Positions 1 through 64,000 of a stretch of 64,000 nucleotides of DNA are shown here, piece after piece. Origin of the DNA: a virus; the IMG/VR virus record IMGVR_UViG_3300025117_000032; one strand, given 5' to 3'. Positions within the stretch are counted from its first letter, which is position 1. The number at the start of each line of letters is the position of its first letter. A model generated the notes under the pieces. The model was given only the letters and a program-made list of their open reading frames with translations. It was not told where the DNA came from and did not search any database. The translations under genes and the position numbers were made by a program.

Positions 1-18
1 ATCAAACCAGAATGGAGA

Positions 19-807
19 TCAGCCAATTTGTGGACCCTCATATCCATCTTGCCCTATCATAGTTTCGGTGGGGGTTAAGTCTGCTTTTAGTGGGTTTATC
101 TTTTTGTTTATTTGTAAGGCACCACCACCATCATCTGCTGTTGCATCATATTGAATATAGTTTAAGTTCGATCCAAAATACACCCTTGTGTCAGAGGCAG
201 TTGCCCCCACAGCCATACCAACTCCAACTGTTCCACTAATGCTTACGTTGGCGTTAGCGACAGTGTTTGTCTTTAGTGCTATGGTTCCATCCTGGGCAAT
301 GCTTATAGCGTCTGCGGACGTTCCAAGCAGCAAGGTTCCCCCTGCTGCATTCACTATGACTTCACCATCGGTTATGGTTATTCCAGTATTGGTTCCAGCT
401 ATTAACTCTATCTTGGGGGATGATGCTGTGTTCTTGATCTTTAATACACCAGAGGTTTGGTTGCCATCATCATATTGCATTAAGCCATACCTACTGCCTA
501 AGACAGATCCACTTGTACCAATTTTCATGTGTCCATAGTGACCATCATTCAACCCAGCGCCAAATATGCTAAACTGATTTGCCCCACTGTAATTTGTGAA
601 CGCAGCTACATAGGGAACAGTTGATGTTCTGATATTGATGGTAACACCTGTTGTCAATAGATGGACAAACTTATCGTCTGCTATATTACCAATAATCAAA
701 CCAACACTTTCATCTGTACCAAGTCTGTCAATATAGACATTCTTGCTTGATATAGAATCAGATACCCCTAAGTCACCAAACACCTTTGTTGGTCCAAGCT
801 TTGCCAT
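19..807 (-). CDS. Putative tail fibre/virion structural protein
   Basis: Gly/Thr/Ser-rich beta-strand-like sequence; stop-start coupled to the upstream LamG protein; structural neighbourhood. Confidence 0.4.
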   Translation of the reverse strand: MAKLGPTKVFGDLGVSDSISSKNVYIDRLGTDESVGLIIGNIADDKFVHLLTTGVTINIRTSTVPYVAAFTNYSGANQFSIFGAGLNDGHYGHMKIGTSGSVLGSRYGLMQYDDGNQTSGVLKIKNTASSPKIELIAGTNTGITITDGEVIVNAAGGTLLLGTSADAISIAQDGTIALKTNTVANANVSISGTVGVGMAVGATASDTRVYFGSNLNYIQYDATADDGGGALQINKKINPLKADLTPTETMIGQDGYEGPQIG

Positions 808-3800
808 TATTCCTTTATCCTTCCAGAAGAAAAAATTGTCATATCATTTCGTATAGACATTTGGCTCCTATTTATCTCGTTTAGAATTTTCATTTCTACA
901 GCATCTAGCCTCTTGTCATAGATTCTAAGCTCTCCAATCATACACGAAAAGTTGAATGAAGATGAACCAACGGCAAGGTCGTTATTTAGAATCTTTACCG
1001 TTGTAATTGGTGTGGATAAACTATGCACCTTTGTTTGTTCCAGTTCCCCATCGATCCAAAGGTAAGCATAATCTTGATCCCAAGATATTGCGTAGGTATG
1101 CCAACCAACATATGGTGTATACCCAAGATAATCAAAGGTCGTTGGGTTTGTCTCTGATCCCTCTATCTCTGAAGATAACCATTCATCGCCGGTATCATTG
1201 TCAAAGGCAAACGAAAAGTTGAAATACAATAACCAATCCCCGATACCCATTAGCTTAAAATCATACGTTGATTCACCAGGAACATTGGTGACTATTTCCA
1301 TATCCAAATCTCTCACAGTCATAACCAATGTTCCGCTTAATTGTATGTCAACTGGTAAAGATATTTCATGAACCTGATTCAAAGAGTATGTGCTTAAACC
1401 TATTTGATACTTGTCCCCATACACATACAACCCACTAGCATGATTTCTGCTAACACCCCCATAAGCATACAACCTATGCAACCCGTCGAAATCATCTGTC
1501 ATTGAGCAACCACTAAATCCACTGTCTGCCTTGTTGCCGTCAAATCTAAATAGTCCAATCAATCCATCTATCGGTCCAATTTCATCTATCTCATGGCAAC
1601 GTATTTCCTTGTCAAAAATGTTGAAAGAAATAGCAGACGAAATAGTTAAGTCCTCGTAGTATTCTGTTCCATACACAGACCCAAATTTATCAACGCTTAG
1701 GATGTTTCTGTATTCCTTCACAATGTCATTTATTGGTAACGCTCTTTTCCAAATCTTGATGTTTGATATGTATACCTCTTTGTTGCTTGCAAAATACTCC
1801 CCACTATTAAATATCGGCAACACCCTAATATCATAACTAGGGTTGTTAGTATCCAATGTATAATTGGTTCCAACAAGACCGGCATTAAGTTCCTGCTTTA
1901 TCAAATCTCCATCCCTATATAATCTGTATGCATACGTTCCAAATGTACTAGCAAACTGTATAGTGTATAGGTGCCATACATCTGACACAAAGAAGTTTGT
2001 TGATGAACTAAGTATTGTGAACCCGTCCATAGTCTTTACGCTAAACAATAATCTTCCATCTCCGTTTACAGCATTTGGCCAAACTGAAACCCCAAATATC
2101 TGATCACTTTCTGTGTCACCATTTTTCATGATGCTTGCCACATATCTTTTTGTTCCTGCCACAACTTGTGCCGCTGGGAACTTAGCATAAAATTGTATGG
2201 TCAACTCTGATTTTCCAGACGAGTTGAATGAAAGATAATCATCGGAATATGACAAGGTGTTTACATACCCATCTTCTAGGAATACGTACCCATAATCCAT
2301 TCCAGATAATGCAACATTGGTTTGAGCAGAATACCAATACAAAGTTTGTGTGTCTGCTGCCGGTAGCAAAGCATCATCAACCCATGGTGTAAATTTGAAG
2401 TCCGATACGTTCCTCATAAATTGAGAATTTGAATCGTAGTTCCCACTTGGGTCTATTAACACATTACCATTGTCAAGCACAGCGGTGTCAAATTTGGTTT
2501 CGAATATCTTGAGCTTATTGATATCCCAAATTTCTCGTTCACTCAAAGCACGATTGTATATCCTAAGATCGTCCATTAGAATGTTAGAGTTCAACCCCAA
2601 CACCCTATTGCTATTTCCGCTAAAGTTGTGTGCCCACCCAGACAAAGATTCTGTCTCATACAACTTTGATCCATTACCATAAACTGTTAAGGTGCTGCCA
2701 TTTTTTGTGTAGCACAAGTGATTCCAAGTGTCATTGGCAATTATGTTTGGCACATAAGAAGATTGCCCACCAGGAAATGTAAAGTACAATCCGGTTACAT
2801 CTATGGTATAGCCAAACGTATAAACAATCGTTGTAGAAACATCATCATACTTTCTTAGTAACACCCTGCTTCCAACTAGTAACCTATCTCTAACCCAACA
2901 ACAAAATGTCCAATCTGATCTTGTGTCTGCTTCCAATAACTGATTGGTTTCTCCTGTGTAGTGATTTGTTCCAAACTCAAATGGGTACAACGGATTCTCC
3001 AATACAAGGTATCCACTAGATGATGCACTATAACAACCCCCAATAAGACCCAATGAATTGTACATTGCTCCACCGACAATTGTGGTAATATTTGAATTAC
3101 CCATGGTATCGGCAGACCAGTTATCATCATCAAATCTATACCAATAGCAAAGCCCATCTTCATTAACATACATTGGTGGTCTAGTATATACCGTGCAATA
3201 CCCCTCAAAGATATCAGCAGGATACCCTGGGTTTGTTACAGCAGATTGTTCTAGTGTTACAGCAGAAGCATAAACCGTATACACCATATCTGCCGATTGA
3301 TATTTATGAGTCGATCCACTATAGGTACTTGCCGATGTTATACCAGTATTCCAAGTTATCGTTTCCGAATTTCCATCCCCCCAATTGATGTATGTTGTAA
3401 TTGGTGATGGTCTATCTGAATTCACCTTGGTTGTTGTGAACCTTAGCTCAACATCTTCAACCATAGACCTCACTAATTTTTTGTTCACTAGTGATGATCC
3501 ATCAACTAAGCCAAAGCTCCCATCAAACATCTTTGTGTGCAAGATGTATGTATTAGCTGTGCATGAACCACTGTCCGATGTTGTTACTGTGTTATACACA
3601 TATCCAGACAATGTTACTGCCGAAATCACGTTATCGGTTAGCAGGGATGAATCATAGGTTATCACCTTGGAGAATTCTCTGGCAATCTGCGAACTGTTAT
3701 CTCCTGTATATGAGTTACCAACCCCATCCTTAAAAACAGTTTTGGATGATCCAGAAAGACCTAGTTCATCTTGTTCTGTAAAGACAGGAACATAGCCGCC

Positions 3801-4916
3801 AAGAAATAAGTTATCTGTCCCTGGCCAATACCAGGAATATCCGCTATAGTCAACATCACTTTGCACAACTGAATACGTTGACTTTTTATCTGCTATTGCG
3901 TAGTCAACCCCATCGTAGGTAAGATCTATAAAGTCTGAAAATTCCATGGTTGGAATCCAGCTATAAAAAGTTGACCACGTTGTTGCTGTTCCGGGAAACG
4001 TCCTAAATTTCAAAACATCATTATCGTATCCCCAATAAAGATCACCCAAGTTTCCATCTAGGATGTTTGGTAGGTTAAAGTTTGCCCTTGCGTAGTAGTG
4101 ATACCATATATCGTTATCCTGTAGCTTTGAAAACTTGATCATTATCCCTAGTCTATTGTGACCAGTTGTTCCCAAAAGATTTGTGGTTGAATCCAAATCA
4201 CAAACCGGCCACCTATAGTTGGTAAGCACATTGGCATATGGTAATATTGTTCTCCAATGATGATACCCAGAAGTCTGATCTTGAATTGCCCTTGGCCACC
4301 CATAAAAGTATTCCCATGGATACCCCAAGCCATCATCATAAGCCTGTTGTTCATTAACCCTTAGAAACAACCCTTGGAGGGCAGTTTCAGAAGATAGCCT
4401 AATATCCAAAGAAACAAGATCCCCACTAAATTTGGCAAATAGATCATACCCACTAAACACCGAATCTCCACGACCAGCAAGGTAATGCTGATAATTTGTT
4501 AAGTAGTTCGCGCTATAGGCTGGGTTTCCTGGAAATGACAAATTTATTTCTTGATCAGAAGTTCCTCTGGATGTTTCTCCACTTGCGGCAAATATGGTTG
4601 CAATAATATCGCAAGTATCCCATTTATAGGACGTATCCCCAGGATCTTGTAATATATCGGATGACCCACTATACATGAAAAAAGTAATATCATCACTAAG
4701 ACCTATCCAGACTTCTGCCAAGGCCGTATTTGATCCAGTGTATAAGACACTGTTCACAGAAAAACCAATGAGGTTATTTTCCGTTGAAAATCCGGTTAGG
4801 TTGTAATATCCAGATAAATAGGTTGGGTAATTTAATATCGGAGGAATCGGAAGCTCAAGGGAATTTTGAAAAGCCCCACTTGGATCTCTTGAGTTTGAGG
4901 TTAGTGTTATACCCAT
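807..4916 (-). CDS. Large virion protein with LamG/concanavalin A-like domains and a PKD-like domain
   Basis: Repeated LamG motifs (WNHLCYT..., MDDLRIYNRALS, ISNIKIWKRAL, IGELRIYDKRL); PKD-like INWGDGNSE. Confidence 0.65.
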   Translation of the reverse strand: MGITLTSNSRDPSGAFQNSLELPIPPILNYPTYLSGYYNLTGFSTENNLIGFSVNSVLYTGSNTALAEVWIGLSDDITFFMYSGSSDILQDPGDTSYKWDTCDIIATIFAASGETSRGTSDQEINLSFPGNPAYSANYLTNYQHYLAGRGDSVFSGYDLFAKFSGDLVSLDIRLSSETALQGLFLRVNEQQAYDDGLGYPWEYFYGWPRAIQDQTSGYHHWRTILPYANVLTNYRWPVCDLDSTTNLLGTTGHNRLGIMIKFSKLQDNDIWYHYYARANFNLPNILDGNLGDLYWGYDNDVLKFRTFPGTATTWSTFYSWIPTMEFSDFIDLTYDGVDYAIADKKSTYSVVQSDVDYSGYSWYWPGTDNLFLGGYVPVFTEQDELGLSGSSKTVFKDGVGNSYTGDNSSQIAREFSKVITYDSSLLTDNVISAVTLSGYVYNTVTTSDSGSCTANTYILHTKMFDGSFGLVDGSSLVNKKLVRSMVEDVELRFTTTKVNSDRPSPITTYINWGDGNSETITWNTGITSASTYSGSTHKYQSADMVYTVYASAVTLEQSAVTNPGYPADIFEGYCTVYTRPPMYVNEDGLCYWYRFDDDNWSADTMGNSNITTIVGGAMYNSLGLIGGCYSASSSGYLVLENPLYPFEFGTNHYTGETNQLLEADTRSDWTFCCWVRDRLLVGSRVLLRKYDDVSTTIVYTFGYTIDVTGLYFTFPGGQSSYVPNIIANDTWNHLCYTKNGSTLTVYGNGSKLYETESLSGWAHNFSGNSNRVLGLNSNILMDDLRIYNRALSEREIWDINKLKIFETKFDTAVLDNGNVLIDPSGNYDSNSQFMRNVSDFKFTPWVDDALLPAADTQTLYWYSAQTNVALSGMDYGYVFLEDGYVNTLSYSDDYLSFNSSGKSELTIQFYAKFPAAQVVAGTKRYVASIMKNGDTESDQIFGVSVWPNAVNGDGRLLFSVKTMDGFTILSSSTNFFVSDVWHLYTIQFASTFGTYAYRLYRDGDLIKQELNAGLVGTNYTLDTNNPSYDIRVLPIFNSGEYFASNKEVYISNIKIWKRALPINDIVKEYRNILSVDKFGSVYGTEYYEDLTISSAISFNIFDKEIRCHEIDEIGPIDGLIGLFRFDGNKADSGFSGCSMTDDFDGLHRLYAYGGVSRNHASGLYVYGDKYQIGLSTYSLNQVHEISLPVDIQLSGTLVMTVRDLDMEIVTNVPGESTYDFKLMGIGDWLLYFNFSFAFDNDTGDEWLSSEIEGSETNPTTFDYLGYTPYVGWHTYAISWDQDYAYLWIDGELEQTKVHSLSTPITTVKILNNDLAVGSSSFNFSCMIGELRIYDKRLDAVEMKILNEINRSQMSIRNDMTIFSSGRIKE

Positions 4917-4922
4917 GTTTCT

Positions 4923-5534
4923 CTATCCGATGTATGCTATATCAAGAGAATTCGTAACAGCATTGAACTTGATATCATACTTGTCAACATTGCTAGAATT
5001 TTTGTATGTGACGGTTGCCACCCTTACTTCATTTGCAAAAGAATAATCTGGGTCTGGAAACTCTCCACCATATATCTGGTCGGCAAGGTGGGTGTGGGTG
5101 CCCAACAAGTCTTGTATATCTTCGACCAGGCCATTGATTGCTTCAATGGCTTCCAATATTTCTGTTGGGTCATATTTTTGTCCCCAAATTAAACTCCCAA
5201 CATCGCCATTGTATTCAAGGATGCTACCATCAACTGGGTTATTTGTAACAATACCCAGAAAGCTTTCTGTAGAAATATCTAACGCCTCTTCTGAAAATTG
5301 GACAACTTGAGTTGTAACATTTGGTTGCGGAGAGGTTTGATCAATGGGAGAAACTTGTTGGGGGATTGTGATTGATTCTAGTTGGGAGTCTATGTAAGCC
5401 CGTAACGATTCTTCTGTTTCTGGGGAGGCAAAACTTTCCTGTTGTAATTCCACCCCAGAAACTATTTTTTCCATGAGCGTTATTTGGATACCGTTGATTG
5501 TCTTTCGTCTTTTTTTAACTGTTATCATATTCAA
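4923..5534 (-). CDS. Hypothetical virion/tail fibre-associated protein
   Basis: HTHLADQI fibre-type motif; C-terminal IKFNAVTNSLDI; ATGA coupling to neighbour. Confidence 0.4.
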   Translation of the reverse strand: MNMITVKKRRKTINGIQITLMEKIVSGVELQQESFASPETEESLRAYIDSQLESITIPQQVSPIDQTSPQPNVTTQVVQFSEEALDISTESFLGIVTNNPVDGSILEYNGDVGSLIWGQKYDPTEILEAIEAINGLVEDIQDLLGTHTHLADQIYGGEFPDPDYSFANEVRVATVTYKNSSNVDKYDIKFNAVTNSLDIAYIG

Positions 5535-6187
5535 TCAAACCCTATCGCCCAATACCTACATTTGGTGTTTGTTTCAAAATTGCACAAGTCACCATCAATA
5601 TCAATGTATGCCGATCCATTTTTCATTTTGTCCTTATCGTCGAATGTGTCAAAGATACAATATTTAACCCAATCCACATCTCTCATAAATTGTTCTATTG
5701 TGTTTTCCTTATCCAACCTATGGGTTGGTATATCAAAAGTTGTCTCTGGATTGAAGTCAAACATAATTTGGTCTAGCTTTCCAATGTCGTTTTTGACATA
5801 CACATCATACACACCCCTTGGGAGATAGATTTGATACCTACCATTCCCCCCTAATTTGGTGGCGAACTGTTCTTCGGAAGATCTTTTAATGAATACTATT
5901 TCTGTTCCAACACTGTAGTTTTGAAAAAAACCAGTTGTCTTTACTCTATAAATACTTTGGGCACCTGGATTATTGAGAGTTATTTTCACCTTTATACCAG
6001 TGGATGGCTTGTTAATGGTGGTTTTTTCGTTCATTGTGGAAGTGGTCTGATATGACTTTCCAGCATCAAAACTAACCTTGATTTGCACACCTTCGTCTGC
6101 ATCACTGTCAACTATGATGTTGTTGATCCAACCTATTTCAAATGGAGAAAGATCATACACAATTGATTCATATTCAACCATAAACAC
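5531..6187 (-). CDS. Hypothetical protein
   Basis: 218-aa ORF in the co-oriented gene run. Confidence 0.55.
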   Translation of the reverse strand: MFMVEYESIVYDLSPFEIGWINNIIVDSDADEGVQIKVSFDAGKSYQTTSTMNEKTTINKPSTGIKVKITLNNPGAQSIYRVKTTGFFQNYSVGTEIVFIKRSSEEQFATKLGGNGRYQIYLPRGVYDVYVKNDIGKLDQIMFDFNPETTFDIPTHRLDKENTIEQFMRDVDWVKYCIFDTFDDKDKMKNGSAYIDIDGDLCNFETNTKCRYWAIGFD

Positions 6188-6201
6188 CAGCCTTTGTATA
6201 T

Positions 6202-9200
6202 CTAAATATTCCTTACAGCATCATTTATGTAAGAAACACCCCCCTTCTTTTCGACATTAATGACCCATTGCGCGACATCTTTCAGGGCATCAATGTGAGT
6301 TATGATGATAATGTTTTTGAATGCCCCCCTAACATTGTCAAAGAACTTTGCTACGTTGTATAGGTTGGTTGAATCTAAGACACCGAAACCTTCATCTATT
6401 ATCCAGACACTAGGTTTGTTCAAGCTGCTTATTGAAAGCAGGGCATACCTAATTGCCATATTTATCAGTAGCTTTTCCATACCGCTGCCCATTTGTGCTG
6501 GTCTTGTGTCATCTATATCGTACTTCATAACAACTTCAACATCTGTTGAATCATCTTCCATTGTTAGGAACACCCCAAAATCAACCACACTAGACAAGAC
6601 AACATTGATCTCATGGTTGATAACTGAAAGGTGCCCCCTAAGAAGCATAGCTGGAATTGCATCCTTGTGTAATGCCCTTATGTACTCACCAAGTAACTTT
6701 GCCCCCCTGCTTTTTTCTTCATAGATGGATAGATCCCTCTCTAGCTTTTCAAGGCTGGCCTCTACTATAGCCACACTCCTTTCCGTATCAACAATCCTAG
6801 TGTTCACCAAATTTAAGCTCTTCTTAAGTTCCTTAATTTGTAGTTCATACCCCTCTATCTGTTTTTTCAACTCAACATTTTTGTCTAACGCCAACCTATT
6901 TTCTTCTGCTACTGCCAACTGATTTTTAACTAACTTCAACGAGAATTGCTTAGACTCAATCAACCCAATCGTATTTTCTATGTCTCGTTTTATTTTGGTA
7001 AGGGAACTAGTAAACTTTTGCACTTCCTCAAGCTTCTTATCATTGTCATCTATTTCAGTTACTACATATCCAAGAGAAGATATTTCATCCTCTATTGTTT
7101 TCTTTTGCCCAACCTTCTTTTCAACAGTAGAAAGTAATACTAGGCAATCACCCTTTCTTTGCTCATGCCCAGCTAAGTATGGACAAGTAGAGTGTTTGGG
7201 GTCATATGCAACAGGGCACTCATCATCTTTGGATAAATCCCCACGGTATAGGTTAAGCAACCTTTTGTCTGATTCGATGTTCTTAACCAAATCGTCCCCA
7301 CTTATTTTCAATTTATCGTGAGTTGCTTTCTTTTCATAAAGGGTCCGTAGTGCATCCTCACTAAGCAAAGATGCTTCAACTTTTTCAGCATCACCCTTTA
7401 ACTTTCTTGCGTCCTCAACCAATTTTTTTTGAGTGGTATCAAGAGAAGATATTTCCCCCTCCAGCTTAACCTTGTCTTTTTCTATATCCTCATGACTACG
7501 GTTCAATTTGATTGAGCTATTTATCTGGGATTTGTTGTCACCAATCTTTTCCTGATTGGCTTCTATGTCCAGGCTAATACTGTTCACCCTAATTTTTAAC
7601 TCGGACAATTCAGTTTTCTTCTCTTTCAAATCGTCCCTTGTTGTGTTGACTAGTTCCAACCCCCCGTTTAAATTCAGTCCTTTCATCTCATAGTCCACGG
7701 TCTTAAGCATATCCTTTGCCACATCATGCTTCCTACTATAGATATCTAGGCCAAGGAACCTAAGCATGTTTTCTGATTTCATGGTTGGGCCTTGGTTTAT
7801 GAATTCGTTATTCTTTGACTGCGAAGATAAAGACGTTATCACAAAATCATCGAAGCTTCCAATAGCATTACGAATGATCTTTTCTGTCTTTGGCCTTTGG
7901 TCTTCCTTCAAGTCTTCCCATTTACCATCACTTGATTTCCTCTTAAAATCAACATCTGTTTTGGCATTTATAAACTCCCCCGTCTTCTTATATTTTCTAG
8001 TTGTGGATCTAGTAATTTGGTAGTCATCTCCACCTATGGTAATGTCCAAATCCACTTGACAAGTTGGATTGCTTGTGTACTTGTTTACCAAGTTCTCATT
8101 CTTGATGTTCCTAGTTGTCTTGTTGAACAAGGCATACATTATAGCATCAATGATAACAGATTTTCCAGAAGCATTGAGCCCAAACAAACCAACTATTCCA
8201 ACCATATTCTCAAAGTCAATCTCTACTGGACTTCCATATGACATGAAGTTTTCGATCCGCATTTTTTTCAGATCCCAAGTTGAATTTGAAAAATCCTCTA
8301 GGTTGGTAGACAGACCATCCGTAATCTGCTTATCCAACTCCAATATTTTTTCAATATCATCTGATTCAAGCTTACCATCAAACCATCTCTTTAGGGTTGA
8401 TCTTTGTACATTTGGATCGGAAAGATTTTCTCCCTCAATATGGATGGTCTTCATTTTTCCAGCAACAGGAACATAGGCTAGTTGGATACTTTGTGGGTTG
8501 TACTTGTCCCGTATCAATCCACTTACTCTAAGAATCTCCAACCTAGAAACATTCTCTTCCCATATGATTCTAATCTTACACTTGCTAGGAAGCTTATCCG
8601 GTAAAGACTCAATTTCATTGGCATGAATTGTCACAAGGCCACAATCGTTTTTGACACTCATAAAGTTGCAGGTAAAGCTTTTGTCCTCTTTGATATCCCA
8701 CAACAGGAAACCCTTTTCCAGTTCTTCCCCAAAATCCTGTTGTATCAAGGAACCACAAAATGCTGCTGTTTCATTGCTTCTCAAAAATTGCCTATGGTGA
8801 ATGTCCCCAAGCATAACGAAATCAAACTCATTGAATGTTCTAATAGAGGTTGAAGCATCTTCAAAAATGTAACCATTCTCTAGCTTGCACCCAACAACTG
8901 GCCCATGAAACAAAGCTATGTAGACATGGCCATCTTCCTTATCACTCTTTTTTAAGTTGATTGTCTTGCCGTCCAAAATGCTGTAGACCCCATAGTGAAA
9001 TTTGCTGTCTCCCACTTGATATAGTCCCGTTGCTTTGTAGTAATTGATTCCGTTTCCAGTGTTGTCTATGGTTTCCACAATAGGAGATAGAGCATCAAGC
9101 CTATCTTTGTTTGAAGTGTTAACATCATGGTTCCCAGCAATCAAATCAATTGGAGCTATCTTTTCTAGGTGCCTCAAAAACCATCTAGTAACAACGATCA

Positions 9201-9366
9201 ATTCAGGAGACATTGTTATTTTTGAGTGAACAATATCACCTGTTAGTAGTATTCTATCCGGCTTGATTTCTCCTAATATCTTGAACAGTTCCTTGAATAC
9301 TTCAATGTACTCTTCTTGTCTGTCTTTCAAGCGTATGTGTATATCACTTATATGGCAAATTTTCAC
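6202..9366 (-). CDS. Fused SbcD/Mre11 nuclease-SbcC/Rad50 ATPase (T4 gp47-gp46-like)
   Basis: N-terminal HISDIH, GD, GNHD, LFHG, LGDIH phosphoesterase motifs; Walker A GLNASGKS; long coiled coil; signature GSGME; Walker B IIDEGFGVLD; H-loop ITH. Confidence 0.9.
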   Translation of the reverse strand: MKICHISDIHIRLKDRQEEYIEVFKELFKILGEIKPDRILLTGDIVHSKITMSPELIVVTRWFLRHLEKIAPIDLIAGNHDVNTSNKDRLDALSPIVETIDNTGNGINYYKATGLYQVGDSKFHYGVYSILDGKTINLKKSDKEDGHVYIALFHGPVVGCKLENGYIFEDASTSIRTFNEFDFVMLGDIHHRQFLRSNETAAFCGSLIQQDFGEELEKGFLLWDIKEDKSFTCNFMSVKNDCGLVTIHANEIESLPDKLPSKCKIRIIWEENVSRLEILRVSGLIRDKYNPQSIQLAYVPVAGKMKTIHIEGENLSDPNVQRSTLKRWFDGKLESDDIEKILELDKQITDGLSTNLEDFSNSTWDLKKMRIENFMSYGSPVEIDFENMVGIVGLFGLNASGKSVIIDAIMYALFNKTTRNIKNENLVNKYTSNPTCQVDLDITIGGDDYQITRSTTRKYKKTGEFINAKTDVDFKRKSSDGKWEDLKEDQRPKTEKIIRNAIGSFDDFVITSLSSQSKNNEFINQGPTMKSENMLRFLGLDIYSRKHDVAKDMLKTVDYEMKGLNLNGGLELVNTTRDDLKEKKTELSELKIRVNSISLDIEANQEKIGDNKSQINSSIKLNRSHEDIEKDKVKLEGEISSLDTTQKKLVEDARKLKGDAEKVEASLLSEDALRTLYEKKATHDKLKISGDDLVKNIESDKRLLNLYRGDLSKDDECPVAYDPKHSTCPYLAGHEQRKGDCLVLLSTVEKKVGQKKTIEDEISSLGYVVTEIDDNDKKLEEVQKFTSSLTKIKRDIENTIGLIESKQFSLKLVKNQLAVAEENRLALDKNVELKKQIEGYELQIKELKKSLNLVNTRIVDTERSVAIVEASLEKLERDLSIYEEKSRGAKLLGEYIRALHKDAIPAMLLRGHLSVINHEINVVLSSVVDFGVFLTMEDDSTDVEVVMKYDIDDTRPAQMGSGMEKLLINMAIRYALLSISSLNKPSVWIIDEGFGVLDSTNLYNVAKFFDNVRGAFKNIIIITHIDALKDVAQWVINVEKKGGVSYINDAVRNI

Positions 9367-9373
9367 TCGTAAC

Positions 9374-10321
9374 TTACCTCATCATTAAAGATTTTATTGC
9401 TAGATCCATCTCATCATACTTCTTAGCACCCCTGATTAGAGATATCAGGTAGTCCTTTCCTTTCATTTGATATGCTTTCGCTAGATCATTATACTCGTTT
9501 TCTGGTAACAAGTAAAGAGTAATACCCAAACTTTCCAAATATTTTCCGACTTTTTTCTTTCCGCGAAGTCCTGTTTTGTCTTCATCGAACCCTATTATAA
9601 TTGGGGTTCTGTTTGCAACTATGGTCTTGATGAGCTTGGTGTTCCCCTCTATTTTTGAACCCAAAATCGGCACGGAGTTTGGCAACACTATGGCATCAAA
9701 CACACCTTCAGTTAAGATCACTGGTTTTTTCCAATCGATAAATTTCTCCCCAAAGATTATCTCTGATTTTCTTAGGGGTGGATTTTTGTACTTGTATCTA
9801 TCCGTATCATAGAAATCTCTGGCAACAAAGTATTCCACCTTTCCGTCTAATCTTTTAGATGGGATGATCACCCTATTGCTGTATGGTCCATCTTCTGCAT
9901 AACAGATATCCCACTTGGCAATCAACAAGGGGTCTATCTTCCTAGTTGCAAGATACCTCTTTGCAGCATAAAAATCCAAACTGTCCTTCCATTCATGTTT
10001 CATCGAACGAAAAGACCCTATTGATATTGGTTCCACTTTGGAATTTTGCTTGGATATCTGAATGCGACTGTTTGAAACAATCGTTTCATATAGTCTTCTT
10101 TGCGGAATCGTTCCAAACTCTTTTACAATCTTGTCAATGGTTCCACGATACTCACACGCCCAACATTGGAATTTCTTCTTGTCTGTGTTGACAGCCAAAT
10201 TGAATTTGTTGTTTCTGCAACTAGGGCAGTTGAACTCAAGCTCAACTAGGCCATGAGTATACCTCTTGGGAAACCCAAGTATCTCCGATAGAAGGTCAAC
10301 CAACTGTTTGTTATAATACAC
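9374..10321 (-). CDS. DNA primase (zinc finger + TOPRIM)
   Basis: CPSC...CWAC zinc finger; RYKYKNP; LTEGVFDA; FDED TOPRIM motif. Confidence 0.85.
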   Translation of the reverse strand: MYYNKQLVDLLSEILGFPKRYTHGLVELEFNCPSCRNNKFNLAVNTDKKKFQCWACEYRGTIDKIVKEFGTIPQRRLYETIVSNSRIQISKQNSKVEPISIGSFRSMKHEWKDSLDFYAAKRYLATRKIDPLLIAKWDICYAEDGPYSNRVIIPSKRLDGKVEYFVARDFYDTDRYKYKNPPLRKSEIIFGEKFIDWKKPVILTEGVFDAIVLPNSVPILGSKIEGNTKLIKTIVANRTPIIIGFDEDKTGLRGKKKVGKYLESLGITLYLLPENEYNDLAKAYQMKGKDYLISLIRGAKKYDEMDLAIKSLMMR

Positions 10322-10328
10322 AAGAACC

Positions 10329-10886
10329 TCATTGCTGTTTGTTCAATGAAATAACATGACATTTTGCAATAACCAAGCTATCGGCAAGATCATACATTTC
10401 ATCCTTCATTTGCGGACTGCCATCTGGCTTGATTGCTTTTGGTTTGTATAGCCAATCTATTTGTGGGTACTCCATCGCAACCCTGTTTCGCACTATCTCT
10501 TTTCTGTTTGATCCAACTGGAAACTTCATATCTGGAAAGGCTAGTTTCCTAGCTGTAGAAACATTGTACATGAAGGGAACTTGATTGTAAAGAGTAAAAG
10601 CTAATAATTGCCCCATACCATTAAATTGAGATAACAGAGACAGCACTTGAGCCCTAGAAAAACCCTCCTTGAACATAACAAGAGGTTCCTCAATGGCAAC
10701 CCCATTTATCAATCCAACATATGGTTCAAGTTGTTCTTTTAGGGCAACTGTTTTTTGAACAAGCCCCTTTATCTGCTTGAGTGAAACGTAACCAGTATCA
10801 TGTAATTGGAGTTCTCTATCCAGAATAGTGTAACCAACAACCGATGTACTTATATCCAAACCTAAAATTAGTTCCTTTTTCATCAT
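10329..10886 (-). CDS. RuvC-like Holliday junction resolvase
   Basis: ILGLDISTSVVGY, AIEEP, DLADSLVIA RNase H-fold acidic residues. Confidence 0.75.
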   Translation of the reverse strand: MMKKELILGLDISTSVVGYTILDRELQLHDTGYVSLKQIKGLVQKTVALKEQLEPYVGLINGVAIEEPLVMFKEGFSRAQVLSLLSQFNGMGQLLAFTLYNQVPFMYNVSTARKLAFPDMKFPVGSNRKEIVRNRVAMEYPQIDWLYKPKAIKPDGSPQMKDEMYDLADSLVIAKCHVISLNKQQ

Positions 10887-10999
10887 AACCCCCTAAATCT
10901 TCGTTAGAATCGTCCTTGTCTTGATGGACACCCATCATCGTGCTTTGAATTTAAATTGAACCTGGGTCAATCTGGTAATCCTAGAAGCAATTGACCACA

Positions 11000-11245
11000 C
11001 TACACTTCCCCATCTGTTTCTGCATCAATTTCATCCAATAATTTTTCAATTGATTCATCAAAATTATCAGATATTTCCTCAAGTTTTTTGAAGTGTTGGT
11101 TATTTTTACTGTATTGTTTAATTAAATCAAAATACTCGTTATGCAAACTAGCAAACTTCCTAATAAGATTGTGTGCCTTGTCTTTAAGTTTACTTTCCTC
11201 AATGATGGTTTCCTTTATGATTTTCCTTAATTCAGATTTTTTCAT
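11000..11245 (-). CDS. Small acidic/coiled protein with MKKSELRKIIKE leader (possible internal head protein)
   Basis: SD (AGGAG) before ATG; N-terminal motif shared with 60626..61021 and 62896..63072. Confidence 0.5.
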   Translation of the reverse strand: MKKSELRKIIKETIIEESKLKDKAHNLIRKFASLHNEYFDLIKQYSKNNQHFKKLEEISDNFDESIEKLLDEIDAETDGEV

Positions 11246-11254
11246 GAAATTCTC

Positions 11255-11329
11255 CTACATTATATCTGTATCATAGCTACCGCACTTGGGGCATTTACCC
11301 TCATATGTGCCTTTACCAATACTTTTCAT
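11255..11329 (-). CDS. 24-aa micro-ORF with CPKCGS half zinc ribbon (possibly a fragment)
   Basis: MKSIGKGTYEGKCPKCGSYDTDIM*; ATG overlaps the TAA of the upstream gene; not in the ORF track. Confidence 0.35.
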   Translation of the reverse strand: MKSIGKGTYEGKCPKCGSYDTDIM

Positions 11330-12558
11330 TACAACTCCAGGGAAACCTTAAAGCTTAGGGTTTCCAGCTTGTTTTTTTCAACTGGTTCTGACAACTTAGC
11401 ATATGCTAACAAAGTATCACTATCATCAAAAAGGCCAATTTCTGTCACATAGATAGAGGCTGAATCGTCTTCCCTGTAGTAAGCCATCTTGTGATTATAG
11501 GTTGGGTTGTCTGTGAAGTTGAATTCCCCCATGTTTGCTTGGCAGAAATAGATCATCTTATGATCTTTTGTTACAGTCCTATAGGTTAGTTTTGCACTTT
11601 CATGAGCAACCGATCCTGTGAACCTAACATTCTTTCTGTTTGCAGTATTTGTGTTCGGTTGTTTTGTTCCTGCTGTGTAAGTTATCGCTTGGAATGTTAC
11701 ATCATTACCAGACCAAATTGATCCTATGGTTTGTGCCGATCCTGCATTGGTGTTAGCTATGAAGTCCTCCCTGCCACTTGTGTATGTGTCAAAAATAACA
11801 AACACACCCCTCTCCAAGAAAGCAATACCATATGGTATGTCATATCCATCATCTGGATTTCTTGAAGCATGGGTGGCTCTTAGGTGAATGTTCATCTTAG
11901 CTTCTGCTGTTGTCCAAGTATAGGTTGCATCATCATTGTCTGGATCCCAAGATCTCTTGCCACTATTAGGATTTATAGACCCATCTATGGTTCCTGTGTA
12001 TGGAAATATTTGCCCAGACGTAAATGTTCCTGTTGGCAAAGATCCACTCAATAGTGGATTGCTTGTGTCGGCAAACAAATAGATAGAGGCACATCCGTAT
12101 ATCCCATCATCATATTCATTGCTTACATGCAAGCCATTTGTCTTATCCAAGTACCCAGCATAAGAAGATCCATAGAAGGTTGTGAATTCAGTTACAGCGG
12201 TTCCAATGGGAACATTCAATCTAAGGGTAGACCCATCAATGTAGGTTCCACATCCTGATTGTGGAATGGTTGCAATCAACATTCTCTTGCCGTTGTATAT
12301 GTCAAAGGAATCAACAAATCTGTAATACTCGTTTACGTCTGCTCTGGACAAACCAAAGGACATGAACAGGTTTCTCATGTCATCATCGGCAGCAGTCCAA
12401 TTTTTATCTGTGACTGTACCTGATCTCTCAATGAGATACCAAGTCAAAGCTTGGTCTGCTCCAGAATCACCATACGCAGACTTTTTAGCTGAATATGCTT
12501 TACTAATTCCCTTGAATGTATCTTCTGTGGATAGGCTCTTATATCTTACTATTGACAT
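11329..12558 (-). CDS. Virion structural (baseplate/tail-associated) protein
   Basis: C-terminal EFNFTDNPT...YVTEIGLFDDSDTLLAYAKLSEPVEK, resembling tail fibre/collar attachment domains; paralogous to the 13243..15231 C-terminus. Confidence 0.55.
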   Translation of the reverse strand: MSIVRYKSLSTEDTFKGISKAYSAKKSAYGDSGADQALTWYLIERSGTVTDKNWTAADDDMRNLFMSFGLSRADVNEYYRFVDSFDIYNGKRMLIATIPQSGCGTYIDGSTLRLNVPIGTAVTEFTTFYGSSYAGYLDKTNGLHVSNEYDDGIYGCASIYLFADTSNPLLSGSLPTGTFTSGQIFPYTGTIDGSINPNSGKRSWDPDNDDATYTWTTAEAKMNIHLRATHASRNPDDGYDIPYGIAFLERGVFVIFDTYTSGREDFIANTNAGSAQTIGSIWSGNDVTFQAITYTAGTKQPNTNTANRKNVRFTGSVAHESAKLTYRTVTKDHKMIYFCQANMGEFNFTDNPTYNHKMAYYREDDSASIYVTEIGLFDDSDTLLAYAKLSEPVEKNKLETLSFKVSLEL

Positions 12559-12580
12559 TTTTCTTCTCCCTATTTAAACC

Positions 12581-13231
12581 TTATGGTGTGTACTTTGACA
12601 AATCAATCGTCACTTCTGTTGACTGATTAGACTCTGTTCCTACAATGTTAATTACCGTAGATACAACCGCAACTGCCGTGTTGTTATCTGTATAATTTCC
12701 AAACACATATTCCAAATCTTTTTCTGTGTTCACATACTCTGTGAACCTCCATTTGTTTGTACCAATCGAAGTTAGTTTAAACAATCTATCGAAGCTCGTT
12801 TGGCTCATCGAAGTTGGCTTAATAACAGACACCAAATAAACTTCACCATATGTCTTGTTCTTTGGCCACTCTGTTTCCACGGCAAACTCAACATACCTTT
12901 CAGCATCGGTTCCCACTTCAAGTTTGAAGTTGAATTGTGGTCCATAGTTTCCACCAATCAAAACAACAGGGATGGTTGGTTCATACTTACCACTAAACAA
13001 AGCATGGCTTCTCATCTTGGGAACAAATGCAGATGGTTCTGGAACATGCCCAGAAGCAAGTACATCAACCCCACCCTCAATGGCTGAATAGTCAACGTCT
13101 GAATCCCCGAGCCCAAACTTGGTGATGAACCTACCGGAAGTAGACTCGATTGAATCGTATAGTTTTTGTTTTCCGGCATCCGTCAATTTTGCCGTCACTG
13201 TTACTGTTGCTGCGCTTGCAATAAAAGCCAT
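12581..13231 (-). CDS. Virion structural protein
   Basis: AKLTDAGKQKL...ITKFGLGDSDVDY; paralog of 15251..15796. Confidence 0.5.
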   Translation of the reverse strand: MAFIASAATVTVTAKLTDAGKQKLYDSIESTSGRFITKFGLGDSDVDYSAIEGGVDVLASGHVPEPSAFVPKMRSHALFSGKYEPTIPVVLIGGNYGPQFNFKLEVGTDAERYVEFAVETEWPKNKTYGEVYLVSVIKPTSMSQTSFDRLFKLTSIGTNKWRFTEYVNTEKDLEYVFGNYTDNNTAVAVVSTVINIVGTESNQSTEVTIDLSKYTP

Positions 13232-13242
13232 TGGTATCTCCT

Positions 13243-15231
13243 TTAGAAATCTAACTCAAGTTTCACGGTTACATATTTTTGATCGTTCTTTTCTATTGGT
13301 GTATTCAACTTGCCGATCAATAGCAAATCGTTGTTTTCATTATACGCTGCAACCTCTGATACATACACACTATCGTTTACTGTGGAATCAAAGGTTGGGT
13401 TCTGTGTGGTGTTAAACTCATTGTTCTTAGCAACACAACTTGCTGCCAACTTATAAATAGTCGTTTCTAGGTTTCCAGATAGATATCCGATACCAAGTAT
13501 TTCTTTCCCAAAGTGTAGGTTCGAGTTTCCAGACAAATACACGCCTGTGAAGTTGTAAGCATTAACTAAGCTACTGTAGTTCGGCACAGTTTTAAACAAA
13601 GTAGAAAACACATGGTATGTACTACTTACCGCACTATACTTGAATGAGTTTGGGTTTGGTATGTTTGTTTCAGAAGACCCAGTTCCAATAATCAGATAGT
13701 TACCAGCTACAGTAAAACCAGTTCCACCAGCAGCCGTTGAAGCATACCATGGTGTAAGACTTACCACAGGCTGTACGGCCAAAGCTCCACCACTCAACGA
13801 AGGGACAAACCTTTGTAGGTATCTACAATGCATTGGTCTTAAGTGTCCAGTTCCAAATCCACCAGTAGCACCTGTGTTTGGTCCAGACTGACCACTGATT
13901 GCATATGTGAAATAATATGCAGTTCCGGTTTGAAAATCGGATGTGTAATTGCTCAACACCTGGTAAGTGTGGTTCAACGCTGGTAGAGTGTAAGACCTAT
14001 TCGAATTGAATTGTAAAGCAACATTGACTTCCGGTTCATCTATGATAATCATCTTCTTGTCATAGAAAACCTTACCGATAATGTTACTTGAGGTTGTTGC
14101 CCCATCTCTTAAATATCTGTAGCGAAGTTCACTCTCTTCATCTCTCATTGTTGAATCAACGGTGTCTGTTAAAGTCAAACCTGGTGTCGATAGTTTGTGC
14201 CACATCACTGTTGGTAGATGCAATCTAATCGTGCCTGGATACCAAGCATCGGCAGAATTGTAACCACTGTAGTATGGATAGATAGCTGTTATTGTTCTTC
14301 CAGATTCATCATCGTACCCATAGAAATTCAAGAAGCCCTTTCCGTCTGTTGAAGCACTAACCCCAACTGCTTCAAAATAATTGTAGCTGTCTATGGCTTG
14401 CTTTGATCTCAAGGATGGGTTGTAATTTGAATAATAGGTGTTGGCACTAGTTGTGGTTCCTGTTGTTGTCAAAAACACCTGGGCAATTGTAAGGTTGGTG
14501 TTTCCAGCACCACTATGATATGGCAAAGGTCTATCAACAACTATGGTTCCAACCGCGTCCGCTGGACCCATTGACAGGATGTTATAGAATAATGTTTGAT
14601 GAAAGTTGTCTGCGTTTCCACTATAATAGTTATCCCAATCATATGTTCCAGAAGTATCCCCGCTTCCATTTACCATCAATGCAACATAACTGGATGCTGA
14701 ATGATACCCATTAGCTGCAACCCATACCGCCATTGCTGTTGCTTCTGCATCCGTGCCATCAAAGTTTATTGTTGTAATTGAATCACCAGAAAAGCAACTC
14801 TTTATTACTGGTATACGAAAAGATGCCGTTGTCATACTAGTATCACTTGACAATGGGTATGTTGTTTGAAACACGGTGCCTGTCTGCTTACTTGCCCTTA
14901 CTGATACTTGGCTAGAATCAAATCTCTTGAAGTGAGAAAGGGTTTGTTGCAATTCAGAAGATACTATTGCCAAATCTGTTTCGGCATACACAACAATAAC
15001 ACTACTATAGGTGGCAGTCAAACCACTTTCATCATACACAGTCAACGATGCTTTGAATGAACCATTGGTTGTGTATTTGTGTGTCGGATTTATTTGGGTG
15101 CTTGTTGTGCCATCCCCAAAATCCCACTTAACAGATACAAAGTTTCCGCTTGATGTATTCGTAAAGTTGACTGTTAACGGGGCTATTCCGCTTGAAACTG
15201 AAGCAACAAATTTAGGTATCATATCAGCCAT
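13243..15231 (-). CDS. PKD-domain virion structural protein
   Basis: N-terminal PKD (APLTVNFTNTS...WDFGDGTTSTQINPTHKY); C-terminal YVSEVAAYNENNDLLLIGKLNTPIEK. Confidence 0.7.
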   Translation of the reverse strand: MADMIPKFVASVSSGIAPLTVNFTNTSSGNFVSVKWDFGDGTTSTQINPTHKYTTNGSFKASLTVYDESGLTATYSSVIVVYAETDLAIVSSELQQTLSHFKRFDSSQVSVRASKQTGTVFQTTYPLSSDTSMTTASFRIPVIKSCFSGDSITTINFDGTDAEATAMAVWVAANGYHSASSYVALMVNGSGDTSGTYDWDNYYSGNADNFHQTLFYNILSMGPADAVGTIVVDRPLPYHSGAGNTNLTIAQVFLTTTGTTTSANTYYSNYNPSLRSKQAIDSYNYFEAVGVSASTDGKGFLNFYGYDDESGRTITAIYPYYSGYNSADAWYPGTIRLHLPTVMWHKLSTPGLTLTDTVDSTMRDEESELRYRYLRDGATTSSNIIGKVFYDKKMIIIDEPEVNVALQFNSNRSYTLPALNHTYQVLSNYTSDFQTGTAYYFTYAISGQSGPNTGATGGFGTGHLRPMHCRYLQRFVPSLSGGALAVQPVVSLTPWYASTAAGGTGFTVAGNYLIIGTGSSETNIPNPNSFKYSAVSSTYHVFSTLFKTVPNYSSLVNAYNFTGVYLSGNSNLHFGKEILGIGYLSGNLETTIYKLAASCVAKNNEFNTTQNPTFDSTVNDSVYVSEVAAYNENNDLLLIGKLNTPIEKNDQKYVTVKLELDF

Positions 15232-15250
15232 GTGTTTTTCTTTCCTCTGC

Positions 15251-15796
15251 TTACTCTATGTTCAATGTCAATAGAGCATAAGTTGAACTGGTTTTTCCCT
15301 CAACCTTTATCGTAGTAGATCCCACTACATCATAAGTAACAAACGATGCTCCCTTGGTGTCTGTGTTTTTGACTATGTTAAAATCATAATCGTTCAATGG
15401 ACCAAGATTTGTCCACACATACTCTTCGTCAAAAATCTCAATTGGTAGCCAAGAGGTAGAGGCTCCAACATTAATTCCACTCTGATTTTTTGTCATGGTT
15501 ATTTCGTTTACAGTTAGACTAACCAGGGCTGTTCCACTTGGCGGTTCCCCAGACTGATACAATTTACTCTTTAGGTCTGCTCCCTCAAAGGACGGTTCCT
15601 GTATAAGCAAACCAGTTATCTTGGAATCATCCGTGCCGTTGATCAATCTATAATCTATTTCTGAATCACCAAAGGAGTATTTAACAAGATCAAAAAGATC
15701 CTCATCCTTGATTCCCTTTGTTAACAACTCCCTACCTTTAGCTGTCAACTTTATGTTGATAACTGCAACTGATTCATCTTTTGATAAATGCGCCAT
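15251..15796 (-). CDS. Virion structural protein
   Basis: IKLTAKGRELL...KYSFGDSEIDY; paralog of 12581..13231. Confidence 0.5.
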   Translation of the reverse strand: MAHLSKDESVAVINIKLTAKGRELLTKGIKDEDLFDLVKYSFGDSEIDYRLINGTDDSKITGLLIQEPSFEGADLKSKLYQSGEPPSGTALVSLTVNEITMTKNQSGINVGASTSWLPIEIFDEEYVWTNLGPLNDYDFNIVKNTDTKGASFVTYDVVGSTTIKVEGKTSSTYALLTLNIE

Positions 15797-15818
15797 GTGT
15801 TCCTCTCTTAGCTACTAT

Positions 15819-15825
15819 ATAAATA
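15819..15825 (-). promoter_or_regulatory. TATTTAT motif, putative late promoter element
   Basis: Same heptamer occurs 16-33 nt upstream of at least 8 minus-strand starts in the window. Confidence 0.5.
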
Positions 15826-15855
15826 CACACACAAGAACTTTTTAGTGCCAACTAA

Positions 15856-18800
15856 TTACCCACCCAAATCAACGCGAATGTCTCCTATTGGGGCTTCTGG
15901 CTCACTTGGAATCTCTCCGCGAGATTCACCACTGTCTGTAAACGATCCTGTTTTGAATGCATATGGTTGGGTTGAAATATATGACTCTAGGTTGTGCCCA
16001 AACATATTCAACTTGCCCCTAAAGTTTTTCACCCTCCACCAATAATATGTATCTGGTTCTAGGGTTGTCTGTTGAGTGTAGGTATAATCATCGGCAACAT
16101 TTTGTCTTGCTGCAACATTGATGGTTATAGCTGTTGCCCAATTGCCATCTGCTATTTGTGTGTAAGCACTTAGGGTACTTGCATCACTAGTTCCATTGTT
16201 CCAAAATTGAACCTCTAGTCTAGTTGCATCACTAACACCATTCCATTTTACAGTTACCGATGCTGAATCCAAAGTTGTGGCTGTGCTATCTTCTGGGTAA
16301 GAAGTTAGGTTCGGTTCCTTTGGGGTATTCAGATATAGGAAGTAGTTTCCATAATATCTGATTCCATTGTACACCGTTTTGTCATACTCTCCTTCAATCA
16401 AATTTATTCCACTAAACACAGGTAGGATGGTCATTTGTTCTGTCCACCCAGATGGGCAATGAGTTGTTGCCTTGTATCTCAAGAAATACTCTTCTTTGTC
16501 TTTTAGAATATCGGCATACAAACTGTTCAACCCACCAACGCTAACAGTTCCAGTAATAGAATATGTGTTTGTTTTTCTTCCTGCCAAATCTGTAACCATT
16601 ACTGGTAAGCTCCAACCACTCATTGTTGTTGAGGTTAGATTTGTGATCTCTATGGATTGGTCTGGGTTGTTCCAATCAAAATAGTTTATTGACCTATATG
16701 CTTTTGTACCATTGAACAACGAAACTAAGTAATGTTCTATTATCTTAACCTCTCCGTTAGATATGTTGATACGGTTGGCATTTTGCCTCAAGTGGTTCAA
16801 CAAATTGATTGATCCAAGGTTGTTGTTTTTGCCAATATCCATAAACAATGGTGCTAACCTATTGGTGTAAGTTGGGAAGTATCTATTGACAACATTTTTC
16901 ATTAAGTCTAAACTTGGTGTCTCAATGTTGTAAACATCCGTATGCATATTGTACATATCATTCAAGAACGACACATACAGGGTTGGTGTAACCACATTGC
17001 TTTGATTGTAAAGATCGTAAAACACACCATCTATAATTTCAAACGCATAGGAGCGAACATACTTCAACCAATCGACACCTGCTCCCATAAAGCTGCCTGG
17101 GCTTGTCCAGAACCCTATCTCTGGGAAAGTTGTGATTGTGTTCTTAAGTTCATTGACAGACGTAATGGTTACACCTGTGTTGAGCCATGGATCGTAAGAT
17201 CCAGATCTGACAACCAAATTTGTTCCAGCGTCAAGATTAATCAAAGAAGAAATTTTATATATTCCCGATCCGTAAGACTCTCTCACTGATTTTATTATGC
17301 TATATTCATAATCTTCATCTACAAGTGAAACATTTTGGTTACTCTTGAATAACTCTATGTTAAATTTTGTGTACCCACTAGTTGAAAGGTTTGATGCTGA
17401 AAATACTATATCAACGGTGTTGTTGTTGGTAACAACCGTAGCATTGCTATCGTAGTCAATAAATGTTGTGGTTCCATATTGTCCAGAAATAGGAACTAAT
17501 AATGGACTACCCAAAGTTTCAGTCAATCCGGTTTCAACTATATCCATACTAATGATGTCAGATGGAATGTTAGTTTGTTCTGTGGACAAAACGTATGTGT
17601 CTATTTCAGAAGCATAGCAAGACACCCTTGACGTTGGCAAAGAATATCCAGTCAACACCGTAGCAGAGTGGAGAGTTTTCTTTGTTGACGCAAAAGAGTT
17701 TCCAGTTAAAATGTCTACATTATGAACCGAAACCCTAGCAGATGGTATAGAGTGACCACTACCGGCAGCACCACTATATACAGCATTTTTACTAACAGAA
17801 GGATAGACATGGGTGATAACCATCCCAGATTGGAATGGTAATTCAACTGGGTCCAATTCCGATACTTGCCACTTGTATTTTTCTCTATGCCACCAAGGGT
17901 TCCTGTGAGTTTCCCCAATGCCAACTACCGATGATGATGCTGGGATCAATTTACCAACTGTTTGTGTCCAACTGTTATCCAAAAAGTCAACGTATGATTT
18001 TAAGGATGCTGGGGTAACATAGTCTGGATCCCCACTCTTGTACACAAAAAATTCCGCCGCTAGTTCTGGATAATTTTCAGCATACCTATGCATACCATCC
18101 GAACGAACCAAAGCTGTCTGTATTCTATTCTCAAATATGAATTGGTTTGGTTGTGTAGTTGAGGATACTGTTTTCAAAAGCCCATCTGGACCATACACCC
18201 TTGGGTGGTTATCCCACCCCCAACTATAGAAGTCAGACTCCATAGCATTATAAACAGATACGTCTATTGTTAATTTTCTATTGTTAATTATTGAGGTTGC
18301 AGTAAAGGCTGACACCGCTCCATTGTCATCTATGTATTCATACTTGTTTCCTGTTTGGATTAAAATGAGTGACGGAAGGTATGCCGTTTCCTTATTACCA
18401 ATAATTGGGGTGGTTCCATCACTCCACACAAAATTTCCCTCAATACCAATCAGTTCCTTGATGCTCAATAAGTTTTCAGGTATACTGAAAATGTTGAATA
18501 GATATTTGACACTCTCCAGGGTTCCCTTTTTCTTGTATAGGTAAATGATGTTGGTGAGAATTCTTCTCCACACTTCAAACTCTAGGTACTCTCCACTAAC
18601 ACTCGACTGTAATGTGTTTCCGGTAACATAGTTGTCATAAACATCAAATATGTATTGGTAGTAATATTCATCCAAAAAGGATTCTGATATGCTAATGTTC
18701 CACAACCCACACAGTCTATTCACAAGACTTTTTGGAATGTGGTCATAGTTTCCGTAATCAATAGTGTGCATGTATTGAAGTTGGTCTTGGTAATTTTTTA

Positions 18801-19707
18801 TCTGATCAAACATTTTACCATAAGATACAATCAGTTTGTACATCAAGTTGTCGTTGCTGTCTAGTTGTTTCTGCCCATCTGGGTACAACTTTCTCCATAG
18901 GAAGTTTGAATTTTCATTGTCACAACCCTCTGCCCAATCCAATTCTGTTTCCACAAAGTCATCGTAGTCTGTTCCAACCAACACCAAATTTTGAGAAACA
19001 GCGGAATCTCTTGGAACATAATTGTCTCTCCCATATGGGGGAACAACCAAATCATACTCATAATCAGATATTGTCTTATAGAAGTTTTGTAGGTTCTCTG
19101 TTGTTGGGTAGACAGCATATGACCACGTTGCTCCTGTTGGTGGAGTTCCATCCAACTCAAATGTTGTTTGTCCTGTACCCCCAGTTACAGCTACAATGCT
19201 ATATGAGGTTTGGATAATGTTAGACAACAGTGAGTAAAGAGCGAATCCGGTATAGGCAGATGATGTATTGAATTGTCTCCCATAGGTGTAAGATTGGTTG
19301 TGGTCAAAAATTAGTGTGTTCCCGACTCCAGTATCAGCATTGATTATCAAGAAACCATTTGGATAATTTTCAGTAATGTTGTTTATAGCAGAGGCAACCA
19401 CAGAATAAACAGACCCCAAGTACCCAAGAGATTGTGGCTCAGTATAATCAATAGCCAATTTTGCTTGTGACAAATCAACGTATGATCTTGGTTGCACATT
19501 GACACCACCACCAGAGTAAATGCTTTCTAGTGATTCATATCTTCCAATGCTACCTCTTTGAGAATCGTCCAAGATTATGTTGAGTTGCCCAAGAGATTTA
19601 CTTAGGCTATTATCACAAAAGATGAACTCTGGTTTAGATCTTGCACCAGACCCAACTTCGTCAAATCCAAAATCCTGTATCGACTCAAAATCTGCTAATC
19701 TTTTCAT
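15856..19707 (-). CDS. Large baseplate/tail structural protein
   Basis: IYLYKKKGTLESVKYLF resembles the baseplate wedge/P2 gpI-type motif; C-terminal FN3-like TLEPDTYYWWRV. Confidence 0.55.
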   Translation of the reverse strand: MKRLADFESIQDFGFDEVGSGARSKPEFIFCDNSLSKSLGQLNIILDDSQRGSIGRYESLESIYSGGGVNVQPRSYVDLSQAKLAIDYTEPQSLGYLGSVYSVVASAINNITENYPNGFLIINADTGVGNTLIFDHNQSYTYGRQFNTSSAYTGFALYSLLSNIIQTSYSIVAVTGGTGQTTFELDGTPPTGATWSYAVYPTTENLQNFYKTISDYEYDLVVPPYGRDNYVPRDSAVSQNLVLVGTDYDDFVETELDWAEGCDNENSNFLWRKLYPDGQKQLDSNDNLMYKLIVSYGKMFDQIKNYQDQLQYMHTIDYGNYDHIPKSLVNRLCGLWNISISESFLDEYYYQYIFDVYDNYVTGNTLQSSVSGEYLEFEVWRRILTNIIYLYKKKGTLESVKYLFNIFSIPENLLSIKELIGIEGNFVWSDGTTPIIGNKETAYLPSLILIQTGNKYEYIDDNGAVSAFTATSIINNRKLTIDVSVYNAMESDFYSWGWDNHPRVYGPDGLLKTVSSTTQPNQFIFENRIQTALVRSDGMHRYAENYPELAAEFFVYKSGDPDYVTPASLKSYVDFLDNSWTQTVGKLIPASSSVVGIGETHRNPWWHREKYKWQVSELDPVELPFQSGMVITHVYPSVSKNAVYSGAAGSGHSIPSARVSVHNVDILTGNSFASTKKTLHSATVLTGYSLPTSRVSCYASEIDTYVLSTEQTNIPSDIISMDIVETGLTETLGSPLLVPISGQYGTTTFIDYDSNATVVTNNNTVDIVFSASNLSTSGYTKFNIELFKSNQNVSLVDEDYEYSIIKSVRESYGSGIYKISSLINLDAGTNLVVRSGSYDPWLNTGVTITSVNELKNTITTFPEIGFWTSPGSFMGAGVDWLKYVRSYAFEIIDGVFYDLYNQSNVVTPTLYVSFLNDMYNMHTDVYNIETPSLDLMKNVVNRYFPTYTNRLAPLFMDIGKNNNLGSINLLNHLRQNANRINISNGEVKIIEHYLVSLFNGTKAYRSINYFDWNNPDQSIEITNLTSTTMSGWSLPVMVTDLAGRKTNTYSITGTVSVGGLNSLYADILKDKEEYFLRYKATTHCPSGWTEQMTILPVFSGINLIEGEYDKTVYNGIRYYGNYFLYLNTPKEPNLTSYPEDSTATTLDSASVTVKWNGVSDATRLEVQFWNNGTSDASTLSAYTQIADGNWATAITINVAARQNVADDYTYTQQTTLEPDTYYWWRVKNFRGKLNMFGHNLESYISTQPYAFKTGSFTDSGESRGEIPSEPEAPIGDIRVDLGG

Positions 19708-19710
19708 TGC

Positions 19711-22700
19711 CTACCTTATTGGATCTCTGTATTCTATCAAATCGAACCCTGTACTTTGGTTAAGTATCTTACCATAAGAGAACTGTTTGTAAATATTCCC
19801 GTTGTGGTCATATATGGTACATAGACCAGTTGCAGTATTCAGTTCTTTCTTACCATAGTCTGCATAGCTTAGGGTCAAGGAGTTGTGTTCAACTATGTCA
19901 ACCTCAACCATCACAGGAACAAAAGAGCTTGACCATAGATATATCTTGCTACCGCTATTTATTTGCCCCTCAATATTTGGGGACACTTGCAGTCTTTGTT
20001 CTGAATCTTTGTAATAAGACCCAACCACAACTTTTGGATCACCAAGCTTCACTAGGTTTTGATCCATAAACTGTATGTTCCATCCATAAAAAGTGTTCTT
20101 TGTTGTGTACCCATTCAAGTCATCCTTCACATACACAACACCATCAACAACTCTATCCACCTTAGCCAATATCCTAACTGGCTCAACCTTGATTGTGTAT
20201 TTCCCTGGCGAGTTGAAGTCTTCAACATTGGTTAGGTTAAGCATTGCAACATCGCCATTATTAACAGAAGTTGTCATTGGTTGCCAATCAAACCCCGGTA
20301 ATCTTTTGTACGTCACACTAACATTTGCAGGAGACACATTGGCATTGGTAATGTTGAATATGCTATTCGTCTGATTGGATAGGTTTCCCTTTATCTCAAC
20401 GATAGAATCCATGATTACCCTATTGGTGTTATTTATGGTCCCCCACATATTATCATCAACCGACTTTAGCATGTTTTTAAGGAACCTAATGTTCATCAAG
20501 ATTGCTAACTGTCCAGCCTCCTGTGTGTTATAATGCACAGGAAGTTCACCAGACTTATCCGTGGTTTGTGTAACAACAAATGGATTGTCAACACCAAAAG
20601 ACCCTGTTCCCAGACTTTTTGACTCTGAATGAGATGCTAGTATCCCAGGCTTTACACCATAAAAATCTGCCCCCTCATGTGAATAAGATCCACCTTGCCC
20701 CATTACATATTTCCAACCATTGGTAATGTGTGGCTCGTGACTCAATTCATTATCAGAAAACAGATCATACATATTGTAGTTTGGGTCTTCCGAACTATCG
20801 CTTGGGTGCCACATCAATGTTATTTTATCTCTGGCATTTACAAGATGCTCTGGACCATCCTCATAGGCATAATATGGAATAGCATCTATGCTATAAACGA
20901 TAGAAAAGGTATATCTTTTCCCATCAATGGATATCCCATTTCTAACCAGCGCATCTGCCTCATCATAAAACACATACCTAAACCAAGTATATGGTGTGTT
21001 GTATGACCTTCCATAAAGTTGAGCCTGTAGTCTAATTATTTTTTTGGTTCCCAATGGACCTAAATTTGGGTATTCAGAATACGGTATCCCATCTGGATTT
21101 TTAAATTTAAGCAACACCCATTGATACTTGTCAAAAGTTGGTGCCCCGCCAGGACGAGAAAATTGAACCCCAGGAACAGACATATTCATTACAGATATAT
21201 CAGCAGAAATTCTAGCTGGATCAACCGTAGTAACTGTTTGTCCTGGAGGATAATATGGATATGGGGGGATTGGGTTTGCCCATTTTCTACCAATTTTTGC
21301 AATATACACTTCTTCGAAATTAGATATGGATGTATCTGGATTAGTCAATGTTATTATGTTTGTAATAGTATCGGTGGAAAAAGCATCTGGAATACCAGCA
21401 ACAACTCGTTTCACATCTATCTTAAGGTAATATATTTTAGTTAATCTATCTGCCACAAAAGTTGGGGTTCCAACACCCCAAGAAAAAGAAGCATCGGTAG
21501 AATAGTTTCGTGTAACTTTTGGATCAGAGGGATCATTTGATACTAACTCAAATTTGTATTGTGTATTTGATGAAGTTCTACACACAAAAACAATGGTGGT
21601 TGGGTATTCATCAATCACATTGCCTGCCCCACCACGAACATCGTAATATGTTCCGCCAGTACTAACCATTGTTCCTAAAACAGGTGTTGGAATTGTGGTT
21701 GGAAAAATATTTATCCAAATTGGATTTGATGTATATCTTGCCCCATCCTGAAGCACAGCAGTAAGGTATGGTCTATGCGAAGAAGCAGAATGGTCTGCTG
21801 GTTCTTCATAATCATACACAAATGGTTTAAGCATGTCTGTTGTTGAATGTGGCAAACCACCATCATCAAAATCCCATATCCACTCTTTAACATCTGTTGT
21901 ATTGGTTGATGTGTTAATGAATTCTATATTATCATTGTATAAAAAGGCTCTGACAGTTGTGTCTGTGCTTCCCTGTTTCCTAACACTAAACTTTAGAACC
22001 GGAACTTGCAGTATGGTTTTTTTGGAAATAGTAATATTTATGGATGTTGTCTTAAAGGTTCCATCTGCTGCTATTGCTTTAAGCTCCACTAGATTAACTA
22101 TATTGTTGGTTGTATCGTTTTTTTGGTATGATACAGTTACATCCTTTGAGGTTGAAGAAGCAGGATTACCACCGGCAAATTTCCACTCTCTACTTGTTGT
22201 GTTTTCGGTAACGTCATGAAAAGTTATCGTTCCTCCGCTGCTTGGTAAAGACGTAGCCGTTGGATCTATATGTGGTACTATAACAATTGGAGGGGCAATT
22301 GGATCTGTGCCACCACCCGGAATTCCTGCAATGGCAGATAATAAGCTTCCTTCCATTCTATCCATGTTTCCCAATATCTCATTTAGGGTATCCGAATAGT
22401 CCACACTTTCTGGATAGAATATTAACTCCCCCTGATATGATCCGGCATAGTTGTACCATTGGGTGTTATCATTTTCATTTGCACTTAGAACAAGATCAAT
22501 GGTAACAACCTCTCCACCTTCCCTGAAAGTAAAAACTCTCCTTCCACTTTGAGATTCACTATCGCTAACTCCTGTTGCAGTTATGTATCCATCATCATGA
22601 CTTTTGCTAACAAGATATACCCAATATCTCTTTCCTCTTTCTAGTCTCTGGAAATTTATGCTTCCGTCCGATCCAGCAGGTTGTGATTCTGTGATGACAT

Positions 22701-22899
22701 CCCTCTCAATATCAATCAAATACCCTATGGATGTTTCTGTGTTCAAGTTGACATCTAATTTACTTGTATCAACGCCACCGATTATGGATAAGTCTGGGTT
22801 CTCAACTGCGATGCCATAGCTCATTTTCAATAGCTGAATTGGTATCACCTTGTTGCTGTCGTTGTATAAGAATTCTCTCTTCAAATTTGTTAGCATCAT
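19711..22899 (-). CDS. PKD-domain structural protein
   Basis: WKFAGGNPASS and WIWDFDDG PKD-type motifs. Confidence 0.55.
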   Translation of the reverse strand: MMLTNLKREFLYNDSNKVIPIQLLKMSYGIAVENPDLSIIGGVDTSKLDVNLNTETSIGYLIDIERDVITESQPAGSDGSINFQRLERGKRYWVYLVSKSHDDGYITATGVSDSESQSGRRVFTFREGGEVVTIDLVLSANENDNTQWYNYAGSYQGELIFYPESVDYSDTLNEILGNMDRMEGSLLSAIAGIPGGGTDPIAPPIVIVPHIDPTATSLPSSGGTITFHDVTENTTSREWKFAGGNPASSTSKDVTVSYQKNDTTNNIVNLVELKAIAADGTFKTTSINITISKKTILQVPVLKFSVRKQGSTDTTVRAFLYNDNIEFINTSTNTTDVKEWIWDFDDGGLPHSTTDMLKPFVYDYEEPADHSASSHRPYLTAVLQDGARYTSNPIWINIFPTTIPTPVLGTMVSTGGTYYDVRGGAGNVIDEYPTTIVFVCRTSSNTQYKFELVSNDPSDPKVTRNYSTDASFSWGVGTPTFVADRLTKIYYLKIDVKRVVAGIPDAFSTDTITNIITLTNPDTSISNFEEVYIAKIGRKWANPIPPYPYYPPGQTVTTVDPARISADISVMNMSVPGVQFSRPGGAPTFDKYQWVLLKFKNPDGIPYSEYPNLGPLGTKKIIRLQAQLYGRSYNTPYTWFRYVFYDEADALVRNGISIDGKRYTFSIVYSIDAIPYYAYEDGPEHLVNARDKITLMWHPSDSSEDPNYNMYDLFSDNELSHEPHITNGWKYVMGQGGSYSHEGADFYGVKPGILASHSESKSLGTGSFGVDNPFVVTQTTDKSGELPVHYNTQEAGQLAILMNIRFLKNMLKSVDDNMWGTINNTNRVIMDSIVEIKGNLSNQTNSIFNITNANVSPANVSVTYKRLPGFDWQPMTTSVNNGDVAMLNLTNVEDFNSPGKYTIKVEPVRILAKVDRVVDGVVYVKDDLNGYTTKNTFYGWNIQFMDQNLVKLGDPKVVVGSYYKDSEQRLQVSPNIEGQINSGSKIYLWSSSFVPVMVEVDIVEHNSLTLSYADYGKKELNTATGLCTIYDHNGNIYKQFSYGKILNQSTGFDLIEYRDPIR

Positions 22900-24221
22900 A
22901 CCACCTTGAATGTTCTTTCGTTTTCCGTATAGATCAAAGCACCGTCCACGTTGTATCTAAATTCAACCCCATAGGTACACCCTGTTATAAACCATTGTGT
23001 ATCGAACATGATAAAGTTTTCATCCTGGGTATATGACACACCTTCCCAAGGTATCATTTCTGTCTTTAGGATTCCATCCTTTAGGTACACCCAATACTCC
23101 ATTGTTTTCAATACGTTTTTTGTTGTGGTATAGTTGGTTAGGTTTTGTACTTCCAAAAACACCCTGGACCCCTGTTTGTATTCTGGCTTAATATCTGGGA
23201 TAGACACATCATAATCGGATGGATCTATAACAGTAGAAGCATCGGTTGACCAAACAGAGGACACACTTTTCACCAATCCAGTTTGCACCACACTTGATGT
23301 ATCCATACCATTTTCATAAGTAACATTCCAGGTATCTGTTATAATCGTGCCAGCACTAGCTGGTCCTGGTGATGTATAGTCAACATAATACATACCTTCC
23401 ATCGGGTTGTTTATGATTGTTGCTGTCCAGCCTGACACCCCACCACTTGCGCTATAGGTAACAACCACGGAGTTAGCAGAGTAAACGTTATCAAAGGTTC
23501 CACTTTTCTTGGTGTATAGGTATAGTCGCTTGCTCACCCCAGTATAAATTTCATCTCTTTGGTCTGTTACCTGATTATCCCAATCAAACTGTATATATGG
23601 CAGGTTGTATGTGTTAGTGTGTCTAGTATAGAACTTAAGCACAGTCCTGGCATCTGCTGACAAAGCTTCCGTGTTTGCGGAATACATGATACCAACACCA
23701 AAATCTGTCCCGGTAAAAGCATTCCATAATTGGATTTCATCTGTTACATCACCGGAAAAATTCTCATATCCCTTGTCAATATGCCCACTAAACACAGTGT
23801 AAACAAAGTCCCCACCATCTGCTGCCCAATCGGTGTTTGATGTTGCAGAATACCAAGAAGCATATCCAGTGTCCATTTCATACCCAACAAAATCGTGTCC
23901 ATTACCTTCATCCCAATCTTGCTGTACTAGCTTAACCAACAGGTTTACACTTGATGCTTGAACAGCGTCCGAATATTCAGACGACTCAAAGGTTGGATAA
24001 CAGTTTGGTAACACCAAAGAAGCCGTTATTGCAGTTATGTGGGGGACCAAGTTTTCATCATACTTGGCAACATAATCCTCTGTGTCAAATCTCATCAAAA
24101 GTCTGGTTATACCATCGACGCCATACCACAACTCTGAAACTTCATTTCTCCCAGTATTATGGGTTGGTTTATTCTCCATAATCGTGGTGTTCTTTGTTGG
24201 GTATATTCTATATCTTGCCAT
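22896..24221 (-). CDS. Virion structural protein (DNRLRE-like)
   Basis: RIYPTKNTTI...NTG...RLLMRFD...WDEGNG; structural context. Confidence 0.45.
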   Translation of the reverse strand: MARYRIYPTKNTTIMENKPTHNTGRNEVSELWYGVDGITRLLMRFDTEDYVAKYDENLVPHITAITASLVLPNCYPTFESSEYSDAVQASSVNLLVKLVQQDWDEGNGHDFVGYEMDTGYASWYSATSNTDWAADGGDFVYTVFSGHIDKGYENFSGDVTDEIQLWNAFTGTDFGVGIMYSANTEALSADARTVLKFYTRHTNTYNLPYIQFDWDNQVTDQRDEIYTGVSKRLYLYTKKSGTFDNVYSANSVVVTYSASGGVSGWTATIINNPMEGMYYVDYTSPGPASAGTIITDTWNVTYENGMDTSSVVQTGLVKSVSSVWSTDASTVIDPSDYDVSIPDIKPEYKQGSRVFLEVQNLTNYTTTKNVLKTMEYWVYLKDGILKTEMIPWEGVSYTQDENFIMFDTQWFITGCTYGVEFRYNVDGALIYTENERTFKVV

Positions 24222-24242
24222 TTATTCTCCAATGTGTTACAG

Positions 24243-24249
24243 ATAAATA
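24243..24249 (-). promoter_or_regulatory. TATTTAT motif, putative late promoter element
   Basis: 22 nt upstream of the ATG at 24221. Confidence 0.5.
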
Positions 24250-24254
24250 TCAAA

Positions 24255-27026
24255 CTATGGGCAATCTCCACTAACCGTTACTTGGAAATAATCCGAATAT
24301 ACAATACTCTCATTTCCAACAGCATCCTTAGCCATAATTTCTACCTTCCAAAAGTAATTTGCTGGTAGTGAAATTACACTCACAATATAATTCACGGTGC
24401 TTGTTAATGTTCCAGAATAAGCAGACCAAGAGCCAAGTACAATTTTGTTAAGTTGTGACCCGCTGCCATATCTAGTTTTGAAGTATATGGGTTCACTTGC
24501 AAAGGCATATACTGACTGTTGATCACCGCCGGCAGCACATATAGCATCAACACCACTAAGGGTTGGATCAGTCTCGTCTACAACCAACCTCCAACCACCA
24601 CCAACACTCAAAGTGTCCGTTCCTGATATGGCTAGGTATGGCCAAGGAGTAATTGCATCAACCTTTATTACTGAATATGTCTCATAGTTTTCAAACACGG
24701 TATGAATGGTATCATCAAGAGTTGTTGCAGGATTGCCAACATCAATGTATTCTTTTGACACAAGCGCACCCGCAGCAGGCAGTCTTTCAGATAGACCAAA
24801 CATTGTTGTCTGTCCAACCATATCACTAGCTTCATGAACATTTGCCCAACCATTTCCAGCCATTGCTATTGGGGCCACAAATCTTCCTGTGCTTGTATCA
24901 TATGCTGTTGCCTGAAAAGCGATAAACGGTGGATTCAATAATGAATTTGTGAACATATTAGCCACATCATTTATTGCAAAATCCCAATTTGATTCACTAG
25001 CTGTTCCTGGTGTGTAAATATTGAAACCCTCCCACATCATACCCTCAACCAAATCTGCCCCGGCTTGATTGTATCTAACATAAGTTCCATTGGTAACAAT
25101 AAGTCTATTTGCCATGCCACGTTCTGCAAACTCGTTCCTTAGTGCCTCAAGGTATGATTGGCAGAACAAAGCATAGCCTATTGATTCATCTGTATCTGGG
25201 TTCAACCCACTAGTATCCTTGTATGGTATGGTGTCTCCATCCATGTCAATACCAATGGTTCCCACACCCATGTAACAATTATCTCCAGCACAAGCCCAAT
25301 TTGGGTATCCGTTATCTAACCAATCAATGAATATTCCAGTATATTCCCTGTCATTGGTAAGACCATCTAACTCATCAACAATAACAGCGGCAAGGGAATC
25401 AGCTATGCCATCATACACAGCATAAGGGTTTATGATCCTTGTGACTTCCGAATAATTCAAAACAATATTTCCTTCTATGTCACGCAACCAAGCCCCATAT
25501 GGCTTTCCTTGTTCATTAATCATACGTTGATCGATTCTATCCATAGTGTTCCAAAGTCTCCCTGGCAGGCTCTCGTTGCTCCAGGACGCCCATTCTATTC
25601 TTGGGTGAACGCTTGTGTATATGATATTAACAAAATCTGGGTTTATCTCTCTGACATTATCCACATAGTCTATCCAAGCTGTTTCTGGATATTGAGGATC
25701 ATATTCCCTAAAGGCATGAGTGTTTATAACGGTAGCATCATTCAAGGCTGCTGTATCATAGTCTATCGTAGCATCGGCAGAAAAATCTTGGTAGTGCCAA
25801 TGAACATACGCTGGGTGCCCGAGGTTTAACACTGTATTATAAACAGTCCTATCGGTTACTTTTCTTGGGGTAGCAGCAATACTAACATAGGTTGGGTTCA
25901 TGTGATGAGCCCCCCAATTCTTATCATCACTAGATCTCAACCACCAATCCGCAAGTTGTTGGTCTGGAAAGTTTTCATACTTTGTTCCATCATACCCAGG
26001 GGTAAAGTATATTCCCCCATTTAGCATACTTTGAAAAAGTCTTGCTTGGTTGTATAGCGATGGTGTGTGATACAAGTCCGTCTTTATTCCAGCAACCAAT
26101 AACAACGACTGATTTTCTGTTGCTGGTGTAAAAGCTGTCCTATAAGATGTTGCCTTATCAATAACACTAAGCATAGATGAAAAATCAACGTCTTCAAAAA
26201 ATACCCCATTGATATCCTTGGTAGCTAACAAAGAAGCACTAGGGGTTTCATGTTCAAACCTATCCCCACGAATGATAAGGCACCCAGCATTGTTCATGGT
26301 GTCCACAATGTTGTTTTGATATGGGTGAAAGTTGGCAGACTTTTCAGCCAACGTGTATTGGTCATAGGTTTTACCAAGCTCAAATGGATCAACCAATGTT
26401 GGCGTCAGCACAGAAATTGGTCCGTAGTCTTGCCAGTTATAGTCTGGAAAACAATACCCATAGGTCACATGGGCAGGCTCACCAAGATAAACATGAAGAG
26501 TATCGAAGTATGTAGTAAAAATGTCTGTTAGCTCTAGCTTGAAAGTTGAATTGGCAAAAGCAGATGGTTTGATGATATAGTTTGGATCAACAAACACAAT
26601 CTCATTGTTTTCATCTCTCAACAAATAGGTGTTATTACTTTGTACAAAGTGATCAAATATGTCACCCTCAAAGGTTCCAGTTGGCTGTGACATCCAATCA
26701 ATGTTTATGTATTGGGGATCGTACTCAACCAAAATGGCTCCCTCAAAGTTGTTGGCACCATTCCCATCCACAATATATCTAATCCACTCTGGGTGTTTGA
26801 ATACGTTGTAAGGGTTGGTTATGATCACACCAGCAGAAGAAAAATACTTGACATTCTTGTCTCTCCATGCTTGTGATTTCCAGTTCATGTGATAAGTTGT
26901 GCTGTCAATAGACACATACTCTCTGTCTATGTCATGGATAACTCTAAGGTTGTAGTCCTGGACGTTACAACTTATGATAAACGACAAAACCAACAACCCG
27001 ATCAAATATATTCCAATTTTTTTCAT
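24255..27026 (-). CDS. Lipoprotein with putative glycoside hydrolase (TIM-barrel) domain
   Basis: Signal peptide with lipobox IISC; TGIFIDW, RLIVTNG, EGMMWEGF motifs typical of GH114/GH166/GHL15-like barrels; DMDGD Ca-binding-like loop. Confidence 0.55.
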   Translation of the reverse strand: MKKIGIYLIGLLVLSFIISCNVQDYNLRVIHDIDREYVSIDSTTYHMNWKSQAWRDKNVKYFSSAGVIITNPYNVFKHPEWIRYIVDGNGANNFEGAILVEYDPQYINIDWMSQPTGTFEGDIFDHFVQSNNTYLLRDENNEIVFVDPNYIIKPSAFANSTFKLELTDIFTTYFDTLHVYLGEPAHVTYGYCFPDYNWQDYGPISVLTPTLVDPFELGKTYDQYTLAEKSANFHPYQNNIVDTMNNAGCLIIRGDRFEHETPSASLLATKDINGVFFEDVDFSSMLSVIDKATSYRTAFTPATENQSLLLVAGIKTDLYHTPSLYNQARLFQSMLNGGIYFTPGYDGTKYENFPDQQLADWWLRSSDDKNWGAHHMNPTYVSIAATPRKVTDRTVYNTVLNLGHPAYVHWHYQDFSADATIDYDTAALNDATVINTHAFREYDPQYPETAWIDYVDNVREINPDFVNIIYTSVHPRIEWASWSNESLPGRLWNTMDRIDQRMINEQGKPYGAWLRDIEGNIVLNYSEVTRIINPYAVYDGIADSLAAVIVDELDGLTNDREYTGIFIDWLDNGYPNWACAGDNCYMGVGTIGIDMDGDTIPYKDTSGLNPDTDESIGYALFCQSYLEALRNEFAERGMANRLIVTNGTYVRYNQAGADLVEGMMWEGFNIYTPGTASESNWDFAINDVANMFTNSLLNPPFIAFQATAYDTSTGRFVAPIAMAGNGWANVHEASDMVGQTTMFGLSERLPAAGALVSKEYIDVGNPATTLDDTIHTVFENYETYSVIKVDAITPWPYLAISGTDTLSVGGGWRLVVDETDPTLSGVDAICAAGGDQQSVYAFASEPIYFKTRYGSGSQLNKIVLGSWSAYSGTLTSTVNYIVSVISLPANYFWKVEIMAKDAVGNESIVYSDYFQVTVSGDCP
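26985..27026 (-). repeat. 42-bp signal-peptide repeat, copy 2
   Basis: 41/42 identical to 28570..28611; encodes MKKIGIYLIGLLVL. Confidence 0.9.
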
Positions 27027-27173
27027 GTTACCCCTACTCTCTTTGTTTTCAAATCGCCATAAAAGACATACGCATCAAGCTCTTTTCCTTTTTAAAGAAA
27101 ATTGGTTAATGGACTTTTCAGTCTTACACTTCGAACATATCTTTATCCACATTTCAAAATTAGCTCTCGGCAT
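27023..27173 (-). pseudogene. Internally deleted HNH endonuclease (5' and 3' ends only)
   Basis: MPRANFEMWIKICSKCKTEKSINQF matches the N-terminus of 59932..60639; in another frame KELDAYVFYGDL matches the C-termini EELDTYVFYD / EEINTLVFYDDL. Confidence 0.8.
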
Positions 27174-27183
27174 ATATTTTACC

Positions 27184-28611
27184 TCAGTTTCCAAGTATTA
27201 CTTCGCTTATTATTACCGGCAAAGACCCAAAGCTAACAGTAGCTTCGGCGGCAGGGGTTGTTCCAACCTCATATGTTCCTGGTTTTGAAGTCAATATGTT
27301 TATTCTTTGCACAGGAACAAATCCAACAGGCATGGTCATTGTACCACTATTGAACCCAACCATAATATCTCCATCCGATCTTATCACCTTAAACACTCCA
27401 TCTGATATCTTTTCCACGCTAGTTGCATTTTCTAACATCTCTGCTAGGATAAAGTATGCCCAATATGATCCTCTGGCAGCATTAGCAACTGTCAAAGGAA
27501 CCGCACTTGAATTGAGCCATGGTACATAAGAGTTGCCCCATGTCAATGTCCCACCCGGGACATATGGCTCTGGAGAGGTTAGTCTAAACCACAGGCTAAA
27601 CTCAATGTCGTTATCTATGTTGTCCAGGTTCATTTCTATTGCATAATTGAATAGCTCATCGTTTGTGATATTTGAATCATATGCTCTGTTTGGTCCACCA
27701 CACTCCAAAGATACCAATGGTTTATTTGGAAGAAGATCCTTTATGAATTCTATCCTATATGCGTTGTCTGATACTGGTCCGTATAGGTGAACTGCATAGT
27801 AATCATAGGTTGATTCATTCAACACCCTATAGGCTTCCCTAACCTCTGCCCTGAAAGCGTCTGTAATAAGATCGTTGATATCGATTATTTCAACATTACC
27901 AAGGTTATCTGAATCTCTTATCTCCCAAGAAATTCCGTGATCAAGATAAAAATTTCCACAGGCTATCTTGTTGAATGTTCCAGAAGACCAAGCCCCCATG
28001 ATAAGTTTCCCACCAGTATTTGCTGCTTGTATTCCAGCGTAGGTTGCGTTGGTGAAGTCTATCAATTGCTCTGTGGTTCCTGCCCAACCACCGCCTTGAT
28101 GCCCTTGGTTTGGCCACTCATTGGCTATAGAAAAAAATCTGTTTACCATGGACGCTCCAACTGGCATATCATTGACCCCATCAAAGTCATACCTCTCCAC
28201 ACAGTCAGTAACAAAGTCTGCCCAAACATTTAGATCAACTGGAACTTGGTTCAATGCGTCTTTTTCTGGATCAACAATTGGTGCTGCCCATGATGCTGTG
28301 TTGTCTGTAACAAAGGTCATCACAGCTTCTATCCCATATGAGTTAAGATAACCAACTCTAGTATCAAGTCCATCCCAATCATAGTTGTTGTCCGTTACTG
28401 GTTCTCTCAATGACCAATACACATCAATCCTAGAAAATTTTGCACCAGCGTCTTGCACATATGGGTAGTAAATTTCATCATCACCAGGAAACGCCAACCC
28501 CAAATATGGTGATTGAGTAACAACCAAATCACTGATATTCAGGGCGCTAGCACAGCTACTAGTCAACATCAAAACCAACAACCCAATCAAATATATTCCA
28601 ATTTTTTTCAT
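27184..28611 (-). CDS. Lipoprotein, clan GH-A glycoside hydrolase (GH39/GH5-like)
   Basis: Lipobox TSSC; RIDVYWSLREP..YDW, FSIANEWP (acid/base), AVHLY, SLECG (nucleophile). Confidence 0.7.
   Translation of the reverse strand: MKKIGIYLIGLLVLMLTSSCASALNISDLVVTQSPYLGLAFPGDDEIYYPYVQDAGAKFSRIDVYWSLREPVTDNNYDWDGLDTRVGYLNSYGIEAVMTFVTDNTASWAAPIVDPEKDALNQVPVDLNVWADFVTDCVERYDFDGVNDMPVGASMVNRFFSIANEWPNQGHQGGGWAGTTEQLIDFTNATYAGIQAANTGGKLIMGAWSSGTFNKIACGNFYLDHGISWEIRDSDNLGNVEIIDINDLITDAFRAEVREAYRVLNESTYDYYAVHLYGPVSDNAYRIEFIKDLLPNKPLVSLECGGPNRAYDSNITNDELFNYAIEMNLDNIDNDIEFSLWFRLTSPEPYVPGGTLTWGNSYVPWLNSSAVPLTVANAARGSYWAYFILAEMLENATSVEKISDGVFKVIRSDGDIMVGFNSGTMTMPVGFVPVQRINILTSKPGTYEVGTTPAAEATVSFGSLPVIISEVILGN
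28570..28611 (-). repeat. 42-bp signal-peptide repeat, copy 1
   Basis: 41/42 identical to 26985..27026. Confidence 0.9.
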
Positions 28612-28782
28612 TTACTTTCCTGCTCCCTTGTTTTTCAAAATAATCTCTCCCAATTTTATGATCAACCCCTGTGGTAAATTCTCTTGCAGCATATCATATA
28701 ACAAAATTGGAAACCATTCAATCTTATTCTTGTTTCTCAAATCAGCGGCATAGTCTCGTAGGCTAACCTCTAATTGTGTCAT
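28612..28782 (-). CDS. Hypothetical 56-aa protein
   Basis: MTQLEVSLRDYAADL...KNKGAGK*; fills the gap, stop abuts the next ATG. Confidence 0.5.
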   Translation of the reverse strand: MTQLEVSLRDYAADLRNKNKIEWFPILLYDMLQENLPQGLIIKLGEIILKNKGAGK

Positions 28783-28809
28783 CTATTTTCTACCCCCATT
28801 CATTACATC

Positions 28810-29520
28810 CTATCTATAAAACTCCCTACCATCCAATGGTGGTTTTGGATCGAAAATACTTCCCCGTATTCCTTTTGCTGGGGCAGCCCATCCAGCAGCC
28901 TTAAAGATATTCCCCTCCATATCCACAAAGCAATGGACAGCCTTAGAATGAGGTTGCACCCTAACAACTCGAATGAATTTCTTCCCCCACATGGTTGTAA
29001 ATGTTGGTGGCTCAAGACGATCATAATTCTTTTTGTAGTCTGCATCATGATACGCTTTAAGCTTGTCAAGATACTTTTCAAGTTGATCTTTCAATTTATT
29101 TTTATCAACCCCACCTGTTTCTTCATTGATACCAGACAAATTTTTCATCCTATTCAACTCTTCATCCAAATCAAAACCAAACAATGCCTTTTTTACTATG
29201 GTGTACTGTTGTGCATCTGTCATTGACCAATAGACGCTATCGTATGTATTTTTATCTCCATTGGTAAACAAAACCTCATCGTAGTTTTTTGGTAGAACTC
29301 GTTTATATTCTTGGGGCATTTTTGCACGTTGGAATTGACTCATTTTTTGAAATATACCTATTACAGATTGAGTAGTAGTGTCATCTTTACCAATATGATA
29401 TCCTTGTTTTTTTAGGTTTTCAAGTATCTCCTTTGCATACTGATAAAACAGCTTCTTATGTTTTGGGTCAACTTTTGCTTCATTGATAGCAGCCAATTCC
29501 TTTAATCGTTTCACACTCAT
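28810..29520 (-). CDS. Hypothetical phage protein (possible internal head protein)
   Basis: RLKELAAINE and RMKNLSGINEE motifs; C-terminal HCFVD..GNIFKAAGWAAPAKG.RG domain seen in phage proteins. Confidence 0.55.
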   Translation of the reverse strand: MSVKRLKELAAINEAKVDPKHKKLFYQYAKEILENLKKQGYHIGKDDTTTQSVIGIFQKMSQFQRAKMPQEYKRVLPKNYDEVLFTNGDKNTYDSVYWSMTDAQQYTIVKKALFGFDLDEELNRMKNLSGINEETGGVDKNKLKDQLEKYLDKLKAYHDADYKKNYDRLEPPTFTTMWGKKFIRVVRVQPHSKAVHCFVDMEGNIFKAAGWAAPAKGIRGSIFDPKPPLDGREFYR

Positions 29521-29829
29521 GTGTCTTTATTCCTCCTATGTAAATCATCATAAAAAACCAGTGTGTTAATCTCTTCTTTAAACTCATCCGGCTCACGATC
29601 ATTCTTTGAAGTGTTTATTGAAACATCACACCAACAGACATTGTTTGGATCTTTTGTTAAACCTGGATATCTTGATATGGGTTTTATATGATCAACGGAA
29701 GCGTTGACCCCCATTCCATCATACATTTCCTTCGCAGCACCAGTTAGCTCCGATGCCCCTTTCTTTCCTTTTTTTTGCAGCTAAAGCTATGGCTGCTGCT
29801 TGCTGTTGTTTTTTAGATGTTGCTGGCAT
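29517..29829 (-). pseudogene. DUF3008-like N-terminus (+1 frameshift in A8) fused to an HNH C-terminal fragment
   Basis: MPATSKKQQQAAAIALAAKK / GKKGASELTGAAKEMYDGM then GVNASVDHIKPISRYP...; A8 at 29769-29776. Confidence 0.65.
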
Positions 29830-30457
29830 ATTGGCTCCTTACCACTCTATCAATTAATTCATTTAGTGTAATATGGGAGATGTTTCCCTTTTTTCTGTTT
29901 TCTTTCCATGGTATAAACCGCAGGTTTTCTATGTTTCCAACAACACTTGGATCTACTTTATTTGTGTACCCATCATATATGGAATAGATGTGATCTAAAT
30001 TATAATTGTCAGTTCCAATTTTCATTTTACCCCTTTTTTCGTACCCAACCAATTTTGATAAATTGTTTCTAAATGTAAACCTATAAACCTCTTTCCTATA
30101 TTCGTAATATTTTGTTTTGTTTTCTATGGATTTTGTGTTTGCCTTTGTTATGTTCTTTCCAGCCCCCAAACGAGAGTGTTCTTTGCAACAATATTTATTC
30201 CACTTCCTTCCACCATTTTGCAATATTTTTTCATATACTAAGTTGTCACATACACCATATCCGCACTTCTTATTTCTTGGCGGCACAACAGAAAACTTAC
30301 CCCGTAGTTTTCCAATCTTCGCTTTACTTATAGCTAACGATCTAGCCAATCTTTCTTCTTCTGTATAAGAAGCCCAAATTTTCTTATTAATTTTTGTTTG
30401 TAGTTCGCTTCTTTCTTTTTTTGATCTCTCTTCAAATCCGCGATCAGTTTTTTCCAT
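29813..30457 (-). CDS. Free-standing HNH homing endonuclease
   Basis: LDHIYSIYDGY...NIENLRFIPWKENRKKG; related to 57139..57696. Confidence 0.75.
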   Translation of the reverse strand: MEKTDRGFEERSKKERSELQTKINKKIWASYTEEERLARSLAISKAKIGKLRGKFSVVPPRNKKCGYGVCDNLVYEKILQNGGRKWNKYCCKEHSRLGAGKNITKANTKSIENKTKYYEYRKEVYRFTFRNNLSKLVGYEKRGKMKIGTDNYNLDHIYSIYDGYTNKVDPSVVGNIENLRFIPWKENRKKGNISHITLNELIDRVVRSQYASNI

Positions 30458-30474
30458 TTTTCAACCTCCGCAAT

Positions 30475-30481
30475 ATAAATA
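30475..30481 (-). promoter_or_regulatory. TATTTAT motif, putative late promoter element
   Basis: 18 nt upstream of the HNH start, followed by GGAGG SD. Confidence 0.5.
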
Positions 30482-30515
30482 TATGGTTAGAGGTTAAAAA
30501 CCCACAAATAGTGTA

Positions 30516-32381
30516 TTATGTTATTACAGCACCACTTATGTTTTTTTCTGGATACTTGATTTCGAACATACCACTTTTTGGTGCTGTCAACTTGTTGTTA
30601 ATTGGTATCATCTCAATTGATCCATCACCAAGAGTTATCTTACTAATTATCTGTGTGTTGCTCATTCCTTCTCTTGCATAGACATCACTTGAATAATCCC
30701 CGCCAACCAAATTGGAAAACTTGATACTCCCAACATTGACAACCCCAGGTTGCTTCCTCAACAGTTCTATAACTTGACTGATATATATGGTATCGTTCAT
30801 CTGCCATTTCTCAATAGCAAAGTAATCTTTCAACACCCCTATACAGTTTGCAACAACAGTTTTCTTGTTATCTGTTTGAGTACATTGGACAGAAAACCTT
30901 ATCCCAACATTTATTATTGTTCCATCATGAATGGTCACAACATCATTTAACACCCTGTAGTTCTTCAAGTAAGAAGCCAAGTTGTATTTCAACTGATCGT
31001 TCCCTGTGTTCTTTAGTTTGTTGTTTTCATCCAACCCCAACACATAAATCTTAGTGTTCTTTGATACTGTATCTGGTTCTGCGTATGATCTAAATATTGT
31101 TCCATAGTTCAATGGCAACTGTGAGACCCTACTCATGTAATCGTCAACTGTTACACATCTATCTTGGCTTGAGAAATGCTTAGACGCAACATGCTTTATT
31201 TCTTCTATGGTTTCAAAGTCCCTACCACCTATAGCTGGGATTGGGTTTGTTGTCTTCAAACTAGACACAACATCGGACAAGGTTTGTACTGGAACAGATC
31301 CACCTGGAACATACGTTACCTCATATGAATCAACCCTAGTGATTGTTCCCTGGGAAGCGTTTGTTTCCTTGCCCGCCCCTGTCCTGTATCTACAATGCAT
31401 ATACGTTCCGGCATCTGGAATCCTACCAAGGGAATCGTTGTTCAACAGAGTTGCCAAATTAAGCCCACTCAAACCATTGGTAATGTAATTATTGTAGTTG
31501 TCAAAATCTGTATATCCAGCACCAAATGTTAGAACACAGTCCCCATTTTCATCATACTCTTTTATGAACCTTCTCTCTGTATATTTCCAATATCCTTCCG
31601 CTCCACTTACAACGGACGTATCTACAAACACTCTTTCTTGTGGAAGAGAATCAACTTCATACCACACATTATATGATCCATCCTCTGACCAATCTGCTTC
31701 TGTGGTTGGAGAGTATCTATCGTCTTTGGAAATCATATCCCTAACTTCTGTTATGTTATAATCACCAGAGTTGATCTTCCACTTCATGTATGGTATGGCA
31801 TTTGCGTTTGTAATTTCCAGGGAAACGATTTTTGATTCCCCAGCCATAGCTGCAACTCTCTTCGTTACTTTGTAGTTTACTATTTCGTTTTGGGTATTAT
31901 AGATTGGTTCAATAGTTCTGTTATTCACACCACCAAGAGAAGTTTGCACACTAAAATCTATTGCTTCTATGACCTCATACTTCTGACCAGAGGTAGAAGC
32001 TACTCGCATACCTTCCCCAATCGTCAAAAGATAATCTGCATCGTACCCATCGCCGGAAACAGGAATCTCAATACTAACATCCAACATTGTTACAGCGGGT
32101 CTTTTACCCCTTGGTTTGTAGCCAAGGTTTTTAGCTAACCTAAGTACGCTGTTCCTATTCTGTGCTGAATCCAAAAACAATTCATTGAACTTTTGGTCAA
32201 CATGGTAGGAGAGTATATCCCCAACATACGCTGGTATTTCCAATAGCATCATACCAACAGACGATTCTGAAAAGTCATTATACTGGTCTGGGTAGTTTAA
32301 CTTGATGTAATTTTTCAAGTCAACCTTCAAAGAATCAAAGTCCCTATTGAAGTAGTTGAAGTTTATTTTTCTATCTGCCAT
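30516..32381 (-). CDS. Baseplate wedge protein (T4 gp6-like)
   Basis: RDFDSLKVDL...DFSESSVG...LAKNLGYKP; GGRDFETIEEIK...QDRCVTVDDY. Confidence 0.85.
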   Translation of the reverse strand: MADRKINFNYFNRDFDSLKVDLKNYIKLNYPDQYNDFSESSVGMMLLEIPAYVGDILSYHVDQKFNELFLDSAQNRNSVLRLAKNLGYKPRGKRPAVTMLDVSIEIPVSGDGYDADYLLTIGEGMRVASTSGQKYEVIEAIDFSVQTSLGGVNNRTIEPIYNTQNEIVNYKVTKRVAAMAGESKIVSLEITNANAIPYMKWKINSGDYNITEVRDMISKDDRYSPTTEADWSEDGSYNVWYEVDSLPQERVFVDTSVVSGAEGYWKYTERRFIKEYDENGDCVLTFGAGYTDFDNYNNYITNGLSGLNLATLLNNDSLGRIPDAGTYMHCRYRTGAGKETNASQGTITRVDSYEVTYVPGGSVPVQTLSDVVSSLKTTNPIPAIGGRDFETIEEIKHVASKHFSSQDRCVTVDDYMSRVSQLPLNYGTIFRSYAEPDTVSKNTKIYVLGLDENNKLKNTGNDQLKYNLASYLKNYRVLNDVVTIHDGTIINVGIRFSVQCTQTDNKKTVVANCIGVLKDYFAIEKWQMNDTIYISQVIELLRKQPGVVNVGSIKFSNLVGGDYSSDVYAREGMSNTQIISKITLGDGSIEMIPINNKLTAPKSGMFEIKYPEKNISGAVIT

Positions 32382-32387
32382 ATCTGT

Positions 32388-41322: not shown

Positions 41323-41886
41323 TTATTTTTTTGGTAGAGTCTTCTTAGGAAATGCTCTTGGTTTCTTAACCCCCCTTGTATGCTTATCAGCACAAATTGA
41401 TGCGACAAATGCATTTGGTTTTGTTACACATGGAACATGCAATGTACCCTCTACCCACCCCTTAACAGCATCATGGACTTCATTTGACTTATTCTCATTG
41501 TGAAGCCCAGGATCACTATTCACATCGGCATGAACCTCAAAAGGGATGTCCAGTTCTGTGAACAAAGGCTCAAGTCTTTGCGCCAGCTTAACAGAAATTT
41601 CAGCCTCCCTAAGAAGCCTTCTTTGCCTATTATCGTGCCTGTTCTCAAGGTGTCTGATATAGAATACCCTACCACCCTTACCGATACAATTCACATCGTA
41701 TCTATGTAGGGCAACACATTGAACCATTGAGGTAAATCTTTGTCCAAGGTTTTGGCTATCCGTACCAATGTAGGCAAAGACAAACCCGCCAGTTACTTGA
41801 GCTATTTGGTGGGTTTCCCTGATTGCTTGTTCAATGTCATTTACGGGTTCACCCTCAAGGGTTTTCCAGCCATTTATAACCGACAT
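41323..41886 (-). CDS. RNase H-like YkuK family protein
   Basis: YIGTDSQ, RLLREAEIS, EVHADVN, KPNAFVASICAD; start set at MSVING. Confidence 0.75.
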   Translation of the reverse strand: MSVINGWKTLEGEPVNDIEQAIRETHQIAQVTGGFVFAYIGTDSQNLGQRFTSMVQCVALHRYDVNCIGKGGRVFYIRHLENRHDNRQRRLLREAEISVKLAQRLEPLFTELDIPFEVHADVNSDPGLHNENKSNEVHDAVKGWVEGTLHVPCVTKPNAFVASICADKHTRGVKKPRAFPKKTLPKK

Positions 41887-41890
41887 GATT

Positions 41891-42064
41891 TTACCTCTTT
41901 TGAAGTATGTAAAACACAGCATCTCTTGTTGCATTCTCTGAAATTATGACCCAACCTTCATCCAAGCGTTGAAGCATTTCCTTACACGTTTTGCGATCAT
42001 TATACTCATGAAACGGGAGTATATACATTACATGATGAAAAGGTAATTTTGTTTGTTCTGTCAT
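41891..42064 (-). CDS. Hypothetical 57-aa protein
   Basis: MTEQTKLPF...RLDEGWVII...FYILQKR*; TAATG coupling. Confidence 0.5.
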   Translation of the reverse strand: MTEQTKLPFHHVMYILPFHEYNDRKTCKEMLQRLDEGWVIISENATRDAVFYILQKR

Positions 42065-42330
42065 TACTTTTCTCCTTTCACAACCTTACGGGAAACAAGC
42101 ACAACACTTTCAACATCAGAATATCTTGCAAAGGCATAACCATTAATGTCCCTAAAATAAACAAAAAGATGTGGATTCCCATTTTTTGTATAACTGTACA
42201 TAGAATAACCCACAACATTTGTTGTGTCACCATCTGCAAAGATCATGGTATAGGTATATTCTGTGTATGTTTTTGAACACTCACACCCACACAACATAAG
42301 CACCATAAAGGCAGCAAGTAACCACTTCAT
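42064..42330 (-). CDS. Small putative lipoprotein
   Basis: MKWLLAAFMVLMLCGC lipobox-like leader. Confidence 0.5.
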   Translation of the reverse strand: MKWLLAAFMVLMLCGCECSKTYTEYTYTMIFADGDTTNVVGYSMYSYTKNGNPHLFVYFRDINGYAFARYSDVESVVLVSRKVVKGEK

Positions 42331-42334
42331 TTCT

Positions 42335-42814
42335 TTACGTCCTTTCAAATTTCCAGACTTCGGCACCATGGTATTTTGCCCTCTTGGTTCCTATGTCTGT
42401 CAACAGGTCAACATGGTTGACCCACCTTGCATTCATGGTATCCTTGACAACCCACCAACCGGAATAATCACCAACATCATCAATGAAAACCATATCCCCA
42501 AACCTAAACGGACCACCCCATTGCCTAAGCAAATTTCTGGATAAGGCACAATACCTATAAGATCCAGCCTTGTTAATCTTTATCCTTGTGCCGTCTGCCA
42601 ATACATCTGGGTCCAAATCGGTTTGTGCAAGTAATGGTTGGTAAAGTGTCACCGTCACAACGTACTTGATAACATCAAGGTTTGACTTCGGTAAGACAAT
42701 AACCTCTGGTTGTGATATTTCCACATTGGGTTTTACAATACCATCTTTCGGAAAGAAAGTCAACAGAAAACAGAAAATAATTAGAAAGATCAATACTAGC
42801 AACACCTTCTTCAT
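42335..42814 (-). CDS. 3D-domain (MltA/RlpA-like) cell wall protein, membrane anchored
   Basis: N-terminal TM; VTLYQP..AQTD..P..LADG, ALSRNL, VKDTMN.R...VDLL. Confidence 0.75.
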   Translation of the reverse strand: MKKVLLVLIFLIIFCFLLTFFPKDGIVKPNVEISQPEVIVLPKSNLDVIKYVVTVTLYQPLLAQTDLDPDVLADGTRIKINKAGSYRYCALSRNLLRQWGGPFRFGDMVFIDDVGDYSGWWVVKDTMNARWVNHVDLLTDIGTKRAKYHGAEVWKFERT

Positions 42815-43008
42815 GTGAATGCCTTTTCACCAGCAAAGATATCGGCAGGGACAAGAACCCAATAATTGGTAAAAACAGTTACCATACCATCCTCACCAAC
42901 CGATGAAGTTATGTATTTTTCACCCCACTTCAATTCTACTTTATAAAACGGTGGAATGGTTGCTTGAACACCCCAATCCTTTATACAAATTCTTTCAAAT
43001 GTTTTCAT
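42811..43008 (-). CDS. Hypothetical protein
   Basis: ATGA-coupled short ORF. Confidence 0.45.
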   Translation of the reverse strand: MKTFERICIKDWGVQATIPPFYKVELKWGEKYITSSVGEDGMVTVFTNYWVLVPADIFAGEKAFT

Positions 43009-43325
43009 TTTTGAAACTCCCGCCAATCATCAATATCACCATAGGGGTCCGCTGGCAAATAGGGGTCTTTGTCCTCATACAACCCAAGCTGAATATCTCT
43101 AATGGTCTTCACCAAATTCAACACTTCGTTAAGAGACACCCCACCAAGCCCAACATTCACAAGCTTACGTCTAATAACCTCAATGTCCCTTCCGGTCAAT
43201 GGCTTGATTTCTATTTGATCACGCTCTTCTTGGTCTACTCTCAAAGCCCCCCTCAAGACAACAAACATGGCAAAGTTTAAGATCAAAGATAAGACACAAA
43301 GCACCAACAATGCAATTAACATCAT
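43005..43325 (-). CDS. Hypothetical membrane protein
   Basis: N-terminal hydrophobic helix. Confidence 0.5.
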   Translation of the reverse strand: MMLIALLVLCVLSLILNFAMFVVLRGALRVDQEERDQIEIKPLTGRDIEVIRRKLVNVGLGGVSLNEVLNLVKTIRDIQLGLYEDKDPYLPADPYGDIDDWREFQK

Positions 43326-43972
43326 TTCACCCCCTTGGACTCTCTATACAGCTTCATTGTTTCAGGCACAATTGGTTCAATCAATTGTTCTATCGCCCTG
43401 GCATATTCCTGTATCTCCCATTGGGCATGTTCATCATTTCTCAACATCAAAAATTTCAGGAGATTGTTTAGGTCAACTTTTGCCTTAAACGTCACCATCA
43501 TGTTTTGAGGTAATGCCATTCTGGCCTGCTCATTGCAAACACCATTGCCCAGCAAAAAATTATATGCCAAGAAGGAGGTATCAACAACATTTATAAGTGC
43601 TGTACACATCATTATATCATCTTCAAATTCCCCGGTTGACGCTTGCTTGTTTTTATCATCCTGGAATCGCCATTTTTCTGGGTAGTAAAATGACACATTA
43701 TCTTTAGTGTATCTTCTACTTGTTTCACAATAGCTCCAAGTCCTATGTCTTTGCCATTGTCTAACAACAAATAATGGAGCCTTTACTATAAATGTAAACT
43801 CAACAAATTCAAATGGGCTTGTGTGCTTATTTTTCCATAGGTACGCTAACAGCCTCCTATCCCCAAACACTTCAGAAACCTCTCCCCTAGAAACTCTAGC
43901 CGCATTAACTACATCAAGATCCGTTCCCATAAATTTTTCTAACTCGATATATCCATTACCAAGAACAATCAT
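43322..43972 (-). CDS. thyX: FAD-dependent thymidylate synthase
   Basis: NAARVS, HTSPFE, RQWQRHRTWSYCETSRRY, ARMALP, HAQWEI. Confidence 0.95.
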   Translation of the reverse strand: MIVLGNGYIELEKFMGTDLDVVNAARVSRGEVSEVFGDRRLLAYLWKNKHTSPFEFVEFTFIVKAPLFVVRQWQRHRTWSYCETSRRYTKDNVSFYYPEKWRFQDDKNKQASTGEFEDDIMMCTALINVVDTSFLAYNFLLGNGVCNEQARMALPQNMMVTFKAKVDLNNLLKFLMLRNDEHAQWEIQEYARAIEQLIEPIVPETMKLYRESKGVK

Positions 43973-44232
43973 TGTGGTACACCCCCAAAGATAAATAAAA
44001 CAAGTAAGATGACAGCCAATACTGATAAAAATATCTGGTCAATGTGTTCAACGAACCATATGTCAAATGGCACTTTTTTTGGCCTTTGATCAAAGCCAAG
44101 AAAGTCACATAGTCTATCTGCCGCAGGAAATTCACCGCGTTTTGGGTGCTTTGGTTGATTCACATGGCATCTATGATCCCTTGCCGCAGCCTCAACCTGC
44201 TTTGCGGTTGGTCTTCTTAGTATCTTGTTCAT
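43969..44232 (-). CDS. Hypothetical membrane protein
   Basis: C-terminal TM helix. Confidence 0.45.
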   Translation of the reverse strand: MNKILRRPTAKQVEAAARDHRCHVNQPKHPKRGEFPAADRLCDFLGFDQRPKKVPFDIWFVEHIDQIFLSVLAVILLVLFIFGGVPQ

Positions 44233-44831
44233 AGGATCACCCTTTCAGCAAATTTAGCAAAGTTTCTCTTTGTGTAAACAGTTCTACCATCTGCATAGAT
44301 CTCATTAACTATGGCCTTAAACTCATCTTGATGTATTATACTCAAAAAATCACAATATGTAGAATGCAGCAGCGGAAGTCTTTCCACCATTTGGTTTTCA
44401 CTGAAAAATATGTGATTTCTTATCTTCTTTGCCCGATTCCTATAATCCTCCCTCACTAATTCAACAAAAGATTGCGGATCTGTGTCTAACCACATCCAAG
44501 CAACAATCTCTTTTACTAATTTTTGTCTTTTGATATTTAAGGTCACAAATTCATCAAGATCTTGTCTAGCCTGCCATGGTGTCCAACTTCCATACACCAA
44601 AAGCTCACCAAAAATTCCCCCAAGGTTGCACAAATTCTTGACGTTTGTGAGGTTTTTCTTGATTGTGCCCAAATTTTTGAACGGAACATCATCAAATAGC
44701 GTATAAGCTTCAGCATAACCATCTTTCTTTAACACCATTCGACTTGGCATCAAAAAATTATCATGGGTCATGGAAGCAACTATGTGCCCAAACTCATGGG
44801 CAACAATCCTTTTATTTATACCATCAATCAT
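44229..44831 (-). CDS. Zinc metallopeptidase-like (M41-type HExxH) protein
   Basis: IVAHEFGHIV; LGGIFGELLVYG. Confidence 0.55.
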   Translation of the reverse strand: MIDGINKRIVAHEFGHIVASMTHDNFLMPSRMVLKKDGYAEAYTLFDDVPFKNLGTIKKNLTNVKNLCNLGGIFGELLVYGSWTPWQARQDLDEFVTLNIKRQKLVKEIVAWMWLDTDPQSFVELVREDYRNRAKKIRNHIFFSENQMVERLPLLHSTYCDFLSIIHQDEFKAIVNEIYADGRTVYTKRNFAKFAERVIL

Positions 44832-44858
44832 GCACTTGAACCTCCTAATTTACTACCA

Positions 44859-44887
44859 AGTATACAGCAAATCAAGAGGAATGTAAA
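44859..44887 (-). promoter_or_regulatory. Sigma70-like promoter TTTACA-N17-TATACT
   Basis: Near-consensus -35/-10 with 17-nt spacer ahead of an AGGAGG SD. Confidence 0.7.
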
Positions 44888-44911
44888 GGATAAACTGTAT
44901 CTTGTTATATA

Positions 44912-45094
44912 TCAACCCTTTAGTATCTGATACATATCAGATGCGATTTGACATCTCATAATATGCACCCTACTTTCATCTAATGTTATCTGATTCTCTA
45001 CTTTTAGCATCCTATTTAGCTTTTCTTCAACCCTTTGTTTCTGGGTTGGGGTTAAAGACTCGTAAAAATCACGAATTGTTATTGCCATATTCAA
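44912..45094 (-). CDS. Hypothetical protein
   Basis: Short coupled ORF. Confidence 0.45.
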   Translation of the reverse strand: MNMAITIRDFYESLTPTQKQRVEEKLNRMLKVENQITLDESRVHIMRCQIASDMYQILKG

Positions 45095-46197
45095 TTACTC
45101 CCTCTGTATACCGCGTGTGGAGTAGCTTCATAGATTGACGATGGGGATATCCTGGTAAAAACAACATTCCCAATTGCATCTTCAAGCTTTTCCATGCCAG
45201 CATAGCTTAAACCAAACCTTATACCGTCCATTGTGGACTGAAAAACCGAAGAAGTTTCACCACGGTATGGAATTTCCATGGCAACACCCTCTATATTTTT
45301 GTCCTCATCCCTATCTAACTTCGCTTCTCTTGAAGCGGAACCCCTGTAGACCTTATATATCCCACCCTGCTTGTGAATCACTTCTCCAGGCGTCCTAGAC
45401 GTTCCTGCAAATAAATAGCCTGCCATGACACTGTTTGCTCCTGCTCCTATGGCTTTGAGGATGTCTCCTGTGTATTTTATACCCCCATCGGCTATGATAG
45501 TGGGTCTTTCAGTTGGCCCCAATGGGGGCAACCCCTTTGCCCAATTGTAAACATCTGCAATAGCTGTAAACTGTGGTACACCACAACCAGTTTCTAGGCG
45601 AGTACTACAAAGCGACCCCGGCCCCACCCCGACCTTAATTCCATCAACCATATGATCCCACAAATATTTTGCAGCTTCGGCTGTAGCAACATTACCAGCT
45701 ATGATTGGATAATCAATCGGAAATTTTTGCCGTAGCTTCCCGCAAAACTCCCCAACCATTGTGTGGTGTCCATGGGCAACATCAACCAAGAAAACCAACC
45801 TACTGTTTGACCCATATGATTCAAACACACCAACCACTTGTTCTGCAATCCACAAATCATGATCCTGACACCCAAGGGATATTCCAACAACCTTGACTTG
45901 AGATTTGAGTAACAACTTCACCCTCTCAATTAGATCATGTATATCATTGTTGAACCTATGGAGGAAACATACCCCACCATACTTGTTTGCATCTAACACC
46001 ATTTCAACATCCGATATGGTGTCCATGTTTGCTGGAATAACCGGATGGTCAATGTATATGTCTGACACCAATCTTGTCCTAGTCGTTATATCAGCCCTGG
46101 TCTTTGATTGAGAAAGACTAGGTACAATTTGCACATCATCAAATGTCAACGACTCAAAAGAATTTTCCGTGAACCAACCTGCTGTTCCTTTTATCAT
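45091..46197 (-). CDS. guaB: IMP dehydrogenase/GMP reductase family protein (no CBS domains)
   Basis: [52 protein letters not shown]. Confidence 0.85.
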
Positions 46198-47126
46198 GTA
46201 GCATCTCCGATCAGAATGTTTTTCAGTTTAGTATAGCACCTATCTGGAGAAAAGTCAACCACAAACCTAGCAAAATTTTCCTCTATGCTTGTTCGGTACT
46301 CTTCACTAGAGATCGGTATATCCATGTAGTATTTTAGAACCTTTGCTAAATCTTCTTTCTCTCTAAAGAAATTCTTCCCCCAGGGAACTATTGCCCTATT
46401 TGCTTCCGTGTCCCTAACCAGGATTGGCGTTCCAAGAAAAACGGCATCGACAACACTAAGCGGAACACCATTTCCATTGTAAGGAGAAATGAACAACTTG
46501 GACTTCTTGATTTTCCTATGCACCAATAAATTGGATTGTAGTCCATTGAACCTTACGTTGTTGAATGTCTCAAATGGCATTTCGTATGCGCTATATATGT
46601 CTAGGTTGTGATCTGGAATCTTTTCTTCATCCTCCCCTTGCCTCATATACATGGCAAAATAAGTTTTCACGACCTCTGCTATGTTGTCTGGATATCTAGT
46701 TGCGTTGCTCACAATAACAAAGTCGCCATTTTTTTCCAACACTTCCTCTCCACCCTTATACCAGAGAGATGGCTGAACCCTTGTTGGCAAATCCCATATG
46801 AAAACCTTGATACCCTTGTCACTCAACAACTCATACATATAATACGATTGACTTAACACTCCAACAACATCCTTGTTGTTCTTCACAAAGTCCACAAAGA
46901 TTGGAACCAAATGGCTGTCAATAGACTCAACAAAAATCCAAGTTGGTTTTCTAGTTTGTAAATCGGATGATTGAAGAACCTCATCCCACTCTATCAATAG
47001 TGTATCAGCTTCATCTGGGTCTGCCACAACCTCCAACTCTTTGTCTTTAATTTGCCTGGAAACTTTCCACATCTGATTTCCCCATGTGACCCATGGATAC
47101 TGTTTTGCTTCAATGTATAGTTTCAT
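46194..47126 (-). CDS. Glycosyltransferase-like (GT-B)
   Basis: LFISPY..GVPLSVVDAVFLGTPIL resembles the GT4 C-terminal motif. Confidence 0.5.
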   Translation of the reverse strand: MKLYIEAKQYPWVTWGNQMWKVSRQIKDKELEVVADPDEADTLLIEWDEVLQSSDLQTRKPTWIFVESIDSHLVPIFVDFVKNNKDVVGVLSQSYYMYELLSDKGIKVFIWDLPTRVQPSLWYKGGEEVLEKNGDFVIVSNATRYPDNIAEVVKTYFAMYMRQGEDEEKIPDHNLDIYSAYEMPFETFNNVRFNGLQSNLLVHRKIKKSKLFISPYNGNGVPLSVVDAVFLGTPILVRDTEANRAIVPWGKNFFREKEDLAKVLKYYMDIPISSEEYRTSIEENFARFVVDFSPDRCYTKLKNILIGDAT

Positions 47127-47701
47127 TGGTTGTTCCTTTCAAATAACATTTGCATTACCGATTGATTAATATCATGATAACGAATCCTCCAACCATCACG
47201 CAAGAGGATTGGTATTAATAACCTCCCTTTACCGGCATTCAGACAATCGGGAGGAATATCATCCAATAGAATTAAAGACTTATCACCCAACCACTTCTTG
47301 GCGAAGGAATATTCATCAACCATTTCTTGTGGGTCATCTCCACCGTCCAAATACAAAAAGTTAATATTCCTATCTAAAATCTTATCCAAAAACTCTACTC
47401 CGGTCATAACATGATATTCAATCACATCTTTAAACTTAATTGTTATTTGTTTGCATTGGTCTATACAATTCTCATCTATGTCAATTGTGTGTACCCTACC
47501 ACCGAAATTTTTACAATACCACCCCCATGCGTTTGTTGCCCACCCATCTCCACTAGGACCACCACCATAACCCCCCCTGGTTGTACCAACCTCCACAAAT
47601 ATTGGGTCTTCTATGTGCATATCATGAAAAATTGTTAATGCACTAAAAAAGCTATCTCCACGCCCAATGTGTGTTATCTCTTTTCTAGGATCTGTAATCA
47701 T
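47123..47701 (-). CDS. Class I SAM-dependent methyltransferase
   Basis: VEVGTTRG, HTIDID, FLYLDG, ILLDD, GKG. Confidence 0.75.
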   Translation of the reverse strand: MITDPRKEITHIGRGDSFFSALTIFHDMHIEDPIFVEVGTTRGGYGGGPSGDGWATNAWGWYCKNFGGRVHTIDIDENCIDQCKQITIKFKDVIEYHVMTGVEFLDKILDRNINFLYLDGGDDPQEMVDEYSFAKKWLGDKSLILLDDIPPDCLNAGKGRLLIPILLRDGWRIRYHDINQSVMQMLFERNNQ

Positions 47702-48578
47702 TATAAACCCCCACTATTAGCCTTTCGAACTCCCCAAATGCCACATCTCTCTTCCACATATCTAGTTGGTGATCCCCAATGCTAGGGTAGCTTGATCCAC
47801 AAATCAAACCATAAACATCATTCAATGCTTTCAACAAATGATCATCATCCGAAAAATATTTTGCTGTTCCTTGAAACACATCAACCATTGGTTCTATTGA
47901 TCTAACCATCGACCAAGTATTAAGCAACGTAGACTCTATTGCTGGAAGACCCAAACCCTCCCCAATTGATGGCATGATGGTTAATTTTGAAGATGCTATA
48001 GATGCAACCAACACTTCCTTTGGCATATATCCCATAACCTTTATTTGCTTATGCTTTGGAATGATGGGGCTCTCTGGCCCGCATAACCAATATAACCATC
48101 CAGCTTTTTCAAAATCTGAATCAATGAATGCTTTAGCTGCCACATCTAGTTTCTTTCCAGGATCACCCAATCTACAAAACGAAATAATTCTGTTTTTCCT
48201 TGGTATCCCCCTTAGATCGTCAACCATTTCAGAGGAAACTTGACTTGGGTAATAAAACATACCAGCATCTATTCCTCTTTCTTTCAGTTGGTAAATAACC
48301 TTTTTAGAAATAGCTGTAACCTTTGTGGCTCTCTTGCAAAAAGATTGCACATAGTTTTCTATCTCTGGGTTGCCACCCAACCACTCTGAAAAGTCAAGGA
48401 CATTAGCAATGACAATCTTTCTTTCCAAATGCCGCTCATTCAATCTCCAATTCCCTGGATCACACTGAAAGATAACATCGGCTTCATCTGCATTAGATAC
48501 AATGTCAAATTTTGACACTTTTTCATAATCACCAACCCACCCCCAAGGTCCGCGAAAACCTTCTATGTATAGTTTCAT
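47685..48578 (-). CDS. Glycosyltransferase family 4
   Basis: MPSIGEGLGLPAIES. Confidence 0.8.
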   Translation of the reverse strand: MKLYIEGFRGPWGWVGDYEKVSKFDIVSNADEADVIFQCDPGNWRLNERHLERKIVIANVLDFSEWLGGNPEIENYVQSFCKRATKVTAISKKVIYQLKERGIDAGMFYYPSQVSSEMVDDLRGIPRKNRIISFCRLGDPGKKLDVAAKAFIDSDFEKAGWLYWLCGPESPIIPKHKQIKVMGYMPKEVLVASIASSKLTIMPSIGEGLGLPAIESTLLNTWSMVRSIEPMVDVFQGTAKYFSDDDHLLKALNDVYGLICGSSYPSIGDHQLDMWKRDVAFGEFERLIVGVYNDYRS

Positions 48579-49309
48579 TGTAGATAATACTTTTCAATTT
48601 GCTCCAACACTCTTGGGGGAACATCCTCAAGATTATCTGGGTTAGATTCCCATAGTTTGTTTCTGACAACGAACCAATTTTCCCCATATTCTTTTAGGGA
48701 CTTTCCATCACAGTTATCACTATCGGCAAACTTGATTCTATCTCTACCCTTTGTCCTAAGATAAGACTCACTTCTTATGTGCCCAAAATGAATAATACTC
48801 CATGGTAATAAAACGCACTTGTCTTCTCTCTTTACAGAAAGGGTTTCGTCAACCAATTTCCCATTCATCTTTATCCCAGAAGTCATATCAATAACCCTAT
48901 ATTGATAATCTGGATAGCCAATCTTGTTGTACTTATTGTGTGACCCCTGCAAATTAAATCTCTCCAAAATCCCAACCTTGGAACCAGAGGCACACATCAT
49001 TTTTACAATACAATCATTTGGCATCTCTTCAATGATTTCATCTGATCCCATGTACAAACAAAACCCTTCGTTAGACATTGCAATTGCTCTGTTCCATTGA
49101 GATGAAAAATCATCAAACTTGTGAACCAAAAGATTTACGCTTGGGTGCTTTGGTTTGAAAGCTATAACAAACTCCAATGTTCCATCTTCGTTTACTGTAT
49201 CACAAACAACATTGACTTCCGAGAAGTTGTCCATTGCCCACTCTAACCACATTGGAAGTGTGTCCATACCATTTTTTACTATCGTGCATACAGAAACATT
49301 ATCCTGCAT
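48575..49309 (-). CDS. Glycosyltransferase family 2-like
   Basis: SVCTIVKN, DDFSSQWN, GSDE, YPDYQYR, IIHFGH. Confidence 0.75.
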   Translation of the reverse strand: MQDNVSVCTIVKNGMDTLPMWLEWAMDNFSEVNVVCDTVNEDGTLEFVIAFKPKHPSVNLLVHKFDDFSSQWNRAIAMSNEGFCLYMGSDEIIEEMPNDCIVKMMCASGSKVGILERFNLQGSHNKYNKIGYPDYQYRVIDMTSGIKMNGKLVDETLSVKREDKCVLLPWSIIHFGHIRSESYLRTKGRDRIKFADSDNCDGKSLKEYGENWFVVRNKLWESNPDNLEDVPPRVLEQIEKYYLQ

Positions 49310-50270
49310 TATGTATACTCAAATCATTATTGATCATTCTACCAACCATCTCTTTGAATGAGCAACTTGGTTTCCAACCCAATTTTTCCCTGGCCTTGGA
49401 TGAATCTCCGCATAGGTTATAGATTTCCGCTGGCCTCATAAACCGTTTGTCGCAATCAACATATTTTTTCCAATCATCTATACCAACATGAGAAAACGCT
49501 AACCTTACAAACTCTTCAACTGTGTGGTTTTCCCCTGTTGCAACAACAAACTCTTCCGGTTCATCACAACCCAATATCCTAACCATAGCATCAACATAAT
49601 CTGGGGAGTATCCCCAATCTCTTTTTGTATCCAAATTTCCAAGGGTTAACTTGTCTTTTTTCCCAGCCACAATCTGTGCTACACCATCTGTTATTTTCCT
49701 TGTTACAAATTCCAACCCCCTTCGTTCTGACTCATGGTTAAACAAGATCCCACAACAAGCAAACATTCCGTAAGATTCTCTATAATTTATTGTCATGTGA
49801 TGTGCATAAACCTTAGCTATTCCGTATGGACTCCTTGGTTTAAATGGGGTATCTTCGTTTGCCATTACACCAACATGATTCCCATACATCTCACTAGTGC
49901 TGGCTTGATATAGTTTGGTGTTTGGTTTAACCTGTCGGATCGCCTCTAGTATGTTTAATACACCAATTCCATTCACTTCACTTGTCTGATTTGGGATTTC
50001 CCAACTTGACCCAACAAAAGATTGTGCAGCCAAGTTGTAAACCTCATCTGGTTGAGTGTGGTCAATACAATTAGCTAACGATTTGGGGTCTGTTAAATCT
50101 CCGGTAATAAACGAAAAGTGGTTATTTCCAACTAGGTGTGCAGAATTTTTCCTGACGGGTGTTGAAACTCTTCTCTCCATACCATACACCCTATAGCCCC
50201 TGGACAACAAAAGATCCGCAAGATGTGACCCATCCATACCATTGATTCCGGTTATTAATGAAGTTTTCAT
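49299..50270 (-). CDS. gmd: GDP-mannose 4,6-dehydratase
   Basis: LITGINGMDGSHLA, YNLAAQSFV, YQASTSEMYG, PRSPYGIAK, ILFNHES, RDWG. Confidence 0.95.
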   Translation of the reverse strand: MKTSLITGINGMDGSHLADLLLSRGYRVYGMERRVSTPVRKNSAHLVGNNHFSFITGDLTDPKSLANCIDHTQPDEVYNLAAQSFVGSSWEIPNQTSEVNGIGVLNILEAIRQVKPNTKLYQASTSEMYGNHVGVMANEDTPFKPRSPYGIAKVYAHHMTINYRESYGMFACCGILFNHESERRGLEFVTRKITDGVAQIVAGKKDKLTLGNLDTKRDWGYSPDYVDAMVRILGCDEPEEFVVATGENHTVEEFVRLAFSHVGIDDWKKYVDCDKRFMRPAEIYNLCGDSSKAREKLGWKPSCSFKEMVGRMINNDLSIHNAG

Positions 50271-51499
50271 ATTCTACTTCCTCCACCAATTATTTCAAAC
50301 TTTGGGCATGGAACAATGAATTTCCCCCCATTGTTTAGATACTCTTTTTCCCTCTTCACAAACTCACCAATAAAATGCCAAGGTAAAACAAGCATATAAT
50401 CTGGGTTGATCTTTCTCATTTCTTCTTCAGAGTAAATTGGAATGTTTGACCCAACTGTTCTCAACCCAAACTTAAACGGACTGCGTTCGGCTATACCGTC
50501 AACAAGTGTATCATTCAACCCGTACCATTGTAATAGTGTGTTGCCTTTGGTTGATGCACCATAACACCACATGCTTTTTCCTTGGGTCTTTATTTCTCGT
50601 ATGAACTCCATCGTCTGTTCTCTAAGCTTACAGATTTGTTCATAGAAGTTTAAGTATGGCTCAACTGTTGTCATGTGTTGAGCTTCTTCCATGTTTAGTA
50701 TGCTTTCAATTCTATATTGAGCAACATCCCTGAATGGTGAAGTTGCAAAATTGTAGTCACTTGATTTACATTTTCTAGCATACACCCTAAAGCTACCACC
50801 ATTAATATCATTCAATTTACAATCCACAACCTTCATTCCAACTTGGCTTAGTAGTCTGGTGATCGAAGTCAAATTGTAGTAATAGATATGTTCATGGCAG
50901 ATATTATCAAAGGCCAGTTGCCTTATCATTAGTGGGGTGTAACTCATTTGAATTACAAGCAACCCATCATCATCTAGGATTTTCTCAACATCATTGAGAA
51001 ACCCCATTGGATCATCTACATCATAGAACATTGCTATAATTGTTACAATCTTAGCTTGTTTCTCCCCAAATTTTCCAGATCTATATGCTTCCTCTGAAAA
51101 GTAATCTTGGATAACATCATCGGAAATCGCCCTGGATTCCTTTGTGTATGTACTATCTGCTGGATCTACACCAACCCTTATCATATTACTTGGGGTGTAT
51201 TTTAGAAGTGTTCCATCATTACAAGCAATGTCTAAGAACACATCCCCATCATCAATCTTTACCAAAGAAGGTAGCTTTTCTGCAATACTTTTCAACTCCT
51301 TAACCATTGTATCATTTATAGCAGACCTATACCAGTATTGGCCATACATCTTATTCGGATCAGTAGGAGATTCCAAACGTAATGCAGTAGTTTCTGGGTC
51401 AAACATCATCTTAAGTGGTTCTCTTCCACCCCTTGGTTTATCTCCTGGTTTAATAAAGTCTGAAACAAACAAATCTCCCAATGAGAACAACTCTACCAT
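50267..51499 (-). CDS. NDP-sugar C-methyltransferase
   Basis: LDIACNDGTLL, FDNICHEHIYYY, GGSFRVY, YGASTKGNTLL, LVLPWHF, GGKFIVPCP. Confidence 0.85.
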   Translation of the reverse strand: MVELFSLGDLFVSDFIKPGDKPRGGREPLKMMFDPETTALRLESPTDPNKMYGQYWYRSAINDTMVKELKSIAEKLPSLVKIDDGDVFLDIACNDGTLLKYTPSNMIRVGVDPADSTYTKESRAISDDVIQDYFSEEAYRSGKFGEKQAKIVTIIAMFYDVDDPMGFLNDVEKILDDDGLLVIQMSYTPLMIRQLAFDNICHEHIYYYNLTSITRLLSQVGMKVVDCKLNDINGGSFRVYARKCKSSDYNFATSPFRDVAQYRIESILNMEEAQHMTTVEPYLNFYEQICKLREQTMEFIREIKTQGKSMWCYGASTKGNTLLQWYGLNDTLVDGIAERSPFKFGLRTVGSNIPIYSEEEMRKINPDYMLVLPWHFIGEFVKREKEYLNNGGKFIVPCPKFEIIGGGSRI

Positions 51500-52152
51500 T
51501 TAATCTCCCCCCCAATATTACGCAAAATCTTAATACAGTCTTGATGAGCCATCGACGATGCAGAATACCCCAAACAATGAAAAAACCTTGGCCCAACCCA
51601 CCAATCTTCCCACTCCCATTTTTCCACATTAACATGATTGCATGGTCTACACTGTGGCCCATATGGGCTCCAATTTTTACTACAAGTCTTTACATCTTTG
51701 AACAACAACCCATATCCATGGTCAAAAAGAATTTCTCTGGATAATACTCGCCTTGTCTCATCCCCCAAATAAGCATCATGTTCAAATGTCATCACATCAA
51801 ATGTAAACCCGTTGTTAGTTAGAAGGTTTAAACAGCTTACACTAGCATCATCAACATCTAGTGATATGTAATTAAAATGCTTGCCCGGTTTAAACTTCAA
51901 CAGTATTTTTACGAATGGATCTTCCCTTGAAACATCAACACAAAAACACGGTGTCTTCCTGCTAGAATTGTTCATAGCATCTGCTAAGTGTTGTATTGAA
52001 TCAAATGCTAAACCAGACCACCCAATAGACTCAAGACTTGCTGTGTTGTTCCCAACTATGGGATCAGCACTACCCAAATCCAAGAATGTTCCCCTGTTGC
52101 CAAGTAGAATATGGGCAAATTGATCTTGCATTTCCATACTAGTATAGTTCAT
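51493..52152 (-). CDS. FkbM-like methyltransferase
   Basis: QD...GTFLDLGSADP..GNNT..LE..GWSG, YISLDVD, TFEHD; start set at MNYTS. Confidence 0.7.
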   Translation of the reverse strand: MNYTSMEMQDQFAHILLGNRGTFLDLGSADPIVGNNTASLESIGWSGLAFDSIQHLADAMNNSSRKTPCFCVDVSREDPFVKILLKFKPGKHFNYISLDVDDASVSCLNLLTNNGFTFDVMTFEHDAYLGDETRRVLSREILFDHGYGLLFKDVKTCSKNWSPYGPQCRPCNHVNVEKWEWEDWWVGPRFFHCLGYSASSMAHQDCIKILRNIGGEIKW

Positions 52153-53036
52153 TGTAAAATCTCCCTGGCACAATCTATCACACGGTTTGGTTTCACCATG
52201 CTGCAACTGTTTGGGTTGAAAAACGATTTACCATTCTTGTTTTTTGGCTCAAATGCCATTGGGTTTTCAGTATGCCCCTTTACCCTATGGTATGTTAGAA
52301 TGTGAATAGCTGGCATTGAATACGCCCCAATGATCCACATTGCGCCAGAATCAGAACCAATTACCAAGTTACACTCTAACGCCAACCGAATTTGGTCAAA
52401 TAAAGATGTGTTGGTGTGTCTCTTTGTTACACCCGCAATAGTTGGCTCTGTGATCCAACCAAAGTGGTGGACATCATACTCTTTCAACCCAGAAATAACC
52501 GCTTCCCACCACTCGACTGTTGGGGATCTACTTGGTTCTGACCCATAATGTGCAAATGGAAAAATGGCAATACTTTTTTTCTTGGGAGCGTTGATTACCT
52601 CCAAGTTAGAGTACCCATGGTTTTCTGGGATATGAAGTGTAGAGATATCAACCCACCATTTTGTAAGAGTTGGGTATTGCTTAGATTCTGGAATGGTATC
52701 CCATATGCCAGCCATTCTAAAGTTCTGCTCAACGCTACTAATTTTATTGAACCAAAACAGATCATCTACCGAAGGGGCCTCATTAATTTGAATGTCACAA
52801 GATTCCTTCAAAGCTTTGTCGTTACTTCCAAGACTTTCCCAGCCCTCCGTAATATAGATTTTGTCTATGTGTTTTTGTGATATATAAAGTGGAGCAGCCT
52901 GGGAATTTTTTCTGTGGATTACCCAATTAACATAGCTGTCTTTGTGTTGTTCTTTGATGTAATCCAAAATAGTTAAACCTATTATTGTGTCACCTATGAT
53001 GCCCGCTCGTATGCCCCAAATTTTAACATTGCTCAT
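52149..53036 (-). CDS. Glycosyltransferase family 9-like
   Basis: AGIIGDTI, IGSDSGAMWI.GAY. Confidence 0.7.
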   Translation of the reverse strand: MSNVKIWGIRAGIIGDTIIGLTILDYIKEQHKDSYVNWVIHRKNSQAAPLYISQKHIDKIYITEGWESLGSNDKALKESCDIQINEAPSVDDLFWFNKISSVEQNFRMAGIWDTIPESKQYPTLTKWWVDISTLHIPENHGYSNLEVINAPKKKSIAIFPFAHYGSEPSRSPTVEWWEAVISGLKEYDVHHFGWITEPTIAGVTKRHTNTSLFDQIRLALECNLVIGSDSGAMWIIGAYSMPAIHILTYHRVKGHTENPMAFEPKNKNGKSFFNPNSCSMVKPNRVIDCAREILQ

Positions 53037-53819
53037 ACTAACCCAAACCCCCATCCATCTAGGAACACATAATCACCAGGATCCTTGGGGTGGTTGAACA
53101 TTTTTTCCGCTGGTTTTTCATACCTATTGGGGTACACCACAACTTCTTTTCCAGCGAAAGCTGCTAGTGTCTTTCCCCATGAATCAGCACCTATGAATTT
53201 TGAACAGCTTCGTATTAACCTAAATGAATTCTCAAAGTCTGTCACCCACACATCACCAAAGGGTTCTCCTATTTTTTCCTTGTCCTTCTTTGACCCAATC
53301 AAACAAACTCTTCCATACCCAGAATACTCATTGGCAATGGAGTTTAACACAACCCTTGGAATCTCTTTGATCTTTGTTGGATCATCGGCACCACCAAAAG
53401 GCTGAATGACCGTCAACACTTGCTCATTTGGTATCGGGAAAGCCCATGCTGGGTATCGTTTCACTCCGTAGTAATCAAACACATTTGTCTTTCCACACTC
53501 AATCCAATCTTCAACATACATAAACTGCCTTGGTGTTACACCAGACCCAACAAAATTTGGGTGTTGAACAAGAAGCTCCCAAATAATCGGACTAGTGTGA
53601 AATGATGCTCTAGGGTAAAACCACCATTTTTTCACCTTTGGAAACTGCTTGGATATCTCTCTGATTGTGGTTACATTGTTGCACACAAAAACAACATCTG
53701 TGTGAGAATCAATGTTATCGTAAAATGTTGCCATCAGTAAAAAAAAAATCACCTAGACCACCTATTCCAAAATAGAATTTGTTCTCTACATTTGCTAACA
53801 ACCCTTGCATGAAACTCAT
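53033..53819 (-). CDS. Glycosyltransferase family 9-like, +1 frameshift in a T10 run
   Basis: ATG 53819 (ATGA overlap) gives ...FGIGGLGD, and +1 frame continues FFLLMATF...FIGADSW; T10 at 53739-53748. Confidence 0.65.
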
Positions 53820-54550
53820 TTTTTCTCCCATCGTTTTTTCTGGCTTAAACTCATTTTTAATCTTACTTCTTCTGATACTGGTTTCCTTTTTTTAGCAGCC
53901 TCACTCATTTTTTTTCTCTCATTTGGATCGGAAAAGCGTTTCTTAATTGCCACTGATAATGCTTCTCTATGAGATTTAGATTTTTTTCCCCCATATGAAT
54001 TTTTATACCACCCACGTTTGCTTTTTTCTAACCTTGTTTCACTTATCTTTTTCTTCGTTTTTTCACTATGTTCTTTTCCATACATTCCATTTGTTTCTCC
54101 TGTTAATCTAACTCCATACATTGGGTTGTTTTCTCCAGAATATTTCCCTTTGGCTTTTTCGCTCATTTTTTTCTTTGTTTCTTCGCTGTGTTTTTTTCCA
54201 TAAAATGGGTTTGTTTCTCCTGTTAATCTAACTCCATACATTGGGTTGTTTTCTCCAGGACTTGCCCCATCTCCACCAAGAGTTTGATTATATCCAGACC
54301 TAAATGTGCAATATTCTTCGATGTACTTTATTTCTAGTTTTCCAAGCTCCTCAAATAACAAAGTTTCATCAATTTTTTCTATGGAAAAATTTTCACTTCC
54401 ATATTTCCTGATTGCTCTTTGTATGGAACAATTGATTTTTAATGAGTTTGCATCATATATGTGTTTAAACCACCTTTTTTCCATAGTAAGAGTTGTTTTA
54501 CCAACATACTGTTTTCCATTTATTTTGTTTGTTATCAAATATATTACCAT
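53816..54550 (-). CDS. GIY-YIG homing endonuclease with NUMOD3 repeats
   Basis: VIYLITNKINGKQYVGKT, GYNQTLGGDG, NPFYGKKHSEETKKKMS. Confidence 0.9.
   Translation of the reverse strand: MVIYLITNKINGKQYVGKTTLTMEKRWFKHIYDANSLKINCSIQRAIRKYGSENFSIEKIDETLLFEELGKLEIKYIEEYCTFRSGYNQTLGGDGASPGENNPMYGVRLTGETNPFYGKKHSEETKKKMSEKAKGKYSGENNPMYGVRLTGETNGMYGKEHSEKTKKKISETRLEKSKRGWYKNSYGGKKSKSHREALSVAIKKRFSDPNERKKMSEAAKKRKPVSEEVRLKMSLSQKKRWEKK
54090..54258. repeat. 49-bp exact direct repeat, 120-bp period
   Basis: 54090-54138 = 54210-54258; encodes GENNPMYGVRLTGETN twice. Confidence 0.9.
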
Positions 54551-54565
54551 TTACAACCTCCACTA

Positions 54566-54572
54566 ATAAATA
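54566..54572 (-). promoter_or_regulatory. TATTTAT motif, putative late promoter element
   Basis: 16 nt upstream of the GIY-YIG start, followed by GGAGG. Confidence 0.5.
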
Positions 54573-54598
54573 CTAGTAGAAAGTCTCCAAATCCATTA

Positions 54599-55210
54599 TC
54601 ATTGTATCTTTGCCCACCTTTCTTTTTCAAACTGGCAGGCTTGCATGTCCGCTTGGTGAAGTAATAATGCCAACCAAGTTTCCTTGTGTGCATAGGGTTT
54701 GTTTTCTGGGGTGTATTGCCCATCGTGAATAATAATGGCTTGGTATTCTTCATCGGTAAGCTTTACACCAAAGTCTGTTAGGAGTTTTACGGATCTGATT
54801 GCTGTGCCAAGATATATAAGACTCTCATTATGCTCATACATCATCCCAAGCTTTTCTCTGTGCCACTGTGATTCATTGGGGAGGAAGTAATCTTCATTGA
54901 CCGTACCAACCTTTCCCAAATCATGAAACAGCCCACAGACAATGATTGAATCTTGGCTAATGTTTTTCTTGTTTGCCATAGTTGAAAGATTGGAATACAC
55001 CCTCATTGAGTGTTCCAACAACCCACCTGGGAAACAGTTGTGGTATTCTAGTCTGTTCGATGCTGGGGCAACAAAAAACCTGTTCCCAATCTCTGCCATC
55101 AAGTTCTCGATAGCAATCAGATTTTCAGTATTCTTTATCCCCTTGACAATCTCCGTGAATTTTTCAGATAGCTCTATGATTCTGCTATCTTCCAACCTAA
55201 ACTCTTTCAT
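54599..55210 (-). CDS. HD-domain phosphohydrolase (YhaM/Cbf1-like)
   Basis: APAS...HNCFPGGLLEHS, LFHDLGKVG, IIIHDG, LHQAD. Confidence 0.85.
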   Translation of the reverse strand: MKEFRLEDSRIIELSEKFTEIVKGIKNTENLIAIENLMAEIGNRFFVAPASNRLEYHNCFPGGLLEHSMRVYSNLSTMANKKNISQDSIIVCGLFHDLGKVGTVNEDYFLPNESQWHREKLGMMYEHNESLIYLGTAIRSVKLLTDFGVKLTDEEYQAIIIHDGQYTPENKPYAHKETWLALLLHQADMQACQFEKERWAKIQ

Positions 55211-55245
55211 GACTTACCTTCCTATAACTTGTTTGTAACACACTC

Positions 55246-55274
55246 ATTATACCACATTCACCAAAAAATGTAAA
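55246..55274 (-). promoter_or_regulatory. Sigma70-like promoter TTTACA-N17-TATAAT
   Basis: Consensus -10 with extended TG element; 17-nt spacer; heads the HD/glycosylation run. Confidence 0.75.
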
Positions 55275-55279
55275 GGTTT

Positions 55280-55984
55280 TTATAGATAAACCCAATCTTT
55301 CCATTTTTTTGTTTTTGACTTTAATCTATTACTAATTGTCATTCTGGTAACACCAAACACCTTGCTTGCTTCATCTAAAGAATCAAACTGTCTACAACCA
55401 ACAACAAATGACTTATGTAGTTTGTGATTTTTACCACGCATTTTATCTGAAAACGATTCTCTATCTCTTTTTTCCCAGGATTTAGAAATCCCCCTGGATT
55501 GTTTTACTTTGAACTCTAGGCTCTCCATTATTCTTTTTTGTTTGTGCCTAAATTCACTATTTCCCCATAACTCGTTCATTATCTCTCTTGCCCTATTTTT
55601 TCTTTTTGGGGTGTTTTGTAATTTCTTTTGCGCTTCACACAATCTTTTTTTTGTCTCTGGACTATTCATCCTTAATTTGTGTTTAGTTTTTGCTTCGTTT
55701 GACCATTCTCTTCCACTAATTCCCCCTGTTTCTAGGTTGTATGTGTCTCTGCGAAAAACCCACTTGTGGTCAACATATTTTTCTTCTTCAATCATTTCTT
55801 CGTATGAAAACAACTCAACCAATATCTCCCTACTAAAGTTTTGTTTTCCATATTTTCGGATTGCTTTTGTAAGCAACACCCCTGACCCCAAATACCCATC
55901 ATTGAGATTTTTTGTTTTATGAACGCCCCTGTATTTTTTTCCATTTATCAAGTTTGTTGTTTCATAAAGAATGTAATACATCAT
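55280..55984 (-). CDS. GIY-YIG homing endonuclease (Seg-like) with C-terminal HTH
   Basis: YILYETTNLINGKKYRGVHKT..LNDGYLGSG; TYNLETGG; FDSLDEASK. Confidence 0.9.
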   Translation of the reverse strand: MMYYILYETTNLINGKKYRGVHKTKNLNDGYLGSGVLLTKAIRKYGKQNFSREILVELFSYEEMIEEEKYVDHKWVFRRDTYNLETGGISGREWSNEAKTKHKLRMNSPETKKRLCEAQKKLQNTPKRKNRAREIMNELWGNSEFRHKQKRIMESLEFKVKQSRGISKSWEKRDRESFSDKMRGKNHKLHKSFVVGCRQFDSLDEASKVFGVTRMTISNRLKSKTKKWKDWVYL

Positions 55985-57131
55985 GTTGAAAGTATTTTTC
56001 TATACCACTCACACCTTTCATTTGTAACATGCTCCAATGAATATTTTGGGTATACCAACTTATACAAATTTTCTGACAACTCTTTTCTCATTGCATCATC
56101 TAGTATCAGTTGCCGAATGTATTTGTGCCATAGCTTATGGTTTTTCCTTGGGTTGACCAACAACGCATTCTCCCTATGAGTTAACAACTGCTTGTAGACA
56201 TACAAATCAGATGCAATCAACGCTTTTTTGCACATACCAGTTTCAATTATCTTCAATTCAGACTTGCACTCATTGAATGTGTGTTCATCTAGCGGTGCCA
56301 AGCAAATGTCCACATGCTTATAGTGGTTTCCATATTGAGTTATGGGAAGTGTTGTCCTTCTTACATACTGTTCTGGTGTTGCCTTACCATTGTCGTTGAA
56401 TATGGCTTCAAATTTGTTCCATATGGACTCTTCTGGGGTTATTTTCCTTGTTCTTTCCTCTTTGGTTAGGGGATGTAATTCAGTAACAGTTCCCCTTGTG
56501 TCATATCCACACATAACAACCTGAATCTTACTAGCAATCTCCTTATCATTGAACAACACATTGAAAGTGCCCTTGATTTTGTCCAAATCTCTCTCATGAC
56601 TTGAGCCACCAATCCAACCAACCCTAACTCTATCTGATTCTGTGGTTGGGTTTTGCCACATCTTCAAATTGGGATCAATAGCATTTGGTATGATGTGAAC
56701 ATTTTTGTTTATGGTCCTTCTTATGTGTTCTGCATAGATTTCTGTGGTTGTTGTAACCCAATCAGCGCACCTTAGATTTTCAATGATTTGGTGATGGATA
56801 CCCTTCGCCACAACCATGTGATAAGCTGGGTGCCCAAAAAACGGCAGCCAGAAGTCGTCAATATCAGAAACAACAATCGCACCGGCTGTGCGAAATTTAT
56901 CAGCCCATAGTGGGGTTGTTTCAGGTTCGGCGATGCGTCTGTGATAGTGGACAATATCAAACTCCCCTATATCGTCCTCTGTTATTGGTTGCATTAGTCT
57001 AATGTCAACCTCAAACTCTTCCCCATGGTTTTTTTGTATCTCTTGTGCAACCCAAATTGATCGGTAAGCTAATAGTGCCCAACACCATAAGAATCGCTGG
57101 GTATGATTAAAATTCTAATTTTGTTGGGCAC
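55981..57131 (-). CDS. Glycosyltransferase (GT-B) interrupted by an 8-nt stop-containing gap
   Basis: GTG 57131 gives MPNKIRILIIPSDSYGVGHY-[TAG CT TAC]-RSIWVAQEIQKNHGEEFEVDIRL, joining in frame to 55981..56994 (DIDDFW, IPNAID, GWIGGSSH, FNECKSELKIIE). Confidence 0.8.
57064..57074 (-). other. Putative translational bypass element TAT-TAG-CT-TAC
   Basis: Synonymous Tyr take-off and landing codons flank the stop; an 8-nt skip restores the frame. Confidence 0.6.
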
Positions 57132-57135
57132 TATT
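57071..57135. repeat. 14-bp perfect inverted repeat spanning the start codon to the coding gap
   Basis: aatagtgcccaaca (57071-57084) / tgttgggcactatt (57122-57135). Confidence 0.9.
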
Positions 57136-57138
57136 TGA

Positions 57139-57696
57139 TCACCCACCTTTAATGAATCTGTCATATCTTTCATATAACTCTTCTTTCGTTATTGAACACT
57201 TTGCGTGCTTCGAACTGTTTTCCCCACGATATATTATGCTAAGATTGATAACGCAACCAATTATATGCGGGGGAACATCTTGTTTAAACCCCTCTAGGAC
57301 ACTAAAATTATGATCCAATGTGTATCCAGATGGTTGCAATATGTGTTTTGTTTGGATATATTCACTGTAATTTTCCAGTAAAGATATATCGGAATGCTTT
57401 GTGTACAAATTTACCAACTGTTTATATGCTTCCCATTTTGTTTTTGCAGAAAGTGGTGTCCAATATCCAGTTGACTCATGGTGGACCCTTATGCTATCTC
57501 TATTCTTTTCGTAAAAATTTTTTGATGCATCTGCGATTTTCATTAAACCAGGGTGGCATTCTTTTGTTAAACCTTTATTCCATGTGTCTAATCCAGAATG
57601 AGCGCAAGGTCTGCATTTCCAATTTTTATGCCGCCTTGTCCAATATCTTGGAAAAACTCTAATTAACCCACAGCCAACACAAGTTGCAGTATACAT
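57139..57696 (-). CDS. Free-standing HNH homing endonuclease
   Basis: CVGC..CRPC; WNKGLTKE; LDHNFSVLEGF...NLSIIYRGENSSK. Confidence 0.75.
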   Translation of the reverse strand: MYTATCVGCGLIRVFPRYWTRRHKNWKCRPCAHSGLDTWNKGLTKECHPGLMKIADASKNFYEKNRDSIRVHHESTGYWTPLSAKTKWEAYKQLVNLYTKHSDISLLENYSEYIQTKHILQPSGYTLDHNFSVLEGFKQDVPPHIIGCVINLSIIYRGENSSKHAKCSITKEELYERYDRFIKGG

Positions 57697-57713
57697 CTAT
57701 TCACCCCCACACA

Positions 57714-57720
57714 ATAAATA
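57714..57720 (-). promoter_or_regulatory. TATTTAT motif, putative late promoter element
   Basis: 18 nt upstream of the HNH start. Confidence 0.5.
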
Positions 57721-57762
57721 TGCAGTTGGGGTCATTTTTGCTCTACCAATAATCAGTAGTGT

Positions 57763-58122
57763 TCATATTATGTGTAAATTTTCCTCTCCATGAAACTCGA
57801 CAAACTTCTTTATGGTGTCCCTTGTGCCATGTCCTGGATCTCCAGGGGCAGCGATGAGAACATCCGAAAACTTTGCTATATCCGTGTTACAAACAAACCC
57901 AGCACGCTTACCGTGCGTTTTCCAATCAGCAGGAAACTCAAGGTATGGTAGTTTACGATCAAGATGGATGTAGTGGGCAAAGCTATCCGCACCCCTGGAA
58001 CAACCACCAGAGCATATCCAATCTCCTGGTTGGTATATCACATCGAACACTTCCAGAATTTTCAACAATGTATTTGGGTTCTCACGATTCCTAGAACCTA
58101 CAATACCAATGATTTTCCCCAT
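57763..58122 (-). CDS. SLOG-family (YspA/DprA-like) protein
   Basis: IGIVGSR, SGGCSRGAD, FPADWKTHGKRAG..CN..IA, GTRDTI. Confidence 0.75.
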   Translation of the reverse strand: MGKIIGIVGSRNRENPNTLLKILEVFDVIYQPGDWICSGGCSRGADSFAHYIHLDRKLPYLEFPADWKTHGKRAGFVCNTDIAKFSDVLIAAPGDPGHGTRDTIKKFVEFHGEENLHII

Positions 58123-58125
58123 AAC

Positions 58126-58392
58126 CTACCACATATCCTCACTGGTTAAAATAGACCCAATCAACTTTTCCCCAACTTGACCACTAGATTTAGCAATAAC
58201 CAACGCTTCATCACGCAACACAAACCTACCACGACTAGTTAAAAATCCTTGACCGAAAGACCTAACTGGTATACCAGTTTCATCGAATAGCATGTGGATT
58301 ATGTTGTGGTGCCGATTTGGTCTTTCTAGTGCGTGAATTTTTCCGTTTAGCTTTATGGCAGCGCACTCAATTATCTCATTCACAGAACACAT
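58126..58392 (-). CDS. Conserved hypothetical phage protein
   Basis: CAAI...RHH...QGFLTSRGRFVLRDEA..IA..SGQ...SEDMW. Confidence 0.6.
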   Translation of the reverse strand: MCSVNEIIECAAIKLNGKIHALERPNRHHNIIHMLFDETGIPVRSFGQGFLTSRGRFVLRDEALVIAKSSGQVGEKLIGSILTSEDMW

Positions 58393-58525
58393 CCTCTCTC
58401 ATGTAATCAATGACTGATCGTAGGAGATTCCAATCCCTTGTGGCATAGGCTTCCTCCAACATCTTTATCCACTCTTCTCTTTTTCTATTACCAATGTCGG
58501 CATGTATGGAACTAATAATGCTCAC
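58376..58525 (-). CDS. Hypothetical protein
   Basis: Probable GTG start (VSIISSIH); short ORF. Confidence 0.4.
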   Translation of the reverse strand: MSIISSIHADIGNRKREEWIKMLEEAYATRDWNLLRSVIDYMREDVFCE

Positions 58526-58696
58526 CTGTAACCAACCTTTCAAATAAATGGGGGGCAATCATGTTGCATATCTTCCGCTCCGCTCAATTACCCCCGCTCG
58601 ACTCCGCTCATGCTACTTCCTTAACCACCAAAAAAGATCGATCAAGGAAAGAGCCAATACAAGTTCAAACCCAAGCATTTGACATCACCACCTTCC

Positions 58697-59935
58697 TTAC
58701 TTCAGCATTCCCCTCACTTGAGGATTTTTCATTAGCCTGTTAACAAACTCATCTATCTCCTGTGGTGTTTCTAACTTGAAGTGGTTGCCATGCTTGTCTG
58801 TTATTTCTTCCTTCATGGTTGCCTTGATGATTTTCTTTAACCCAGCAACTTTGTCTTTCTCAAACTCAAGGTCTATCTCTTTCTCACCAATGATCACATA
58901 AGGCATTTCTGTTATTATATCATAACTCTTCTGTCTTGTAAAGTATTTTCCCTCAACCAAATAAATTTTCTTGGATCCAAGTTGCCTGTACATCTCATAG
59001 TTCTCATGGTACATCAACCGATACATTCTCTCTTCTGCTGGAGACAACCTACCCTTTTCTTTGAAGTAGTTGTATAGCTTCACCTTTTCTTCTGGCGACA
59101 TCTTTACTATTGTCTTTTGTTTGATTGCCTTCATATGCTCTTGTCCATTGTCAACACTCAAACCAACACTACTAAGCCAATCTTCCCCCATTCCCTTTAA
59201 AGGCTTTCCTGACAACACATCTTTGATTGGATATAGGATAGAGTTCTTAGCATCGTTGAAAAAATCATTTACCCTTATAGCTTTTTCCGATGCTGCTTGC
59301 ATTCCCTCTGCGTTTATGTATTTACTTGCATTGGTTTCGCCCTTTCCTTTGATGGCAACAATAACATCTTTGGCAGGAATTTCAATTCTCCAATTCAATA
59401 TGATGATTGGCCTTCTTCTTTTTCCAGGAACCATATCACGATTTTTGATGTGACCATTGTGTACTTCCTGTATGTCCAGCAACACCTTTTTCAAACTATC
59501 CCTGGGTGGATAAACCCAAAAACTAATCAGCTTTTTTTCAGGCCAAAATCTTCCTGGATACTTGAAGTTTCTTCTACTCCTACCAAGTTCCCGGTGGGTT
59601 GTTCCTTGATGTTCACTAACCTTCATTTCACCATTGAGATATCCGAATGCATAATTCTCTTTGGAATCCCAATAAAAGGAAACCTTCTTTGCCTTCACAC
59701 GATCTGGGTTTTCTTTGATAATCATTTTAGTCCCTTCATCTATTGTTTTCAGTTTGGTGTAATACTTTGGATCCTCTTCCAAATGAGCAAGCACAATCTT
59801 CAATAAATCAAGATTGGAATCAACCACATCAAGTTCATCGTCTGTATCGTGTTCTTTTTCTACACCAATACCCATCTTGATTTGATCAAGATCAAATTCG
59901 TCCATTCTCTTTTTTATGCTTGCTGGAATTTTCAT
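58697..59935 (-). CDS. Hypothetical protein with N-terminal DUF5661-like domain
   Basis: QIKMGIGVEKEH...KIVLAHLEEDPKYYTKL. Confidence 0.6.
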   Translation of the reverse strand: MKIPASIKKRMDEFDLDQIKMGIGVEKEHDTDDELDVVDSNLDLLKIVLAHLEEDPKYYTKLKTIDEGTKMIIKENPDRVKAKKVSFYWDSKENYAFGYLNGEMKVSEHQGTTHRELGRSRRNFKYPGRFWPEKKLISFWVYPPRDSLKKVLLDIQEVHNGHIKNRDMVPGKRRRPIIILNWRIEIPAKDVIVAIKGKGETNASKYINAEGMQAASEKAIRVNDFFNDAKNSILYPIKDVLSGKPLKGMGEDWLSSVGLSVDNGQEHMKAIKQKTIVKMSPEEKVKLYNYFKEKGRLSPAEERMYRLMYHENYEMYRQLGSKKIYLVEGKYFTRQKSYDIITEMPYVIIGEKEIDLEFEKDKVAGLKKIIKATMKEEITDKHGNHFKLETPQEIDEFVNRLMKNPQVRGMLK

Positions 59936-60639
59936 TGGGTGTTACAACGCTTTCTGTCATAAAAAACCAACTCATTAAGTTCATTTTCAAATTCACTTAG
60001 ATCACGATCATTTTTTGACTTATTTGTTAATGAATCACACCAGCAAACATTTTTCAGGTTTTTTGCTAATTCTGGATACCTTGATATTGGTTTTATGTGA
60101 TCAATGGAAGCATTGACTCCCAAGATAAGATCAAGCCCTGTGTAGGCACACTTATGATTTTGTTCTTCAAACAGGGTTTTTAGATGTTCCCAATGCTTTC
60201 TTGAGCCAAGGTTGTTATTGGAACAACTTTTGAACCAACATTTTTCACACAATGTGTTACTATTTATCATAAGCTGTGACCCACATTGGGTACACAGGCC
60301 AGATTTTTTATATTTTTCGTATTTGTTTCTTGTATATTGTTTCATTTTATCTTGGTTGTTTTCCATCCAAGCTTTTTGGCATTGTTTCATGTGATCTTTG
60401 TTGTCTTCTCTCCAAGCTTTGTTGTACTGCTTAATCTTATCTTTGTTAATCTCATAATACTGTTTTATTTTATCTTTGTTGTTTTCACTGTAAATGTTAC
60501 CTTGGTTGTTACAACAATTTTTGCACCAACTATTCAACCCATCTTTATTTGCTTTCTTAGTACAAAATTGCTCAATAGGTTTCTCAATCTTACACCTTGA
60601 ACATACTTTCGTTCCTGTTTCAAAATTAGCTCTTGGCAT
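59932..60639 (-). CDS. Free-standing HNH homing endonuclease (paralog of 37054..37875)
   Basis: CSRC...CKNC; repeats; CEKCWFKSCS; SIDHIKP...NVCWC...NKSK. Confidence 0.8.
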   Translation of the reverse strand: MPRANFETGTKVCSRCKIEKPIEQFCTKKANKDGLNSWCKNCCNNQGNIYSENNKDKIKQYYEINKDKIKQYNKAWREDNKDHMKQCQKAWMENNQDKMKQYTRNKYEKYKKSGLCTQCGSQLMINSNTLCEKCWFKSCSNNNLGSRKHWEHLKTLFEEQNHKCAYTGLDLILGVNASIDHIKPISRYPELAKNLKNVCWCDSLTNKSKNDRDLSEFENELNELVFYDRKRCNTQ

Positions 60640-61021
60640 TTATCGCTCCCAAATTATATTTTTTTAGTAGGTTCTCGACATCTTCGTCTGTGTGCCCAAA
60701 TTCAGATTCAGTTACAACTGGACCACCCTCTTTGGCGAACCATTCTAGTATTCCAATGCCCCTTGTGATATCCACCCTATCACTAGTTTCCTCTATTGGG
60801 GGCACCTTAACCTGTTGTCTGATTTCTTCAATGTCACCATATGGGTTTAAGGTCTTCTTTTTTGTAGAACCAAACTTTGGTGTAGAAGAAATGTTCTCTT
60901 TTAAGGACGGTTTTGCTATTGTGGTTGGCAGCTTTTGTGCTTCATTTATTGTCAATAGCACGGATGGTAGTGCTTCAATTAGGGCTTCCTTTATTATGGC
61001 CTTCAGTTCCGATCTTTTCAT
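60626..61021 (-). CDS. Hypothetical protein with MKRSELKAIIKE leader
   Basis: Shared N-terminal motif. Confidence 0.5.
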   Translation of the reverse strand: MKRSELKAIIKEALIEALPSVLLTINEAQKLPTTIAKPSLKENISSTPKFGSTKKKTLNPYGDIEEIRQQVKVPPIEETSDRVDITRGIGILEWFAKEGGPVVTESEFGHTDEDVENLLKKYNLGAINAKS

Positions 61022-61275
61022 TGCTTACCCCCTATACCAGCTAACTCCAACAACCTGTTTTTCTCTTTAACATCTGCTGTTGGTTCCTTGGGTTCACTAG
61101 ACAACCCCAACGATTCCATTATCAGTCTAACCTTATCTTCAACAAACCCACCCTCATTGATTTCACCATAAACTAGGTCATGCTGTTTCATCAAAAAAAT
61201 AAGCTTCTTGTCACCCTCTTCTAGCATCTCCAATATTACTTCTTTGATTACCTTATCAACATCTAATTTTTTCAT
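61018..61275 (-). CDS. Hypothetical protein
   Basis: Start set at MKKLDVDKVIKE; C-terminal RLLELAGI. Confidence 0.5.
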   Translation of the reverse strand: MKKLDVDKVIKEVILEMLEEGDKKLIFLMKQHDLVYGEINEGGFVEDKVRLIMESLGLSSEPKEPTADVKEKNRLLELAGIGGKQ

Positions 61276-61276
61276 G

Positions 61277-61564
61277 TTACATCTTGCCCCCAAGTCTGTT
61301 ATACAGAAATGTGGTTTCCTCGACAAACTTAGCTTTATTGTTTGGGTGAACTCTCTCTGAGGTTTTGTTTGCTGACAAGTACAAGGTTAAGAACCCATCA
61401 AAATCAACACCCTCTTTCACCATTGATTTGTTAACCACCAAGTATGAAAAATTCCCAACTGAAATTTTGGTTACAAAGCTACTCATTTTTCTTCCGCACC
61501 AAGTTCCATTTTCCAAAACCAAGATGGGATAACTATAGAGCTTGTGGTAAAATGGTTTGTTCAT
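61277..61564 (-). CDS. Hypothetical protein
   Basis: Coupled ORF. Confidence 0.45.
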   Translation of the reverse strand: MNKPFYHKLYSYPILVLENGTWCGRKMSSFVTKISVGNFSYLVVNKSMVKEGVDFDGFLTLYLSANKTSERVHPNNKAKFVEETTFLYNRLGGKM

Positions 61565-62145
61565 TAAGCATCACCCCTGTATTCTTTGATTAGATCCATC
61601 ACAATGTTTCCTGGGCAGGCTGGCTTACCAAAATCACAATGCCCATACACACTAGTCCTGGGTAAGGTAAGCTCCTTGGTGAGATGATTCAAGAGCCCCC
61701 TCAAGCTTCCTAGTTGTGCCTTTGTTGGTTCTGATTTTCCAACATGACCTGGACCAGTAAAATCTCCACACAACATAATTCCAATAGACGTGGTATTCTG
61801 ACCAGCACAATGCCAAACAACATCTGTGTGATCGTTAACCTTATACACTGTTCCATCTTTTTCTATGGTGTAGTGATAAGCTATTTTTGGTGCCCCACCT
61901 TTTTTCAAATGGGAGTCCTCACTAATATGGTAGTTGTTAGTTGCAACAGTTGTACCCTCTGCTAATTGCTGGTGGTTAATTATCTTCTTGATTCTACTTA
62001 GATCCCTTTGCCCCCAGATATGAGTTTGCCCGCTGTACTTTGGGTTAACAGTTAGTTCTATTTCATTGATTTTGAAGTCACCAGATATTGCCATAAGCTT
62101 CTCCTTGATTGCCACGAATAGTTTTATGAACGCAAACAATGTCAT
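61564..62145 (-). CDS. N-acetylmuramoyl-L-alanine amidase (endolysin candidate)
   Basis: IAYHYTI..DG, WHCAGQN..SIGI...GDF, YGHCD...KPACPG. Confidence 0.85.
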   Translation of the reverse strand: MTLFAFIKLFVAIKEKLMAISGDFKINEIELTVNPKYSGQTHIWGQRDLSRIKKIINHQQLAEGTTVATNNYHISEDSHLKKGGAPKIAYHYTIEKDGTVYKVNDHTDVVWHCAGQNTTSIGIMLCGDFTGPGHVGKSEPTKAQLGSLRGLLNHLTKELTLPRTSVYGHCDFGKPACPGNIVMDLIKEYRGDA

Positions 62146-62148
62146 ACC

Positions 62149-62718
62149 CTAACCAACTTTGCGTATTGGAAAAATTGGTGGCAAAGCCACAACGATAACA
62201 TCTGCATCTTCCAAACATCTAACTGTGTGTTTTATGTTATGGGGAATATACAAACAATCCCCACGCTTTAAAATGTTGGTGTAGGAGTTACTTACAGATA
62301 TCTCCATTTTTCCGTGTAGCACATAAAAAAATTCAGAAGAGCTATGGTGACAATGCTCCCCTAGATAATACCCAGAGTTAATTTTTGAATGAAAAAAATC
62401 ATAACCCTTGTCTGTCTTGTTACCAATAGACACAATCTTTGCTCCATCACCTATTTTTTTTTTAAGTGTGGGGGTATCCATACAATGAAAATCAATGTTT
62501 TCTATACCAAATTCATCTATTAGAGATGTTATATCATTGTCCCATTTTTCATACAAATCTTCGAATCTTTTGTCAGTTGCAAATCTAAACTTTGCTAATT
62601 TATGCAGGGCAACTTTGTAGAAGATAAAAAACATAGTGATACCGATTATACTAACCACAAAACTAGTCATCACAGTCACCCCCACTCTTATCCTTGAATT
62701 TTTCTTGAGCCATAGCAA
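62149..62718 (-). CDS. Cupin-domain protein with N-terminal TM helix
   Basis: HCHHSSSEFFYVLHG...GDCLYIPHNIKH. Confidence 0.75.
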   Translation of the reverse strand: MLWLKKNSRIRVGVTVMTSFVVSIIGITMFFIFYKVALHKLAKFRFATDKRFEDLYEKWDNDITSLIDEFGIENIDFHCMDTPTLKKKIGDGAKIVSIGNKTDKGYDFFHSKINSGYYLGEHCHHSSSEFFYVLHGKMEISVSNSYTNILKRGDCLYIPHNIKHTVRCLEDADVIVVALPPIFPIRKVG

Positions 62719-62887
62719 TAACTACACCAAAGGATTTATTACACAAAGATATCAGTGAATCCAATCTATCGCTAATTCTATTCATCTCATTTTTCATATA
62801 TGCAAAGATAAAATAAAATGCTACCCCAGCAGCACCATATTTTTCTACAAGTTGACTAGCAACATCAGCAACATTCAAGTCCACCAT
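62663..62887 (-). CDS. Putative holin-like small membrane protein
   Basis: QLVEKYGAAGVAFYFIFAY TM segment plus coiled coil; upstream of the amidase. Confidence 0.45.
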   Translation of the reverse strand: MVDLNVADVASQLVEKYGAAGVAFYFIFAYMKNEMNRISDRLDSLISLCNKSFGVVIAMAQEKFKDKSGGDCDD

Positions 62888-62895
62888 ATTCCACC

Positions 62896-63072
62896 CTATT
62901 CTTTTTTGTCGTCAATAACATCTTTGAGTTTTCTACGAATAGTTGAACCAAATGGGGCATCGTATCCTGCAACATTAGCTGTTGTATTAGCTGGAGATTC
63001 TTCGTCTATCAAGTTATCATACATATCTGATACAACACTTCTTATCAAATCCTTTAACTCTTCTTTTGTCAC
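62896..63072 (-). CDS. 58-aa protein (possible prohead core/internal protein)
   Basis: GTG start: MTKEELKDLIRSVV...EESPANTTANVAGYDAPF; not in the ORF track. Confidence 0.5.
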   Translation of the reverse strand: MTKEELKDLIRSVVSDMYDNLIDEESPANTTANVAGYDAPFGSTIRRKLKDVIDDKKE

Positions 63073-63104
63073 CTAAGTAAATCCCCCATTGATACATCAC
63101 ACAG

Positions 63105-63111
63105 ATAAATA
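63105..63111 (-). promoter_or_regulatory. TATTTAT motif, putative late promoter element
   Basis: Upstream of the 63072 start, heading the lysis/head run. Confidence 0.45.
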
Positions 63112-63342
63112 TCAAACAACCCCACCAATGTCTTGTACTATTTCAGCATCGTGTATCTTGCTGCATATTAAATACTCCTTACCACCCCCAAAATTGGAGT
63201 TTGACGCCAATAAAATAAGGCTCCCATGGGAGCCTTCGCATCTCCCTAAAGCAACCTTAGCCCCATCCTTGTCTTCATTTTTCAATCTAACTAGTATCTC
63301 ATATTTATCCTCTCCGACTTCTACTGTTTCCAACATCGGCAC
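63112..63342 (-). CDS. Hypothetical protein
   Basis: 76-aa ORF. Confidence 0.45.
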   Translation of the reverse strand: MPMLETVEVGEDKYEILVRLKNEDKDGAKVALGRCEGSHGSLILLASNSNFGGGKEYLICSKIHDAEIVQDIGGVV

Positions 63343-63860
63343 CTTACCCCCATTTTTTTGAGAAAGTCTATTGGATCTTGAGAATAGACCTCTCCATACA
63401 CCACTCTAGTTATGCCTGCATTGATTATCATTTTGGCACAAAGCATACAGGGTGAAGTTGTCACATACATAGTTTTATCACCAGGATGATTTTTATCCAG
63501 TTTTATCATGGCATTCATTTCAGCATGAATACAGGTACACCTTGAAGTACCAATCATCGGTAAACTCACCCCATTGATTGTGCTTTCTCCACAATATTCG
63601 CAGGAATCATTATCATCACCTGCGGCACCGCCATTATAACCAATAGCCAAGACCCCCTCATTGTTGGTTGGAACAATAACACACCCAATTTTCCTACCTG
63701 GGATCTTGCAGGTTGACCGGAGGGCAATTTTTTGAGCAAGCCCCATCCATATATCGGCCCAAGGGGGGCGACCGCTAGAAGTCACCACAATGGCTCCCAA
63801 CATATACCCCATCAAATGTAAATTTACCGTATTGATCCTCAAATATGGGGGAGAATCCAT
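63321..63860 (-). CDS. dCMP deaminase (true start probably near 63785)
   Basis: RPPW...MGLAQKIALRSTC, GYNG, CIHAEMNA, TTSPCMLCAK. Confidence 0.9.
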   Translation of the reverse strand: MDSPPYLRINTVNLHLMGYMLGAIVVTSSGRPPWADIWMGLAQKIALRSTCKIPGRKIGCVIVPTNNEGVLAIGYNGGAAGDDNDSCEYCGESTINGVSLPMIGTSRCTCIHAEMNAMIKLDKNHPGDKTMYVTTSPCMLCAKMIINAGITRVVYGEVYSQDPIDFLKKMGVRCRCWKQ

Positions 63861-63975
63861 GTTTTAGACCAATGGAAACCATTTTACCATCTTTTTGTAT
63901 GGCTTCCACATTATCTTGTATTGTTGGAACCCAAACCGATACAGATTTGCCATTAATAACATGGCGTTTCTCCAT
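63775..63975 (-). CDS. Hypothetical protein
   Basis: 66-aa ORF in the gene run. Confidence 0.4.
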   Translation of the reverse strand: MEKRHVINGKSVSVWVPTIQDNVEAIQKDGKMVSIGLKHGFSPIFEDQYGKFTFDGVYVGSHCGDF

Positions 63976-64000
63976 CAGCCTACTTGGATATTCATCCTCA

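Follow-up and report, generated by a model that had tools for sequence, protein, structure and literature searches.

To our knowledge, programmed translational bypassing has so far been found only in T4 gene 60 and its homologs and in yeast mitochondria. In T4 gene 60 a stop codon follows the take-off codon, the codons for take-off and landing match, and a 5' stem-loop is thought to propel the first steps (bioRxiv 10.1101/2022.08.31.505936, Manning & Atkins). The 50-nt gap shields against MobA (bioRxiv 10.1101/2022.08.31.505936). The mitochondrial byps of Magnusiomyces capitatus comprise 81 inserts of 27-55 nt (summarised in bioRxiv 10.1101/2022.08.31.505936). Shorter natural counterparts have long been presumed, and none is known (PMC5009743). 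In E. coli stop-hop constructs, a stop stands between matched codons, with one residue specified by 9 nt (Atkins et al. 2016, PMC5009743). The short stop-hops known in E. coli are inefficient (~1%) and synthetic or incidental, and no natural use of in-frame stop hopping is known (PMC5009743). Finally, prfB (RF2) uses a +1 frameshift at CUU UGA (PMC6815119).

Here we describe a locus in 64,000 nt of viral DNA (IMG/VR record IMGVR_UViG_3300025117_000032; this whole stretch is called the window), whose sequence is known from DNA contigs only, out of groundwater and soil metagenomes. Sequence comparison makes it likely that a glycosyltransferase gene of this phage uses short programmed translational bypassing. 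As at T4 gene 60/MobA, but with another architecture, this would keep an insert that protects against the endonuclease from doing harm.

The parallels with T4 gene 60/MobA are several. An early non-coding insert lies within a conserved motif of an essential-looking enzyme gene, a stop codon directly follows the take-off codon, and one tRNA would serve for both take-off and landing. Directly upstream stands a free-standing endonuclease gene of the HNH type (here putative, with a weak fold assignment), the cassette brings an N-terminal extension with it, and lineages lose the endonuclease step by step but retain the gap. By analogy, the gap here presumably shields the target site. In contrast, gaps are 5-12 nt long here and 50 nt there, and the host gene encodes a GT-B glycosyltransferase instead of a topoisomerase. 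An A-site take-off stem-loop with the take-off codon on its 5' side, as in gene 60, was not found at the glycosyltransferase gaps, because gaps of 5-12 nt are too short to hold one; they have no space for a mini-SD or an A-site hairpin either. Here the take-off codon forms the 3' end of a long-range stem that has its other arm at the gene start, three alternative junctions are used, and some alleles, such as L009 and L176, have two gaps. The endonuclease family here is without a Pfam model, and no sequence homology with the gene 60 cassette is evident.

The locus shares with the E. coli stop-hops a short distance, a stop in the A site and a peptidyl-tRNA that would re-pair with a matched codon a few nt downstream. 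A phosphoesterase gap of the same window (CTT TGA AGG CTT) and inserts of the type GGT TAA nnn GGT are particularly alike, with a skip of 9 nt here and not 6. Unlike the stop-hops, the elements described here are natural and conserved, are found both in and out of frame, and have a dedicated upstream stem. The byps of M. capitatus are likewise short, mobile and numerous, spread over several genes within a single genome and made harmless by bypassing, and tolerate imperfect take-off/landing matches; however, they belong to a eukaryotic organelle, are longer and GC-cluster-like, have an unassigned sense codon in place of the stop and lack a link to homing endonucleases. Like prfB, the locus would combine a forward slip at an A-site stop with an RNA helix just behind the ribosome (SD:anti-SD in prfB), and the phosphoesterase take-off is the same CUU UGA. 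Yet prfB shifts by +1 onto an overlapping codon with the help of rRNA pairing, whereas here the hop would cover 5-12 nt with the help of an mRNA-mRNA stem.

An 8-nt gap in a glycosyltransferase gene

The minus-strand frame from GTG 57131 (or ATG 57173) reads ...PSDSYGVGHY (KIRILIIPSDSYGVGHY) and then meets the stop TAG (Table 1). Reading from 57063 gives RSIWVAQEIQKNHGEEFEVDIRLMQP... (RSIW...), which is continuous with ORF 55981-56994 once 57071-57064 are skipped. Intact homologs (~380 aa) read ...PSDPFGVGHYRSIWVAQEIQKNHS..., and in the alignment GVGHYRSIW is contiguous across the junction. Since these homologs read through the junction ungapped, the window carries exactly 8 extra nt. The earlier note on this DNA had placed an 8-nt gap after TAT and restored the frame at RSIW by skipping 57064-57071. 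Its coordinates proved exact, and the check that it had proposed, an alignment to uninterrupted homologs across GHY/RSIW, came out ungapped. Its interpretation of the gap is supported; the homing-endonuclease context and the N-terminal extension are additions to it. We rejected an assembly error because the identical 8 nt recur in contigs of independent samples (L002-L004; runs X1, X4, X7).

Table 1. Features of the glycosyltransferase locus and of the second gap in the window
Feature	Position	Strand	Basis
Take-off codon TAT (Tyr), last residue of ...GVGHY	57072..57074	-	sequence
8-nt coding gap TAGCTTAC	57064..57071	-	no counterpart in intact homologs
Gap parts: stop TAG; CT; landing codon TAC	57071-57069; 57068-57067; 57066-57064	-	
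Resume codon CGA (57063-57061) and remaining glycosyltransferase, to stop TGA (55983-55981)	55981..57063	-	translation
Stem 5' arm AAUAGUGCCCAACA, over the GTG start codon	57122..57135	-	fold, duplex and inverted-repeat analyses
Stem 3' arm UGUUGGGCACUAUU, ends on take-off codon and first stop base	57071..57084	-	
N-terminal extension of interrupted allele, ATG 57173 to alternative GTG start (57131-57129)	57132..57173	-	
185-aa HNH-like (His-Me finger) putative free-standing homing endonuclease	57139..57696	-	ORF, invariant residues, weak fold matches
GIY-YIG homing endonuclease gene, overlaps glycosyltransferase stop (ATGA)	55280..55984	-	PHROG 314 homing endonuclease, E 7e-41
Metallophosphoesterase micro-gap CTT TGA AGG CTT	40134..40145	-	sequence and homolog N-termini
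Micro-gap parts: take-off CTT; TGA AGG; landing CTT; resume TTC	40145-40143;; 40136-40134; 40133	-	

Inserts of related phages follow common rules

The window and ten other lineages carry 13 different inserts of 5-12 nt, located at three junctions within five codons (G^V, G^H and Y^R in G^VG^HY^R). Besides the 8 nt of the window, the lengths include 5, 7, 9, 11 and 12 nt. Such a recurrence of inserts at one spot is more than chance. All 13 begin with a stop codon, directly after the take-off codon (chance from base composition P ~1e-15; ~6e-11 if only 9 events are independent). The landing triplet closes the insert, next to the resume codon. It agrees with what the take-off codon requires at two or more of three positions in 13 of 13 inserts (P ~1e-8), and in seven it matches at the first two bases. 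At site 1, where the inserts show the pattern GGT TAA nnn GGT, the landing is GGN in six cases out of six, while at sites 2 and 3 it is often near-cognate only (GAU or CGC for Gly tRNA, UGC or AAC for Tyr).

A long-range stem ends on the take-off codon

The perfect 14-bp helix between the two arms has a duplex energy of -23.0 kcal/mol (z -6.8 against shuffles), and the fold of 57050-57150 reaches -37.4 kcal/mol (z -5.65). An imperfect helix extends on through the gap to 57063, pairing with the SD region; the inverted-repeat arms are 57063-57094 and 57112-57143. Every one of the 13 inserts has a 9-16 bp stem that ends at most 2 nt from the take-off codon (-15.4 to -23.6 kcal/mol). The corresponding value in 56 intact alleles, taken as the best over the three sites, has a mean of -8.6 and in no allele falls under -13.8 (Mann-Whitney p 9e-7). 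The hairpin that the earlier note had mentioned for the window recurs in every interrupted lineage and not in the intact ones, and the re-pairing of the Tyr tRNA from UAU to UAC proposed there fits the landing rule, the hop being what we infer from the comparison.

The 5' arm is encoded by the N-terminal extension of the interrupted alleles, which is conserved. This extension includes an SD-like GGTGGGTGATC (57147-57137); ATG 57173 overlaps the 3' end of the HNH-like gene, whose stop TGA (57141-57139) falls within the hairpin's 5' half. All interrupted lineages but L092, where the frame is broken, have an upstream ATG in frame and an AGGTGAT-like sequence in the extension. Intact alleles begin M-x-K-I-R. 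The stems of the window and L095 differ in two compensated pairs. One reservation is that the 5' arm of every lineage might in principle have been templated afresh, and not selected as a partner. A genome-wide scan for a stop and a short gap with a strong upstream duplex was noisy, with the glycosyltransferase junction as its strongest hit (-23.0). The second-ranked junction (window 48531, -21.1) was rejected as a normal gene start with its own hairpin.

We propose the following mechanism. A ribosome that has reached UAU, the Tyr take-off codon, would find UAG in its A site and decode it slowly. The 14 nt ending at the take-off codon would then pair with a segment ~40 nt upstream (start codon or N-terminal extension) that is already outside the ribosome. 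The helix zipping behind the ribosome would strip the take-off codon from peptidyl-tRNA-Tyr and draw the mRNA forward. The tRNA would re-pair at UAC 8 nt downstream and decoding would restart at CGA, giving a joined product ...GVGHY-RSIW..., as in intact homologs. Together with the 5'-arm-encoding extension and the HNH-like gene upstream, the gap would make up a single mobile cassette, in which the likely role of the gap is to break the endonuclease target (presumably the conserved GVGHYR-coding DNA) without killing the gene. The sequences themselves show the gap and its recurrence, the two insert rules, the stem, the link to the endonuclease and the intact frames; from these patterns we infer that ribosomes hop and how efficiently, that the stem drives them and what the endonuclease targets. 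Some points count against the hop. Complete helix formation takes ~12 nt of movement, which is above most hop lengths, the proposed stem drive has no known direct precedent for a take-off codon on the 3' side, and strong 5' hairpins are present at other gene starts of this genome too (window 48531). So do the low efficiency of the short E. coli stop-hops, the near-cognate landings common at sites 2 and 3 and the weak fold match of the endonuclease.

Selection on the interrupted genes and decay of the neighbouring endonuclease

With the inserts taken out, all interrupted genes read as open frames of ~377-387 codons. Between lineages pS is ~0.8 and pN ~0.1-0.25; since synonymous sites are saturated between all lineages, these values say only that pN is much below pS and do not amount to dN/dS. 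Terminal branches of interrupted alleles are no longer than those of intact alleles. In the 13-20 codons 5' of the gap the protein motif is kept through synonymous changes, including TCN/AGY serine switches; judged by its codons, the short upstream fragment is under purifying selection.

The family of the 185-aa HNH-like protein shows an N-terminal CxxC...CxxC and invariant D128, H129, N151 and N160. Searches of Pfam (E<0.1), PHROG and PDB sequences gave no annotation for this ORF. Its top Foldseek matches are mostly HNH nucleases but weak, with E 0.6 or worse, and VIA-align gave a weak match (Z 4.5) to the Gme HNH nickase. The gene is polymorphic (present/absent) at one fixed site, between the orf119 homolog and the glycosyltransferase. 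Among the 11 interrupted lineages it is full in five, cut by the contig edge in one, a remnant in three (one weak: L096, E 0.001) and absent in two. Intact relatives have it in none of six cases, against 8 of the 11 interrupted lineages (9 with the weak remnant; Fisher 0.007, counted as 8/11). Since the gene is full, remnant or absent among interrupted lineages, whose glycosyltransferase frames stay open, the endonuclease decays and the interrupted glycosyltransferase does not.

These observations bear on another reading. It takes the inserts for scars of repair or for resistance mutations that were selected because they destroy the endonuclease target, and the glycosyltransferase for a dead or dispensable pseudogene. 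In its favour, the inserts adjoin a mobile endonuclease gene, several other glycosyltransferases are encoded in the same phage, and some insert events must be recent, because some interrupted and intact alleles are 92-95% identical. We nevertheless consider it unlikely, since the 11 lineages show no second lesion across ~380 codons while the adjoining endonuclease gene decays or is lost, and the short upstream fragment is under purifying selection. Moreover, the stop-first rule, the landing-triplet rule and the stem at the take-off codon in 13 of 13 inserts would have no reason in a pseudogene. Per-segment identity between intact and interrupted sisters gave a clear step, as a co-conversion signal, for P0005/L092 only, and other pairs were ambiguous.

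Frame changes at the inserts

The inserts change the frame by 0, +1 or +2. L006 and L092 have near-identical inserts, with a difference of 1 nt, and the downstream frame is kept in both. As far as the sequences tell, only frame-independent resumption would account for all the inserts and frame changes. Another type of recoding, either a -1/+2 frameshift upstream of the stop or readthrough of in-frame inserts, would change or add a few residues within the Gly loop. It is suggested by the fact that an 8-nt insert equals a -1 shift, that 17 open codons of the alternative frame precede RSIW and that 4 of the 13 inserts are in frame. We regard it as improbable. One mechanism would have to serve frame changes of 0, +1 and +2 and also double stops (TAA TGA, in the L005 insert), there is no slippery heptamer, and an upstream shift would scramble a motif whose zero-frame codons stay conserved up to the stop. 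Nor was a suppressor tRNA found among the 26 tRNAs of the phage. We rejected -1 frameshifting, readthrough and decoding by a phage suppressor tRNA (0/26), as well as re-initiation.

Fold of the glycosyltransferase

The glycosyltransferase, which has ~780 homologs, matches Pfam Glycos_transf_1 (PF00534) with 28.9 bits (cutoff 26.4). The AF2 model of an intact homolog, 71% identical (pLDDT 86.6), is GT-B/GT4-like with two Rossmann-like domains, and Foldseek relates it to MshA, PimA, BshA and PglA (E 1e-14). By this model, the glycosyltransferase has a GT-B fold and is GT4-like. The model has β1 at residues 5-10, the loop at 11-16 and α1 at 17-32; β1, the Gly-rich loop and α1 are complete only when both window pieces are joined. 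The annotated 337-aa ORF (ATG 56994) is the distal part only, and its start falls after β2 in the model, in agreement with the previous remark that this ORF is without the first β-strand and Gly loop. According to the model, a product from ATG 56994 would be without β1, α1 and β2 of the N-terminal Rossmann domain. A search at the nucleotide level gave nothing near among 50,697 phage records, and the best phage match at the protein level has 31% identity.

A short N-terminal peptide ending at the stop, with the body made by re-initiation near the gap or at ATG 56994 and working alone or with the peptide in trans, is very improbable in our opinion. It would agree with the 34-aa and 337-aa ORFs given by gene callers, with an RNase H-like case elsewhere in the genome in which an ATG lies 2 nt past the stop, and with the T4 topoisomerase, which functions as split subunits (bioRxiv 10.1101/2022.08.31.505936). 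However, there is no ATG, GTG or TTG at or near the resume codons (CGA, AGG, AGA, GTN other than GTG, CAT), and the first in-frame ATG is not conserved in homologs and is positioned past β2. It is also unlikely that a peptide of 13-34 aa gives β1 in trans.

Removal of the gap before translation, by hairpin-guided mRNA cleavage and ligation or through a DNA-level variant in part of the population, is hardly credible: the stem does end exactly at the 5' edge of the insert, and large phages of this kind often have RNA repair enzymes, but excision of 5-12 nt from bacterial mRNA has no known precedent, and the 3' boundary showed no conserved element. The 8 nt are present, free of indel variants, in every contig that covers the region (rare variants would escape contigs), and both the stop-first rule and the landing rule, with its fit to the tRNA, speak for the ribosome.

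A second gap and possible portable recoding modules

A second micro-gap lies in a metallophosphoesterase gene (Table 1). About 37 of the 41 listed homolog N-termini read a contiguous D-x-H-(L/F/W/Y)-x-H without a 3-residue insert; the other four are N-terminally truncated. This gap is just 3' of a GIY-YIG gene and an endonuclease-tail-like remnant ORF, and its stem is weak by the measure of the genome-wide scan (-9.4).

We lean, with some reserve, towards a wider proposal, that groundwater phages carry portable recoding modules (upstream complementary arm, take-off codon, stop, gap of 5-12 nt) that travel with homing endonucleases. Their short hops would be driven by refolding of the just-exited mRNA; one gene would have them at several of its junctions, and the genome in two or more genes. 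If true, no natural and selected family of short-range translational bypassing would precede these modules, which would also offer a simple natural test bed for bypassing driven by pairing of the exiting mRNA. The locus is already a natural variant set: its 13 gaps fall at three junctions, imply hops of several lengths and end in cognate as well as near-cognate landings. Because all the variants share a stem ending on the take-off codon, the mechanism is directly testable with small reporters. The logic of endonuclease self-protection by a translationally silent insert would also extend to a new endonuclease family and to new host genes.

Gene callers annotate the interrupted gene as ORFs of 34 aa and 337 aa. 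As they split or truncate genes of this type, phage annotations probably under-report them. A census of short N-terminal ORFs with the 48-aa read-through query gave no candidates. In the closest relative, P0003 (79% identical), a 34-aa ORF overlaps a 373-aa ORF that starts MNGHYRSIW, and this pair suggests yet another insert.

Results

On the minus strand, the sequence across the gap reads ...GGT GTT GGG CAC TAT TAG CT TAC CGA TCA ATT TGG.... The frame upstream of the gap translates to ...KIRILIIPSDSYGVGHY and then meets a stop; the frame starting at 57063 gives RSIWVAQEIQKNHGEEFEVDIRLMQP... and is continuous with the annotated 337-aa ORF (55981-56994), which occurs, identical, on 13 contigs. 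Among the 782 relatives of the glycosyltransferase obtained by protein search, close ones are about 380 aa long and run ungapped across the junction (e.g. MSDKIRILIVPSDPFGVGHYRSIWVAQEIQKNHS), so between HY and RS the window is longer by exactly 8 nt. Contigs of independent samples (L002-L004; runs X1, X4 and X7) carry the identical 8 nt, which rules out assembly error. The contiguous homologs and the independent samples thus confirm the claim of the earlier note that an 8-nt gap splits the N-terminal motif of this gene. The whole phage genome (C1, 151,986 bp) is represented only in metagenomes of groundwater and soil. Its 26 tRNA genes (C1 85277-103733) include tRNA-Gly(UCC); neither a suppressor tRNA nor a tRNA-Tyr was found among them.

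Coordinates of features in the window
Feature	Position	Strand	Basis
Take-off codon TAT	57074-57072	minus	sequence
Stop codon TAG	57071-57069	minus	sequence
Landing triplet TAC	57066-57064	minus	sequence
Resume codon CGA	57063-57061	minus	sequence
185-aa HNH-like ORF, upstream of glycosyltransferase	57139-57696		
Phosphoesterase in-frame interruption TGA AGG CTT after CTT	40134-40145	minus	

Contigs were fetched for close homologs, many with N-terminally truncated gene calls, and loci were surveyed from two collections. Ten further lineages have this motif interrupted by short inserts, which fall at three junctions spanning no more than five codons (G^V G^H Y^R); two of these lineages (L009 and L176) contain two inserts each. 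A stop codon stands at the start of 13/13 inserts, and in all 13 the final triplet is compatible with the take-off codon at two or more of the three positions (chance about 1e-8). The landing is a Gly codon in 6/6 cases at site 1, and near-cognate landings are present at sites 2 and 3. The lengths skipped are 5, 7, 8, 9, 11 and 12 nt, the frame changing by 0, +1 or +2. The near-identical inserts of L006 and L092 differ by one base, and the downstream frame is kept in both. Judging from these sequences, only a frame-independent resumption would explain the whole insert set.

Inserts by lineage (sites 1, 2 and 3 are junctions G^V, G^H and Y^R; hyphens set off take-off codon and landing triplet, and at site 2 the last triplet is the resume codon) and state of the upstream HNH-like gene
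Lineage	Site	Insert	HNH-like gene
Window	3	TAT-TAGCT-TAC	full length
L005	1	GGA-TAATGA-GGT	full length
L006	2	GGT-TAACT-GAT-CAT	full length
L009	1	GGT-TAACTA-GGT	absent
L009	3	TAT-TAGG-TGC	absent
L092	2	GGT-TAAATT-GAT-CAT	C-terminal remnant
L093	1	GGT-TAAGTTATT-GGT	cut by contig edge
L095	3	TAT-TG-AAC	full length
L096	1	GGT-TAATT-GGG	C-terminal remnant (weak, E 0.001)
L176	1	GGT-TAACT-GGT	C-terminal remnant
L176	3	TAT-TAGT-TGC	C-terminal remnant
L177	1	GGT-TAAAAAAT-GGT	absent
L178	2	GGT-TAGCTT-CGC-CAT	full length

In the closest relative, P0003 (contig of SRR22387838, 155 kb; 79% identical), a 34-aa ORF shares 4 nt with a 373-aa ORF beginning MNGHYRSIW, downstream of a 237-aa NUMOD3-bearing gene; this looks like a further insert, perhaps at a fourth junction.

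In the window, 57084-57071, a 14-nt stretch whose last four bases are TAT and the T of TAG, is complementary at every position to 57135-57122, an arm that covers the GTG start, and the region 57050-57150 folds at -37.4 kcal/mol (z -5.65). The same architecture is found at 13/13 take-off sites: a helix of 9-16 bp whose 3' arm ends at most 2 nt from the take-off codon and whose 5' arm lies at the gene start. Each of the two double-gap alleles has a pair of nested helices, one for each take-off. We computed the duplex energy of the 15 nt ending at the take-off codon against the 100 nt upstream. It ranges from -15.4 to -23.6 kcal/mol at the 13 take-off sites, whereas 56 distinct intact alleles (best of three equivalent sites) average -8.6 and never fall below -13.8 kcal/mol (Mann-Whitney p 9e-7 for the first 9 take-off sites only; the remaining four, measured separately, lie within the same range). 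The window and L095 are interrupted at the same site, and their upstream genes are 52% identical; their 3' arms differ at two positions, both synonymous and both compensated in the 5' arm. At ~48530-48650 (minus), a further strong hairpin (CCCCCAAG / CTTGGGGG; duplex energy -21 kcal/mol) extends across the 5' end of a different GT4-like gene, for which ATG 48576 is a normal start; this phage's glycosyltransferase genes may have strong 5' hairpins in general.

The 5' arm of the stem is encoded by an N-terminal extension. Intact alleles begin M-x-K-I-R, and interrupted alleles are 5-20 residues longer; with the exception of L092, whose frame is broken, all interrupted lineages have an in-frame ATG within the 3'-terminal part of the upstream ORF, together with a conserved AGGTGAT-like element in the extension. 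Candidate starts in the window are ATG 57173 and GTG 57131. The element is complementary to the 3' tail of 16S rRNA and lies at 57137-57147 in the window and in the same place in L009, L096, L176, L177 and L178. Since no start codon follows it in L096 and L177, it may do more than act as a ribosome-binding site.

The 185-aa ORF is a member of a family in which CxxC...CxxC is found N-terminally and the residues D-H...N...N are invariant. A search for a Pfam model for it found none, and its fold matches, though weak, are almost all HNH nucleases; with moderate confidence, we regard it as HNH-like. The gene is absent from 6/6 intact relatives, where an orf119 homolog abuts the glycosyltransferase. 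Gene or remnant goes with interruption (Fisher 0.007, scored as 8/11 interrupted lineages; 9 if the weak L096 remnant is counted), and this pattern of presence, remnant and absence is the usual homing endonuclease life cycle.

Discussion

From the sequence data, a short programmed hop is the best-supported reading. With the stop in the A site, the ribosome would stall; the helix would then zip behind it, taking the take-off codon off the peptidyl-tRNA, the mRNA would slide forward by 5-12 nt, the tRNA would re-pair with a cognate or near-cognate triplet, and decoding would resume. The hop's efficiency, the choice of start codon, what the stem does and which DNA the endonuclease targets are all inferred here.

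Other readings, together unlikely, are a pseudogene or scar, a different kind of recoding, split products, and excision of the gap from the RNA. As regards a pseudogene or scar, synonymous sites are saturated between lineages (pS ~0.8) and pN is 0.09-0.25. Terminal branches are not longer for interrupted than for intact alleles, which are interspersed in the tree, sister lineages using different sites. Synonymous changes in the codons 5' of the gap, including TCN/AGY serine switches, preserve the protein motif. Moreover, while the HNH-like gene decays, the adjoining interrupted glycosyltransferase shows no second lesion and its frame remains open over ~377-387 codons, which gives an internal control. 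As regards split products, the model of an intact homolog (71% identical, pLDDT 86.6) matches GT4 enzymes of GT-B fold (E 1e-14), with beta1 at 5-10, a loop at 11-16, alpha1 at 17-32 and beta2 at 37-41; a product starting at ATG 56994 is predicted to lack beta1-alpha1-beta2.

T4 gene 60 offers a known parallel to the proposed hop: a stop follows the take-off codon, the codons are matched, P-site re-pairing has some latitude, a 5' stem-loop is believed to drive the initial steps, and the gap protects from MobA (bioRxiv 10.1101/2022.08.31.505936; see also 10.1101/2024.12.09.627546). According to a review (PMC5009743), stop-hopping over short distances takes place in E. coli at low level, and natural counterparts shorter than gene 60 had been presumed to exist, but none are known. 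Unlike gene 60, the present gap is tiny and lacks a take-off stem-loop and mini-SD; instead, a long-range stem has the take-off codon at its 3' end, multiple junctions are used, and both the gene and the endonuclease family are different.

A phosphoesterase at 40178 is also interrupted, reading ...ADFHL, TGA, AGG, CTT, FHNNIIKYCNRPF, with CTT as identical take-off and landing codon and a weak upstream stem. In ~37 of the 41 homolog N-termini printed, D-x-H-(L/F/W/Y)-x-H is contiguous, without the 3 extra residues; the remaining four are cut short at the N-terminus. Just upstream of the phosphoesterase are a GIY-YIG gene (40571-41278) and a 41-aa ORF, an endonuclease-like remnant that resembles a C-terminal tail.

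Beyond the window's end, an RNase H/FEN-like gene (C1 ~1300-1500, plus) reads ...LLLVDFYN TAG GC ATG..., and an 11-bp stem ends there immediately ahead of the last sense codon. With an ATG 2 nt beyond the stop, a hop and coupled re-initiation are equally likely in this gene. Two GIY-YIG/NUMOD3 homing endonuclease genes (55280-55984 and 53816-54550, minus) flank an HD-domain gene (54599-55210). The former overlaps the glycosyltransferase stop via ATGA and is another inserted mobile gene, since the HD gene directly follows the glycosyltransferase in relatives. Directly after the latter lies a second glycosyltransferase-like gene (53715-53831 and 53033-53752, minus), whose N-terminus, ...FGIGGLGDFFF, resembles a heptosyltransferase Gly loop. 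Its frame is broken at a T10 run (~53737-53746), which might be an error or a site of slippage or phase variation; the resulting overlap of a 38-aa with a 239-aa ORF is also called in an independent assembly (L002).

Follow-up and report, generated by a model that had tools for sequence, protein, structure and literature searches.

A hairpin ending at the take-off codon marks short, stop-led gaps in a phage glycosyltransferase gene

The stretch of viral DNA analysed here (IMG/VR record IMGVR_UViG_3300025117_000032; 64,000 nt, referred to as the window) carries on its minus strand a GT4 glycosyltransferase gene in two pieces, preceded by a homing-endonuclease-like open reading frame (ORF). The break is an eight-base insert, in context UAU UAG CU UAC, inside the GVGHYR loop of the enzyme. 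An inverted repeat lies directly at this insert, whose flanking codons we refer to as take-off and landing codons (Table 1).

Table 1 Features of the split glycosyltransferase locus in the window
Feature	Position	Strand	Remarks
Homing-endonuclease-like ORF, 185 aa, directly upstream	57139..57696	(-)	HNH-like DH...N...N motif; NUMOD3 in relatives
Upstream piece of the glycosyltransferase frame	57072..57173	(-)	Runs up to the take-off codon from the conserved ATG 57173 or, as alternative start, GTG 57131
SD-like GGUGGGUGAUC	57137..57147	(-)	End of upstream ORF; 5′ partner of a variable outer extension pairing across the gap with 57058-57069
5′ arm of 14-bp stem	57122..57135	(-)	In-frame GTG inside (57131-57129)
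37-nt loop	57085..57121	(-)	Codes N K I R I L I I P S D S Y; small inner helix in the minimum free energy (MFE) structure
3′ arm of stem	57071..57084	(-)	Codons (G)VGHY and first base of the stop codon; duplex energy -23.0 kcal/mol
Take-off codon UAU (Tyr)	57072..57074	(-)	Intact homologs: GVGHYRSIW
Eight extra bases	57064..57071	(-)	Stop UAG 57071-57069, CU, proposed landing codon UAC 57066-57064; decoding would resume at CGA 57063-57061
3′ partner of outer extension	57058..57069	(-)	Gap, landing codon and next codons
Downstream piece, GT4 glycosyltransferase	55981..57063	(-)	Proposed resume codon to stop; 360 codons, intact

The gap is a clean insertion: GVGHYR runs uninterrupted in intact homologs, and two near-isogenic pairs of loci differ by nine (L117/L004) and five (L118/L011) inserted bases. 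Across the gapped loci, the upstream piece retains its KIRxL..PSD..G motif in frame, and downstream ORFs are unbroken in 15 loci (359–402 codons). For these downstream ORFs, dS is saturated in the gapped lineages, dN amounts to 0.12–0.31 and dN/dS, where computable, to 0.03–0.22. The split gene is under purifying selection. As to where its translation starts, the GTG at 57131 within the 5′ arm is no likelier than the conserved in-frame ATG at 57173.

The neighbouring ORF terminates only 3 nt before the 5′ arm (stop codon 57141-57139). Its relatives match PHROG homing-endonuclease families, while the ORF itself gave only weak HNH-domain matches by predicted fold (E > 0.2) and nothing in a profile search of solved structures. 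Such an ORF was confined to the neighbourhood of gapped genes. Of the 16 distinct gapped loci, seven have it in full length and three more show a partial match (one cut by a contig end), versus none of 63 gapless loci. By analogy with the MobA/gene 60 cassette of phage T4, the gap probably came with, and would protect against, this endonuclease-like gene.

A preliminary description of the locus had reported a perfect 14-bp stem at the coding gap, and both the sequence and its predicted fold bear this out. On the minus strand, 57135-57122 form 14 perfect Watson-Crick pairs with 57084-57071 around the loop, and a repeat search extended the complementarity (81%) to arms of 32 nt (57063-57094 with 57112-57143). 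RNAfold assigned -44.9 kcal/mol to 57180-57040 (z = -5.9), with none of 200 shuffled sequences as stable. The repeat had been judged unlikely to arise by chance, and indeed it is the sole perfect stem of at least 12 bp (loop 3–80 nt) in the window; first-order Markov simulations predicted 0.025 stems of at least 14 bp per window. The two outer extensions described earlier are likewise both present: 57147-57141 can pair with 57069-57063 (seven pairs, three of them G-U), and 57141-57137 with 57062-57058 (five pairs). The window's MFE structure adopts a variant of the former. Such an outer helix bridges the gap in the MFE structures of the window and of L003, L004, L012, L111 and L113, leaving the gap partly as an internal loop or bulge; it is frequent among gapped loci, yet lacks conservation. 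No Rfam family reached its gathering threshold; the top hit, potC, scored 21.2 bits where 44 would be required (E = 0.14). A terminator scan made no call of an intrinsic terminator at the stem, which has a 37-nt loop and no U tract after it. A compact hairpin starting at UAG is absent from the window's MFE structure; a 3′ hairpin formed by the gap was seen only in L010.

To place this anatomy in context, we compared related loci. A DNA search of INPHARED phage records returned no relative of this region, and a single-protein scan of IMG/VR yielded two gapless loci only; assembling the wider set needed alignment-based scans. Counting the window, 16 distinct loci carry 18 gaps between them, with lengths of 5, 7, 8, 9, 10, 11 and 12 nt. 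The gaps are confined to three neighbouring codon positions, only 20–34 codons from the start. All 18 open with an in-frame stop codon, L004 having two consecutive stops, and some are in frame, among them the 9-nt gaps of L004, L010, L112, L113 and L115 (with a synonymous landing triplet only in L004 and L112). In the sister loci L005/L010 and L007/L112, the same gap exists in 8-nt and 9-nt versions. The landing triplet is identical or synonymous to the take-off codon at 11 of the 18 gaps (UAU/UAC in the window); the remaining seven are non-synonymous with the take-off codon (GAU, UGC, AAC or CGC) and match it at two of three positions. The residues preceding take-off share no conserved motif beyond the enzyme's N-terminus and a loose K-x-G-D.

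A contiguous stem of 8–14 bp, each with its own sequence, accompanied every one of the 18 gaps, and its 3′ arm always ended between -2 and +1 nt of the last base of the take-off codon. As the gap shifts among the three codon positions, the stem shifts with it, and the two-gap loci L007 and L112 each harbor two nested stems. The association of the stem with the coding gap, as originally proposed, is supported across the gapped loci. The stem also persists in loci without an endonuclease gene (L111, L112, L114, L097 and L098). Of the features added in gapped variants, only this stem, with its end at the take-off codon, is conserved.

We then asked whether gapless homologs possess an equivalent structure. 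Where loci were AT-rich, a stem count that permitted G-U pairs discriminated poorly between gapped loci and controls; it was replaced by counts of Watson-Crick pairs and by duplex energies, the energy being that of the duplex between the arm and the upstream 96 nt, with gapless loci scored at three equivalent sites. Duplexes at gaps averaged -18.5 kcal/mol (range -13.3 to -23.6; n = 18), those in the 63 gapless homologs -6.7 kcal/mol (-12 or lower in 2%). The Mann-Whitney test gave p = 1.6e-12; the loci are related, so p-values overstate independence. Intact near-relatives ranged from -7.4 to -11.4 kcal/mol. Gapless L041 has kept the extension while the complementarity is absent, and a control outlier, L079, pairs with the arm of an upstream terminator. 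The stem is restricted to gapped genes; its equal presence in gapless homologs, which the preliminary description had named as a refutation, was not observed. Covariation among gap-carrying relatives, which the preliminary description had named as a check, was found as well: 93.9% of cells were paired and three of seven pairs showed compensatory changes in a MAFFT alignment made independently of the structure. None of 500 shuffles reached as high a value, and slid registers were 6–37% paired.

We confine the stem rule to the glycosyltransferase family because stems at two other micro-gaps of the same genome, in phosphoesterase and RNase H genes (-9.4 and -10.9 kcal/mol), did not rise above background; a gapless phosphoesterase relative (L116) scored -10.0 kcal/mol. 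A naive, noisy genome-wide scan for junctions of a short ORF, a stop and a long ORF found stems at 25 of 2325, about the chance rate. One stem candidate from the genome, at position 120909, turned out on inspection to be an ordinary ORF.

The layout of stop codon and matched triplets fits re-pairing of a peptidyl-tRNA downstream of a stop. We consider it probable that, as a 5′ stimulatory element, the hairpin promotes a short programmed bypass—a 'stop-hop'—during translation of the glycosyltransferase mRNA. A ribosome translating the short upstream piece would arrive with UAU in its P site and UAG in its A site. At this moment the exit path for the mRNA would enclose the 3′ arm, and the 5′ arm, ~50 nt upstream, would be free. 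Refolding of the stem would then compete for the E-site and P-site codons, favouring release of peptidyl-tRNA(Tyr) from UAU and drawing the mRNA 8 nt forward. The tRNA could re-pair with the synonymous UAC and decoding restart at CGA, restoring the GVGHYRSIW loop. Finished 4 nt behind the landing codon, the stem would hide the take-off codon and render the move one-way.

We infer the translational event, the action of refolding as a push or a backstop, and the efficiency from comparative anatomy. Three roles had been suggested for the stem at the outset, and pushing the ribosome forward upon refolding would fit best, given the geometry and published work on pairing of exiting mRNA in bypassing (bioRxiv 10.1101/2024.12.09.627546). 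On 70S ribosomes, an upstream refolding hairpin by the E site stimulates a +1 shift at CUUUGA when RF2 is absent (PMC6321510), and hops across a stop from one codon to a matched one have been described for synthetic constructs (PMC5009743). With stems of 8–9 bp, the ribosome may still contain the whole 3′ arm at take-off; the geometry of a pure pull is then doubtful, and the stem may serve as no more than a backstop. We rejected the completed stem as a precise ruler: its distance to the landing codon (4 nt in the window, 3–9 nt in relatives) is no tighter than the hop length.

It is conceivable, if somewhat short of probable, that the stem acts as an mRNA 'zipper', that is, as the chief driver of a separate and efficient kind of short bypass, in which refolding would detach the take-off codon from the peptidyl-tRNA and pull the message onward by a few bases. 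The stem's last base pairs would then be those of the E-site and P-site codons themselves. Should this hold, the family would represent a minimal natural system, with dozens of variants, to test pairing of exiting mRNA as the drive of bypassing, and homing-endonuclease cassettes would repeatedly evolve their own recoding device.

As an alternative, the hairpin might mainly control initiation, sequestering the SD-like GGUGAUC and the GTG at 57131 until opened by ribosomes that terminate on the upstream ORF, or limiting ribosome loading. In the window, the upstream ORF indeed ends next to the arm and an outer extension pairs the SD-like motif, and the 5′ arm contains an in-frame start codon here, as it does in L011 and, for the outer stems, in L007 and L112. 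In most relatives, however, the 5′ arm sits 13–45 nt downstream of the conserved ATG, and 26–45 nt in nearly all gapped loci, within a coding N-terminal extension, so that the link to SD and start codon drawn in the preliminary description is not supported as a general feature. Stems moreover outlast loss of the endonuclease gene, and initiation control accounts neither for the constant end of the 3′ arm at the take-off codon nor for the two stems of two-gap loci. We regard it as unlikely as the main function; it could be a secondary role in this particular phage. Still less probable is removal of the gap from the RNA, by a nuclease and a ligase or by self-processing, with stem and outer helix presenting it as a bulge. 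The outer helix does bridge the gap in the MFE structures of several loci, but it is not conserved, no Rfam family matches, and the gaps vary in length (5–12 nt) and sequence and are devoid of a conserved 3′ boundary motif. Excision requires neither a stop at the first gap position nor a matched landing triplet, and this role, also raised early on, fails to explain why all 18 gaps are stop-led and their landing triplets resemble the take-off codon. No system is known to cut segments this short out of bacterial or phage mRNA. Skipping by RNA polymerase during transcription was rejected by reasoning: it needs no stop, and three matching nucleotides cannot anchor an RNA-DNA hybrid anew.

The inverted repeat might instead be a relic or signal at the DNA level, such as a product of fold-back repair at an endonuclease cut site or a recognition element, leaving the glycosyltransferase a decaying pseudogene or made only in N-truncated form. 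Gap and arm-bearing N-terminal extension do co-occur with the homing-endonuclease-like gene. Against this, synonymous sites are saturated while all downstream ORFs remain intact with low dN/dS, the upstream piece retains both its frame and its motif, and compensatory changes keep the stems perfect where a relic would decay, as in gapless L041; of all the alternatives, we find this the most improbable. Recoding of another kind—frameshifting by -1 or +1, with the hairpin as modulator, or stop-codon readthrough—could in principle deal with individual gaps, in that a -1 shift adding three residues would cross 8 nt and the 9-nt and 12-nt gaps are in frame. Yet the lengths of 5–12 nt, and the 8-nt and 9-nt sister gaps, would each need a separate mechanism, whereas one hop covers them all. 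There is no slippery heptamer, tRNA(Tyr) cannot re-pair at -1, and upstream hairpins attenuate -1 frameshifting (PMC6321510). L004 has two consecutive stops, and the genome of the window encodes no suppressor tRNA. Such recoding is very unlikely, on a par with excision.

A stop-hop at these gaps would have both parallels and differences among known systems. Outside yeast mitochondria, programmed bypassing comprises one well-studied case, T4 gene 60, plus a few candidates. Like gene 60/MobA, the present loci have a stop-containing insert where a phage enzyme gene is conserved, here beside a putative homing-endonuclease gene (bioRxiv 10.1101/2024.12.09.627546; 10.1101/2022.08.31.505936; PMC5009743), and in both some lineages keep the gap after endonuclease loss ('hit and run'). 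Also shared with gene 60 are a stop directly after the take-off codon and matching take-off and landing codons. The likeness considered is one of layout; the host gene is a glycosyltransferase here, unlike in T4. In gene 60 the gap is ~50 nt long and a mini-SD precedes the landing codon by 6 nt, an element for which 5–12 nt are too short; gene 60 also has a compact stem-loop beginning at the stop codon, which the window lacks, and a nascent-peptide signal, of which none is evident here. Its 5′ stem lies 9 nt upstream of take-off and is not conserved among homologs (bioRxiv 10.1101/2022.08.31.505936), whereas the stem described here abuts or covers the take-off codon and is strictly conserved with covariation.

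Synthetic stop-hops share the order of codon, stop and identical or synonymous codon a few bases on, which is the layout of the in-frame 9-nt gaps, with a synonymous landing codon in L004 and L112 only. They are low-level events on artificial constructs without stimulators, as opposed to natural, selected and stem-coupled gaps. A 2016 review knew of no natural in-frame stop-hops (PMC5009743), and we found no case of a natural short hop of this kind in the literature consulted. Refolding-hairpin frameshift modulators likewise have a stable hairpin immediately 5′ of the recoding site, and in the studies cited such upstream hairpins, on 70S and 80S ribosomes alike, favour movement forward and hinder it backward when a stop or hungry codon occupies the A site (PMC3639245, PMC6321510). 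Those cases are single-nucleotide shifts at engineered or viral sites, compared to a displacement of 5–12 nt and a P-site codon within the stem here. Short non-coding inserts skipped in translation occur as 'byps' in Magnusiomyces mitochondria and as candidates in Streptomyces phage terminase genes (PMC5009743, PMC10732093), sometimes, as here, with imperfect take-off/landing matches and two-out-of-three pairing. Mitochondrial byps seem independent of mRNA context, reflecting relaxed mitochondrial decoding (reviewed in PMC5009743), and the Streptomyces candidates depend on UUA, a rare codon; a covarying 5′ stem is present in neither group.

The glycosyltransferase family supplies natural variants in gap length, among three take-off sites, with double gaps and with or without the endonuclease gene. 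Its 140-nt cassette makes it testable whether pairing of exiting mRNA supplies the forward drive of bypassing. For annotation, gene callers truncate or split these glycosyltransferase genes. The window's own 337-aa ORF is carried by seven contigs.

All genes of the region lie on the minus strand. Here, a short upstream frame ending in the G-V-G-H-Y loop is followed, in a second frame, by the 360 codons of a GT4-type glycosyltransferase (Y R S I W V A Q E I Q K N H...). Intact homologs read GVGHYRSIW, so the window carries eight extra bases, arranged UAU UAG CU UAC before CGA; we refer to these bases as the gap, to the codon preceding it as the take-off codon, and to the triplet at its end as the landing triplet. 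A hairpin stem ends precisely at this point, its 3' arm closing with UAU and the initial U of UAG.

Positions of features in and around the gapped glycosyltransferase gene (window coordinates unless a contig or locus is named)
Feature	Position	Strand	Remark
Take-off codon UAU (Tyr)	57074-57072	-	ends upstream frame ...G V G H Y, then UAG
Gap	57071-57064	-	8 nt
Stem, 5' arm	57135-57122	-	14 nt
Stem, 3' arm	57084-57071	-	14 nt
GTG	57131	-	inside 5' arm
Conserved in-frame ATG	57173	-
GGUGAU(G/C)	57137-57143	-	just 5' of 5' arm
185-aa endonuclease-like ORF	57139-57696	-	directly upstream of glycosyltransferase
Promoter-like TTTAAA-17-TATAAT	57260-57288	-	10/12 matches
GIY-YIG/I-TevI-like gene	55280-55984	-	downstream of glycosyltransferase
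GIY-YIG/I-TevI-like gene	53816-54550	-	downstream of glycosyltransferase
Metallophosphoesterase micro-gap	40134-40183	-	in frame, +9 nt
RNase H/FEN-like micro-gap	genome C1 ~1340-1440	+	outside window
tRNA cluster	genome C1 85277-103733		26 tRNA genes
Stop-codon hairpin	L010:1066-1095		12 bp
Retained N-terminal extension	L041:2465-2560		gapless locus

A protein search returned many N-terminally truncated homologs. Fetching the DNA of these homologs and scanning metagenome and IMG/VR contigs yielded 18 gaps in 16 distinct loci, window included, with two gaps each in loci L007 and L112. Counted as extra bases, gaps measured 5 nt (one), 7 nt (two), 8 nt (seven), 9 nt (five), 10 nt (one), 11 nt (one) or 12 nt (one), some preserving the frame. 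All 18 start with an in-frame stop (two in succession in locus L004) and fall within the same loop, after the first Gly, the second Gly (or Ser) or the Tyr. The landing triplet repeats the take-off codon or is its synonym in 11 gaps and matches it at two of three positions in the other seven. Even two loci of a distant clade (L097 and L098; 37-38% amino-acid identity) are gapped, and comparison with near-isogenic intact genes (L117 for L004, L118 for L011) reveals the gaps to be clean insertions.

Such an interruption might point to a pseudogene, to a mistake in sequencing or to a truncated protein expressed on its own. Downstream ORFs are, however, intact in all 15 checkable loci (359-402 codons); between gapped lineages, synonymous sites are saturated at a dN of 0.12-0.31, with dN/dS of 0.03-0.22 where computable; and the short upstream piece retains, in its own frame, the enzyme's first strand and PSD..G motif. 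None of these readings accounts for the observations. The coding sequences thus indicate that the glycosyltransferase gene is kept in working order.

The preliminary description had reported a perfect 14-bp stem, unlikely to be chance. Both points hold: the arms are exact reverse complements across a 37-nt loop, reaching 32 nt at 81% complementarity if mismatches are permitted, and across the 64-kb window no second stem of ≥12 bp pairs perfectly around a loop of 3-80 nt; first-order Markov simulations predict 0.025 stems of ≥14 bp per window. Folding of the surrounding 141 nt gives -44.9 kcal/mol (z = -5.9). The stem region matched no Rfam family, and no terminator-like character was found.

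A contiguous stem of 8-14 bp accompanies each of the 18 gaps, is present in the MFE structure of every corresponding region (~130 nt each), and has its 3' arm end within -2 to +1 nt of the final base of the take-off codon. As the coding sequence ahead of the gap serves as 3' arm, each of the three take-off classes has stem sequences of its own; the 5' arm lies within an N-terminal extension of ~10-15 codons absent from gapless genes. Double-gap loci form two nested stems, one per gap. We computed duplex energies for the pairing of a 15-nt segment, whose last base lies one past the take-off codon, with the 96 nt upstream. Gaps averaged -18.5 kcal/mol (n = 18; range -13.3 to -23.6), as compared to -6.7 kcal/mol for three equivalent sites in each of 63 distinct gapless homologs (n = 189; 2% at ≤ -12) and -7.4 to -11.4 kcal/mol for the closest intact relatives, L117 and L118 (n = 6). 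The difference between gaps and gapless sites was significant (Mann-Whitney p = 1.6e-12), a value that overstates independence since the loci are related. The strongest control, gapless locus L079, pairs with the arm of an upstream terminator.

Covariation was assessed in seven first-Gly-class sequences, using a MAFFT alignment unfitted to structure. Here, 93.9% of cells were paired and compensatory double changes affected three of seven pairs (8 cells), values reached by none of 500 shuffles; slid registers gave only 6-37% pairing. In the other classes, changes of this kind, such as GGG/CCC versus GGA/UCC and CAC/GUG versus CAU/AUG, are visible by eye (window, L007, L011, L112). The preliminary description had named equal presence of the stem in gapless homologs as grounds for abandoning its proposal; the stem is not equally present there, and it covaries among gapped relatives. 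As judged from these comparisons, the stem-gap link is strongly supported. In the gapless distant homolog L041, the N-terminal extension (..NIITPVSHKIKVL..) where gapped L097 has its 5' arm is still present, with complementarity to the Gly-loop codons lost; L041 may represent a lineage that lost the gap.

How might the stem act? When UAU occupies the P site and UAG the A site, the ribosome would enclose the 3' arm, leaving the 5' arm free at least 30 nt behind. Stem completion would require the E- and P-site codons, so refolding should favour codon-anticodon release and forward mRNA movement and, after landing, would hide the take-off codon. The completed stem is computed to lie 4 nt from the landing codon in the window and 3-9 nt in relatives. 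A helix at such a distance from the P site is feasible, as illustrated by the SD duplex in prfB. For T4 gene 60, in which 9 nt separate the 5' stem-loop from take-off, pairing of the exiting mRNA was proposed as a forward driver (10.1101/2024.12.09.627546). A stable hairpin placed upstream, beside the E site, promotes +1 shifting by 70S ribosomes at CUUUGA in the absence of RF2 and prevents slippage backward (PMC6321510, PMC3639245), and synthetic constructs show stop-hops between matched codons, at a low level (PMC5009743). Given this anatomy and the published work, a stem-driven hop is probable. Its weak points are these: seven landing triplets are imperfect; short stems may not have left the ribosome at all by take-off, making 'backstop' maybe more accurate than 'pull'; and stem end and hop length showed no ruler-like relation. 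The genome's 26 tRNAs include Gly(UCC), and no suppressor tRNA or tRNA-Tyr.

The arrangement resembles a miniature version of the gene 60 bypass in its homing-endonuclease cassette. It lacks gene 60's 50-nt gap, stem-loop at the stop and internal SD, and the known nascent-peptide signal is not evident. Its 5' stem, strictly conserved and covarying right up against the take-off codon, has no counterpart in gene 60 homologs. Only in locus L010 does the 9-nt gap form base pairs with the R-S-I-W codons that follow, giving a hairpin that opens on the stop codon and recalls gene 60's stem-loop at take-off. In the literature consulted, short stop-hops in nature are described as unknown (PMC5009743), and the only bypass cases listed are gene 60, Streptomyces phage candidates and mitochondrial byps (10.1101/2024.12.09.627546, PMC10732093).

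The family of the 185-aa ORF occurs only beside gapped genes (0/63 gapless loci). It is full-length in seven of the 16 loci (window, L003, L004, L005, L011, L113, L115) and partial in three (L007, L010, and L009, where the end of the contig truncates it), with no match in six (L012, L111, L112, L114, L097, L098), although its final codons are recognizable by eye in L012, L112 and L114. Gaps and stems persist in all six. Relatives of the ORF contain NUMOD3 motifs and hit homing-endonuclease families in PHROG; the alignment contains an HNH-like DH...NL...N..K motif, and fold matches to HNH domains are weak. A nuclease-like neighbour and a gap persisting without it recall the T4 MobA/gene 60 cassette and the 'hit and run' lineages described for it (bioRxiv 10.1101/2022.08.31.505936). 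With two GIY-YIG/I-TevI-like homing-endonuclease genes directly downstream, and counting the putative one upstream, the glycosyltransferase is flanked by three selfish nuclease genes.

Two further genes carry micro-gaps. The metallophosphoesterase gene reads CUU UGA AGG CUU, and a 7-bp stem (GGUGAAA/UUUCACC) reaches from its SD/start region as far as the take-off codon's first base; the duplex (-9.4 kcal/mol) does not surpass that of L116, a gapless relative (-10.0). In an RNase H/FEN-like gene, the break reads AAU UAG GC AUG, with two alternative 8-9 bp AU-rich stems ending at the take-off region. Its stem energy (-10.9 kcal/mol) is not above background and its landing triplet has no match, so a split gene may be present here instead of a hop.

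The proposed link of the stem to the SD and GTG start is not conserved: nearly all gapped loci conserve an in-frame ATG 26-45 nt upstream of the 5' arm, and the GTG may therefore not be the true start. Both suggested outer extensions can be drawn, the MFE structure adopting a variant of the first (SD with gap sequence); among relatives, an outer helix spanning the gap is common, variable and not conserved. GGUGAU(G/C), complementary to the 16S rRNA 3' end, is retained even where the endonuclease gene is absent. Pairing of this motif with the post-gap His-Tyr codons is possible in several loci, with an apparent compensatory change in L003 (GGUGGUG/CACUACC versus GGUGAUG/CAUUACC elsewhere). Finally, the promoter-like site inside the endonuclease-like ORF could give rise to a transcript starting just upstream of the glycosyltransferase 5' region.
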